A stretch of DNA of 63,365 nt, filler included, from Atractiella rhizophila (taxonomy: Eukaryota), in assembly GCA_021432655.1 (NCBI GenBank). It is 32 parts of 32 records of this genome, joined end to end, with 100 filler letters (N's around TTAATTAATTAA, not from the genome) between each part and the next. Parts side by side here need not be neighbours in the genome. Positions count along the whole stretch, not along the records: positions 30,149 to 32,036 come from MU272832.1; 31 more parts are not named here. One strand, written 5' to 3'. How positions within the stretch are numbered: the first letter of the stretch is position 1; every line of letters starts with the position of its first letter. A program made the translations under genes and the position numbers. Under the pieces are notes generated by a model. The model searched no databases, was not told the DNA's origin, and saw only the letters and a program-made list of their open reading frames with translations. Positions 1-63,365 of the stretch are shown one piece after another.

Positions 1-102
1 GGTAGACTGTTTCAGAGCGAATTCTTTTCTCCCTCTTTGGCTGTGTCTTAGTAGGCTCTCTCTTCCTGTTATGTCTTCCCTGACAGAGCATCGTGGCAAC
101 AG

Positions 103-1931
103 CTTGAAGACTTACTCCGACTCCATTGGGATAACTCATTATCTAGTCAATAGATTATCTGAATTCGATAGATCTGAGGTTGAGTTCTACTGGCCACAAC
201 TTTGGTGAGTTGTTGTACATCAGGCTAGCTTTGGGATTTGAGACGCGTTGTCAGTCATTTGCTTGTTACGAGGCCAACAGAGTCTACAGCGTTAGAGACA
301 TTCATCATTCAAAGATGCGAAGAGTCTACACATACGGCTATGCTGGTAAAATCGTCTGCTCCTTAAACGACCCTTGACTCTTCTGAATTGCTTGAATTGC
401 GCAGACTCTTTGGTTTCTTCAAACCTACCTCCATGACTTCTCACAGTCTTCCTCTCGCTCGTCTCTCAATCCTAGCGACAGTCCCTCCTTCGTCATTACG
501 CGAAGAGCTTTCAACAAAGTCCAACACATCATCTTTTCCGATCCAGATGTCAGCGATTTTCTGCCGCCAGGTGACGAAGACATTTACGCCCATCAAACAT
601 CTGCGGTCGCTTTACAAGCCCAAAAGCAGATTGGCTTTAAGGGAAAGATGAAGGAGAAGCTTGCTCCCAAAGCTGCGCCAGTGACAGTCGGCATTGGTAT
701 CATGGCCGGATCCATTGGAATGCCCAAACTTGCAGGCAGCGGACAGCTAGCACTCGACCAAGCGAAGAAACATTGGGGAGATGGACAGTTCATCTTGGAG
801 AAGGAGGAGGCGGATGGATCGGAGCAGAAGGAAATAGAGAGCGAAGAGGATTCTCCTCCTCGCGGTCAACCAACCGTCTCATCGATTTTCAGCACTATTC
901 CGAAACCTAAAATACTTCAAAAGAAATCCATCAAAGATTCCCCATCCTCCCATTCAGAGGTACCTCCCAAACCCATTTCTTACATTCCCGGAGCCCGACT
1001 GACAAGCGATTACGCCATATACCAATCTCAGAGCACATCCAGCCTGCCCAACAAGCCCCGAACTTCTGCGCCAATTGAACGTTCTGCACTTTCCCCCACT
1101 TCTCCTGACTCACCTACTACAACGAAGCAGGATAGCAATACCAAGACTTCTGCCCACTTGGGCAGGTCGCCATCGAGCTCGCAGTTGCCTCTTAAAACAG
1201 GACCATCGTTTTCACTTTCTTCATTGCCCAACGCTAGTCTAAACCCCTACATGAAATCACATTCTCAGCTCTCATCATCGCACTTGGGGAAGAACGGTCA
1301 ACGACTTCCCAAGGCATACCTTGCTGCCCTTTTGCGTTTGCAGGCTTGCCGGAAACAACTGAATCTTATTAACACATTACAGGACATTTCGACGAGGCTG
1401 GTTATCGTTCCAAAAAAGGCTCGCTTGTCTTCGCTTCGAGCAGAACTTACCGTGCTCAACCACAGCCTCCCCGTTGGAACCTGTATTGGGATGGATTGTG
1501 ATGGCGAAGGCAAGAATCCTGTGGAAGATGCATCATCGTCCAAGAATGGATATAGGCCGCACCACCGGATCATACGCATCGCTCCATCCGAAGCCGTGGT
1601 CCTCAATTCTGCAGACAGGGCACCATTTCTGATCATGGTTGAAGTTCTCGTCGATGACTTGGACTTTGATCCCGACCGAAGACAAAACGCAGAGGACCTA
1701 AGAGAGATAATCGGTTCAGTCAGCCGAGGATCGAGCACACTGGATCTCCGTACCGGGCGTTCACCTCTTCCTTCTCCCTCACCACATACACGATCACACA
1801 CTGCGGGTTCATACCTGGATGGTCCGGAACGGAACAGATCTGACGACTCAGAATCCTCTACAGACGCTTCGCCCCCCCTGCAAACGCAGGAGCGACGGAA
1901 CACAGACGCGACGGTGATCGGCCCCGCGAGC
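103..1931 (+). CDS. PIK1: Phosphatidylinositol 4-kinase III beta (Pik1), N-terminal/central part, multi-exon, 3'-truncated
   Basis: Spliced exons give LKTYSDSIGITHYLVNRLSEFDRSEVEFYWPQL / HLLVTRPTESTALETFIIQRCEESTHTAML / TLWFLQTYLHD (helical domain). The exon from 405 is open into ORF 648, which carries LRAELTVLNHSLP and HHRIIRIAPSEAVVLNSADRAPFLIMVEVL, typical of Pik1. Confidence 0.9.
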
Positions 1932-2031
1932 NNNNNNNNNNNNNNNNNNNNNNNNNNNNNNNNNNNNNNNNNNNNTTAATTAATTAANNNNNNNNNNNNN
2001 NNNNNNNNNNNNNNNNNNNNNNNNNNNNNNN
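1932..2031. other. Artificial contig linker N44-TTAATTAATTAA-N44 (first of 31)
   Basis: An identical 100-bp spacer recurs starting at 1932, 3960, 5986, 8007, 10025, 12039, 14052, 16063, 18073, 20083, 22083, 24077, 26070, 28060, 30049, 32037, 34024, 36005, 37985, 39951, 41915, 43878, 45838, 47796, 49750, 51703, 53654, 55604, 57550, 59495 and 61431. TTAATTAATTAA gives stops in six frames. Confidence 0.99.
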
Positions 2032-3135
2032 TTCCCTCTTGAAGGGGTATTCCTTCAAGGTGTCCTCCACACTCTCCCTGATAACTTCCCAATTAGCCTT
2101 TTTCAGGTTGAGTCTTCCTCGGTCCGCTGGTGGCTGTTTTTGGAGGTTGAAGGTGGTGAGGATGGGGAAGTGGTCAGAGCCGTGGTTCAACTCGGGGTCA
2201 TGGGATGTAACACATTTCTCTACTAGGTCATCAGCCTCTGCATTCAAAAACACGAGGTCTATGACTGTTTGAGATTCCCTCGACGCCCAGGTGACCACCC
2301 CTGGCTCCGACCTTAGCTCCATCCCTTCTTCCGTCAATCTCGCCAATAGCTCGTCAGCTTTCGCATCCCTTCGAAGATAGCCTTCTTGGTTCCAGAGATC
2401 GTGGTGGAGGTTGAAGTCACCCCCGATGTAAAGGAGGAAATTGCTCTCAGTGCTGAAATCAGAACAAATTTTAGTAATAAGGGGAAATAACACGGAGAAG
2501 GTTTCGGACATCAAATCTGCAGCGTTGTACACATTAAGAAAGACAAATGTATAAGATGGGAGAGTAATCTGAACTGCGGAGATTTCAGGGGCAGGAGAGA
2601 CGATTTGAGAGACAGAGCTGGCGGGAATGGAGGAGGAGTTGATGAGGATGGTGGATCTGGAGTTAGGGGACTGAGAAAAACGGTTCCAGCCGTGGTAAAA
2701 AGGAAGTGAATCGCCGGGTGTAATATAAGGTTCTTGAATAAGGAGAATATCGAAACGTGAATGAGCGGAAGATAAGAGAGAATGGAACGTTGGGGACGAC
2801 TTCTGCGTGTTGTATTGACAAACGCGAAGACGAGAAGGATGAAGAGAACTGAAGGAAGAGGACTCCCGTTCGCTTGAAAGGCTATCCCCATGATAAGAGA
2901 AATCAGCGCTAGGGGACTGCTGAGGGGAGGAAACAAGGAAAGGGTTGCAGAAGGAAGAGGGGAGGGAGGGGGGCGGGGAGGGCGATGGAGGAGGTCGTTG
3001 GTGATTGGTGGAGTAGGAGAGGGGTGAGAGGGATTGGGGACATCCGTTACAAAATGAGGGAGAAGAAGAATTATTCAAGAAAGAACTTAGCTGGTTAAGA
3101 GGTTGCTCCAGTATGGGTGAGGTGTCTCCGCTCAT
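2032..3135 (-). CDS. LINE ORF2, apurinic-like (APE) endonuclease domain (3'-partial, RT beyond contig end)
   Basis: Motifs QYN, ILLIQEP, NVY, GDFNLHHDLW, IDLVF and SDHFPI, followed by NLKKANWE. Confidence 0.93.
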
Positions 3136-3959
3136 TTCGCATAGAACCGAGAGGAGCCCACCTGGATTCTGTGCGAAAGTCTTGCATTGTTAATCACCTC
3201 ACACTCCATACCTTTGCAAAGAGCATTGTGTTCTGTGGAATTACATAAAGAGCATTTTATAGGTCTATGGGAGCAGTTTTGCACGTCACGGCATGGATTG
3301 GGATTCGTGCAGGAAAGTGTACAAGATTTCGTAAAATGGGGACCGGCGCATACTCCACAGGAGACAGGAGCCTTGCACCTCGCGGCGGTGTGGCCAGGCT
3401 GTTGACACTTAAAACATCTCAGCACGTCACGGATTGACTTTTCCACCGTATACGCTTTCCCGTCGATGACGAGACCGAATTCGATCAAGGCGTCCGCAGT
3501 CGAGGAGTGGTCGACTACTAGGATGAGGGAGGAGTGTGTCTTGACCTTCTCCTGTGAGGAGGCTGTTTGTTTCTTCGTTCGGCACCAGTTCATCTTGAGG
3601 ATGTGGTCACATAAGTTGAGATTGAAGGGTTCGATGCGACTACGAACCTCTTCCGGGTTATCGATGTCGAAGGAGGAGGGGACTGCATGAACAATGATTG
3701 GGTAAGTCTTACGTTTGATGGACCATCCACTTTCGAGGTGTGGTAACCACACCTCTTGGGATTCGATCGCAAGTTGTACTTCACTGGCATAATAAAAGTG
3801 CAGTCTAAGGTCGCCGCTCTTGAGCCTCTGAGCGGCGCGGATTCTTAGATGAGGCTTCATCTTCGCTGCTATCCTCTCCTCCCTAGGTGTCTTTTCATAG
3901 ACTTCGCTAGGGATGTTCTTTGTCCTGAAGATGTCGTTGAAGGTGGCGACAATCTTTCG
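3132..3959 (-). CDS. LINE ORF1 gag-like nucleic-acid-binding protein (5'-partial)
   Basis: LKSGDLRL motif plus knuckles CFKCQQPGHTAARC, CGVCAGPHFTKSC and CSLCNSTEHNAL..C. Confidence 0.88.
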   Translation of the reverse strand, partial: RKIVATFNDIFRTKNIPSEVYEKTPREERIAAKMKPHLRIRAAQRLKSGDLRLHFYYASEVQLAIESQEVWLPHLESGWSIKRKTYPIIVHAVPSSFDIDNPEEVRSRIEPFNLNLCDHILKMNWCRTKKQTASSQEKVKTHSSLILVVDHSSTADALIEFGLVIDGKAYTVEKSIRDVLRCFKCQQPGHTAARCKAPVSCGVCAGPHFTKSCTLSCTNPNPCRDVQNCSHRPIKCSLCNSTEHNALCKGMECEVINNARLSHRIQVGSSRFYAK

Positions 3960-4725
3960 NNNNNNNNNNNNNNNNNNNNNNNNNNNNNNNNNNNNNNNNN
4001 NNNTTAATTAATTAANNNNNNNNNNNNNNNNNNNNNNNNNNNNNNNNNNNNNNNNNNNNAAGGTTCAGTTCACTCCTGAAACTTACAACAGAGTCTACGG
4101 CGCCTTTTTGCAGCGGACGAGCAGGCTATCAGCCGATACTCTGAGCGCTATAAACAGAGCAGCCTGTAAGTCTCTTTCAATGTCTACTGTGAGGCCGCTC
4201 AGACATGCTCAGATGGACAAACTTCCTCAAGCCCTGCGATCTCCCTTGCAGGACCTTCTGTCACACCTGTCGACGCGGCGGCAAAGGACGCTGACGACCT
4301 TGCAAGGTGCCTGGGCCTCTCGTCAGAATCTCGATCTCCACCTAGTTTCATTGATCCATCTCTACTGAATGAACCGATCACTCTTGATCATCCTGCGGCA
4401 TTTTTTGGAGCTGATCAAGCAGAGGAAGCACAAGAACATGAAGGGGACTCAGATATGCTCGACTATGGGACCGTGCGAACTGGACAATCGTGGCCAAAGG
4501 ATGTATTTGCTGCGGGTCGCATGCAAGGGATGGAGATTGACGAAGCGGAGCAACAGCATGATGGTGGGTGGGGATTTTGATGAATTTCAAGACTGAGCTA
4601 CGGAGGAATATTGGCCAGTTGAGGTAACCCTTAGATTACAGCTTTACTTTAATAATCATGGATTTCACAATGTACAACAAGAGAAGCGAACCACTACAAG
4701 GACGGACAGTGATACAAAGGAGTCG

Positions 4726-4888
4726 ATAGTGCATAGCTCATAGCGCTATAGCGATATAGCGACATGGCACGCCTAGCTGATGGGGCAATAGCAGTGCTCC
4801 TATCGTGCTACCATAGAGCCCAGGTGACAAAAACCCTATGAGCTATCCTAGGACGTATAGGGTCATAGCCACCGCTCAGAAACTGCTG
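4726..4888. repeat. ATAGC/GCTAT-rich subterminal repeat tract ending in CTCAGAAACTGCTG; probable DNA-transposon terminus
   Basis: Dense ATAG(C)/(G)CTAT motifs in both orientations end at ...CTG, so the reverse strand begins CAG. The tract lies downstream of the 3' end of an ORF (4060-about 4580). Confidence 0.45.
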
Positions 4889-6551
4889 ATGTTTAGATCA
4901 GTCGGTGCCAAATGAAATGACAATCAACTCAGTCTATCATGGTCAAAATTCAGTCCGGCGTTTTTCACTACCGTCAAAATTCAGTCTCCACTCGAAAGAC
5001 CTCACACCGCTTTTTATTAGCTTCCGGATTTATTCAGCCTTTTTTCAGTTCATATTCAGTCTCAAGGTCACAATTATTTACTTTCTTGATATGAAAATGC
5101 ATTGCAATATATATATTCAATACCTAGTAACAACACTCAAGCTCACCTTTTGGCCATACCACTTCTAGAAGTTATCTCGAAAGCAGACGAATCTGTTATG
5201 CACAAAATCAATACCGCAGTTTACCTTTTGAAATAAGATCTCAGGCCCTCTGCTCTCATCATATCAGAAAGAGAGTACTAACCATGCTTCCCACCCCTTT
5301 CAATACTTCTTGTCTGCCTCAAACGTGCAAGGATCAGAAGTTAGCGGTATTAACAGAAAGTAAACATACCACTGTCAAAGCCACTAGCCAAGCCAATTAG
5401 TCCAAACTGCAAACCAAATAATCTGTCACCCCCATTAACCTTCGTTAATACGAAGAGCACGTTAGCGAGTGGCAAGACCGACCTGGAAACTTCAATCTGC
5501 TTCTAAGCTCAGAATGCATATAAGGTCTAGCTCATGTGATCAGACATTGTGAAAAACAATAAGAAAACTTACAGTCTTATCTCATGACGGAAGTCAGTGT
5601 GGCTATATGGTAACACGAAGCTGTGTCAGAACGCCTTCATCTGATAGGAAACAAGAATCAAGTAAAAACAAACAGAAGTGATATGTACAAAGCAATGCAC
5701 AAAGAAAGCACAAAAGAGCGGAAATCAGAAGTAAGCAGCAACCTATTGATATGAATGTGCTTGGTCTAACATTTGTACGGTTAGTGCCTGAAAATCATGA
5801 GTCTACTACACTTTATATGTGAAGTGTGACTGTATCACATATGAGCATCTTGTTGGCTACTGCAGAACCATCACCAACCTAAACAATACGTACAATTTTC
5901 GGATCTTTAGCATCTGAAAGAATTCCTGGCTAGCTATTGTTTGATATCGGTTGAGAGTAGCACAAGCATCTGATGGATTGGGGAGNNNNNNNNNNNNNNN
6001 NNNNNNNNNNNNNNNNNNNNNNNNNNNNNTTAATTAATTAANNNNNNNNNNNNNNNNNNNNNNNNNNNNNNNNNNNNNNNNNNNNAGATTGGCCCGGCCA
6101 ATATCTCAGTATTGCGCCTCATTTGAAGCGATACTCCTCGCATCCCGAGCCGTCGAGCACGTTTAACGTGGTCTATACCATTTGCTCAATCAGGTGTTAA
6201 ATTGCTGCTCCAGCCAGTACTGTGCATTATCCCGTTCCATCTGCTTCAGGCATGAAATGGACCCTGAGGTCAGCAATGGAGCTGGAAGAATTCCAGTTCT
6301 AAGGAGTTGGCTAGAAATTACATTGAATGTATTGATCCTTGCATGTGAAATGTATGACAATTTAAACAAGAGGTGGAGGCAAGAGTCTCCAATAGAGGAA
6401 ACATGACATTGCCCTCTAGTTGCTTGTCTGTAATGCTAACAATTTTGGGGTAGCAGTATCTTCCCCAGTTGCGGACTTTGACTTTAACATCAATCTCTTC
6501 TACGAACACACTTACCCGTCGGTTATTCTCACAGACTTCCACTCTTCCGTC

Positions 6552-7835
6552 ATGCAAGACTCCCAACCAGGCCCGCCCTTTCCTTCGTTAACCGGCATCG
6601 GCTCCACACTTTCCTCATCTTCCCCCGTTCGGTTGGTTATCAGAGTATACGACCTCCTGCCTCCTTCCACCCTGGGCAACTTGCTCAATTTCACCGGTTT
6701 CGGAATACATCACACGGCTATCCTGTTTCCAGGGATGGTCCCACCTTTGGAATTTGCTTATGGCGGACACGACGAGGATTTCACCGGTGTGTTCGTGACT
6801 GGACCCTATGGAAGTGGAGGGGCGATGAAATTAAGATGGTATATGGATTTGGAAGTTGGTGAATGTTTCGGAGAGCAGTGGGAGAAGGAGTTCGGGAGAG
6901 GAGGGAAGAATCTGAAGAGGAAGAGAAGTTTGGAACGTGGGGAAGAGGGGAAGGAAGTGAAGGGATTGAGGAAGTTGGGGAACCGTAATGAGGCTAATTC
7001 GACTTCAAACCTCATTTCAGGTTCGGGAGGACCAACTCAGTCCCCTCCACAACGAGCAGACTCACTACTCCCTCCTTCGCGCCAAAATACAACTTCTTCT
7101 TCAACCGCTGACTCATACGACTATCCCCATCGCTCCTTCACAGACGTACCCATGTCGAACTTTGTGCTCGACTCTACCGAGTCTCTTGACGATGTCGACG
7201 AATGGGGAAGCAAGAGACGACTCTCTACCCTCACCACTGGCACGACAGGGACAAACACAACAGCTACTTCGGTACAGTCGACCGCTCCTTTGACGAATGG
7301 CGATTCGAGCGAACGGTACGGAGAGGACGAGGAAGGGTGGGAGGATGAACTACCCACGAAGGGAATGGAGGGGCTGAAGAGGGCTCTAAAGGTTGTGGAG
7401 GGAATGAGGAGTGAGGAGAGGTGGAGAGGGAATCGATACGAATTGCTGACCAAGTTTGTTTCTCGTTCTTCCTGACTCTCACAAAAGTTGATGAGTTGTG
7501 ATTAGTAACTGCAACACGTTTACGTCCGAGCTCGCTTACAAGCTAACTGGCCGTCGTGCACCCGGTTGGCTCAATCGTGCGTTGTTTCTCCTTCTTCCAA
7601 CTTCAGCACTGAACGCGGGAATTTGGCAACAGGAGCCGCCTGGTTCGGCAAATCTTTTCCATGCCTCGTCCCTGCCGACTGGATTGAACCTCCGCCAGCT
7701 ACCTCTGCGGCGCCGACAACGCATGAGAGAGATACAGAGGTCGTGAATGTGAGCTATGACGAGAGGAAGAAGGACAGGATGACGGTGGAGGCGAGTCGAG
7801 TCGAGATGGTACCTCTGAGTCCATCGACGACTTGA
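6552..7835 (+). CDS. PPPDE/DeSI-family (DUF862) deSUMOylating/deubiquitinating peptidase, 3 exons (6552-7453, 7506-7576, 7633-7835)
   Basis: VYDL, GIHHT (catalytic His), EFAYGGH and GVF. After splicing, YELLTNNCNTFTSEL (catalytic Cys, NCN) and PGWLNRAAWFG..FPCLVP. Introns are GT-AG. Confidence 0.9.
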
Positions 7836-8106
7836 ACGGGATGGAGCCAGCGTGGATATCTATTTAATACCACTTCCATTATCATGATGTTAAATTGTCT
7901 GAGTTGTTTATTTTTGCGCCATTGAGGATTTGGATACCCTTTGTTCACGGTTCACTATGTTTGTGTAACTTGCTTCCCTTGAAATGTTGTGCATAGCTCT
8001 TTGATGNNNNNNNNNNNNNNNNNNNNNNNNNNNNNNNNNNNNNNNNNNNNTTAATTAATTAANNNNNNNNNNNNNNNNNNNNNNNNNNNNNNNNNNNNNN
8101 NNNNNN

Positions 8107-9439
8107 GCTGAAGGAAAGCATACGCGTCCCATTTTCCATTTGAGTCTCTGTGTCTCCTGCCACTCCTCAACCTTCGCCCTGTCCTTCAACAGCTTCTTAT
8201 CAAAGCCTTCAAAAACCCCAAAAGAGCGCAAGTTCCTCAAATCTGTCTTGTCCCTCATATCCGCAAACGCTTCAGACGGATCTTCTACCGTCAACTCTTT
8301 GATTTCATTCCGTATTAGAACGTGTCGATAGACAAGATTGTAGAGCGCTGAGCCGTGGCCTGTCCCTTGGTGGGGAGGAGTTATGATGAATTGCCTGAAA
8401 GATCTTCAGTCCAACTGGTTAAATCATGGTTAAGAACGTACGCTAGTCGGAGGCGGGTGCTGTCTGGCCAGAAGTGGAAGCGGTATAATGTCGTGTAGCC
8501 GACCAAATGGTAAGCCACGTCGGAAGTGCTGAAAATTTTACGTTTCTCGTATCTGAGTGACTGTCAGCAAGAATGAAAAGAAAGGGATTAGACGAACAAA
8601 GCTACAAACTCCCAACGATCATCTTCTTCTTCAATGTAGGTGCCACCCTCAATCTCCAGTTGCACAAAGAACTGCATCCTTCTATGCAGCTCCAACCAGC
8701 CGGGAGTTTTAGCCGTTGCCTGTCGGACTATGAATGACGGAGAACAAAGAGTCGCACTAGAACTTACAAGATACGCTTCATAAACTACCTCTTCGTCCCA
8801 TGCTTCTCCTTCCGGAGCGTACGCGAACTCCCACCTGGCGTCTGTGGCTTCTTTGCCTGGTCGATAGCAACCAATCCTTTCTCCCACAGGTTTGAACTCT
8901 TTCTCTTCACTCTCCAAAAGTGCCTCGAAGTCTTCCAGGTTCTTAAGATATGCTGCATAGGCAGAATGAGTATGTCACTTAAAGACAGGAAGAAAGGTTG
9001 GGTTGAAGGACGAACAAGGAGGAATGAAGTCGTACAGGCTCCGTTCGATCCCTGACGCGTCGTAGTTCGGAAGAGCTTTGTCGTAAGTCACATTCAGATA
9101 CATCTTGAGGCTTCCAGAGACCATTCTCAACTAACCCAAAACCGCCAGTTAGTGCCATTCTCTGGTTATAATTGAGCTAGTGCACGTCTATCTCAAGCCC
9201 TTTGTATCCAGGGATTAATTCCTCCTGTCCAAATATCGGGTACACAAAGGTCGGATGAAAGGAGGCGAGTAATTCCTTGTCCTCGCCTTGTAAAGACCTG
9301 GCGGAATTCTTTGCCCGTGCTACAGCGTCATTGATTACAATCCCTCTTTTAGGTGCAAGAAATATTGCTCACAAAGAGTCAGTTTCATGGCCTTCTTGCC
9401 ATCGCAAGACCATGCCGCTTCGTGTGCCATTGACGCCAT
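8107..9439 (-). CDS. HAT1: Histone acetyltransferase type B catalytic subunit, multi-exon, 3'-truncated
   Basis: FHPTFVYPIFGQEELIPGYKGL, LHRRMQFFVQLEIEGGTYIEEEDDRW, YHLVGYTTLYRF, QFIITPPHQGTGHGSALY and ELTVEDPSEAFADMRD. Confidence 0.95.
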
Positions 9440-9952
9440 GATGCTCTGAATAAAGGTCGACGCGTTCAGCTTAGTTGGCCGTATTTGTTCAGTCTCCACA
9501 TGGATCACACACTCTGAAGCACAACCCCAACGATGTGCGTTAAACACAATACCGTCTTCGAGACAGAAAGTGTGAGGTCGTGTTGGCCCAGTAGATGTGA
9601 GATGTTTGCGTAATTCGTGATGTGAGTTCCAGTTTCCAAGTTTATGCTGTCTCGTATGTTTTCATTCTGCTGTCATGGAAAAAGAAAATTATATTTGTGA
9701 CGCCGTGTAGAGCAGAGGAGAACTTGCCGAGTAGAAATCCTGCCTGCCACTGAACTTAGAAGCGAGGTGTGAAAAGTAGAGATACGATTTGTCAGCCCAT
9801 TAGTTTATTGTCTCCAGCTTCTTCGCAAATAGAGTGCGACTGTCAACTGGGAGCCACATTAGGCAGAATGCAGCAGCCTGACGTAAAGCCGTAATAGTAA
9901 CCCGGGTCATCATCTGAGCTCACGCGCTCGCGTGTCATCTACCAACATAACC

Positions 9953-10024
9953 ATGTCTCGAAATTGCATTTTCGTTGATGGCGACTCTTACCTTGGTTAT
10001 TATTGGACCGTCACGGAACGAGCC
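9953..10024 (+). CDS. Possible 5' end of a divergent gene (Rossmann/NmrA-like start)
   Basis: ACCATG context followed by MSRNCIFVDGDSYLGYYW, open to the contig end. Only 24 codons are visible. Confidence 0.25.
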
Positions 10025-10124
10025 NNNNNNNNNNNNNNNNNNNNNNNNNNNNNNNNNNNNNNNNNNNNTTAATTAATTAANNNNNNNNNNNNNNNNNNNN
10101 NNNNNNNNNNNNNNNNNNNNNNNN

Positions 10125-10461
10125 GAGGACGGCGTCCTTGGTTGACAGGGTACTCCTCATCCCCGACATCAATCTACGACGTTTGGCCATCAAGTGGCGC
10201 GCTGGCCGCTTCGGATTCAGCCGAACCCGCTCCTGCGGTCTCCCTTTCTCTCGCGGCCATGTTCAATGTTTGATTGCATCTCTCGGTTTCTTCTCTTCTG
10301 TTGACTGCCCTTTCACGGATCTCTCCCAGTTCTCCTCAGTTCCTCTACCTTCTTTCCCCAATTCTTCAATCTTAGATTCTCTCATTGCTCATAGAGATAA
10401 CTCATTTTCTTCCATTGCTTATCAAACCCTCCTTGTTTGGTTCAACTTCCTTAGTTCATAA
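10125..10461 (+). mobile_element. Probable 3' end of a non-LTR retrotransposon ORF2 (degenerate C-terminal Cys/His motif)
   Basis: DRVLLIP..RRLAIKWRAGRF..TRSCG..SRGHVQC..ILDSLI resembles the R..RWR.G..C.C..R.H..C C-terminal motif of fungal LINE ORF2. Confidence 0.4.
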
Positions 10462-10854
10462 CTGATCCGTAGTCATTCCTGCAAATTCACTCTTAATCCC
10501 CCCCTTTTTATATAAGGATTGCAACAAGCTATAATCGCCGAAGCTACCCGAACAGGACACATCTTTGTTATTTGAAAAATGCTGGACTAACTGTGAGGCA
10601 TCCTGAAATGTAACCTGAAGGTTATAACGCCAGCGAATCGATGCTTGAAAACAATACAGACCATGGCGCTCCGCATCTTTCGGAGCACCCCTAACAGGAG
10701 CGCCGCAATGATGAAGGGATACAGTAGAGCGGAACAGCGCAAGTGCAACGGAGAGGTTGAGCAGACAGTAAAGGAAGCATATAAAGACCAATGAGCAGCC
10801 TAGCCGGACGGACATTACTAGGGTGTGCAAGAAGCAAGAAAAAAAACGACATGA

Positions 10855-12031
10855 TCAAGCTTGACGGAGAGTGGGAACATCGGGAGACAGCGTAAATCTT
10901 GAAGTGGGGGGAAAGTTGGTGCCGTTGACTTCCAATGTGCTGAGTGTCGGGGCAGTGAAACGAATATGCCTCATGAGGAGTCTCTCAATCTGAGGACGCG
11001 CTTGCAAGACTGCTCGCGCCAATTCCTGATCGCGAACAAAAAGTTGAAGAACGTCGTTCACGAGCCTATTGACGAGAGTAAGGTTGGGAAATGTCGGGTC
11101 ATCAAAAACAGGGTTTCTCAATATGGACGTAATTAAAGTGGAGGAGTCAATGAGACTAGAAAGGCTGACGCTTGTTGTTACTGGGGGGGTAGACGTTGGA
11201 ACAAGTTGGAGAGTTGTAGCAGAAGGGATTCGACTCGGAAGTGGAGGGTTTGATGAAGGTGTTGAGACGCCAGACAAGGACGAGCTTACCCGTCGTCTGT
11301 TGCTCACTATCCGATTGGCCATGTTGTTGACTGGAGCCAGGGTGCGTTTGTGCTTCCTGCCAAACATAATCAAGATATGGTCGTCTGCAAAGCGAAGCAG
11401 AGGCATACAGGTAGAAAGGGTCATACCGACTCCCTGGTCGACCCCCTCTCTCAGACGGAGTTGGGACCACAGTTACCTTGGCCCAGCCAACACTTGCCAC
11501 CTTCCCATCCTAGTGACAATGGATGGGTATGTGTCTAAAAGGAAGCCAACTACCCACAATAAGTAGGCCACCAAGGTTGTGAAAATGGTCTATTGAGGCT
11601 TCCGCTGTGTCCTGCTCGCGAAAGGTGACAAAAAAGTAACACTCGTCGCTACCTTCCATCGGATCCATTCGAAAGACTTCGATCAAACTTGCACCACCAA
11701 TCTCAGTGAGACGTTCTAAAGGGATATACAGCAGGAACGTACGAGCCAAACGATGAAAAGATTCCCCGTACGGTCTCCCAGGTTGTGTTCTATGCGTTTG
11801 TCACGTTTCAGCATAAATGTACCAAGGCGGATAAATAACATACAACATGAGTTTTCCCCACATAAACTTTGTATCCTCGAGGAGCGTTCAACGTGGGAGT
11901 TCTGACGGGTATGATACCAGTCCTAATACCACAGGTGAGAGAGGTCCGAAGGAGCGTGGAATATGCACGAATGATTCATTTAATGTAGCTGATGGAGAAA
12001 CATTGCAGATTTCAGCGCTCTCAGCTGCCAT
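10855..12031 (-). CDS. RRM-domain RNA-binding protein, multi-exon; termini uncertain (may extend to 10456)
   Basis: Removing three short GT-AG introns yields a canonical RRM: YKVYVGKTHV|NTTWETVRGIFSSFGS|LIEV...YFFVTFREQDTAEASIDHFHNLGGLLI|DGKVASVGWAK (RNP2, RNP1, beta4). Confidence 0.8.
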
Positions 12032-12138
12032 GGTTTGANNNNNNNNNNNNNNNNNNNNNNNNNNNNNNNNNNNNNNNNNNNNTTAATTAATTAANNNNNN
12101 NNNNNNNNNNNNNNNNNNNNNNNNNNNNNNNNNNNNNN

Positions 12139-12656
12139 GGTCTGCTTTTGTACATCTTCTTTGCAGCGAGATCTTGTGCCCCTTCCATGGACAGGGTTAC
12201 GCCGACTAACTTGACCTCGCCTTTGCCGCCGTCATAGTCTGTCTTCAAGACTGTGACCGTAAAGGCGTAATGCTGCTTGACTGCCGGAGAGTCGAAGATC
12301 GAAGGACTGGACATGACGCAGAAAGGCTAACGCAGAATCAATAATTTTCAGAGGGAATGAGAGATGCTATGAACCTCTCTGCCGCTCTCCAATAATCTAA
12401 ACTTCTCGACCTTGATCCCAGTTCCGAATTCACACACAATCTTCCTCCTCAAGTTGACGGCCAATCCTTCAAGGTCCTCTTTGGAAGCTTGAGATTTAGC
12501 CAATTCCACCGCGGCCTGGGCGTAACGACGGACTCCATGAACGATCACGCTAGGAAGCCCATGCCCATCGTCCTCCATTTCTTCCCAGACAAGGTACACA
12601 TGGGTGGGAAGAGCATCTGGACCGGTGTCTTCCTCGCGAGGACGCTTGGGGGGCAT
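12139..12656 (-). CDS. Hypothetical protein with two similar short beta-beta-helix units, 2 exons, 3'-truncated
   Basis: MPPKRPR start. ORFs 12656-12348 and 12314-12139 are joined by a short intron. Units: VYLVWEE..VHGV..AAVELA and FTVTVLKTDY..VKLVGV..SMEGAQDLA. Confidence 0.55.
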
Positions 12657-13038
12657 GCTCTGCTTCTTTCACTTAATGAACCCATTTCCTACATTTTGCT
12701 AAGAGGCACTTACTGTCAATACCAGCTAGAGATCCCGCCTTTGAATGATCTGGTAAATGGTCGCAAACTTAGCCAAAGTGACAACGGAGCCGCGCGGTGA
12801 CCGCGGTTGTGGCAACCCAACAGAACGTAGTTGGCAACGATCTTGGCCAGCTGTCCAGCGTCCAGCTGCCCTGCCTCTTTCAGGCACGACGAGTTCCCCT
12901 TCGATGCAGTAGTCTCAGCATTGCGAGCATCATTATTTATTGACTTTCGATATTTCCCACAGGCACATCGTTGATCGATTCACCTGGTCCTCTGGAGGCT
13001 TCACATCTTTTTCACAGTTCTGTCCTTACGCCGAACCC

Positions 13039-14051
13039 ATGCGAGATTCCGAGGTTTACAGTACCTGGAGGTCTCAGCGATCTCAGCGTTCAGACGCTCC
13101 ACCGCTGCCACGATTCTCTTTCGCTCGTCATCGATCCTGGATATCGGAGCCTGGCGGTTACAGGAATGGGAGATGGCAGAACAAGCTGATGGAGAAGTTT
13201 GACTTGAAGAAGGAGGAGGTTGCATTGACGGTGGGAGAGGGTGAAGTGAGTTTATTGGATGTCTTAGAAGGGAGGACGAGCGGGCAGTTCGCCTTGAACC
13301 AGTTGAAGCAATTCGCGGCTGGCTCTCGTGCCGATGTTGCAAAAAACTGGATGGTGGCTATTCAGTTTTGTTTGGACTTTCTGGAGTAAGTCTACCCTAC
13401 TGTAAACAGCTGGACGTGCTTTTAATCCCTTTTATTCAGATATCGACGCAGCTTCCTGAAGCTCTCGAGCGAGGAACAAAACCTTTCTCCGCCACCGTTC
13501 TTCATTATCGAGGAGTTGATGAGGAACCGCGATACCCGCGCGACGGCACTTTCGATTGGGGGAACATCCGGGATATCAGTTGCACCATCTTTGTTTTTTC
13601 CTCCAATTCCAACTGGCCGTTTGAACGATTCTCTTCCGCCAACACCGCACACCCAAGGCACCGACTTAGTTTACGCCAAGTCGCCACCTCCTCGACAGTC
13701 AGTTATCGAGACGAATAGGACTGAAACCCTGCAAAAGCTCGGATATCATGGCAGGAGTCTGACGTGGAAAGAACCGCCCATTGCTTCGCTTCTCTCTTCA
13801 ACGCCAGCAAGACAACCGACAGTCCGACATACGAACTACTCTATGTTCCGTTTCTCGACTGCAACTACCCTACCAGATTGCGTCAATCCATCCTCCCAAC
13901 CCCTCCGACAACAACTACACCGTCTCCTGACCAAATATCTAGGAGCTGATTCGTCCGCCCTCCAGCTCCTCTCGCTTCCTAAGCGTTGTGTGAGTCAAGC
14001 GTTCCTCGAAGCTCGATACACGACCTCTCCCGACGTCCTCCATCCGATCTT
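13039..14051 (+). CDS. Hypothetical protein, 2 exons, 3'-truncated
   Basis: The ORF ending LDFLE is joined by a GTAAGT...CAG intron (about 13386-13439) in frame to the ORF running to the contig end. No family recognised. Confidence 0.5.
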
Positions 14052-16285
14052 NNNNNNNNNNNNNNNNNNNNNNNNNNNNNNNNNNNNNNNNNNNNTTAAT
14101 TAATTAANNNNNNNNNNNNNNNNNNNNNNNNNNNNNNNNNNNNNNNNNNNNGAGTTTCTTTTGTTTTTCTTGCCTCTTATCATCCCCCCATGTTCCAACA
14201 CGATACAGTGGACTCTGATCATTCCAAACTGTCCGTGACCAAGATAGAGTGAGCTCAAATCTCCTCGTTCAGGTTAAGTTCGGTCAGTTTCGCACGTGTC
14301 ATCTACTTGGGCATAAACTAAGAAACTTCAGCGACTTACGCTTCAATTGATCCGGTATTGGGTGAAGTCTCCTTTGCAACCTCCTTCCCGAATTAGAGGT
14401 ACCCAGCGATGACTGTCGAGATATAAAATGCCCTGCCCATGATCCTCCTTTATCTGCTCCTCGACAGCTCTCTGGGGCACCGTGAAGCTAGATTGATACC
14501 ATGAGAAGGAAACTAGGTGAGTTGCCTGGAAACATGGCGGAGGCACCTTTACTTCAGATATTGGTATATAACCTCTATGGTCACGGTGTGTACTTTCCTC
14601 CGTCACTTTGACCCTCTATCTGACCTTATTCCTTTTCCAGCAGCCAATGTTCCTACCCCTTCTCCTCCTCCTTCGCACGTCGAAGCTACCGTCACAGCAA
14701 CTTCTCGTACGTAGCTCCTTGAGTCAAATCGACCTCTTTAACCGGCCTTCGTTTGGATATTTGCTGATTTAGCTGTTCCCATAGCTGTGACTGGTTATTC
14801 TCCCCCTCCTGTAGCAAACTTGGCACCTTGTGGGCTATTTCTCTTTCCCAAAGCTGTTTTTGACCGCTTCCCCAGCGTCGTCAGTTCAAGTTCTCACGAC
14901 TTACGCACAGCTCCCGCCTGCATCACCTCAGACTGTTGCTGCCTTTCCTTCTGCCTCTCCTTCCCCGACGGCTGCTATCCCGGCAGTTGATACATCCAGC
15001 TCACCTGTTCCCCATAATACTCTCGCTGTCGGTTCGAGTCCTACGCCGGGAAGTAAGTCCTTTTCCCTAAATATGTTACCATTTCTTCAACTAACATTTT
15101 TAGCCGTTGCTCTTGTTCCCGCTCAGACCTGGCAGCTACCGATCTATTTCTCTGATTTCTCTCCCTCGAGTAGGTAATGGCCGATTAGTCAAGCACTGTT
15201 TAACATTTATTCCTGTGGACAGCTTTCGTCGTTGCCGCCGAACCGTCTATTACCCCTGAGGTGATTTTCATCAACCCAAATGTCTCAGGTGTAGCAATGG
15301 GAAGGACGAGTGGGTCAATCCTCCTTTTTTGCACCAATCGCTCAAGCTTGTTTCTTAGACTTCTAAGCCACATGGTTTCCCTACTCACGAAAACGACCAT
15401 GACTATTTATCTAGCACAGAGTTTTGCCATTTCTCGCCTATTTTTGCATGGGACTGTTGGAACTGAAGAAAGTTGCCTTTTTCGAGCGGGATTGCAGAAG
15501 TATCATCTGTCGTCTTACTACATGAGTTAAACATGGTGTATTTGTTGGTTGTCTCGATGAAGCTGCTGCAATCCGAAATGTCGGTTCTTTACTGCATTCT
15601 CCCTCTTCCCACTCGTAGTCTGCAGTTAACAGAACTGGAACACGTGAAGCGGAAACCTTCGATGTTTGACCTTTTGGGAACTGAACACCTAATTATATTT
15701 CGCATTCATTGTCACAGAGCCTTAGTATTACATTCAACTTTCAATTCGATGATTTTAATCCAACGACATAATCTGAAGCAGCTTTGTTGTGATAACTCCC
15801 TCGAATCGGCCCTTCATCGACAATTTTGAGTTCTCCCAGCTGTTCCCCAAAGCGAAGGATCTCCTCCAAGTAGAGCTCAAACCGTTTCTCAAAGGAAGCG
15901 AGGCACCCAGCTTTGTTTTCCTCGTTCAGCTCAGAATACTGCTTCCCGTCAGCTAATCTCCTGATCTGTGGAACGAAGACACACCTCAATGCTTTGGCGT
16001 GCAAGCTTCTTCAAAGCAAACAGATCCGTCTGCCGCGATCCTTGCAGTACCTGATAAAAGTCNNNNNNNNNNNNNNNNNNNNNNNNNNNNNNNNNNNNNN
16101 NNNNNNTTAATTAATTAANNNNNNNNNNNNNNNNNNNNNNNNNNNNNNNNNNNNNNNNNNNNACTCAGCGCTCAGCATTCCTTCTCAATAAGAATGTTTG
16201 ATCATGCGATTGGCCTTATTGGTAGCCATTGTTGCTGACATCTAAATAAGCTGTATTCAACCGGAAAACATTTATTTCACAACTT

Positions 16286-17219
16286 TCAATTTTCCACTGA
16301 AGTAGCTCCCCTGGCAGAGTTGAGGGACTGTCGATATTCCAAGACCTTCTTCACCTGTGGCATTTGGAGCATCTTATTATGCCACATTGTGACGTTCTGA
16401 AATTGAGTGTCAACATCGTCCACTACTTTGTCCATATAAAGCGGCTGTAAAGTGTGAGGTTGGCACAAATTGCAGGGATAAAGAGAATGACGTACCAAAT
16501 GATTCCAAAGAAGGAACGAGAGGTCTGCGACTGTGCATTTGGACCCCACCAGCCATTCCCGGTTCGCTAAAATCCCATCCAACACACCAAGGACACGGCG
16601 GATCTCGTTCTTGTAGCGCTCTTCAGCAGAGGCAATCTTTTCCTGGTGCAAATGCTTGAACCAAACCCATTGTCCAAAGCTAGTCCAGAAGCATTAGATT
16701 GTTCCACGATTGACGAGGGAAGCCTGACTATGGCCCTTGCCCACTCGCTTGGAAGAACAGATATTGATTCTGAATCGCCTTTTCTTCTGGCGTCGAAGCT
16801 GAAATCTTGTGCTCTTTATCGTATCTGCGAGAAATTAGACCATTCCTACGCGCTGATGGAAAGAGAACCTGTCGATGAGGTAGAGAACGATAGCATTCGA
16901 TTCCCATAACTGAAAGTCGCCATTTTTATGATCTATGATAGCGGGCACTCGACCATTTGGGTTGATGTTCGTGAACTCCGGCACCTTATGCTCTCCTTCA
17001 CCTTCTCATCAGCCGAGCGTTTGGAGCATTAAGTGGAACTCAAACCTTTTTCGAATACAAGGAATTTGTGTTCGTAGCTGAGTCCCAAGCATTCGAGCAC
17101 GATAGCTACCTTCCACGGCTTTCATGGTTCGAAATGAGTAACAGGAAACAGGAACGGCGGATTGCCCATACATTTGGTCCATTAGTGTGGGAATACAGAG
17201 TGATGTCTTTGGACGACAT
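16286..17219 (-). CDS. Glutathione S-transferase, Ure2p-like class, multi-exon, apparently complete
   Basis: LYSHTNGPN|PWKVAIVLE, INPNGRVPAIIDH, WESNAI, QYLFFQASGQGPY|FGQ, RYKNEIRRVLGVLD and WLVGSKCTVADLSF. Confidence 0.93.
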
Positions 17220-18172
17220 TGTTGGTGATAGTTTTAGAAATGCTGACAATGTTGATGGGCGACGGGGACGACTGCTACAGCACTCTCTTTTAAATGCCAC
17301 GCATATTTGTTTTGAGCCAGGTTGCTGCTTCTTGGTCAAAACAATGATTACTGAGCAGGAAGAAATGTGGAGGCAGGATACAGTCCCCGAAAGGAGAGTC
17401 GACAGATGGTGTCCTTCACCCGCCGGTTCCACGACTGCAACACTGACCGAAGAAGAAGACCGAAGCTTGCGCGGACAATGCAGCCTTGAGCCAGTTGAGC
17501 AATCGCTGGCTCAGCTTTCAAAATGCTTAGTCAAGGAATCCAGGCCAAGCCTCCACATCAGCCCTCATTATCATGAACAGGGGAATTAGAGGAAGATTTG
17601 GCATCCACAGGCGACATTACTCTCCCGACAGAGAGGAAAAAAGGAGGAACAGAGAAAGGTGCATGTTCGTGCGCTTCATTCAGCTATACTCCGCCTTTGT
17701 CCGCCGCTGCTCATCTAATGCTTATCAGGGACTCCTCTGCGGACGAAATTTAGAGGCGTTGGCGTCAAGCCTCTCTGAATAGAAATGAAACGATGAAGAG
17801 CCTAATAACGTTTCCATCCCAAATTCCCTTTGGGCGGAGTACTTCCTTTGCTTCTCAGGCTGGTTTTGTATCCAACATTGTGACATTCCTTGCAGTCAGT
17901 TGACTTGGCGGAAGGATATAGCAAGCTGTACTGGGCTGGCTTCTCAGATGAATTTTGAGACAGAGGACAGCAGAATGAATAATTCCGCCGGTTTTTATCT
18001 GCGAACATGGCTACCTTGGCAAACGAGGGCACTCACTCTCATTCCATCTCCTTTATCACAAATTCGATGGGCNNNNNNNNNNNNNNNNNNNNNNNNNNNN
18101 NNNNNNNNNNNNNNNNTTAATTAATTAANNNNNNNNNNNNNNNNNNNNNNNNNNNNNNNNNNNNNNNNNNNN

Positions 18173-18662
18173 ATCAACTCGAAGAGGCACAGCACGAATG
18201 GACAGGTCAGCCCTCGTCATCAGTTAAGATTCGATGCGCCGGTGAAAGGAAAGGGGAAAGAGGAGACAACGGAAGAGTATGAGTGCCCTGTTTGCCTCAA
18301 GCGCTTCCAGATGGGTCTAGGAGAGTTCAAGTCTGTCCTCCCCCTCCTCTCCCTTTGCCTTTACGAAGTTTGCTTATTCCATCGTTAGTTCCCACGTTGA
18401 CCAGTGCCTTAATCGTTCGTTTTCACTCTCTTACGAATTTAGTACGGACAAGTTAACGTATATTGCAGGTTCACTTGTATTGGATTTGACCAAAGATTCT
18501 GATGACGATTCCATTGATGCTGTTTCGACAGAGCGGAACAAAGTGACAACTGGTACCCAAAACCGCAGATCTTCCCCGTCGGCAAATAAGGCTAAGGATA
18601 AAGAGAAAAAGAGAAAAAGACCCAAAACGAACACATTGGATGTAATGTGGGGTACGAAATGA
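18173..18662 (+). CDS. C-terminus of a UBZ4 zinc-finger protein with NLS and PIP-like tail (DNA polymerase kappa-like), 5'-truncated
   Basis: Splicing (introns 18331-18388 and 18415-18468) gives CPVCLKRFQMGLGEFNSHVDQCLN, then KEKKRKRPKTNTLDVMWGTK*. Confidence 0.65.
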
Positions 18663-18859
18663 ACTGAATTTGAGGGTATAGCATATTGTTCTTGTTTGTT
18701 GCTGCTGTTACTGCTGTCTTCTTGTGTTGCCCCGTTATCCAGAAGTTATACCCAATTTTGTATTTCGCAATTCGAACGTCGTCCTTTCCAGATCATAGCG
18801 TCCCTCAGTCACTGCCATCATATCGAAAGGGAAATGGTGACAGCCGTCACACTAAGTTT

Positions 18860-20082
18860 TCACGATGCCTTCTTCCGTCTGGCAACAACCATTCGACTGG
18901 GAATCCAAGCTCTCCTTCTCGAATCTACAGAACATATGATATTATTCAGCGACAGCAGCAAAGAAGCAGGGAAACATGCCAGCCCATTCAATTCGACAAT
19001 TCTTATGGAGCGCCTGAATCCATCCCTCTGAGTATCCGAAGAGCAGAAAGAGCGGTTTGGTCGTCTCCAGGGCAAGTAGACAATCTACACAAATCCATCG
19101 AACATATCAGACCATCGGACTTTCAATCTGTCACCCCCATAACGGGAAGTAAAGTCTGAGGCAGGACAAGAGAGGTGACAAACCGCGTAACAAGTACCGA
19201 CCCGCCACCTTCAGGTCTTCTTCCCCGGCCCAATCACCGATGGGGCAATCCAACCTTTTCGCGAGGACTAATTGTAATTTTGGGTTCCGTTCCACCATTT
19301 CTGCTAGATGGGCTGGTGCATCAGGATGGGCTCCCTAATGTTTTTTGAGCGGAGTGTTCGACAGTCCATGACGGCATGGAAAAGAAGGACAAACTCTTGC
19401 AGCCATGCATTCGCGCAGAGTACGCCACCACAGTCTATCCCACGCATATGATCAGTATTTGTTAATATTTTGCATGAGAGAAGCAGATAAAGAAATTGGC
19501 ACACAAGGTCGCTTCTCCAACACTTCCCTCTCCCTCGAACACACTGAAAGGCATCTCCCCTGGCTCGATGAGGACCATCATCCCACCTTCCTCGAGTCCC
19601 TGTGCGATTTGCTCAATTATGGCTTCCCAATCCCTTATCTGTACATCAATCATGATCAACCATCTATCCAAAATCGGATAAAGGAGTCAGCGACTCACTC
19701 CCCATATGAGACATCGCATGAATATCAGCTCAAACTTCCTCTTCTCCCCCTCCCCTATCCTGTCCTCCCTCTTCCGGAGGATATATGAGTAATCCAAGTC
19801 GTCCACCTTCGTGAAGTCCTCGCAAACAAAGGTCACGTTCGGAGGCACTCTTTCCGGTTGCACTGGCGCCAGATCCACACCAATCACAGTGGAGTTGGGA
19901 AACTCGTCGCCCATCTGGATGGCCCAAACTCCAGAGCCAGTGCCAAGGTCTGTTCCATCCCACAAATTCTCAGCGCGGCCCCCCAGATTTGAAGTTTGAG
20001 ATGGTGGGGAAGACGGACCAAGAATGGTTCGTGGGCCTGGAACGGGATCCTTCGGGTCGAGGTGCAGTGAGAGGACTTCGAT
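18860..20082 (-). CDS. Class I SAM-dependent methyltransferase (Tam/LaeA-like family), multi-exon, 5'-truncated
   Basis: Spliced RTIL|DLGTGSGVWAIQMGDEFPNSTVIGVDLAPVQP, plus FELIFMR, IRDW, GGMMVLIE and PIGDW. Confidence 0.88.
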
Positions 20083-20869
20083 NNNNNNNNNNNNNNNNNN
20101 NNNNNNNNNNNNNNNNNNNNNNNNNNTTAATTAATTAANNNNNNNNNNNNNNNNNNNNNNNNNNNNNNNNNNNNNNNNNNNNTTCCATTTCCTGGTGCTC
20201 ATGCGTTTGCAAGAGCTCAGCCAAACGTAACCAAGTCGTACTTAGCTCCGCTCCTCAGCCCGTCGATTTCCAACATCCCTGTTTACATTTTTGATCCTCA
20301 GTACTACAATGCCTTGTAGCTCCCCGTGCGCAGGAAACTCAAATGTTATTTGATGATACTTTTCATGTTCCATCTCCAATAATTAACCAGGGCAGGGTAA
20401 GTGTCGTCGAGAACGGCGGAGATTGATCGTGGTATTCTGCGGGATATCGGGGTGCTTGCTTTAGTTTGAGCACAAGCTGCGGTGTGGGAAACCTGAAGAA
20501 AGGTGAAGGGGTTAGCCTGACTTTCTGTGAGACAAATCTGTGGCCAAAACAGCGGCAACAGACCTGGTACGTTAACATCGGTGCTCAAGAATACTTCAGG
20601 CTAACCTGAGACCATCCAAGTCTTTTGTCTTATCAATTTATAACCACAAGATGGAATCGAGATGGAGGATGTGGTTTTCGGTTCCGTCAACTCGGGGACA
20701 GCTACGGCCGGCGCTCGGGGACACCCTGTTCCCGAACCGAAATTTTCGGTCGGAGGCAGCCTTTTTCCCCCGTGAGAAGAAGCTGCTTATATGTGTAAGG
20801 GACAGCTGTGAAATAATACATAACAAGATCAAGAAAAGGTAAAAGATCACACAAAACACTGGGTGGTTG

Positions 20870-21365
20870 TCATTGTTTCTAAAGGCGGCCTATTCTGACT
20901 CATTGCTCACATCTACGCCAGGAGTATCAGTGAAGGCAACTGGTGTCAACTGTAAGAAGGGTGGCTGCTCTGAACAATCAGCTGCTTCAGCATTGAACTC
21001 AATGCTTCACCCCCAGGTCACTCAACCAGCAGATGGGCTTCACAGGTATTTCAACTACAAATGTCCACCGAGCACAGAAGGTGCTGACCTATTAGTGGAG
21101 GGAGCATGAGTTCATTGCGTTAGTAGACTAACCATCCTTCTTTCCCAATTATTGCTGGCATGGCGTGAGACGATCTCACCATACCTGCTGTTACTGTCAA
21201 GCATCGAAAGGTACTTCTCATGGTCTCACAGGATCCTAACTGACATACAAGCCTCAATGACAGCAACGATGCATGTGCAGAGTATGGCCTTGAAGGGTTG
21301 GATGATACAAGGTGTTTCTATTCCTGAATCAATTTGGGCTGATTTGGAGGCACAGATGGGGTGGA
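20870..21365 (+). pseudogene. hAT transposase C-terminal dimerization-domain remnant
   Basis: LHRYF..DLL, FPIIAGMA*DDLTIPAVTV (stop at 21166 where R is expected), then a frameshift and IERYFSWSHRILTDIQASM..MALKGW. This matches the hAT FP.LA.MARD.L.IPA.S..ER.FS motif. Confidence 0.8.
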
Positions 21366-21469
21366 ATAATTACTTGTTTCTACCTGGTATTGTATTGAGG
21401 TGTGCTGATCTCCATTATATTTGGGGTTCTGTTATTGTTCTCCGTCAATTGGTGCTTTGTAAACAAAGG

Positions 21470-21635
21470 TACTGCAATGATAATGTGATATAATCATTAA
21501 AAATAATGCATTACCTTTATCTTAAAGACAAGTTATTTTTTTTTGAATGTAATGGCATTACGGTATACTGTGCCAAAAGAGCATTATTTTGCACTAAAAA
21601 AGTGATTCATTATAATGGTAATGTGCTCAGCCCTG
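21470..21635. mobile_element. Right terminus of the hAT element (subterminal TAATG/CATTA repeats, TIR ending GCTCAGCCCTG)
   Basis: AT-rich tract with many (G)TAATG/CATTA motifs ends in CCCTG (reverse complement CAGGG, a common hAT terminus). It lies downstream of the transposase remnant. Confidence 0.65.
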
Positions 21636-21916
21636 CACGAAGAGGCTGACAAATGATAACAGAGCAGAGAAAGGGTTAGGATTAGGATTCAAGAATAAAA
21701 GTGCCATTGACCTCAACAACTTAAGCTTGGTGAATTGTCGAAAGATGAAGGCGAAGAAATCGAAAGAGTAGGTGTCTTTCTGACAATGGACGAGCCTCGT
21801 ACAGTATATTGCCCTCCTCCTTATCAGACTCCTTGAATTCCATCAGTTCCAAAGCAGAGTATCTCGAATCATCTCCGACTCCGTCGTTATGCTGTAATGT
21901 CGGGGCGAGGAGCTAC

Positions 21917-22082
21917 TGGCGAGGACATATTGGTTTGTACCTATTCCAATTCGTCGGTGATCCCCATATCCGCTGATCTTCACGAGGGAAGACCTTTTGT
22001 GGCGAGGACATATTGGTTTGTACCTATTCCAATTCGTCGGTGATCCCCATATCCGCTGATCTTCACGAGGGAAGACCTTTTG
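21917..22082 (+). repeat. Perfect 83-bp tandem duplication at contig end
   Basis: 21917-21999 is identical to 22000-22082. Confidence 0.95.
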
Positions 22083-23037
22083 NNNNNNNNNNNNNNNNNN
22101 NNNNNNNNNNNNNNNNNNNNNNNNNNTTAATTAATTAANNNNNNNNNNNNNNNNNNNNNNNNNNNNNNNNNNNNNNNNNNNNTAAAATCGTATTGACGTT
22201 GATGTGTTCATTCTCTTGTCTACTTTGTGTTGAAGTTGTTGTCAATTGGGTTGTCAATCTACCTTTAGCATTTCGTACAAACAAAACAGTTCAAATCTTC
22301 GACCTTTCTTTAGCCATGCCACTTCCGGACTTTGTCAGATTGTTGTCCACATACTCCTGTAATGCAAATAGTATACTCTTTCTTCCCGTCATGTCATTTC
22401 GCTGCTGGAACCAGCTGGAGCAAGCCTGGCCTGAATTCCCGGTTGTGTTTCGATGTAGACGAATTCTCAGTAACTTTTCAAGTTCCTTTGAAGGTCCATG
22501 CCATGTCTCATCTGTCATTCCCACAGTGGCGTACACTCTGACGAACGAGGGATCGATATCATGATCATGATTACTAGTGATTGCTCAGGCGAGCAGGTGG
22601 GATATTTGGTGCTTTGTTGCGCAGAATCCGAGTTACCCAGTTTACGACTCTTCCAAATCTATTCCTCTAAGATTCATCTTCCCAAAATCAAGCGTATATA
22701 TATATAACTGCTTGTGTACAACTTCGATTCCTGTCCACCAGCTAATTATGATTGTATCGCGAAGATGTCTGATGTAGAGTTGCGTGAAGATGGGCAGGCA
22801 TGGTCTCTTCCGCTGTCTCGTTCTCGTCTAATATTGGCTGGGGACGTATAGTCTCAGGCTGTTATCTTTCCTCAGCAAACATCCGTCCTCCACCAGGAAG
22901 AACCAAACTTCACCGCCACGGTCAATCTTATCACAGTAGCCACCTCTACCGATTCGCTTAAGCTGTACCTTTCTATTCTTCCGTCTTTCCTTTCTCTCCT
23001 ACCTACTTCAATTCACACGCTACGGATCACGTTTGAC

Positions 23038-23784
23038 TTGGCTTTGGATCGGGCTCCTTTGACGGTGCCCTCGAAGTTGTCATATTTCTCACTTGGATTT
23101 CTCGAGGATCTCGAGCACGCAGTCAGCACCGACAGCGAGAGCGTAATATATCTTTTCGTTACCTTAGATCAGAATGGTGTTAGGGTAACCTCCGGGAAGG
23201 GCGATTATCATTCATCTCCCAATTCATCTACCTATTCACTCACAGATTCATTGGTCGAATCGGAAGATGATTCACCAGCAGATAAGAAGCCCTTCACTCA
23301 CACGTTTCCTCTCCATGCAGAAAATCGCCCCGCAGCCATCTTTGCTCTCATCGCCTGGTTCGGCGTAAAGCACTTTATCCCGTCGTACGACTGGCACGAT
23401 ACATCGTCATATGGCGAGGGTGCAGACACTATCGAACTCTCGCTCTCTCCAACCCCAGGAGTTGCTCCATGCTATATCTCGCGCCTACCTGTCGAGCTCC
23501 TCTCTCACATCTTCAATTTCCTCACAATCCGCAAAAATAACAGCCTCAGATACGACAGGTCTCAGCTCACTTCCGTGTGCCAGCTCTGGAAGACTGTTTC
23601 AGTTCCTTATTGGGATGAACCCAACTCAATAGAGGAGAAGCTGGCTCGCTTGAAACTGTATCCCGGTGCTGGACGTCTGTGGAACGAGCTGCGAATTAGA
23701 CACTATGTCAGTGTGAACATGGTGAATGAGATCATAATTGTAATACGGGTTAGAAGTATTGATAATGTGCAATGTTTACGTTGA
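23038..23784 (+). CDS. F-box domain protein (partial; probably disrupted at about 23739)
   Basis: YISRLPVELLSHIFNFL...LTSVCQLWKTVS is a canonical F-box. The ORF ends shortly after entering a probable LTR. Confidence 0.75.
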   Translation: MALDRAPLTVPSKLSYFSLGFLEDLEHAVSTDSESVIYLFVTLDQNGVRVTSGKGDYHSSPNSSTYSLTDSLVESEDDSPADKKPFTHTFPLHAENRPAAIFALIAWFGVKHFIPSYDWHDTSSYGEGADTIELSLSPTPGVAPCYISRLPVELLSHIFNFLTIRKNNSLRYDRSQLTSVCQLWKTVSVPYWDEPNSIEEKLARLKLYPGAGRLWNELRIRHYVSVNMVNEIIIVIRVRSIDNVQCLR

Positions 23785-24073
23785 AGTACTTATCTGATTC
23801 CGTGTTCAATTTCCAATCTGTCTCAGTCATTTCTCCCTCGCACACAACCACCATCTGTCTTTACTCGTAGCGTCTTTTAATCGTTACGCATTGTTGTAGT
23901 GTGCGAGGCGAGTAGCCCTTTACTTTCTTACATCTTACTTATGCCAATGGGCACTCTTCAGGTTCCTTAACATTCCCCCTTTTGAGAGCCCCTGTTATCG
24001 TATAAGAGCACCCGGACTAGAAGGTAGGCTTAGGCCTTCTTAGTCCACATTCTTGTCGCTTATTTCTGTCACA
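23739..24073. mobile_element. Probable retrotransposon LTR (335 bp)
   Basis: Begins TGTAATA and ends TGTCACA (TG...CA, imperfect 7-bp inverted termini). It is non-coding and abuts the contig end. No TSD is verifiable. Confidence 0.45.
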
Positions 24074-24176
24074 GAGNNNNNNNNNNNNNNNNNNNNNNNN
24101 NNNNNNNNNNNNNNNNNNNNTTAATTAATTAANNNNNNNNNNNNNNNNNNNNNNNNNNNNNNNNNNNNNNNNNNNN

Positions 24177-25177
24177 TATTGGCAACTTAACTGCCTTTGC
24201 CTTTCAAACAGTGCAATCAAGGCTGTACACCTCCGCAGGTTTGACGCCTCAAATTTGAAAATGCCGCAAGCTAAAGATGCTACAGGTGCCAACCTTCTAT
24301 ATCTCCCCACCGTTCAAGTAAGTCTTCCATTTTCTTGAGAAGACAAGACCTGAAAGATCAATCCAGGCTGTTACGAAGGTTCATATGGTTTTAATTCATA
24401 ATTAAACTACTGAGTGAACTTGCAGGAAAATACTCTGGGAGTGAATGCTGCAGAGACTCCCGGTGCGCCAACTTACGTTTACCATGCGCTCTACGATGAG
24501 ATGTGAGCATCCTAACATTGTGATAATAACGTTCTGATTGCCGGACAGCATACCCGTTGGTGATACTGATACCATGGTGAACGCGTATTGTTCTAACGGA
24601 GGCAACATTATTTACGAGGTTTGTCTCCTCGAAAGTATTCCTCCTATAACTGATCTAAAACGAACTAGAAAAACATCGGTAACCCTACGTCTTTGTAATT
24701 GCCTGCGGTTCTGACGGCGCAACCAGGACTGAGCGAACACGCCAGCCTAGAAATTTTAAGCATCGGTACAATCCTTTTATTTCAAAAGCTCATAATGCTA
24801 ACTAGATTCCAGGTCGTGTCACGAACTTCTTCATTGATAGGTTCGCCGGAAAGGCTATTTCTGCAGGATGTACCCGACGTAAATGCTCGACCTCTGCCAG
24901 TCACCAGGACTAATGCGAAGTGTAGGCAACATCACAACAACTGAATTGCTCACAAACCCACAAGTTGAAGGGACGGGAATGGAATCAGTTTGGAATCAGT
25001 TGCTTGGCTTTATGGGACAGGAGGTTGGGGATAAATCTGAGGGAAATGACAGGTAAATTCCTCTTACTACGCTCTATGTCAAAGTCACTGATCTGTTGCA
25101 GGATTTGGAAAGAGAACACAAGGGAAGCGTCGACAGAATACAATTCTACGACGACGACGATGAGGACACGATGGTAA
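24177..25177 (+). CDS. Secretory lipase (LIP / CalA-like family), C-terminal exons, 5'-truncated
   Basis: Spliced ENTLG..TPGAPTYVYHALYDEI|IPVGDTDTMVNAYCSNGGNIIYE|KNI|GLSEHASLEILSI|GRVTNFFIDRFAGK..GC contains the catalytic Asp and His contexts of the LIP family. Confidence 0.8.
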
Positions 25178-25827
25178 CGAGTGATGAGCCGATTCAGCGC
25201 TTATGCAGGGGAAGGAGAAGGAAAGGCGTCTCATTTTCATGAAGTGCCAATCAATATCAATATGGAGTACGTGCAAGCGCGTTGTCACCTTGTATCTTTG
25301 AAATTACAAGTGTTGTGAGTGAACTTGAAAAGTCGCTACTATCACGCTACCTATTAGTGTTCCGACACCGTCCTATCCATATCCATCACTCTGAGTCGAC
25401 TCGTAATGTCTCGTGGGTCAGGACGATGCCACTAGTTCAAATTCGACTAGTCCGCACATTCAAGCTTCAGGTCATCATCCTGATGACTTATGGTACTATT
25501 CCAGCCTTTAAGCGCCTTCAAGTTCTCCAACTGCAACATCATGATCACATCCCTAGTGGCAATTGATGCGGGACCACGAGTGCTCAAATGTTCACCTATG
25601 GCTTCTTCAAGCTATTCATTCAACACTCCTCTGAGGCGGATAAATGACCAATTTTGCCGAACCACACTTTGGATGATATGATAGAGAAAGTGAAATTGGT
25701 ATCTCTTGGTCAGTGTTTCTCTTTCTCCTCACCAGATGGACCATGCTAGTGCCAGACCAAAATCCGAAGGTAACAGACATAAAAGCCGTCCTGCATTGGC
25801 TGTTCTCCCAGCTGCCAGAGTAACAGT

Positions 25828-26034
25828 ATGTGGATCACAATCCTCTTCAGCTTACTGCCGTTCGTCACCCCCTTTCCATTCTCTGGAAATAGGAAGCATA
25901 GTCCCACACTCAAGGGAGCCGCCCCTCAAGGCTTGTTGGTCGGGGCAGCTCTCAATACGTCCTATCTACGCAATCCCTCTCTGCCAGAATATGCTAAAGT
26001 AGCTGGAGCTCAATTCTCCATTTTTACCCCGGAG
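25828..26034 (+). CDS. GH10 endo-1,4-beta-xylanase, first exon
   Basis: Signal-peptide-like start, then LKGAA..LLVGAALN..YL..Y....QFSIFTPE followed by a GT donor; this is the GH10 N-terminal pattern preceding N.MKW. Confidence 0.8.
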
Positions 26035-26169
26035 GTGCGCGGCTTCTCCCTTTGCGTGGAAAATAATAGNNNNNNNNNNNNNNNNNNNNNNNNNNNNNNN
26101 NNNNNNNNNNNNNTTAATTAATTAANNNNNNNNNNNNNNNNNNNNNNNNNNNNNNNNNNNNNNNNNNNN

Positions 26170-28059
26170 TTGGGACGAGGTAACTTTCTGCTCTTGGAAG
26201 AGGCAAATCCTGAGCGAAAGGCGCGCAGGCACATTTTGGGAAATTCGGCGCATACTACCTCAACCGCACATTCTATTTTGATGTACACCCTCCGCTAGGG
26301 AAAATGCTTGTTGGACTTGCAGGAGCCCTGTCTGGTTTCAATGGCGCATACGACTACCCTTCCGGCCAGACTTATCCTTCCCATGTCCCCTTCAAGATGA
26401 TGAGGATATTGATGGCGCTGCCTGGTGTCATGATGGTCCCCCTTGCGTGGGGCACTACTGGAGCTCTTGGATTCACACGTTGGGCCAGGCATCTTGTCAC
26501 GACCATGGTTCTGTGTGGTATGTACTTACTGTTAGGAATCCTGACAATCCTTTGAAAACGCTCTTTCAGATATTGCTTGGACCGTCATCTCTCGCTTCGT
26601 GCTGCTGGACTCAATGCTTCTATTCTTCACGAGCACTACAACGTTCTGCCTAACTATGTTTCACACTTGTCAAAACATGTGAGTGATAAAACACTTCCCT
26701 GATGTTCAAGCTAACGATTCGCTCTAGCCCGTTTGACGAAGAATGGTGGCTTTGGTTAATTTTGACTGGCGTCTCCATAGGCTGCGTGATAAGGTCCGTT
26801 TTAAGTGTTGTCGCCTCAATCTCCAACCAATGATGATTTAGTGTCAAGTGGGTGGGATTCTTTGTCACTGCTGTCGTAGGAGTGTACACCATACTGGATT
26901 TGTGGGATAAATTTGGCGACCTCCGAATGCCAGTTGTAAGTGTTCGTGTCCAGAGTGTACATTTGTACTGATGATGCCTAGCGTGTATACTTTCGTCACT
27001 GGGTAGCACGAATAATGTGTCTCATTGTCCTTCCTCTCTCAATCTACATCCTTTGCTTCAAAGTACGCCACAAAATCTCTCTCTAGTAAATGTCTAAGCA
27101 TAGAATTAGATTCATTTCTTGATATTGGATCGGTCTGGCCCGGGAGATGCTCAGATGAGTTCCTTATTCCAAGCAAATCTTAGGGGAAATGCATTCGCAA
27201 AAAATCCGCTAGGTATGCGCAATAATGCCTGTCCCTATTGCTAGCTAATCTGCTGACTCAGAACCTGCTTTTGGATCGAAAATTACTCTCAAAAACATGG
27301 GTTATGGCGGCGGTTTACTGCACTCGCACGTCCAAACGTACCCTTCAGGCTCTCAGCAGCAACAGGTTACGTGCTATCACTACAACGATGCGAACAACGA
27401 ATGGATTATCACCCCACGCTGGGAGGATCCTGCCATTGATCCTCATGGAGAACTGCGGTACCTCAAGGATCTAGACTTTGTCCGCCTGGTCCACAAACAA
27501 ACTGGGCGAAATCTCCACTCTCACTCTGTCGTTGCCCCAGTCACGAAGCTCAACAACGAAGTCTCCTGCTATGGTAACGCGACTATCGGCGACTCGAACG
27601 ATTATTGGAAAGTGCACGTTGTGGATGACATGCTGAGAGGGAGGAAGAAGAATGTCGATCGTATCCACAGTCTCACCACAAGGCTCAGGTTCCAACATGT
27701 CAATTCGGGCTGTTGGCTGCGGGCTGCGAATGCTGTACTTCCTCAGTGGGGTTTCAAGCAAGTAGAGGTGTCCTGTGACAAAACCAACAATCCTAATGAC
27801 GAGCATACCTATTGGAACATAGAGAGTCATTCTAATGATCGATGTACTTCATCTCCTTTCACATCTCGATTCCTTCTGACTGATGGTTCATTGCAGTACC
27901 CGCTGGTGATATCAAGCTCTATCGTTCCCCGTTTTGGCGAGATTTTTTGCATCTCAACGTAGCTATGTGGACGTCAAATAACGCTTTGATCCCTGACGCG
28001 GACAAGGAGGATAATCTTGCTTCGAGTGCTTGGGATTGGCCCTTCCTCTATAAAGGCAT
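26170..28059 (+). CDS. PMT2: Dolichyl-phosphate-mannose protein O-mannosyltransferase, PMT2 subfamily (internal, multi-exon)
   Basis: [64 protein letters not shown], and MIR repeats [36 protein letters not shown]. Confidence 0.95.
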
Positions 28060-28159
28060 NNNNNNNNNNNNNNNNNNNNNNNNNNNNNNNNNNNNNNNNN
28101 NNNTTAATTAATTAANNNNNNNNNNNNNNNNNNNNNNNNNNNNNNNNNNNNNNNNNNNN

Positions 28160-28391
28160 CCGCCTCGTCGTGCACGCTCTCCCTCCCCCCGCTTCCATAG
28201 CCGTTCTCCACGCCTCCCAAACGCTTCAGCAGCTGCGTACTCTTGTTCATCGGTCCCGGAGAGGACCTGCCTGAGGGATTATTTCCATTCCTTGCTGGAG
28301 AGGCACGACCTGTCCCCGGACCCGTTGGTAAGCGTAAGTCTTGGGATGGCGGGCGACGGGCGGAGGCGTAGGGGAGCTGGGTGCGCGACAT
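28160..28391 (-). CDS. Hypothetical protein, N-terminal low-complexity start, 3'-truncated
   Basis: The ATG-initiated ORF is open to the contig end. Confidence 0.35.
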
Positions 28392-28628
28392 CTTGCCTTG
28401 TTGTGGGTGTAGGAAGGATACAAGTGCAAGAGGGTTGTCGCTTCATCTATCGTAGAGCGGAGGGATACTTCGGGGCCGCATGTTCCGTTGGCGACAACAA
28501 CTATGGACTCACCCAACAAGGAAACAGCTCACAGACTGGCTCACAGAGTCAGTGCCTGTGCCCCAATCAGAGCGACAGCACCACATTGATTCAACGCCAA
28601 AGATGGACCGCTTGTCGACAACCAAGAG

Positions 28629-30048
28629 GTGAAAGATCCTTTCGCAGGACTAGTCCTCATTGAATTAAAGAATTTGGTCGATATATTTTGTAGGACGCCG
28701 CAAATTCGTGAAAGGTACCAGTATTTGCGACCTACAAACAAGGGTGCGCTTGAGTTTATGAAAATTCTGCGTGCAAGTTCGGAAAGTACAGAGGCAAAGC
28801 GGTATGGCACCGTGGTGGGTTTCCTTGTGTTGTAGTTTATGCATTTTTATTTGCGATGTTGCAAGAACGAAGCATTGCGTTCCGTTGGAATCGACAACGA
28901 GAACATCGTTGTTCGAATTAGCGAGAGACATCGGATTCAAGCCAACAGTTGTGCTCGTCCTGACTTTGTCTGTCACGAAGATACTGAGCGCAAGTGTCTG
29001 CAAGGCGAGAATCGTCTTGGTGGCAGTAAAGAAGGAGAGGCCATGGATTACCCAGTTTTGAAGAGTTACATCGAAGCGACGACTGACGACGAAGACGCCT
29101 TCTCCCGTTCGATTGTTGGATTCAGACAGCCATCTTATCACCTACTGTCGGCTCTGAAAAATTGGTCGCAGAATACTCAGCGCTTGATACGACCCTGTAC
29201 GTCTGGAAACGTTTTCGACTCGCGGTCGCCACACCCGACCACCTCTTATTCACTTCCGTTCTGGACCTTCTCACCAAAGATGCGCCATCGACATCGTCAG
29301 ATGCAGAGCTGACGGTGGCACACGTATCTGAAGATGCAAAAACCTATATTTGGCTTCTCAGGGCTATAACGACGATGACACCGGAGGATTTGGGGCTCTT
29401 AAGGCAATTTCATATGGAGGATGGAGTTTTATGGATGGATCTCACACTGGAAGCAGCTAGAGTCGCCGAGGCAACCACTGACGATGACGTTAAGCATGTT
29501 GAGGAAGTAAGTAAGAAGGCGACAAACAATGGGATTGGAAATTCCGAAGAAAGAAGTCGTAGTGCAGTTAGCATTGTAGAGCTAGACGGAAGGGCTGGAG
29601 GAAAGGAGCCGCGTGACTGTGTGCAGACTGCTCCGAAAAACCATTGGGTGAAGGTAACTCAAGTCCCATACCGAGAGTGCGAAGCGTTCGGACGACATCC
29701 GTGATACTACAGTTACCTGGACGGCAACGAAACACGCTTCTTCAAAACCGTCATTCCTACGACATTCCCAACCGATATTCCGAATCCGAGACTTACGCCG
29801 TGTTGAAGGCAAAGGGGGTCTCAAACCTTCCCACTGTCGATCACACTACCTGCGAACTAGAACAAAATCGATTTGAGCGTTCTTCGCACGCTTCACGAGG
29901 AGAAGAACGTTAAGTATATAGAGAAGATTGAGGAAGAGATTGATACTGCGAAGGCGAATTCGGAGAAAGCGAAGGCGAGGAAAGCGAGAAGAGGAGGTAG
30001 GACGAATCAGGACCAGGGTCACAACCAGCCCGACGAGGCAACGACTGG
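28629..30048 (+). pseudogene. Degenerate coding region of unknown family
   Basis: Collinear ORF pieces (28629, 28839, 29162, 29873) are separated by single stops or frameshifts, e.g. GFLVL*FMHFYLRCC. Confidence 0.4.
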
Positions 30049-30148
30049 NNNNNNNNNNNNNNNNNNNNNNNNNNNNNNNNNNNNNNNNNNNNTTAATTAA
30101 TTAANNNNNNNNNNNNNNNNNNNNNNNNNNNNNNNNNNNNNNNNNNNN

Positions 30149-32036
30149 TTGAGATCGCCTGTCTTGTGTCCCTCGGTTCTGGCATTACGCCTGCCATCAA
30201 GTTGGGCCACACTCGAGATGATGTTGAGCGAGCATTGGAGGCGATAATCATGGATTGCTCAAGGGTTTCGAACGAGGTGAAGGCGATGATGCAAGAGCGG
30301 AGGACGGGGCATTGTTACCATCGTTTCTCGGTCGATACGTTTGGAGATTTCAAATGGCAGGAGTGGTGGCGAAAGAATGATGCCGTAGGCGGCACGAAGG
30401 CTTACATGGAAGCGATGAAGCATGAAGTGTTGAGTGTTGCTCAATCGCTGGCGAAAGGTATATGCTTCGTCATTGGTAATTATATGCTAACGTTCTGCTC
30501 GGTAGACCATAAAGATCGTGTCGCAGTGCACAGGAAGATCGCTTTACCTCCTCTAGCGGCTTGTTACGGAAGAGAAGAGGAAGTGGAGAAAGCAATAGAG
30601 TTCATCCTTACCGACAAGAAGCACCTTGCTATCATTGGTGGCGCAGGGAACGGCAAATCTACCGTTGCACTAGAAGTCCTACATGCAGACAGAATCAAGA
30701 ATACCTTTAGGACAGCCATGGAGGGTAAGCCAGAAGACTTTCGCTTTTGGACACGATGCGACGCTTTCTCCGACTTCTCCTCTCTCTCAACCAATCTATG
30801 CAAGGAAGTTTTTGGATTGGCTCCTCCGCCTGGCGAAGATGAGCTTACTGCTGTCGCACACTATTTCAACACTCACAAGTGTCTCCTTATCCTCGATAAT
30901 TTTGAGAACCCCGCACGGTCTGACAAGAATAACCTACAGCCATTCTTCCAGGCTTTCTTTTCCAGACAATGCCCCTCTGGTTCTATTCTCGTTGTAGTAC
31001 ATCGAGGCCATCAAGTTGAGCATGTGAACTCGAAAGGTGTGAGATTTCAAGAACTGGTGATTGGAGGCTTGAGCGACGTCGGCGCGCTTGGTATGTTTGA
31101 ATATATGTACGTCGGCGGAAAAGGATACCGCCAGGATGACGACCAGCTAGTCGAGGACATTGTCGCCAAGCTGGATCGTCATGCCTTGTCTATCAAGCTC
31201 TTCATTCTTCGTGCGAATGAAGAATCCACCAAGGAGCTAAGGGTTTTGGTGGGTGAATGGGAGGCAAAGAAAACGAACGTACTCTGGAATGAAGACAGCG
31301 AAGAGACGCACACTCTGGCAACTTCGATCTCCTTCTCGTTCGATTCGCCTCTGCTCAAGAAGAACGAGGACCTCAGTGCTTTTATCCTTGCCCTTCTTTC
31401 TTGGACCCCTGATGGTCTTCTGGCTGACGACATTATCGCCTTTGGCAATAACTCCAGCCTTCCCCACTCAGAGGATTCTGCTGTGCTTGTCACCTCAATC
31501 TTAAAAGTCGGACTTGCTGAAAATGTTGATGATACTCTTACACACACCTCACGATTGCGCATGCTGGCCCCAATTCGTGAATATATCAACCGTTTGGTGT
31601 TGGGTCCTCTTCCTCCTTTCAAAGTCACTGCTTTATCGCTCAATCCCTTGACTGAAGGTCTCATTGAGAAGGCTGGTAAAAGTTTTCGACAGTTTGAAGA
31701 TGATGCTGAACGGATCGGACTGTTGACTTTTCGCAACGATTTTCCAAACCTTGAACACATACTTCTAGCTGCCTTCAAACATCTCAAAGATCCAACGATG
31801 GGAATCAATTTCATCATCAAAATTTGGAGATTTCTATATCTTCAAAGGCTCCTCTCAGCGGCATTGATCCAGAGTGCTTTATCCTGCAAGAAGCTTACAT
31901 CACCTCCAGCAATCACAGCCGAATTGAACAGGGTTCTTGGGTTATGTTTCCAACAGAAAGGGAACCCACAACAGGCACTGAAACAGTTTGAGGAGGCAAA
32001 GCAGCTGTATCTGGTGGTGGAAGATCGGCAAGGCCT
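30149..32036 (+). CDS. NLR-like STAND protein: patatin-like C-terminal part + NB-ARC-type NTPase + TPR start (both ends truncated)
   Basis: IACLVSLGSG and YHRFSVD..WQEW (patatin C-terminus); CYGREEEV; Walker A GGAGNGKS (30637-30660); Walker B LLILDNFE (about 30883-30906); LDRHALSI; LRMLAPIREY; TPR-like LGLCFQQKGNPQQALKQFEEAKQLY. A probable in-frame 48-nt intron lies at 30458-30505. Confidence 0.85.
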
Positions 32037-32136
32037 NNNNNNNNNNNNNNNNNNNNNNNNNNNNNNNNNNNNNNNNNNNNTTAATTAATTAANNNNNNNN
32101 NNNNNNNNNNNNNNNNNNNNNNNNNNNNNNNNNNNN

Positions 32137-33535
32137 TTGAAAAAGCTAACGGCCGTCAAATTGGGAAACCTGTTCTTGGTTTCGACAGCAAGCAACTGCT
32201 GAGCCCAAACGGCTTTCATTTGCACCTCGCTCGCTCCACCCTCGTGTGGTGTGAGGGAGGTGAGGTTTGATACCTCATCGAAAGGGACTTCTGAATCGGC
32301 TGGGTAGTGGGCAAGAGATTGAGGAATATAGTAGTGATATTGTGCTGCTGTCTCGCTGACGACGACAGGGTGAGAGGGTCCGTAGCTTTGACCAGCGAAT
32401 CAGCCAAGCATGTTGAAGAAATGCATAGAACGAACCGATCGTGGAACCTTGAGAAGAGAGAAAAGAAAGTCCCATCAGGCGTGACGGTATTCAGTGTTTG
32501 CCCTTCACCCGAAGAATAGAAAGAGAGTCCGGCAATGTCCACATCTATCTCTCATTGCATCAGCTGAATGGAACATGCCGTCGAACCAGAAGGAGATACA
32601 TTCGGTGCCCTGTTTTAGTCAAAATGTCAGCTCTGGTGATTGGAAAAAGAGCGGGGTTTCGAACGAACGGGATAATAAGCCTCATAACCCCTGAGCTGTC
32701 CAACATCTGTTGCGTCTGGACTCCCATAGATGTTCGGAGACCACAGCATGAACGTGCTATTTGTAGATGCGTGGACTGCAGACGCTAGATCTCGAAAGGC
32801 AGTTATGAAAGGCTCAGGTTGCAAGCCATACGCCATCCATTCTCCATTCTAGTTTTTCATCATTCTAAATACGAAGAGAGAAGAGAAGATATATACCATC
32901 TCGTACGCAAATCTGTTCAACGTTAGAGCAGTTCAGTACCAGGATGATGAGACAAACCGTAGCCAAACAGTTATATTCCGTCGGTTGAAGTTCCTGCACT
33001 TCTCAACAAGCGCATCTCGCATCGCGCCAGTCCATCCGTCTCCCTCTAAACTGCGGCTAGGAATGATGGCAGGTGCATAGACAGTACCTTCTGGCAATTC
33101 GGACAGGCCGTACGAGTGCCAATCCATTTGACCTAGCGAAGTGTCCTACAATCCAGCGTCGAGCTTGAGTATTGGAGTAAGTATATCGGATTTAGAGATG
33201 ACGAACAGAAGGAGAAATGGACACATAGTCTCCGACGATGGCGATGGGAGCGCCTAGACGCTGATTGATGTCGCGAGGCGATTCATTGGTCCAATCCGGC
33301 AGAGCACTTGTGGGAATATAAGCGTCAGCTTAGCGTAACCGGATAGGATGACATTGAATCACCCTACGAAGATTCCACTCTTCGAGATCTTGTCGCCAGT
33401 CAGTCCAAGGTTAGAAGGACGTTCAAGTTGGGCGATCGCAACCCCACTGAACCAAAGTCAAAGATGATTCAAATCATTAAAGAGGAAAGCTCACTATAGG
33501 CTTGTAATGAGCGCGAATCGGGACCGCGGCAGCAT
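32137..33535 (-). CDS. Glycoside hydrolase family 26-like secreted protein, multi-exon, 3'-truncated
   Basis: VWLR|FAYEM|NGEWMAYG (acid/base Glu), F..AFR, MLWSPN, YEAYYP, VDIAGLSFY and RFPNLTAVSFF; signal-peptide-like start MLPRSRFALITSL. Confidence 0.85.
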
Positions 33536-35138
33536 AACAGCCTGAAAGACAAAACGAGCTTGAGGGATTCGAAATCAGTCTTTAATGCTTCATCGGCTGA
33601 TTTACACAAGCTCACATTGACGTCTTGGCTATTTCCTGAGCTCAAACGCGAGCGATAAGGCCGTCATAAACGTGCCACGGCTGTGTCATGGTGGCAAAGA
33701 TCGTTGTGAGATTACGATTGTGACGGTCAAGATGCTTGGGCCAAATTCGAAGAGGAAACTAAACTGTAACTTCGGAAGTGAACCTCTATGCGGGATTCCC
33801 ACGATACTGGCAGGCCTAGGCAGAGAGACTTGTACCTGTAACAAAAGGACTCGGGGCAAGTCATGGCAGGAATTACAGAAAGTCAAAAAGCAAAGCACTT
33901 TGCTGATCACCACATCATCCCGCAGACTTGTTGATTGACTGAAAAGATTTACATGGATCAGTCTGACTTTCTTGAGCAGGGTAGTAGTTCTCAGGTCAAC
34001 CAGAGTCAGTAGTCTACTAGTATNNNNNNNNNNNNNNNNNNNNNNNNNNNNNNNNNNNNNNNNNNNNTTAATTAATTAANNNNNNNNNNNNNNNNNNNNN
34101 NNNNNNNNNNNNNNNNNNNNNNNGATCCGCTCGAATGTTATGCTTTGGCACACAGTAGATGTTTCAGCATTTCTTCCTTTTCATATGCTGATGTGATGGA
34201 AGGATACTCTTGTGAAGAGTTGAAAGATAAAGCCTTGACTGAGTTACCAGGACTTCTTGATGGAAACACGTTCGATCTTGTCTTTACTCCTTACGCCATC
34301 GCCTTTGAGCCCATTAGGTTGTGTCTTCTGAGGCATCTTCAGAAGAACAGCGTAAGTAGCATGCATCTCTATGAAAATAGCTTTGAGTTTTTTGTAGAAC
34401 CAACTATGTGAAAACACATCCTTTCAGCAACTCCCTTTGCGCCAACTCCTCCCACTAGACGTTGAAGTGCCAGCTTTTGATCTTGGTTTACCATACGTTG
34501 AAGCAGAGAAAGAAGAAATAGCTAAGAACATCTGGAAGGAGTTGGTGAAATATCTTCGTTGCTACTGAGCTGCTTACTTTGAGGAAGTCGAGAAGCAATA
34601 CCTTGAAATACAAGACGAAATGTGTAACTCATTCAGCCTTTATGAAGAGTGGTGATATCTTCGTTAGAGCAGAAATCCAAGCATGTTTCAAGATTGTAAG
34701 ACAGTACGAGCATCATAACAATATCTCTCCCTTACCGCCATCTCTTCTACTGGTATGTCTGCCACTTCAAGACAAGAAGATCCTGCCTCTCAGAATCCTG
34801 ATAAATTAAGAAGCTCCCATATTGTAAACCTGTACCACAAGATCTTTGAACCTGAGTGAGTGTGGGAAAAGGAGGGTGAAGAGGACACAAAAGAAACAGA
34901 GAAGGAGGAGCTGCAACTACCAGGGGAGCATTTAGAAGCCTTTAGGGAACATGAACTACAAGGGGGAGGACCGAATGGAGAATTTAGAACCATATAAACA
35001 AGAAGATTCCTGCAAACAAATCCATTTATCGAAGGAAAGCACTAGATGGTTGCAGAAGATGAGAGTGGAGCTGAGGCTGAAGCTGAAGGGTTTGGGATGA
35101 ATAGGCACGAGTAAACCAACTGCAGCTGAAAACTGACA

Positions 35139-36004
35139 TTGATGGGCATACAAGATGGTCGAAAGAAGCTGTTTAGGTGGCTTGAATATTATTACTGTGA
35201 CCACGGAAGCCAACATCCCTCACATGACCCCATCAGCATACAACGCATTCCTCAGACTAGCTGTATAGCCAAGCCAAGGGTTGCGAAGCTCCTCAATCAG
35301 CCCATTGTCCTCATCACAATTGAAGACAATCACACTGGACATGACCCACATTCTATCATTGACTTTCAGCATTCCAGAATGCCTTCACCACTGGCAAAAT
35401 GGCTTGACAATAAGATTAAAAGGGGGATGGAATGGCCTGCAATCCATGCTCTCCTGCACCAGTCGATGGCTAGTCTGAAATGTGGATTTGAGCTATCAGG
35501 GTGACAAGGGATTTTTCCTAGTTCATAGTAACTTGTGCAATGAGTTTGAAATCCCCAAAGTCTTTCAGAATCAAGTGTGTGGATGTTTATAATAGGATCA
35601 TGAACAAAGTACTCACAAAGAGTCAATTGGATGCAAATGGATTCAAGGTCTTGAGAAATGGAAGGAGAAACTAGAAAAAGTGGACTACCTTTGCTTCTTA
35701 GCATAGAACCAAGTCTATGTTTCCAATGGTTCTATGGATTTCATCATGTTTGCAATCTCCTCTCTGTGGCAGCAAGGAATGCTCAAAAGATACCCGAAGA
35801 TGGTTGGATGGATTCCAAGTACAACATGTTCTTCACATGGACTGCAAGCAATCTGCGGGATCAGAGGAAGGAGCTGAGGAGGGAAATGATCATCAAGACG
35901 AAGAAAACCGGTTCAAACCTATTCACCATCTGCACCTTCAGTGTCCAATCACAAAATTTTGCCTCCACACATTCCATCTGCGACACAATCCCCTCCACCA
36001 CAAG
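35139..36004 (+). pseudogene. Mutator/MULE-like transposase remnant
   Basis: YYCDHG..C.AK..HTGHDP..RMP..KWL..I..GMEW.AI..LL (WRKY/GCM1-like DNA-binding region), then WMDSKYN and LFTI (start of the DDE core). Stops and frameshifts intervene, and CpG is scarce. Confidence 0.7.
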
Positions 36005-36104
36005 NNNNNNNNNNNNNNNNNNNNNNNNNNNNNNNNNNNNNNNNNNNNTTAATTAATTAANNNNNNNNNNNNNNNNNNNNNNNNNNNNNNNNNNNNNNNN
36101 NNNN

Positions 36105-37753
36105 AAATGTTTCAGTACCCTTCTGCTCGTAGTGACCGTGAATAAGAAAAGCATACCGGAAGAGTGGACACATGAACATTCTTATGGATAACCACTCTGC
36201 TGTCATCCTTGTTCGTTGTGGAAGGGGAAGACTGGTGAAAAGGGTCGTCCACCAAGATCAGTTTCCGGTACAAAAGATTAAAGAGGAGGCAAAGCCCGTC
36301 TAAAGCAGCGGGTTAGACAACCGTTAGAGAAAGAAAGCCGTCTTACAAAGCCGTCCCAGGGATTGTCCTACAGCAGTGGACGCGTTGGTGTTGTTATTGC
36401 GTACAAAGAGAACTGCGATCAAGTATAAGTCATTTTTGTGCAAAGTGAGGGCTCACTTACTGAAAGCTGCCAATGCTGTCATGGCAGAATAAAATTAGCG
36501 CTTGCTTGCAAAGAGCGTGCAAAACGAACAGGCAAGAGATGTAACAAAACCTAGTATACATTAGCCTTAGTTACATGCACTGCGAGTAGACATACCTGTT
36601 TCAATAGCGTGCCCAGTTATCTGCACCGTTAGCGATCGTCGATCCTCAGAAATAACCCGTCTTTTACTTTGGATGAGGTACCAGATCAAGGCGCCGCAAA
36701 TGGAAATGTCTAGTTCCAAAGTGAGCTTAGAAAGTATTGTTCCCCTCAGTGAGCGGATTGCTGACCTGTGGCTGCCTTCGTGCAAAACCAAACTCTGGCA
36801 GAAGAGGATAAGCCATTTCCTTCGAATGCTCTGGCAAGGGACGACGAACATGACCTGAGGAATAATTTTATTCCTGTCCAAGTAAGACGTATATCGGAGA
36901 ACGGCAACGCAGACGGCTAGAGTAGGTATCAGAGACATTGCTTTCTTAAAAAATCGCCACAGACCAATGTTTCCTCCGAACTGTGAACAATGTCAGTATC
37001 CCATAAATCGCTCGAAGACAAACATACGGAGACTAGGGTCAGTAGAGCGAGAACGATGGACACAAAGTTGTTCGAGCTTAATTGCCAGTATCTATGGCAC
37101 AGGTAGGTCTGGACGATCAGGGAAGTGACAGCGGTAGAAATGAGGTAAGCTGGCGCCAGCCAGATCAGAGGCATAACGCGTAAGAGTGGAGAACGAACTT
37201 GGGATGGGCCAATGCTGGACACACGATCAGCAACAGTGTGACCCATTCGAAAGGAATAAACACACTTGCGTCGCGAGGTATGCGTCCTCTGAAGAAATGT
37301 CAATTCCCAGCAGTGTACGAGAAACCAAAACTCACGACCCCAATGCGATATGGTGTACTGTATGTTTGGTCAGTTGCGCTCGGCTTCAATTTGGAAATGC
37401 AAACATCGTAAACACCTGTCTGTTACTCAGTTTAACGACAAGCTAGGTCAAGGAAAGCACACCAATCTGGCTGGCAATAGTACAAAGTGTGTCCGACACA
37501 CCCACCTGGCATTTTCTTAGTCCTTTTTCAGATGGGATATGAAAGACCGCACCAAGACTACAGCGATCTGGAGGACAACAAAATCGCTAGTCCATTTCTT
37601 GAAATAAAGATAGGCAAGGGCCATCTCAAATGCCCAAAGCGCTGTATTGACCCATGATCCGATCACTATTATGCCCACAATGTCAATGTAAAGCCATTCA
37701 ATGGATATAAAGTACTCACAAAGAGTACCTGCAGTATCTTCAACAAGGGTCAT
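36105..37753 (-). CDS. Multi-pass membrane protein, DUF6534-type basidiomycete family, multi-exon, 3'-truncated
   Basis: IVIGSWVNTALW..AYLYFKK..D, IVQTYLCHRYWQLS and DISICGALIWYL..I..AIETG; hydrophobic exons. Confidence 0.7.
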
Positions 37754-40700
37754 GATCTATGGTATCAACAATCTATTTAATGCTGGTATCTATCTCACTC
37801 TCCAACTAACGGTCTAGAAGAAGGGGTAGGTCGATTTCGTTGCTTATAAGGGCTGAAGAGATGAAGCTGCAATCTCAGCAGAATGCTTCGCCTCCTTCGC
37901 GCATTCGGCGCCATCAATGTGACAATGTTTGATGACGATCCTACACATACTTAGTTGCGAGGGAAGACTGTAAAACAATATTCCNNNNNNNNNNNNNNNN
38001 NNNNNNNNNNNNNNNNNNNNNNNNNNNNTTAATTAATTAANNNNNNNNNNNNNNNNNNNNNNNNNNNNNNNNNNNNNNNNNNNNGACAAGTCCGAAAACA
38101 AAATAAGTTAACAATGGGATGAATTGGAAGCGTGATTATCATATTTACGTGTGCTCCATTGCGATGTGTCAATTTCAACCAGCTTGAGGTTCTGCGTTTC
38201 AAAATGTCAATCTGAACATTCATCTCAAAGGACCATTTTTCATATATACCTCGGTTCAGCACCAGCACACTTCAACGTCCAACACCCTGTGAGAACGTTG
38301 TGACTATCATAGCGTTGCATCTCTCGTCTGGAGTGAAATGGGAAGGTTTCAATGTCGCAAGTCACCCAGTGCCTCGTCGCCCCAGGTTCCAATCCGTTGC
38401 GTGATCAGAGCATCTTTTTGGGAGGTTGAAATCACTGAACTGAACGGTCATGCTTATGATTATTGCACGCACGGCGCTTCATCGAGTCGGCGAGGTCTGC
38501 ATGGCACTTGCCTACCTTATGTCCATCACTATTCTCTCAGGATGATTAATGCCATTGATCCTACTACCGCGCATGCACCCATCTGCAAGCTATACCGTTC
38601 ACCAAAAAGAACATCATTGTCACGCAATAAACACGGCAAACAATCAGGAGTATAAACTGGTGCGAACACTCGTCCATTCTCCGTCGAGGCTTTCAAAAGC
38701 TCTTTTCTCTCAACCAGGGATTATTCTCTCAATGGGGTCGATACCGAAGAGGATTGGGAGAAGACAGTTCGTTTGAATCTGTTGTCTGCGCTGACCAAAT
38801 ACCAAGATTGCACAAAGGAAGGTAAGGGATAGTGCTGAAGTGTAGACTGAGACCAATCTGCCTCTATCAAAGTTGAAACATTAAATGTTTCGAACTTAGT
38901 GCAATCCGTCATCGGCATCTTCAAGCTTGCTGAAAGCATCGAGATGGCAGTGTTTTGCACTCCAGAGATTGAGCCATTTATATTAAAGTGTCACGACAGT
39001 GGCGAGAGAAATGTTGAGAAGGCAAAGAGTCATAGGTCTTGCAGTGAACAATGATGTGTCCATGCCGGTACTGGCTTATCTCCCAACACAGATATCAGGT
39101 CACATTAAATGTTGGTAGAGGCCATCGAAGACAGCTTGGTAGTTTGCAGCTTGACAAGTTGGAGTGCCAAGGCGAGACATTCATCGTGGAGAAGCCTGTT
39201 TCAGAAGCATCTGGTTGGCTAGGGTAGCATTCTTCAAGCTCAAAGGCCGTAAAGTGTTCCCCTCTGTCAAGTAGAGAAAGTTTGCTTGTGCCGGCACCGT
39301 TTTGAAAAGTAATGGCAGTTCAAACGAGGTGCAGCCAACCGTGCAACTGACATTCCGAGAAAAGGCGTGCTTGACGCGTGGAAACAGCAAAAATGGCGTC
39401 CAAAGCTCCACGCAGCAGGATCAACCACTGATATCAACCTGTTCTTGGCTCCAATGATCATCCCCGGCGTTCGGGCCTTCCAGCGACGGCTGACGACGCC
39501 GTCGTCCCAATCATCTGCGTGATCAAGCGAAGAGCAGCTCCATTATGGAGCGTAACTTTCGAAGGTATAGAGTAGTTTGATCCACATACTTGAGGGATAG
39601 ATGATTGCAGATATTGCCCACCTGCAAGGAAGACACTTGCAATTCGTCGCATGTGAAGCTCCATCGTTGCCTCCAAGCGAGTCTGTAACCCTCGGAGTGA
39701 CTGTTTTTTCATGAAAGCAATAAGATGGGGTCTCCCAAGTGAACCAATGCTCTCGTATCTTCATCTCTAGGGAAAGGACTTCGCATAGAAGGATTCCATA
39801 GCTTGCGTCCAGCCAAACAGTAAGAGTCCCTGCGCTGCGACTGTAAGACCAGCCCCGCACCAGCTTGATTAAAGTGCGACGAGGGCAGCGAACTAGCTTG
39901 TTGTCCAGAGATCAAGCGAGAAAACGCAGAGGAACGAACGCGGCGCTGAANNNNNNNNNNNNNNNNNNNNNNNNNNNNNNNNNNNNNNNNNNNNTTAATT
40001 AATTAANNNNNNNNNNNNNNNNNNNNNNNNNNNNNNNNNNNNNNNNNNNNACCTCTTCTTCCTGCCTATATACTTTTGGTCCCTATCAAATAGTAGTGAA
40101 GCCAAATCCTGGCAATGGAGTGATGGAGTAAGGGAGATGAGTTGACGGGTTGGTTATATAAGATTGATCTGACAAAGGAAGGAGATTCGCGCGGTTTTTG
40201 ATAAGGGAACAGCGGCAAGTGGCAAAGATTAGGTCCTTGGAAGACCTGAAAGCAAAGAGACGCAAACAACTCGTGGATGCTGCCAGCCATTTATTCGATG
40301 ACCTTGTTCCAATCAGGAGGAAGAAGCAAAGCCAACAAGGCCTACGATGACCTCAAGGACAAAGGCCTTGTTGATGTAAAATTCGCCATCGTTCGGCCGA
40401 CATAAAAGCGCAACAAGAGTGGCGAAGAGAATTGTGAACGACCATTATGATACTGAGCACTGAGGTATACAGTAAGCGACATAAGGGCCAAACATTTGTC
40501 AGTTTAAAGGGAAGGGCCAACAGTTGAAGAAACGCATGGCGACTTGGGCGTTAGTCCTCCCATATAACTCTACCCCCCCCCCCCACTTGCAAATCTCGTT
40601 CTGGCATGCAGAGGATTCGAATGGATTAGCCTACAGAAGGAAGGAGATCGTTGATTTATTTCTCGCTTTGAAGTCAGAGAGGGGCACATACACTTTCGCA

Positions 40701-42014
40701 TTTGCGCTCCCCAGCCAATTTCCTTCAACGGCCGGCCGCGCCGACAAGTGATGCTGAAGGTGACAATTACGAAGGAGCCTCCCAATTTCAGGAGGAAATT
40801 CAGTGACGGAGGTGGCAGATGCCAAGTTTGGAACGATGATCCTTTCGACACGGAGTACGAGAATTGTGGAGTTGAAGTTCTCACTATCTGTTCGATGTTG
40901 CACAGTTTCAACACCGCTGTCAGAGTTTGGCGCCATTTTAAGCTGCATTTGTGCCACTATCATTTGTGGCTCTAGTTTTCTTTCCCCTTGCCGTTTCTCT
41001 CATTTTGCCGAGTTCCTCAAGGTATAAAAAGGGGTGCCAGAATTGTTCGTTGGAGCACCAGAGAAATTGTATTCAACGAGCGTTTTCAATTCGAGAAATC
41101 CGAACACTTCATGACATTCTAGGATTCCAACCTTAACTAGCATGCACGTCATCAAGTCATCAAGCCCATATCCGAATATGTTTAAGTTCGTCGCTTCAAT
41201 GCCATTCATGTTTTGACTGCAGATAGCTTTGACCATTGGGGAGCCCTGGGTTCGGAGAGGAGTAGGAAGTAAATGGAATTGAAAGGGAGAAAAATCTGGT
41301 CAAATGGCCAAGGCGACTAACCCACGGGGCCACGTATCTACAATCAAAATGGAGAGCTTCAGGACCTTCCGGTCCTAAAAAGCTCGTTAATATGACTTCA
41401 TCATCGTCATGACCATCGGGGAGCTGCGCTGGTTTTTTCTCCACCATCACGTGGTTCACCTGAAAGTGAAATTGTTGAATGCTCGCATTGCCTCATAACA
41501 TACTGGCACTGAGTGTGGCAAAATCTCAAGGGATAGTTCGAAATGAAAAATAAAAGCATCACCACTGACGATACCGCTTGTTCGATTCGCTCTTCGACCG
41601 GTCCTGGCCCACTTCCTCCATCGCCTTTCTTTTTGCTGCTACTGAGGAGGATTCAGCTCCTATGCATGTTGCGGAGGAGATGAGAGCACTGCAATAGATC
41701 AATGGGACAAACGAAAGGTGCAGGAGACAAGACAAACGTAGAGGCAGTGTTTGCAAAGTTAACGGTGGCTGGCTGTGGAAAATTGAACTTCAGGTCCGAT
41801 GCTAAATCAGGCTTCCACAACTTGAACGGGTGGTGAGGCATCTGTCGTTGTTCCTTGCCCACTGTCTCTGCTTCGCCATCTACATCTGCCCCTCCATCCT
41901 CTCCAGACTCTTCGNNNNNNNNNNNNNNNNNNNNNNNNNNNNNNNNNNNNNNNNNNNNTTAATTAATTAANNNNNNNNNNNNNNNNNNNNNNNNNNNNNN
42001 NNNNNNNNNNNNNN

Positions 42015-43560
42015 TTCTGAATGGAGAAGAGGAGGGAGAGGAGGAGGAACCATCCGAAGACAGCTGAACAGAGGATGGAGATGATAATCCCTTGCGGAGC
42101 GCGAAGGGCAGCGTTATGTGTTTCTTCTGAAAGGTGAGCGGAGGCATCGAAGCCGGTCATGGTGTACTGAGCAACGAGGATACCTATCCGACATCACATA
42201 AGCCTCTGTTTCTCTTGACAGAGATGGAAGAGAGGGGAGAGGGTCATACCTATGACTGCCACATAAGCCTTGCTGGCCCGCTGTCCCCATCCCACTCCGT
42301 CTTCTCCAACTCCAGTCGCATCAACAAACTTCCCAAACACGAAGCTAGCACTTTGAAGCTTTGGAGCTTTCGCCAGGACCGCAACAGCGATACTGAATAT
42401 GCCGGCGCTGTGGAACACGACGGAAGCGTTGTTGAGGTATTTGAGGAGGTGGACGCCGAAGGTGTTGATTAATCCTTTTCATCCAGGACGGAGTCAGTTT
42501 AGTGAAGGAGGAAGAGTTGGGAAGGATGCAGGGAGAGCACCTTGCGAGACCAGCACTCCTGCATAAATACCAATGACATGTCTACTGTTAGGCTCAAATC
42601 CGGTATGCTATCCATCCCTCAATGCTTGCACTCTGCGAAATCATAATAGTAAGACGTACTAGTGTCTATATCATGCACAAAATAGTCAGACAAGCGGGCG
42701 GCTCGATGGTGAGAGTAAAGCATACCGCGGTTGTTGCGATGAAGTTGGAGCATCCACTATAACCTCTTCTCAGCATCCTCAATGCTGGTACAGCGATCGA
42801 CATACTAAGATATCCCAGTGGTCACCGCAACTTGCCCTAAAAGCTGTACCCGAGACATGAGCACGAACTCCAGGCGAAGGCAAGAAAGACAGACATTAAA
42901 CCATCCTGTGATCCAAGCTGCAATCGCAGACTGTCCTGGAGATGCAAGCATGGCAGACCAAACTGTTGCACACCACGCAAAGTATTCCTCAGAGTGTATC
43001 TGGAAAAGGAGAAACGGAGAGACGCGAACAGTATGGACCTCCAGAAGTAGGAATGGAAGAACAGATCTCAGCCATCGCCAGTCCGACGATGAGAGTGAAG
43101 AAGGCGACGATTATCCAGCTTATCGACATTACCGCTTCATTGCAGGTTGCAGACAGGTTAGCCTCTCATCATCGAAGGAAAAGTAAGGGACAGACCTGGT
43201 CCGCCGGTTGTGAGACCATAGAGGAAGAGAGTTGATATCCCCGCTATTGGTTTGGTCAGTATGGAGAGAATGAGGAAGAGAGGCGGGCACACTGATAACG
43301 GAGATGATTGAGAAGGAGACGCCAAAGTTTTGCCTGCCCTCCAATCAAATGTTAGTTTACTACATCTTTTAGATTTCGAAATAGAATATGAAGCGAGCGA
43401 GAATGAAAAGAGAATCAAGGAGCAAGTAGAGAAGGATAGAGAAGAATGAGGAAACGCACAACAAAGACCAATCCCTCTTCAACTCCTGCTTGTATCCCAA
43501 CCGAGCAAGCTCAGCTTCATCATCTGTAATAACAGCCTTTTTATCCGTGTCGTGTGACAT
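42015..43560 (-). CDS. APC-superfamily amino acid/GABA/polyamine permease (Uga4/Tpo5-like), multi-exon, 3'-truncated
   Basis: LARLGYKQELKR, NFGVSFSIIS, GLTTGGP, MAEICSSIPTSGGPY, AWITGWF and TGFDASAHLSEETHNA. Confidence 0.93.
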
Positions 43561-43989
43561 TTCCAAACTGCAATCACTCCAAAATGCGAACTAGGACGGA
43601 AACCGGAGAGGAGAGGTAGGGAGGGAACAGAGGAAGTGTTTTAAAAGGTCCATAATGCTTATCTTCGGAAGTCCACACCCGAAGCACAGAGTTAATTGAT
43701 GGATGAACAGAGCGCATGATGATAAGGCTGCACTAAGAGCATGAGCCCATAAAGTTTACAAAGTCGGGGACCGTTGAACGCGATCCGGTGGAGGAGAACT
43801 TTATTGTAATGCTTTCAAGTTGAGCAGCTGTGGGCTCTCATCAGCTGATGTACTTCTCACAGCAGAAGTAATACAGCNNNNNNNNNNNNNNNNNNNNNNN
43901 NNNNNNNNNNNNNNNNNNNNNTTAATTAATTAANNNNNNNNNNNNNNNNNNNNNNNNNNNNNNNNNNNNNNNNNNNNAGAAATGGCGTA

Positions 43990-44599
43990 CATTACTTAGA
44001 CCACCTTTCTTCTCCCTCTCCGCCCTCATATCTTCTACCTCCTTAGGGATAGCAAAGAGCGATCCGCTGCTCTCGCTCTCGCTCATGCTTTCCTTCTTTC
44101 CCTTCTTTCCGAACGCTAGCACCGCGACTGGGACATCAGGTTTTGTCGAGCTCTTGCTCCGACCCCACATCTTCCCTCCACCTGCGAACTTCAGATCTTT
44201 TGACTGAGGAGGAGGAAGGGAGGTAGATGCAGAGACGGGAGATGAGGTGGGGAAGGCTACTCCGCCACTCCTCTCCTCGTTGCCGTTAGCGTTAGGGAAC
44301 GTCCCTGCTTCACGGTTCGCGTTGTTACCGTTTGCAATCTTCGGTGCCAAAGCAGCCTCTACCGGAACAGTCCCGAGAGTGTTGGACCTGTCGCGTTTTC
44401 CTGGGTTGTTGAAGCGGGAGAAGATGCCGAAAAATGGCTGCGAGCTGGAGGAGGTCATGCCCTCCTTGTGTGACGGAAGAGTTGGGGAGCTGGGAAGAGT
44501 CGGAGAGGTGGGAGAGGTAGCGGATGCAAGTTTGCCATTAGAGAGGGAGTTAGATGAAGAGGAAGATGTGAGATGTTGCTTCTTTCGAAATGGGATCAT
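43990..44599 (-). CDS. Hypothetical protein, Ser/Pro-rich disordered first exon
   Basis: About 200-codon ORF from MIPFRKK, ending at a GTACGC donor near the contig end. Confidence 0.55.
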
Positions 44600-47500
44600 G
44601 ATTTTCTGTTCGCGCGGTGGGTGGTGGCAATCGCAGTCAATACCGATATCTGAAAGAGGAGAAAGGGAGGGGCACCCACAAAGTAATTTTATACTGTTAT
44701 AAAGATATTGTTGTACACCTTGAAAATCCAAGAAGTATTATGAGGTCTAGTTGAATACCTAGGCCCAAATCGACGCGTTAATCAATCTGCAACGGGTCAC
44801 GCCGAGACGGAGGCCAGATAGTAAAGCTTCGGAGCAGCACTCCTCAACACCAAAACCACAAACCCCAAGTTCTCTTGTGAGACAGGAATGCAAAGACCTG
44901 GCAGGGAAGAAAGAAAGGAACCCCTATCTCTTCCCATCGTAACAGGAACCCAACTGACCTTCTACCAACCAGATTTTGCCTGAAAATGTAAATGTGCCAA
45001 CCAATAAACCAAAATTCAATCGCCGCAGTGGATCCTTGGTAAGCTACAAGACAACACAACCGTAGGAATACCTAGAGAGTGAAATATCGTCGTCGTTCGC
45101 ACGAATAATCGAACGGGAAGCAATTGAGGGAACACGTAGATGCTAAGTCAACCGCAGCTGGGAGCGTCAAGAAAACCACCATCTGAGCGCCATCTGTTAG
45201 TTATATGCTCCACAAAACCGCCATGCAAGGTACTTACTTATCTTATTAGTCGCGATGACTATGTGATGTGCTCGTGGGGATGCAGCATTTCAGCGTACGT
45301 TTTCTCGTTGATAGGGCAATCGATAAACGGTAGCGTTTTAATTGAGCCAAAGTGGCTGTAAGCCAGCAACTCGACCTCGTCTTCAGGGTGGAGGAGGCCT
45401 TGTTGGATTTATGAAAATGTATTGAGGATTCAAGTATGAATATGAATAGCTGTAGCCTCGCTGTAGCAGCAAAGACGTTTGTAAAGTATCTATGTCACCA
45501 GATAACAACACTCTGTCGGACCCAACTGAGATGTTCCTTGGTGCTGGCACACATATAGTTGCACCAAGTGCAAAACTCTTTGAGTGTTGCTTTAACACCC
45601 TGCCCTTCAGTAATTCTCTACTCAAGCTGCCAGTTAGATCACGCACATGAGCTACGTCAAAGATGGCTGTCACCTTTCTGATCTTGTTCTGTTGGGATCT
45701 GCATAGGACCCGTCAGTCACTGCGCGTAGATTTGTCAAACTTACTAGTTCCAATGGCTGGATATTGGATATAGGACCGTTTATCTAGAAGTATAAAGCTA
45801 ACATATAAAGTCGAGCCATGATCCGATAACTTGTTTGNNNNNNNNNNNNNNNNNNNNNNNNNNNNNNNNNNNNNNNNNNNNTTAATTAATTAANNNNNNN
45901 NNNNNNNNNNNNNNNNNNNNNNNNNNNNNNNNNNNNNGTCTTGATACATTTTGAGGAATCCAATGGCGAAAAGGAAGACGATGATAGCAACGATCCGTTC
46001 TGACAATGTGCAACGAGTCAGCCTCGGCTGCCGTTTGGTAGGATGTAGGATGGGAGAGAGGGTTGAGGTTGACATCCTAAGGTTTTCCAAGTGGGGAGGC
46101 ATTTTCGAACCGTCTTCCCAAAGTCCTTCCACGCCATCCTCTTCCATCCACTGCAAAGAGAAGTCTCCAATGACGTCCACTCATTTCTCATCTCCCCTTT
46201 ATCGATATCCTTGTTACAAAACCACTATAGACCTCAAGCTGTTTTATTGTTGAGTTACTGCGACAAATCTTGGTTTCTGAGTCGGTGGAGGGACGAGGAG
46301 TGATACTGCCAGCAGAATCGAGGATTGTCTCCCTTGGCAGGTCATTGAATCTTGAAATAAGTTCCGAATCTTGATGCCCCGTTCCTGTATTCGTAACTGC
46401 CCCTGGCCTGTCCGTTCCTACGAACCGCCTGGAGGTGGAGTGCTGGAGTAAAGTTGGAGGCGGCCGACGATCCACGAGAAGGGAGACCCGACAGGTTGCT
46501 CGATTGGAGAGACGGAGATTGAGGCGGAACCGTGCATGGTGGACGGGAAGGAGGGACGCTGGCCACTCAAATCTCCCTCCACTCCCAAGTGGAAGAGATT
46601 CCGTCTGGGAGCGCGGCGTGCGTGTTGATGGGACAATCGGATAGTTTGGAGAGGGAGAAGCGGGTGCCCGGCTTCTGTTACTTCTGCTTCTTCGGCTCAG
46701 GACCTATTGCGTATGCCGGAGGGGGTTCTAGGGTCAGCGAATGGTTGGGAGAGGGTTTGATTGGAGTGACATTTTGTTTTACGGTCGGTACGTGGAATCG
46801 ATGGCGGTGGATGGAGACGTAGCAGGAAAGAGGAACCGTCATCAAAAGCATTTCCTGATACATGCAGCGTCAGTTTCCGAATCCATCCGGTAGCAGCGCA
46901 AAAGCAATGCAGACCTGAACAAGAAATGACAATCCCGCGAAAGATGCACTCCGACAAACTGGACGACGAAAGGGAGTTGGCGATGGAGAAGGGGATCGCG
47001 TTCTACGCCTCCCACGGCGATGGTGACGAAGACCATTGCAAGGTAGCGTGGCGAGGAAGTCTTGCATTCCGATGCCGTTTGTGGTTGACATGCGTTGATT
47101 TGCGAATAATGTTTGAAACTTGAAGGGCAACAGAGAGCATCAGGCGTGCTATCTGTCAAATTCCCTTGGGATGGTCGGTTGTCGAGAGTCTGAGTCTGGC
47201 CATCGCCGTCAATCTCAGTTTGTCTTAGAACGGAACCATGATTTCATGTCTCGACACTCTGACCTCATCACAGACATGAATATTCTGTGGGCATCCAGCA
47301 CTGCTTCCGCGAGTCTTTTCACTTTGGATAAGGTCGCAGATCGTCGACGTTGTCGCACAGCTGCTTCCTGCTCCATTGCATGGCATTAGTGTTGTGGAGA
47401 GAAAAGAGTGTAAAATAAGAAAGACGGACAACAACTTCAACGAGCATAACCTTCCCAGCTCCATCTCCCCATGGTTACTCGGCAACCAGTGAGCACTCAG

Positions 47501-47895
47501 TACTCAATCCTTGTCTTATCACATCATCCTCGCTAGTAGTCCTGGCTCCGAAAGCAGTAGCACCGATACTGCACCGGCTCTCTCCCATACCGCCTCCTAA
47601 CTCAAAACCATTTCCTCCTCGAGACCCTCCTCAATCTTCCTAATCCTCTCGTCCAGCCATTCCTTCGACATCAGATCTCCATCTCTACGTCTGCACCCGC
47701 TTTCCATCGATCCCCTGCTTCCCCTCAATTCCGGAATCTTGCTCATCACCACTCCTAGACAGTAGAGAATGAGGAAGCGTGCCCTTTCGTCGACTNNNNN
47801 NNNNNNNNNNNNNNNNNNNNNNNNNNNNNNNNNNNNNNNTTAATTAATTAANNNNNNNNNNNNNNNNNNNNNNNNNNNNNNNNNNNNNNNNNNNN

Positions 47896-49749
47896 CAGTC
47901 GTGGCACTTCAACTTCCTGGTATGTCCTTAAGATCGACTATTCCAGTCACATCTTCAATTCCTATGCTACCTCCACTACTTACTCCTTGGGTGATTCCTC
48001 CGTCTACAGCGCCTGTCCCCATAACTGCGAAGCTCTCTACAGCCCCGGCAGTCATAGTACCTGTTCTTCCATCTACCTACGCGTTTGATGGGGACCAAGA
48101 GATAATTGTGGATCTGGCAGATCCTCTGAATCTGGATATTATGGATGAGATGGAAATGGATGAAACAGAGGATCGCATCGATTACCAATGGAAGAGGAAG
48201 CGGTCTGACTTTTTCTTCAAGGATGATGACGGAGTAGAGATTCACATTGCAACTGCAGTCAGGTATATTATGAATGCTGCCTGGGTGGAGTTGAGCTCGG
48301 ACCGAGAGGGGGAGTATAAGGGAAAACTTAAGTATGGAACTGGGCTGAATGCGGATCTCATCGTCCGCAACGAAACATGGAAGAAGGATCCAAACCTCCT
48401 TCATCATGGAAACCTCATAGCCACCTTACTCAACGTTGGACAGGAATTTGCACTCGCCATATTCGTGTTTGATTCCTGTAAGAGTTTTGGTGCAGTGGGG
48501 GATTTCATTCCTCGCTCAAAAACTCGTAATCCTGCTTTCTCAACCCCTTTACGAGTGCGGCTTCTCCAACTCACCCCCAATTCAACTTCAACAGTTTCTG
48601 CAACTCAGTCATCAGCAACCCACGAAACCCAGTGGCAGTGGAACCACCAATATGTTCCAGTTGCAGATGCATCATCGTCATCCACCACCTTTCGTGAAGC
48701 ATTTGACGTCTCATCCCAACACGTCATACCATTAACGGCAGATAAGGACTTTACGATTCAATCATCCACGGATCTGAATGGAAATGTTCGCTTGACATGG
48801 GTCTTTGAGCAGTTCAAGTTAGACTCCGTGTTACACCATGTCTTCAATCACGCATGCAAACTTGACCAAGACATACAATGTTTCTGCTGCCGTGGCACAT
48901 ACCCTTGTGAGTTTGGTAAGTATTCCTGATTATGGTTGTATTTTACATACTGAAACATAAGCTGGGAGAGCAACGGTTATGCCTGTCATCATCGGACTCT
49001 ACTCCTTCGTTCAGCTTCAAACTTCTACAAGGTTAAACCATGCAAGATACCCGGCTGTAAAGCCATTGTTAAGCTAAACCACATGCGATCGCATGTGGCT
49101 GCCCATATTCTTAGCTTTCTCCATCCGGGCCACTGTGAACAACCTTCTCACCTCATTCCATAGAATGTGTGCTTGCACAGGTACCGTCTCCTTTGTCTAG
49201 ACACACTTCATCATCTGTACAGATGCTGGATAACGGGCCAATGGAGATGGCGATGGGGAATGATGAGTTCGACCCCTCCCTTCCATCAGTGATCCACTCC
49301 ATGTCGGAGGAGCAATTGGACAAAGAGGGTAATGAAGCAGCAATGATCCTTGCGGCCTTTGATTGGTGAGTGTCAGGTTACGGCATGTTTGGTTTCGTTT
49401 CAATGTACCCTCAAGCTGATGGCAAAAGGCTAGATTTCCCCTTGTGCTTCTCAGCTGCCTCTTACAACGTACCACAGGCCTGTCTTCTGATATACTTAAC
49501 ACTATGAACTCTAAACTTGGGCATCAAAAATTCACGATATCCCAGAAAAGCCAAGCCCCCCCCCCGAGGTCCGTGGAATATCCAGGTTTTGAACACCTGC
49601 TGTGCGGAATATCCGATACCGAAGATATGCCAAACCACTATCGCTCGGACGTGTAGTGATAAGCTCAACCTTCCTAAGCCTAGACGAATCTCCCATCTTG
49701 ACTGCATTTCTGCAACGACCGACTGAGAAGGAGCAGCAAGAGGAGCTTT
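47896..49749 (+). CDS. Uncharacterised protein fragment with C2H2-like zinc finger, degenerate at 3' end; possibly transposon-derived
   Basis: 342-codon ORF to 48929, then CKIPGC..NHMRSHVAAHIL (about 49040-49112) and further Cys/His pieces. Confidence 0.5.
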
Positions 49750-51814
49750 NNNNNNNNNNNNNNNNNNNNNNNNNNNNNNNNNNNNNNNNNNNNTTAATTA
49801 ATTAANNNNNNNNNNNNNNNNNNNNNNNNNNNNNNNNNNNNNNNNNNNNGGCACCATCATCATATGGCGAAGTTGTCCGTCCCGTCCTCGTCTCTGTCGT
49901 CCTCTCCTTCTGTCTGTGGGGGATCGGACTCTCTCAGGTCTGTCTCCTTCTATGGAACCGGACAGCTTTCTTACAAGCATGACAGTTTCATCAGTGTTTT
50001 AGTATGCTCCAGTCGGTACGCTAGACCATCCTACCCTGTTTTGTACCGAAGAATCAAATTGTACCAACGGAACAGTCATGAAAGATACTTGCTCTTGAGC
50101 TCTTGGCTCTCCTCGTTGTCGACGTGGTTGACTCGTGAGTCACTCATTTCGAGAGATGAACCTCACATATTGACTGTGGCTGATTAAGTGTCACAAAACT
50201 TATATGGCCCGAAGCGTTTATTCGCGGCGTTGCCTTGCACACACTGTCGGATTTCATAGCGTATCTTCCCTTCTATCTCCTGCCCTGAGATTGGCTGATC
50301 TTAATATTATAACCTGCCAGATCATGGCATAGCCGTTTTGTCCGAGTTGTTTCTCTCTGTTCATCCCCTACCGTCTGATGTCACGTCTCAGGTTCGTGAC
50401 TGCTCCACTGATTACCCTCATATGCCACCTTTTGTATGCATGTTGAATCCATGTTCTTCGAAACGGTGTCGGATCGAACCGCGCTAACTCCATAGTTCTC
50501 GTCGCGGTTATCAGTCTCTCTGCTACCAATTATGCGGCGGCGCTCATCAGTGAACCATTTCTCTCTTCCCGTTCGTCATCTGAAAAAACGTGCGCAGCCG
50601 CGTACGTTTCTGCTGCCTAGCCTCGTGCGTCCTGTCCAGCGTGAAGGAGAGTGATAACACAAGTACAAGGTGATCAATGGATCCCCGCTATGATTCCCAG
50701 TCCGTCTCCTTCAGTTTCTAGTAGCCCAAGAATGACATGGACATAGGCGCCGCAGTCCGGCTCGGTGGATCAGCCCTGATGGACTGCCTACTCTGTGTCT
50801 GCCTTGTCCTCACTCTCAGGAAGGAAGCCCAGCGCGCCGACTATCCTGTTCGTTCCGTCTCTTGCACCCTCCTGCGCTGACAAACCTTCAGACCACCAAA
50901 GATACATTGTTTCGCATATGCATGGATCATATCCGCAATCAAATGGTACTGACACAATCGGGGCAGTTGATTCGCTTTGCCGTTGGATCCAGCATCCTCA
51001 CGTCCTCACTTCAAATTCTTGAACTCGTCCTCTTTCTCACATGTCATGGGAAGGCTTATCACATCGCAAGCAGGTCTTCCCTTGTCTTGTCCTCTCTATC
51101 TGTGACTCATGAGACGTAGTTACTATCATGGTCCCAAGATCTATATCCTCTGGTAGGTGTCAAACTTTTGACTTCCGTATGCTTATATGAAATCACATCA
51201 ATCAATTCCGAGGAGATTTGCGCCGCATCACAAAAGTGGTCAACCTCTCGAACTAGAATATGCTTGAATGCAAAATGTAGTAATGATTAACGATTCATCT
51301 TGAATACAATTTAGGCTGATCCAGTGTCTATGAATGCAATGTGTCTGTCTCTGAAGCAAACAATAAAATAAAATACAAGATATCGGTACGTGGAAACTTG
51401 AAATGTAATCACGCCTTCTGACATCAATACCCAATGTGTTTTCCTTTTAAGTAGCTTGAACGTAATGTATGTGATGCTGGTGTTGCCCTGTATAACATTA
51501 ATAACAATGAGTGAACATTCAAAATAGCGGAGCAAAAAAATACTCACCTTCATATATCAAAAAATACAATTTGCTATTACTTCACCATTATTCATCATAT
51601 TTAGACGTAAGCAGCACGAATGGGAGACCTGAGATGTAGCTTTGACGACGTATAATGTGTATTGAGAATGAGCAAATATTTAAAAAAGCGGAGGACAAAA
51701 TANNNNNNNNNNNNNNNNNNNNNNNNNNNNNNNNNNNNNNNNNNNNTTAATTAATTAANNNNNNNNNNNNNNNNNNNNNNNNNNNNNNNNNNNNNNNNNN
51801 NNGGTGCTGTATAG

Positions 51815-52190
51815 AAATCACATCGCACTTCGACCGTCTTCTGCTGCCTCTTGGACTCGCGCAGAACTCGCAAAGTCCATTCGTTCCCGCAACCCCTACT
51901 CCGTCAACCTCCTGCTTGGCGGTTGGGATCCTACGTCCAATACTCCTCATCTCTACTGGCTCGACTACCTCGGAACCATGGCCACGGTTCCTTTCGCAGC
52001 TCACGGATACGGAGCTTACTTCTCCCTGAGCACCATGGATCGGTACCACAATCCCGAAGGAACGCTGGAAGAGGGATTGGATCTGTTGAGAAAGTGCATC
52101 AACGAGTTGGAGACGAGGTTCATCGTGAATTTGGGAAAGTTTAAAGTCAGAGTGGCAGATAAGGACGGAGTTCGTGTAGTGGAGTTGTGA
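51815..52190 (+). CDS. PRE1: 20S proteasome beta-4 subunit, last exon
   Basis: ELAKSIRSRNPYSVNLLLGGWD, LYWLDYLGT, AHGYGAYFSLSTMDRYH and CINELETRF. Confidence 0.95.
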
Positions 52191-53256
52191 AATTTCATTC
52201 TGTCTCTTAACCTGGGTATGTCGCTCCTTTCTCCCGAAGTGGGTCGCAATCTCTACGCTTTCGACAATTGCATCGCCGGCAAGGAAGGAAGAACTCTGCC
52301 TGTTGGACATTGAGAAAAGGATGACGCGTCTTATGGAGCTCCCTCCCGTCGCTTGCTTCAAGCGATATCAATTTAACATGTACAGTTTCTTTGTGGTTTG
52401 GGAGATACAACTCATTCCATTCGAGCTGGGCAGTTGAACTTCCATTCTTTAGGGCGAGTATTGCTTGTGACACTCGAGCCTGATGATGTCCATCAAACGA
52501 TGTGACTCAAGAAACCTGATTATTGTTGAATAACGTTATTGCATCAACGAACGACTTATTTGAGAAACATAAACAGCACGCGCACCTTTCATGAAAGTAA
52601 ACAAGAACAATTTTGAAGCGATTCTTTAACCTGATCTCAATGAGCAACTCAGTGGACAATATTAATAACGCAGCGGAACAATACTAGTGTGGGGTGAGGA
52701 TTCGAGAGAAGAAAGATGCAAAGAGCACAATGGCTCATAACAGCCTGAACATGTTTCTTTGACGCAGGCAAGCCGGAGGTAAACCTATCATGCGTGGAAG
52801 ATCGACCCAATTGTAGCGCGCCTCAGGGCTGCCTCAGGCTAACCGGAGGTCAACCGTTCAACTATCATAGGATCCGCATAACTCAAGGCAAAGGAAGACA
52901 TTGTTGGCAATTTTGCTTCTTTGGCAAAGATAACCACAGGAGTCGCATTTGCGCTGAATAATTAGTAGACTAACAAGAGATGGAGCCAGAAGAGCCTCTG
53001 TTTGACTTATCTTCTTACTTCCACCTCCACCTCCACACCTGCACTGCATCTCCACATAATCTTCATCGCCGACCGGCTATACCCAAGTAACAGTCTTCCT
53101 TTCCGCTCCACCGGTTAACACGGTTGGCGGTTGGTTAACATCGTTTCCTAGGCTCGCAACCAGGCTCGCAAGGTCTGAAGCTGGAGTATATAAGCTATCA
53201 GAGTTCAGCGGAGTCGACATCCACTCGAATAATCGCACGGAGAAGCAGTAGTAATA

Positions 53257-53653
53257 ATGTCAGCGAACCAATCAGTCGATATTTGCATCGTTGCTGGTGT
53301 GGGCAACGGAACAGGTAAGCTTACTTTGCTTGGAGGAAGTTTCGCGGTACTGAATTGGTGCAGGAACTGGTGCTGCCGTTGCGTGAGCTTGCGACGTTGC
53401 TCGCGAATGCCCCAGGAAAGCACTGACGCTGCTGACAGAGAAGCCTTCGCGACGAAGTTGGGATACAAGGTCGCGTTGATCGCTCGAAAAGCTGACTTCT
53501 TGGAGAACACTGCTAAAAAGATTCGAAGCGCTGGAGGTGAAGTAAGCCCTCTTGCGTGAAGCAGGAGCGTGAAGATTGACTGTTCTTGTTTGGTTCCAGG
53601 TCAAGGCGTTTCCTATTCCTGAATACAATCATGAACAGCTCTCCAAGGCTTTT
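53257..53653 (+). CDS. Short-chain dehydrogenase/reductase, N-terminal exons, 3'-truncated
   Basis: Spliced ICIVAGVGNGT|GTGAAV|..AFATKLGYKVALIAR..IRSAGGE|VKAFP gives a Rossmann fold. TATAA lies upstream at about 53188. Confidence 0.8.
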
Positions 53654-53753
53654 NNNNNNNNNNNNNNNNNNNNNNNNNNNNNNNNNNNNNNNNNNNNTTA
53701 ATTAATTAANNNNNNNNNNNNNNNNNNNNNNNNNNNNNNNNNNNNNNNNNNNN

Positions 53754-55603
53754 GTAACACTTCATTGTAAACTACATTATCTGTTTGCTTGTTTTCTTCT
53801 CCTTGCTTTGTTTTGACCAATACTCGTAAATTGTTTGCGTTTGAAACCCGTGAAAGACCAACATAAAGCTGCCCATGAGAGAAAGGAGAAGACTCTAAGT
53901 ACAAACCCACATGTCCAACAGATTGTCCTTGCACTTTATTCAGAGTTAAGGCAAACGCTAAGCGCACAGGGAATTAAAAGCACCGGAATTGAAAAGGAAG
54001 CTGGTTTGATACTGCACTGTCAATGCCAATTCAAGGAATGAGAACTGATTCGCCACTGTGTGTACCTGTAATGATGGTTGCTTCGATGACTCGTCGGAGA
54101 AGCTGGTGACAATGAGCCGCGTGCCGTTGCACAGGCCAGCAGATGGATTGAGATTTCGCAGAAGAATGATGGGTACACCGGTCTTGAGGTGTAAACAATG
54201 CGGAGGGAATACAGAGATCTCCAGGGTATTCAGGTACTCGACAGAGAAGCGATTTCTGAAATCTCCCTCGTCATCTATAATTTGATCTGTACTATAATAT
54301 ACCCGATCTCCTATGGATTCGAACCACTGAATCAAGTGATCGTTGATGCCATCCACATGATGTGGGCATGTGGTAGACCTATCTTCTGACATTCAATGAC
54401 CCAGACATATCTGATAACCCTTCCAAAGATCTGTCATACCACTAAATCCTTGATGTACTCCAGAGCCTTCAGTCGAAAAACCCTTGAAACCAAATCTGGT
54501 CGATCCTCTGGTTTTTGTCCTGGTAGGACAGCTTCCGTGATCTCCGCCCAGTGTGGGTTGCAAGTGAAGGTTGTAAAGATATTTGGGGGTCCTTTGGCAC
54601 CAACTATAGTCATTGCATCCTGGAACAGCTGATTCATTGAACATGGACTGCCAGTGAAACTTGATGGTAATATAGTCCGCCTCCCGATATCTTCTGAAGA
54701 ATAGCCTTCTGCAAGGGCATCCGTAAGACCTTGATACACCTCGGCTCGAAGAATAGACTTGATTGAACAGCAGATAGCGGAGTCGATTCGCCTCAATTTG
54801 AGCATAAGCATCGACTACCAATTCTTGCAGTAGCCGACCACCGTAGAGAGGGAGTGAGAATATATCATTTCGTTGATGCGACATGTAAGAATAGAACTCC
54901 ATTTGGCTTGACACATTGTCGAACCCCAGAATTACCAACTTGCATGCCGTCATCATTGAAGTGCTCTCGCTCGCGAGGAGGAAGATCTGCAGGCAGGTCT
55001 CGATACGGAATCTGCGGATGCCATCCTTGGTCCCCATATGGAAACAGAAGAGGAAAACAAAGTGGAAGATAATTTGAGTTGAGCTCATTGACACGCTGTA
55101 AGTTGCTACCAGTCATGGTTGCCCTGAGCTGGATGACAATATCTCTGGCCACTCCATATTCTTCTCTGTTACCATCTCCTACCTCACTACAGCAACTTCA
55201 CTGGCTACAGGAATGTTGTAGCGTCTTGGGTCCCTATCTCGTGGGGCGACTGTGCGAAGATGTAGTGTTGTAGTGGGATCCTGTTCCATTCTTTCTTTTA
55301 CAAATTTGTAGATCCTGGGATATGGGTTGACATGGAAGAGTATAGCCTGAAGGTCTTCAAGCGTCCTACGATTCAGTGATATTGAAGTGTTGCCAACTCT
55401 TTGTTCAGTCTGTACAGCTGAATCTGTAATGTAGACCTGTGCAAATGTTTCACACCCTTCTTGTTGTGGTAAAAGAGTGCCAATAAGGTGACAGAGCTCT
55501 CCCTGAATTTTGAAGGAGTAGGGACCATGTCCAGGAATTGATACGTGGCGGACGCCTAAGGATGTAAATGCAAAAGCATTATTGAATATCCTGATATGCT
55601 CTC
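53754..55603 (-). mobile_element. Helitron RepHel remnant with large internal deletion
   Basis: Rep motifs: NNAFAFTSLG, FPLLFPYGDQGW, GRLLQELVVDAY, ILPSSFTGSP, FTTFTCNPHW, DRPDLVSRVF, ECQKIGLPHAHI. Pif1 C-terminal motifs: PPH.L.LK.G.PIILLRNL..GLCNGTRL, FALTLNKVQGQS, FSHGQLYVGLSRV. Stops and frameshifts are present. Confidence 0.95.
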
Positions 55604-55703
55604 NNNNNNNNNNNNNNNNNNNNNNNNNNNNNNNNNNNNNNNNNNNNTTAATTAATTAANNNNNNNNNNNNNNNNNNNNNNNNNNNNNNNNNNNNNNNNN
55701 NNN

Positions 55704-56290
55704 CGAAGGTATTCATCGAAATCTGTTGAGGAGTAGGCGCCTTCTTTGTCCTCCCTGAATCTCTTGATTTTCCTTCCAGTCAAGGTCTCCATCATAGCTT
55801 TGTACTCCTTAAAGCGTTGAGGTGCTTCTGACTTCTTCCTGAGAAAAGCAATCGTCCAGTGACTTGTTGCCTCGTCTATAAACGTCACCCAATAGCGAAA
55901 TCCTTCTCTTGAAGCAACAGGGAGTGGTCCATGAAGATCTGAGCTGATCCTCCCTAAAATTTCCGTCTCCCTATTCTCTGCAGCCTTGTTGTAGATCCTA
56001 TGCTGCTTCCCAGTGATGCAGGGCTCACAGATGGGGTCAGGAGCGTCTTCTGAGTCCAGAATCATTACTTTCACGAGTCCTTTCTTCAGCATTCGCTTTA
56101 CATCTTCATGATTCAAGTGGGCAAGTCTCCTGTGCCACAGGGAAGCGTTTAGAGGGGTAGTGGAGGCATGTGCAACGAATTCTGAGGTCATGAGCGTTCT
56201 TCCATCGATGATGGCACTCATGCTTCCTCTCCTGTGGTCAACGGTCGCTAAGAAGCAGAGATTTCCAGCCTTGAGGAAGCGTACTCTGCT
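55704..56290 (-). mobile_element. Ty1/copia pol fragment (GAG-pre-integrase + integrase N-half), open frame
   Basis: LWHRRLAHL, CEPCITGKQHR, SDLHGP, YWVTFIDE, FLRKKSEA and IKRFRED. Confidence 0.95.
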
Positions 56291-56760
56291 AAGAGGTGAA
56301 GGAAGCCAAAGTCAAAGGTCAGAATTCGCTGGAGAGACCAGTTATGCAGAAGATGATGCCATTAGTTGCCAGAAAGCTGGGACTGACTAGCTTATCGATA
56401 CAGGAGCAACTTTATCAATGACTCCGCACCAGTACTTCAAATCCTATTGAAAACATGTTGTACCTGTCAGAGTTGCTAATCGAAAAGTGATCTGGTCAAC
56501 TGCAATTGGAGAGGCGGTAATTGAGGTAAAATTGAAGGATGGAAAGTTAAAGAAGGTCACCATTCACAATGTCCTGCACGTTCCCAAGCTCTGTATCAAT
56601 CTGCTATCAGTTTGTAAGCTTACTACTGTCTTCGAAGGTTATGACTGTGACCATTAATAGGAGCAGAGTACGATTCCTTAAGGCCAGAAATATCTGCTTT
56701 ACAGCAACAGTTGAACATAGGAGAGGAGCATGAATGCTATCATCAATGGAAGAATACTCA
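56291..56760 (+). mobile_element. Ty1/copia protease-region fragment, degenerate, inverted relative to the adjacent integrase fragment
   Basis: D*LIDTGATLSMT (WLIDSGA motif), VRVAN and NVLHVPKLCINLLSV, with several stops. Confidence 0.85.
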
Positions 56761-57649
56761 CCTAGCTAGACCACCCCCTTTTTCAGCATCATCCTGCAAT
56801 CATAGCCATCCATCATACAATCATTGTCTCCAAGCCTAACTTGAAATATTTCATCATCCATTATCTTTTGAATTCTGGGTCAAATGCTACATAATCAAAT
56901 TTTATCCAAATGAAGTGGTGCAGCCTTATACCTCTATGACCAGAAGCATTTCAATCCAAGCCCATACCATGATGGATATGACTTGACAGATTCATCCATG
57001 TGTTTTGACACAGGCGGTTGATGTGATGTGGTTGTGAGGATAGAGGCGATTCACTTAGCACGAACAAGGCAGTGAGCACAGCTATTGCCGTGGCTGCCTT
57101 GTGATAGTAAGTAACGGTAGGCGGCAAGAGCTGAAGACATGACAAGGACACGGAAACTGCCAAGCAAACACACTATGTAACGATTAGTAAGAATAAGGAG
57201 CAAGGCAAGGGAGGGAGCACATACACCACTAGGATGAGGAAAGGTGTCAAACATAACAAGCAGAAAAGGGGGACATATAAAGAAAGAGGCAGAAGCTGTT
57301 ACAAGGGAAATATAGAAATTAGTCAAGGTTACAATAAATGGATACAGAAAATTAAGAGTGCTATTCCACCCAGTGCAGTCTGAGTGGCAGCAGTGTTGTA
57401 AAGTGGCAGAACTGAGGCGGTCGGAGATATAACATCACATCCAAACAACCATGAACCAACTACTCCTAGCCTTAGATCCTTACAGCTATGCCCCATAATT
57501 CTGAATCCAGATTCTCAGTATGGCTGGACAGGGTGATCTGGTTGGCTGGNNNNNNNNNNNNNNNNNNNNNNNNNNNNNNNNNNNNNNNNNNNNTTAATTA
57601 ATTAANNNNNNNNNNNNNNNNNNNNNNNNNNNNNNNNNNNNNNNNNNNN

Positions 57650-59494
57650 GCTGACACTCTTCTTGTTGTGAGCAATGGGGGGAAGCTGCCAAGTAGAGTG
57701 GATATCCTAAGAGAACCAATCTGGATATCTCACTCCATTGGCAGTTCCAGAATGTTCCAGCATATTCCACCATTAACTCTCTTTACTACATGCCTGATAG
57801 AACCTTCTAGACCATTTGCCACATAATCCAGAATGTGAGTCATGCTCTATACACGAACCCTGACAATATGCCCCCACTCAGGACTGAGGCTCTGACCAGG
57901 TAAGGCAGTAAAGAATGTAAGTTGATGTCAAAGACCAGTAAGGGAATGTACGAACCGCCCATTGGGGCGGCCTACTACTATTTGGAATTACGGCACCCCA
58001 TCACTTTACCTGCTCAAGAGGGCACCGATTTGAGTTTCTAGTTTGAAGGGGCTCAGCATGAATATCTTCTCACCTGAGTGCTTGTGGATTCTTCATGTAA
58101 ACTCCTTGATAGTATCTTGAGCACTCTCCAAATCATCCCACTTCTTCATTGTTGGTTCTTCAATGGGATAGCCTTTCCACCTGACTCTGAACCAAAGGCC
58201 ATTGTATCGCCTTCTTGCTTCCAGAATCTCTTCCACCTCATATTCTGGCTCTTCTCCTTCCACTATAACTTCAGGTTCCAATCAATGGGATAAACGAATA
58301 TGTGGAGGAGCCTTTCAAACGAATGAGACATGAAATACCGGGTGGATGGACATGCTGTCTGGGAGAGTAAAGCGAACATTGATAGGAGATATGATTTGTT
58401 GAACAGAGAAGGGGCCAACCTATTTGTCATCGAGTTTCTTCATTAGACAAAGAGAAACAATATTCCTTGCATCCAGATAGACCAGGTCACCAATGTTGTA
58501 CTTGAGAGCATTGCCTTGTTTACGATCATAATGTTTTGTCATATCTTGAATAGCTTTCTCCAAAGCAGCCTGTGCTTCTTAATTTGGCTTCTTCATCCTT
58601 GAAAAGAACTAATCAGCTAATTCATTGAGAGTAGAAGGTCTGTCCACAAGGTTCATCCGTGGATCTTGATCAGTATTAAGTCTGAAAGGGTATGAGTCCA
58701 TCTTCTTCCACTTTCCACTCATCCTCTCTAGCTACCTTCTCATTTCCTTCTTTCGGTTCCTTAACTACCTTCATAACTACTTCATCCTGCTGTTCTATCC
58801 TTCAAATCCAATCTAAAAGCCTGTCTAACTCTTCACCCCCACCATCAAGACAGCAGCTGGACGCTCAGCGCTAAGAAAATACTTGCCCGGGAATCCACTG
58901 TTCAGCTGTGCATTTTTCTGATAAAAGGATAATCTCCTCATTGTCCTTGGAACCATCATCATGGTCAGCACATCGGGAGAAAGCATCTGGTTTGTCTGAG
59001 CTCTTCATGTTGGAGGATGAAGTTGAAGCGAGAAAGGTAGAGGAGCCAGTGAGCCTGTCTACAATTAAGCTTCTGAGGTTCCTTGAAGTACTGAAGTGCC
59101 TTGTGGTCTGTGACGACAGTGATAGGAATAGATTGACCTTTGAGGAGATAACACCATTCTTCCAGAGCTCGAACAATTGCCAGCATTTCTTTGTCATAAA
59201 TCTCATAGCTATGTTCAGCAGTGGAGAGAGATTTTGAGAGGAAGGCGATGGGGTGGTACTTGCCATTGTCCTTCTTCTGTAAGAGAATAGCACCAAGTAT
59301 AAAGCCAGAGCTGTCAGCTTTGATGAGGTAGGGTTTATCATCTTCTGGAAAAGACAGGACTGGTGCTGTAGTGACTACCTTTTTTAGATTGTCAAATGAC
59401 TGTTGTTGCTGTTGTTCCCAATGAAAGTTGACCCTCTTCTGAGATAGAGGGCAAGCGATAGACGAGAAATCCTTGATGCAGTGGCGATAGAATT
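57650..59494 (-). mobile_element. Ty3/gypsy chromovirus remnant: RT end, RNase H, deleted integrase, chromodomain, PPT and partial 3' LTR
   Basis: NFYR..IKDFS.IA.PL, TTAPVL, HPIAFLSKSL..YEIYDKEMLAIV, TDHKAL, GPF..IHPVFHVS and chromodomain YEVEEIL..VRWKGYP. The PPT-like TGAGTGGGGG (57871-57880) precedes the LTR start TGTCAGGG at 57865. Confidence 0.93.
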
Positions 59495-59594
59495 NNNNNN
59501 NNNNNNNNNNNNNNNNNNNNNNNNNNNNNNNNNNNNNNTTAATTAATTAANNNNNNNNNNNNNNNNNNNNNNNNNNNNNNNNNNNNNNNNNNNN

Positions 59595-61060
59595 GCTGCC
59601 AGTTGCACAAACCTGATTTGACCAGGTCCTCGCGAAACTGGCGCAAGCTAGACTCGAGCTCTTTCACACGAATCTCGACCTCTTCCTGAAACTGCCTTGT
59701 TTCTTCCTCTCGTATGCGATCCATCTCTTCTCTAACTGCCACATCACGAAGTTCAGAATCCGTCAAAGTGGTAGGGCTTTCCAATAGAAACGATCTCATA
59801 GTCTCGCTCGAAGCCAGTGCATCATTCGCCAATAAGGAGTGGAGATATGCACGGAGAGTGAGCCTGTTCCTTTCTCGAGCGAGATTCGGCAGGTGTTTGT
59901 CGTGATGATGGTGTGTTGAGGCATTGGAGGAGAAGGCACCTGTGCTTGGTGGAGAGCTACTGATATCGCCTGGCATCAGATATTGAGAATCCTCAAACGC
60001 CTCGGATGTAGATGTCGGAAACTCTGATCTGCGAGGGGAAGGACCAGTCGACTGAGATCGAACTTCGACAGAGCGGCGGTCTTTCGGAGGCGGAGGTCGG
60101 ATGTCTGCTTCTGCATATTCGCTTCGTAGCTATAACATTAACACTACGATCAGGGAATCCTAGGCTCATTAGCAGGAGGCGCACCTCTTCTGACAATTTG
60201 AGAAAATCCCCATATCGTCGACTGACGTAAACCTCTCCATCCTTGCTCTTCGTGCGGATAATAAATTCTTCATGATGTTTGTTGCGAACTCTTCCCTTTG
60301 TCACAATGTTGCGCACGGTAACAACATTGACACTAAAACTCTGCTCGCTTTCGGAAGCGTCAGAGGAAAGCGCTCCGACATTGATCGACAGACTCTCCGT
60401 TTCGTAAACAGGCCCTGTCGACGCTTGATGCCGAGCTCCAAATGGGTGAGATGTACTAGTGACCCTGACGACTTCTTCTGCTCCATTGTTATCATTGACT
60501 TTGATAGCCGCAGAAACTATCAAGCCCAGATGCTTTTCCACCTTTCCGAACAGCCTGCGACGCTTGGTTGCCTCTTCTCTATCTTCGCTGCTCGAGATGT
60601 TGCGCGCGAAGAAGGAGTGAATGAAGGGCTGAACTTTGTGCGACCAGAAAGTTGGGCCACAATTCTTGAGAAATGGAAAGGTGACCACAAACTGATGGAA
60701 GATAAATCTGATCAGTGGAAGATCGGCTTGCTGCTCTCTCTCCCTTTGTTTCTCTTCTGCTGAAAGCTGTGGAGGATTAGGATTTGGTTGGCCATTGGGC
60801 AAGAATCTTGATTTTGGGAGAAATGGCGACCCAAACAGAAATAGGGCTTCTGAAGTAGCTACAGTGGATATTTCTCGTTGAATTTGCAGAGTGATCAGTT
60901 CTCGCTTGAGATAGTGTGCCCTAAGTGGGGTGAGCGCGTTGGGATCGGGATCCGCTATAGATGGCGCTTTGGTCTTTTCGGCAGCGCTTGACTTGAAATC
61001 CGAAACAAGGGACGGCGATGGGGGCGGTGGGCGAGTAGGTTTCACTGGCTGACTGGACAT
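59595..61060 (-). CDS. PX-domain protein with PX-associated (PXB) N-terminus, Ypr097w/Lec1-like, 3'-truncated
   Basis: LTPLRAHYLKRELI, LPLIRFIF..FV.TFPFL, EATKRRRL, VSRRYGDF, PPPPKD and LARERNRLTLRAYLHSLL. Confidence 0.88.
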
Positions 61061-62126
61061 TGCGTAGATCTGATAAACGAGGGGTCAATACACTGTTCAG
61101 CCAAAGTGTAACGTGCGTAGACTGAGAGTGCTTCGCCAAGAGATGTGCACTACTTCCCGCAGATACAAAAAGGGCATGAGCATACACGAATGGTAAATGG
61201 TAATCTGGCACGTATTGTTTACAGCCAGCCATCCAATCGATCATCTCGTGAGCGTCAACTGACAACTCACAATGAAAGGTACAATGGAAGTTCCCTCTTT
61301 ACATTAAACCGTTCTTATATCTCTGCAGCGCAACAATGTCAAGCGAATAGAAACCCTGATGGAAACCGCGGTGCAAACGTCAGAGATGGACTGGTGTTGT
61401 AGTTTGAAACTAATAAGACCAACTTTTTGTNNNNNNNNNNNNNNNNNNNNNNNNNNNNNNNNNNNNNNNNNNNNTTAATTAATTAANNNNNNNNNNNNNN
61501 NNNNNNNNNNNNNNNNNNNNNNNNNNNNNNACATCTCAATGTATATATACATATGTAAAGGCACTGCCATAAACTGTAACGTATGTTGTTTCTTGAAACA
61601 CGTAAGATATCTAGATCATGAAGCAACAAAGGGAATACTCGGAAATAAGATATACTGAGTAGTACTAATGAGAAAGCATAATAAGGCGAAAATGGAGACG
61701 GTGCAGACCAGCGAAATGTATAATGTTTGCTGAGCGGCGATGCGTGTGAGAAAGGGGAAAGCGGCAGACAGTGCGGGCATGAGCAAAGCGACGTAAAAAC
61801 CATGATGATGTTCACCAAAAAACTGATGAAGGGACCTGCTGGTGCTGGGGGATTATGAAAAGTTCAGTAGATCTGATGGGATCATTCAGTTTCGTTTTCC
61901 CAGGTTGACAATGGTTGGTAGCATTAGGGTCACGCGGTCGAGCGGTGCAGACCCCAAGAAGTCACCACTTTTCCCATTACCTGAACTCGTACTGCAATAA
62001 CAATCGAGGACCCTACTTCGAATCATTATTTTCATGTAGGTCTCAAAATTACACTTGATCATCGACTGATAATGCCTTAGGGGCGACAGAAGAGCTAGAG
62101 TCAAACAGGATCAGTATCCATTGACC

Positions 62127-62523
62127 ATGGACACTCCTCCTCCTGTGGCCGCACGAACGAACGGCGGCCAACCTCCATACCTCCTTGGCTGGATACTTGA
62201 CGACGACCTCCTGCTCAAGATGGGTGCCAAGCATATTGACCTGGTTGATCTAGCCATCAAGTGGCGCAAAGCGAATATGTAAGTTCTACAGAGTTTCGGT
62301 TGAAGGATATGGAACAGGTTGTAGGGAAGAACCTTTCAATTATTGGTACTGCCAACGAAATGGCCGCCAGAAAGTCATTTTGCAGATCGGAAACAGCTCG
62401 ACGCAAGAATCTCTTGACCTCGCTTCGACACCTGATTATATCGACAGAGCAAAGAATGTGTACGGTATTGACATTGCACCTGCATGGTATCGACGCGAGA
62501 AGGACGCGCTCCTCATCTTCTAG
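62127..62523 (+). CDS. Small hypothetical protein (about 116 aa), 2 exons (62127-62278, 62325-62523); absent from the ORF track
   Basis: ACCATG start. A 46-nt GTAAGT..TAG intron restores the frame: MDTPPP..PPYLLGWILD..KANM|EEPFNYWYC..VILQIGNS..YGIDIAPAWYRREKDALLIF*. Confidence 0.6.
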
Positions 62524-63365
62524 TTGTTTGCGTGGTGTGATTCAGTCATATCGCTGGTTTCTACACAAAATCTCCGTTCTTCAATCACACATTGCTCTAG
62601 TGCCTTTAAAAAGATCAAAAGTTGCCTATTAGTTGGACTGATTAGGTAAATGAGGACAAACACAAGCATACGAGGTCAAACTGGTGGGTTAGGGTTGGTT
62701 ATGTACTTCAATTCGTGAAAATTTACTGCCCAGAGGCAGGTCAAGAACGTCTTTCAGACCAGAGCCAAGCAAAGGAAGGGAAAGATGCGATGAATTGCCA
62801 GTGCGGAGCACGTTCATAGATCACGATGTGCCAAAAGGGTTAAGGAAGAAGGAAGAGAAGGGTGGTTAAAGAATGATGAGATTGCGAAGCGCAAACCAGG
62901 TTGGGATGGCGGCCACACGATCGACTAGGCAGCGGGCGAGATATTGTTCCACCAACCAAACGAGTTCATTCAAAACTGATTTGCACTTTTGGGCTAGTTT
63001 TAACGTTGACCAAGTCCAACTCCTTGGGCGATAGGTCTGCTACAATGGTAGGAAGGGTTACAGAAGAAGTCAGACCCGGAGACAAGACGGAGGGTCAAGC
63101 AGGCGAGTTCAAGGCGAGAGAGCACCGTGACTGCCGGATCTCTCCCTATCCTCAGCTCCAAACTCACTTACTGACCTTCGGGAACACAGGAGGTGTCCTC
63201 TCTCCCTTGATTCCCCTTGCTAGCCGCGCTGTCCTTCCTCCGCCCATTATCTGGGCGTGACCGTAGGCACCCTCGCGCCTCGTTCACAACATGGTCGTTC
63301 CGAGCGGGAGGCGAGTGCGAGAATGAGTTAAAGAAATAAACAAGGGCAGTAACGCTGTCGGAGGA

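What the first reader, a model, noticed from the sequence alone, without database searches (positions are those of the whole stretch)
30149..32036. Patatin-STAND-TPR NLR-type immune receptor
Seen: patatin C-terminal motifs (CLVSLGSG, YHRFSVD), an intact P-loop (GGAGNGKS / LLILDNFE), a helical region and the first TPR-like repeat, all in one stop-free frame. Known: patatin-NB-ARC-TPR proteins (Neurospora PLP-1, Podospora PaPlp1) mediate allorecognition cell death in ascomycetes, and bacterial antiphage STAND proteins have the same effector-NTPase-sensor layout. Inference: this is a phospholipase-armed NLR in a probable basidiomycete, where such receptors are poorly characterised. The contig breaks as the TPR array begins, consistent with highly similar repeats.
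Basis: partly seen in the sequence, partly recalled or inferred. Interest (0 to 1): 0.7.

Follow-up and report, generated by a model that had tools for sequence, protein, structure and literature searches.

The report
Fragment of fungal patatin-type NLR gene
This short contig holds the middle of a fungal immune-receptor-like gene (end of a lipase-type domain, an ATP-driven switch, start of a repeat sensor) of a design already known from cell-death genes of moulds, here in a little-studied relative of the rust fungi.

Summary
The finding is one whole 1888-bp contig; the window is 32 unrelated contigs joined by linkers. A 48-nt in-frame intron (30458-30505) is read through. Residues 1-102 are the last third of a patatin fold. 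The catalytic motifs would lie upstream, off the contig. Residues ~130-490 are a STAND NTPase with intact Walker A and B. Pfam's only hit above its cutoff is NACHT, but structure and relatives place it with NB-ARC (Apaf-1 and NRC1 Z 26; NLRP3 and NLRC4 Z 16). The last 41 residues are the first unit of a 40-residue TPR array, and public contigs loop back on it. The closest relatives are at least 19 paralogue clusters in Atractiella rhizophila (40-54% identity). A housekeeping gene on another contig is 91% identical to that species, so the organism is probably an atractiellomycete. The architecture matches Neurospora PLP-1, so this is a new member of a known kind. One caveat: 7 of 7 Atractiella paralogues that cover the site lack the catalytic Asp, so "phospholipase-armed" is unproven.

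The parts
30149..32036 (+). Whole 1888-bp contig: an internal fragment of one gene, cut at both ends
   Evidence: Bounded by N/TTAATTAATTAA linkers. One frame of 628 codons without a stop. tblastn of 5 homologues hits only this contig in the window.
30151..30457 (+). Partial exon encoding the C-terminal third of a patatin fold (residues 1-102, plus the first base of codon 103)
   Evidence: 54% identical to A. rhizophila P0022 residues 302-403, which follow its Pfam Patatin domain (90-290). The P0022 model matches potato patatin 1oxw at Z 31.5 over model residues 82-412 and CapV at Z 29.3 over 84-405, so this stretch lies inside the fold. Pfam finds no family in it.
30160..30183 (+). CLVSLGSG: the strand that follows the catalytic-Asp loop in patatins (canonical S-[ILV]-G-T-G)
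   Evidence: Aligns with CapV 'ILSIGT' and with S[ILV]GTG in 15 of 17 non-Atractiella patatin proteins aligned.
30316..30336 (+). YHRFSVD: the conserved Y-[FY]-R-F-N-V strand of patatin domains in NLRs
   Evidence: Same column as YFRFNV in 15 of 17 non-Atractiella sequences. It is a strand (357-361) in the P0022 model.
30458..30505 (+). 48-nt in-frame intron (GTATAT...CTAAC...TAG), read through in the open frame as GICFVIGNYMLTFCSV
   Evidence: The homologues that span the site all have a 16-residue gap exactly there. Contigs in two public runs skip exactly these 48 bases with GT..AG ends (X1 side 20; X5 side 78). Coordinates checked.
30506..30537 (+). Start of the second partial exon: linker between the patatin fold and the NTPase (with the intron read-through, model residues 103-127 have pLDDT below 50)
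30538..31620 (+). NB-ARC-type STAND NTPase module (nucleotide-binding domain, helical domain, winged helix; residues ~130-490)
   Evidence: Model pLDDT mostly above 90. VIA Z 25.7 to the NRC1 NB-ARC domain (316 of 342 residues, model 134-490) and 25.9 to Apaf-1, against 14-16 for NLRP3, NLRC4 and NOD2. Pfam NACHT scores 31.2 bits (cutoff 26.7) and NB-ARC 15.7 bits (cutoff 23.5).
30637..30660 (+). Walker A / P-loop, GGAGNGKS
   Evidence: G163, G166, G168 and K169 are at least 90% conserved in 140 relatives.
30883..30906 (+). Walker B, LLILDNFE (family consensus LLVLDNxETPW)
   Evidence: D249, N250 and E252 are at least 90% conserved.
31621..31911 (+). Helical arm between the NTPase and the repeats (residues 491-587)
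   Evidence: Helices 497-577 in the model. The Apaf-1 alignment runs on through it to residue 628.
31912..32034 (+). First TPR unit (residues 588-628); the contig ends inside it
   Evidence: Pfam TPR_1 at 596-619 (E 2.4e-4), TPR_2 and TPR_12, all below cutoff. Helix pair 586-602 / 606-622. Aligns to repeat units of P0002.
31975..32036 (+). The part of the TPR unit shared with further repeat copies, where the assembly breaks
   Evidence: 'Goes back' joints 32028>31978, 32030>31987 and 32036>31975 (62 back plus 58 between = 120 nt). Loose ends before 31975 in X1, X2 and X5. Summed contig depth 522.6 against 8-10 (X1) and 42786 against 412-742 (X2). Homologues have a 40-residue period.

Best explanation
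The contig is an internal piece of a gene for a fungal NOD-like receptor of the patatin / NB-ARC / TPR type, from an atractiellomycete (Basidiomycota, Pucciniomycotina). Shown: (a) the first 102 residues are the last third of a patatin fold; (b) a 48-nt intron follows; (c) then comes an NB-ARC-type STAND NTPase with intact Walker A and B, a helical arm, and the first unit of a 40-residue TPR array that continues beyond the contig; (d) the gene belongs to a paralogue-rich family. Inferred from what is reported for Neurospora PLP-1 and for NB-ARC proteins in general: in the resting state the repeat arm holds the ADP-bound NTPase closed. When the TPR array binds a ligand or an altered self protein, nucleotide exchange and oligomerisation follow. 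This clusters the N-terminal patatin domains, which act on membranes and kill or wall off the cell. Whether this gene's patatin domain is an active lipase is open.
For: The frame is open for 628 codons and holds all the motifs. Homologues: the best is A. rhizophila P0002, 40% identity over query residues 1-622 (E 2e-134), which continues into a TPR_12 array. P0019 and P0022 have Pfam Patatin directly upstream of the stretch that matches query residues 1-204 and 1-102 (50% and 54%). BLASTP to the full-length Patatin/NB-ARC/TPR protein P0287 of Flammula alnicola is collinear, query 1-486 = 239-722, E 2e-21; its Patatin domain is at 23-224 and NB-ARC at 399-637. A profile of the Atractiella patatin-plus-tail stretch with the window's exon 1 finds 95 long proteins, led by fungal patatin NLRs. 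Fold: the P0022 model matches patatin 1oxw at Z 31.5 through residue 412, which corresponds to window residue ~111. The window's own model matches Apaf-1 (Z 25.9), NRC1 NB-ARC (25.7) and NRC2 (25.0), and Foldseek's top hits are plant NB-ARC NLRs. Of the 54 next-closest relatives, NB-ARC is found in 35, NACHT in 12 and TPR_12 in 46, and their profile hits ZAR1 at E 8.7e-15. Intron: gap in homologues and a spliced form in runs X1 and X5. Upstream continuation: a 156-nt loose end before 30150 in X1, whose 30 shown letters read in frame as a close match to the Atractiella ESKRIWG stretch. Taxon: the PMT2 fragment on contig 14 is 91% identical to A. rhizophila, and the next named species is at 77%. 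PLP-1 mechanism: passages of PMC12881547.
Against: No catalytic patatin motif is on the contig, and Pfam Patatin does not hit it. The 7 Atractiella paralogues that cover the site have [AL]-[VIM]-G where canonical sequences have D-[GA]-[GA], and the 3 that cover the Gly-rich motif have DNGGI[CA]T where canonical sequences have DGGGxRG, so the effector may not be a working lipase. The best full-length relative, P0002, starts only 14 residues upstream of the window's first residue and has no patatin core. Pfam's only above-cutoff call for the NTPase is NACHT. A profile of the narrow clade finds only P-loop noise in the PDB. Only one TPR unit is on the contig. Whether runs X1 (kind unknown) and X5 (guessed RNA) are RNA is not established, so the 'spliced form' could be an intron-less DNA copy. 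No function was tested.
Confidence: 0.85

Rival explanations
1. The gene is as described, but its patatin-like domain is a pseudo-enzyme or has a re-wired active site. It would work as a membrane-binding or oligomerising module, or as a decoy, and not as a Ser-Asp phospholipase.
For: 0 of 7 A. rhizophila paralogues that cover the site have the catalytic Asp. The loop is two residues shorter, and the oxyanion-hole motif lacks its Arg in the 3 that cover it. Among the non-Atractiella patatin proteins aligned, 15 of 17 keep D-[GA]-[GA] and DGGGx[RK]G (the HMMER alignment to CapV puts Ala opposite the Asp). The window's tail is 45-54% identical to those paralogues.
Against: The window's own upstream sequence is unknown. 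The nucleophile elbow GTSTGG is kept in the 3 paralogues that cover it (P0016, P0019, P0022), and the fold is predicted with confidence, which argues for selection on some activity. An Asp five residues before the aromatic residue is present in 6 of 7 and might substitute. Gene models in that genome are often fragmentary (lengths 98-731 aa).
Confidence: 0.4
2. The contig is a dead or truncated copy, either a pseudogene or an N-terminally truncated paralogue without a patatin core, from a birth-and-death NLR family.
For: Of the 19 related A. rhizophila cluster representatives, 17 are 731 aa or shorter (98-731 aa). P0002 starts inside the patatin tail. One X2 contig carries a 1-base deletion at 30240. 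Many contigs 90-99% alike point to several close copies.
Against: There is no stop or frameshift in 628 codons (chance ~7e-15). Walker A and B are intact. A form with the intron removed exists in two runs. One X1 contig continues upstream, in frame over the 30 letters shown, with patatin-like sequence.
Confidence: 0.12
3. The NTPase is a NACHT domain, which would make this an unusual patatin-NACHT-TPR combination.
For: Pfam NACHT scores 31.2 bits (cutoff 26.7, E 2.4e-7), while NB-ARC scores 15.7 bits, below its cutoff of 23.5.
Against: VIA Z is 25-26 for Apaf-1, NRC1 and NRC2 against 14-16 for NLRP3, NLRC4 and NOD2. NB-ARC is found in 35 of 54 relatives against 12 for NACHT. The family profile hits ZAR1. 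A bona fide NB-ARC protein, P0287, also scores NACHT above the cutoff (30.1 bits, against NB-ARC 41.1), so the NACHT hit is a cross-match.
Confidence: 0.04
4. It is a bacterial STAND or antiphage (Avs-like) gene present as a contaminant.
For: Some of the next-closest relatives are metagenomic or bacterial TPR proteins. The effector-NTPase-sensor layout is shared with bacterial systems.
Against: A spliceosomal-type intron with a CTAAC branch site is present. The 13 best relatives that cover the tail are all from the fungus A. rhizophila. Composition is like the other contigs.
Confidence: 0.01

Closest known systems
Neurospora crassa PLP-1 and its counterparts (Podospora HET-Z1/PaPLP1, Cryphonectria vic2, Botrytis Bcvic1): patatin / NB-ARC / TPR NLRs that control allorecognition cell death
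   Same: The domain order and domain kinds are the same: the patatin fold directly precedes an NB-ARC-type NTPase with a P-loop, followed by TPRs. The conserved SxGTG and YxRF strands are present. Cell death by PLP-1 needs the patatin activity and the P-loop, and PLP-1 self-associates (passages of PMC12881547).
   Different: Sequence similarity to ascomycete patatin NLRs is low: BLASTP gave 8 hits among 40 fungal patatin NLRs, at 22-28% identity, and none to the Podospora pseudoanserina protein P0323. I did not have the PLP-1 sequence itself. The host is a pucciniomycotine basidiomycete. The nearest relatives lack the catalytic Asp. No sec-9 partner or linkage can be examined on a 1.9-kb contig.
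Atractiella rhizophila paralogue family (for example KAH8928192.1 = P0022 and KAH8914288.1 = P0019, both 'FabD/lysophospholipase-like protein'; and the 'TPR-like protein' P0002)
   Same: These are the closest sequences, at 40-54% identity, with the same patatin tail, NTPase and helical arm and a 40-residue TPR period.
   Different: There is no orthologue-level match: the housekeeping PMT2 fragment is 91% identical between the two organisms, but this gene is at most 54%. P0002 carries a C-terminal BAG domain and lacks the patatin core.
Agaricomycete Patatin/NB-ARC/TPR proteins (Flammula alnicola P0287, Mycena filopes P0286)
   Same: Collinear alignment from the patatin tail through the NTPase, and the same Pfam architecture.
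   Different: 24% identity. These keep the canonical DGGGxRG, GTSTGG and D-[GA]-[GA] motifs.
CapV / CapE (bacterial CBASS patatin phospholipases) and potato patatin Pat17
   Same: These are the nearest solved structures to the effector domain of the relatives (Z 26-31.5; sequence E 1e-8). They too are effectors switched on by an upstream sensor.
   Different: They are stand-alone enzymes activated by a cyclic nucleotide (CapV, CapE) or a storage protein (Pat17), not fused to an NTPase. They keep the Ser-Asp dyad.
Apaf-1, plant NRC1/NRC2/ZAR1 NB-ARC modules, and MalT / PH0952 STAND-TPR proteins
   Same: The NTPase has the same fold (Z 21-26). PH0952 and MalT also carry a helical repeat sensor.
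   Different: Identity is only 11-17%, and the effector and sensor domains differ.

Membership tests
Fungal patatin / NB-ARC / TPR NLR (PLP-1 type) | A patatin fold directly N-terminal to the NTPase in the same polypeptide | tested here: met
   The window holds the last ~102 residues of the fold. The homologues P0019 and P0022 have Pfam Patatin just upstream. The fold of P0022 matches patatin through the part homologous to the window. Alignment with P0287 is collinear. Only the C-terminal third is on the contig.
Fungal patatin / NB-ARC / TPR NLR (PLP-1 type) | Catalytic patatin motifs: the Gly-rich oxyanion hole (DGGGxRG), the GxSxG serine and the D-G-G/A aspartate | not testable with these tools
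   The motifs lie upstream of the contig. No genome is held, and two metagenome scans found nothing. The one read-laying run showed only 30 of 156 upstream letters. In the closest relatives the Asp is absent in 7 of 7.
Fungal patatin / NB-ARC / TPR NLR (PLP-1 type) | An NB-ARC-type STAND NTPase with intact Walker A and B | tested here: met
   GGAGNGKS and LLILDNFE are present. Z 25-26 to Apaf-1, NRC1 and NRC2. NB-ARC in 35 of 54 relatives. The Pfam NB-ARC model itself is below its cutoff on this sequence (15.7 against 23.5 bits).
Fungal patatin / NB-ARC / TPR NLR (PLP-1 type) | A C-terminal TPR array | tested here: met
   One unit is on the contig. Public contigs loop back on it with a 120-nt period and continue into TPR-like sequence. 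The homologues P0002 and P0015 carry 40-residue arrays. The number of units in this gene is unknown.
Fungal patatin / NB-ARC / TPR NLR (PLP-1 type) | Triggers cell death on recognising a polymorphic partner (SEC-9), usually encoded nearby | not testable with these tools
Pfam NACHT (PF05729) NLRs | An HMM score above the gathering cutoff | tested here: met
   31.2 bits against a cutoff of 26.7; 31.7 bits on exon 2 alone.
Pfam NACHT (PF05729) NLRs | Closer to NACHT proteins than to NB-ARC proteins in fold and in family context | tested here: not met
   NLRP3, NLRC4 and NOD2 give Z 14-16 against 25-26 for NB-ARC proteins. NACHT is found in 12 of 54 relatives against 35 for NB-ARC. The NB-ARC protein P0287 shows the same NACHT cross-hit.
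Pfam Patatin (PF01734) | An HMM match on the sequence itself | tested here: not met
   No Patatin hit at E up to 1 on the fragment, or at E up to 0.01 on exon 1 alone. In the relatives the Pfam match ends 11-14 residues before the point that aligns with the contig's first residue, so this failure is expected and says nothing about the full gene.
Bacterial antiphage STAND (Avs-like) systems | A prokaryotic gene without introns | tested here: not met
   A spliceosomal-type intron is present, and the nearest relatives are fungal.

The most novel reading that the evidence does not exclude
Atractiellomycetes carry an expanded, fast-evolving clade of PLP-1-like NLRs. Their patatin effector has lost the catalytic Asp and the oxyanion-hole Arg, while keeping the serine elbow and the fold. 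That would make it a pseudo-lipase, or a re-wired lipase, used as a cell-death or signalling module. The window's gene would be a member of this clade. It would also be an NLR family in the Pucciniomycotina, a subphylum in which the 2014 survey found no NLRs.
Probability: 0.3. Interest if true: 0.55.

Novelty: new member of a known kind. Interest (0 to 1): 0.3.

Why it matters
Patatin/NB-ARC/TPR receptors are among the few fungal NLRs with a demonstrated function (PLP-1). This fragment adds a member from the Pucciniomycotina. The 2014 fungal NLR survey (PMC4986451, passages read) found no NLRs in that subphylum. My two searches of the held library found nothing else that treats NLRs in that subphylum or in Atractiella: the only other paper returned, a poplar review, was seen as a search listing only. 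The gene belongs to a paralogue-rich, fast-diverging family with near-identical 40-residue TPR cassettes, the pattern expected of a receptor under diversifying pressure. The only real surprise is in the relatives, not on the contig: their lipase centre looks degenerate. If that holds for this clade, it asks whether patatin-NLR killing always needs lipid hydrolysis. As it stands the contig is incomplete and the design is well catalogued.

Tried and rejected
(1) Own-genome search: no genome is held for this window.

(2) NCBIfam gave only weak P-loop matches to ABC transporters.

(3) PDB sequence searches with exon 2 alone and with a 7-sequence clade profile gave only noise or P-loop matches. The wider profile and the fold searches were needed.

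(4) I looked for the missing 5' and 3' parts.
- tblastn of 5 homologues against the window hit only this contig.
- Pfam on 20 ORFs from the other contigs found no Patatin, NB-ARC or TPR.
- The search for related loci in metagenome contigs matched 136 pattern stretches, but none was a relative.
- An exact 23-mer from the 5' end had 0 matches in metagenome contigs.

(5) Earlier findings of this scan: nothing by sequence or for this genome.

(6) Rfam found no RNA family on the contig. Tandem Repeats Finder found only a trivial 7-nt repeat. The 220-codon antisense ORF at 31182-31841 has no Pfam family, and I take it to be a shadow of the coding strand.

(7) The first structure job was too large and was not counted; I re-ran it with 89 sequences.

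(8) Parts of the contig without contig cover in runs X5 and X6 are not used as evidence of anything.

(9) Small shares of the stretch in soil and root metatranscriptomes (X6-X24) are not used to name a habitat.

Full report
WHAT THE WINDOW IS. The 63,365-base window is not one locus. It consists of 32 small contigs, 1931 down to 1835 bp, sorted by length and joined by N...TTAATTAATTAA...N linkers (visible). The finding, 30149-32036, is exactly one of these contigs (1888 bp). The flanking sequence in the window therefore belongs to unrelated contigs, and the gene is cut at both ends. No whole genome is held for this window.

THE OBSERVATION. Frame +, 30151-32034, is open for all 628 codons. From the contig's base composition, the chance of that is about 7e-15. 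The last 41 residues look like a TPR (Pfam TPR_1, TPR_2 and TPR_12, all below their cutoffs).

A HIDDEN INTRON. Bases 30458-30505 are GTATAT...CTAAC...TAG, 48 nt and in frame, so the open frame reads through them as GICFVIGNYMLTFCSV. The best homologue aligns with a 16-residue gap exactly there. In the 16-sequence alignment that block is unique to the window's protein. Contigs of two public runs skip exactly these 48 bases with GT..AG ends: X1 with 20 letters on the shorter side, X5 with 78. X1's kind is unknown and X5 is only guessed to be RNA. The joined form therefore shows either splicing or an intron-less copy, and either way the 16 residues are not part of the protein.

THE FIRST 102 RESIDUES ARE THE END OF A PATATIN FOLD.
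- Pfam Patatin does not hit the fragment.
- A full HMMER search of 1.84 billion representatives gave 976 hits at E of 0.001 or better. The 13 listed hits whose best stretch covers the first ~100 residues are all from the fungus Atractiella rhizophila.
- Pfam on 16 of the top hits finds Patatin in 4, three of them above the cutoff. In P0019 Patatin is at 250-452 and window residues 1-204 match 465-648 (50%). In P0022 Patatin is at 90-290 and window residues 1-102 match 302-403 (54%).
- P0022's best matches in the PDB are the CBASS phospholipases CapV and potato patatin. The HMMER alignment puts the stretch equivalent to the window's first ten residues opposite CapV's ILSIGT strand.
- An AlphaFold model of P0022 (45-sequence alignment, mean pLDDT 77) matches patatin 1oxw at Z 31.5 (rmsd 3.1, 309 residues, model 82-412), CapV at Z 29.3 (84-405) and iPLA2-beta at Z 28.9. 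The fold thus runs through everything homologous to the window's exon 1.
- In a MAFFT alignment of 25 sequences, SLGSG and YHRFSV fall in the columns of the canonical S[ILV]GTG and YFRFNV motifs, which 15 of the 17 non-Atractiella sequences keep.
- The window's protein also aligns directly and collinearly with a full-length Patatin/NB-ARC/TPR protein of Flammula alnicola: residues 1-486 = 239-722, E 2e-21. This was one of 8 hits among the 40 fungal patatin NLRs tested (domains).
- One X1 contig runs on for 156 nt upstream of 30150. The 30 letters shown read in frame as a close match to the Atractiella ESKRIWG stretch.

THE NTPASE IS NB-ARC-LIKE, NOT NACHT.
- Pfam's only above-cutoff call is NACHT (31.2 bits, cutoff 26.7). 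NB-ARC scores 15.7 bits against a cutoff of 23.5.
- The model of the window's protein (89-sequence alignment, mean pLDDT 81.6, above 90 over most of 130-628) is closest to NB-ARC proteins. Foldseek's top hits are NRC2, NRC1, ZAR1, CED-4 and Apaf-1, with NOD2 at rank 33.
- VIA-align gives Apaf-1 Z 25.9 (435 aligned), the NRC1 NB-ARC domain Z 25.7 (316 of 342), NRC2 25.0, the STAND-TPR protein PH0952 22.4 and MalT 20.9. NLRP3, NLRC4 and NOD2 give 14-16.
- Among the 54 next-closest relatives, NB-ARC is found in 35, nSTAND1 in 24 and NACHT in 12. Their profile hits plant ZAR1 at E 8.7e-15.
- A clear NB-ARC protein, P0287, also scores NACHT above the cutoff. The NACHT call is a cross-match.
- Walker A (GGAGNGKS) and Walker B (LLILDNFE; family consensus LLVLDNxETPW) are intact and conserved.

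THE REPEAT END. Residues 588-628 form a helix pair that aligns with repeat units of P0002. From 31975 onward, public contigs behave as a repeat.
- There are 'goes back' joints 32028>31978, 32030>31987 and 32036>31975. In the last, 62 back plus 58 between gives 120 nt.
- Loose ends enter at 31975 in X1, X2 and X5.
- Contigs run on behind 32030 into sequence that reads as a further TPR unit.
- Summed contig depth in the last bin is 522.6 against 8-10 in X1 and 42,786 against 412-742 in X2. Depth of contigs is a crude measure, so I rely mainly on the joints.
- The homologues have a 40-residue period, and in P0015 units 40 residues apart are 76% identical on average, some almost fully.
The 5' end probably broke for a similar reason: many contigs 90-99% alike cover the patatin tail.

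ORGANISM AND FAMILY. A PMT2 (MIR domain) fragment on another contig of the window is 91% identical to A. rhizophila, and the next named species is at 77%. The organism is therefore an atractiellomycete (Pucciniomycotina), close to but not the same as that genome. The NLR fragment is at most 54% identical to any A. rhizophila protein, which fits fast birth-and-death evolution. At least 19 A. rhizophila cluster representatives are related, many of them short models. The wider NTPase family pairs the same switch with SIR2 (22 of 54), MLKL-like (5) or TIR (4) heads.

HOW IT LIKELY WORKS. By analogy with PLP-1, the TPR array senses a ligand or an altered self protein. The NB-ARC switch then exchanges nucleotide and oligomerises, and the clustered patatin heads cause membrane damage and cell death. 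The PLP-1 facts come from passages of PMC12881547: a patatin, NB-ARC and TPR architecture; death that depends on patatin activity and on the P-loop; binding of SEC-9; and self-association. All of this is inference here; only the architecture is shown.

THE CAVEAT THAT MATTERS. The catalytic motifs are not on the contig. In the closest relatives the centre looks degenerate. Where 15 of 17 non-Atractiella patatin proteins have [FY]-x-D-[GA]-[GA]...NNP, the seven A. rhizophila paralogues that cover the site have Y-[VI]-[AL]-[VIM]-G-NNNP, with no Asp and two residues fewer. The three that cover the Gly-rich motif have DNGGI[CA]T in place of DGGGxRG. The GTSTGG serine elbow is kept. An Asp five residues further upstream is present in 6 of 7 and might substitute. 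'Phospholipase-armed' is therefore unproven for this gene.

NOVELTY. The design is well catalogued. The 2014 survey (PMC4986451) lists Patatin as an NLR N-terminal domain that is 'almost invariably' paired with NB-ARC, notes highly conserved TPR repeats, and says it found no NLRs in the Pucciniomycotina (passages). A 2022 update (PMC9815663, passages) does not mention the Pucciniomycotina. Searches for 'Atractiella' with 'NLR' and for 'Pucciniomycotina' with 'NOD-like receptor' returned only the 2014 survey and a poplar review, which I saw as a listing only. I did not look at the supplements of any of these papers, and they may list such genes. Verdict: a real but incomplete new member of a known kind, with modest interest.

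Noticed in passing
window 1-63365: The window is an artificial join of 32 contigs (1931 down to 1835 bp, sorted by length) with N/TTAATTAATTAA/N linkers. Any apparent synteny between neighbours is meaningless.
   Followed up: yes
relatives P0014, P0016, P0019, P0020, P0021, P0022, P0024 (A. rhizophila): All seven lack the patatin catalytic Asp: [AL]-[VIM]-G instead of D-G-G/A, in a loop two residues shorter. P0019, P0021 and P0022 have DNGG without the Arg in place of DGGGxRG. GTSTGG is kept in P0016, P0019 and P0022.
   Followed up: partly
relative P0002 (A. rhizophila, 1235 aa): The best full-length homologue has a BAG domain (PF02179, E 3.5e-9, residues 1128-1171) after its TPR array, and its model starts inside the patatin tail. 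This is either an odd NLR with a chaperone-cofactor tail or a mis-merged or truncated gene model.
   Followed up: no
window 27249-27959 (+): A MIR-domain fragment of protein O-mannosyltransferase PMT2, 91% identical to A. rhizophila, with the next named species at 77% (Microbotryomycetes). This places the organism.
   Followed up: yes
window 2032-3959 (-): A non-LTR retrotransposon piece: an endonuclease-reverse transcriptase domain (E 2.3e-16) and an upstream ORF with a CCHC zinc knuckle.
   Followed up: no
window 53754-59494: More mobile-element fragments on three contigs: Helitron_like_N (weak, 54396-55112), GAG-pre-integrase (55706-56311) and RT RNase H (58968-59492, E 6e-33).
   Followed up: no
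window 396-1931 (+): A 512-codon open frame that runs off the contig end, with no Pfam family at E of 0.001 or better.
   Followed up: no
window 59996-61084 (-): A PX-associated (PXB) domain protein fragment, E 1.5e-39.
   Followed up: no
window 30240 and 30149-32036 in runs X1, X2: Many contigs 90-99% alike lie on the stretch (X1: 33 / 20 / 24 in the 99+ / 95-99 / 90-95% classes; X2: 74 / 55 / 59). One X2 contig has a 1-base deletion at 30240. This suggests several close paralogues or alleles, at least one frameshifted.
   Followed up: partly
Pfam NACHT against NB-ARC on P0287 and on the window's protein: Pfam NACHT scores above its gathering cutoff on proteins whose fold and family are NB-ARC (P0287: NACHT 30.1 bits, NB-ARC 41.1 bits). 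This is a trap for automatic NLR typing in basidiomycetes.
   Followed up: partly
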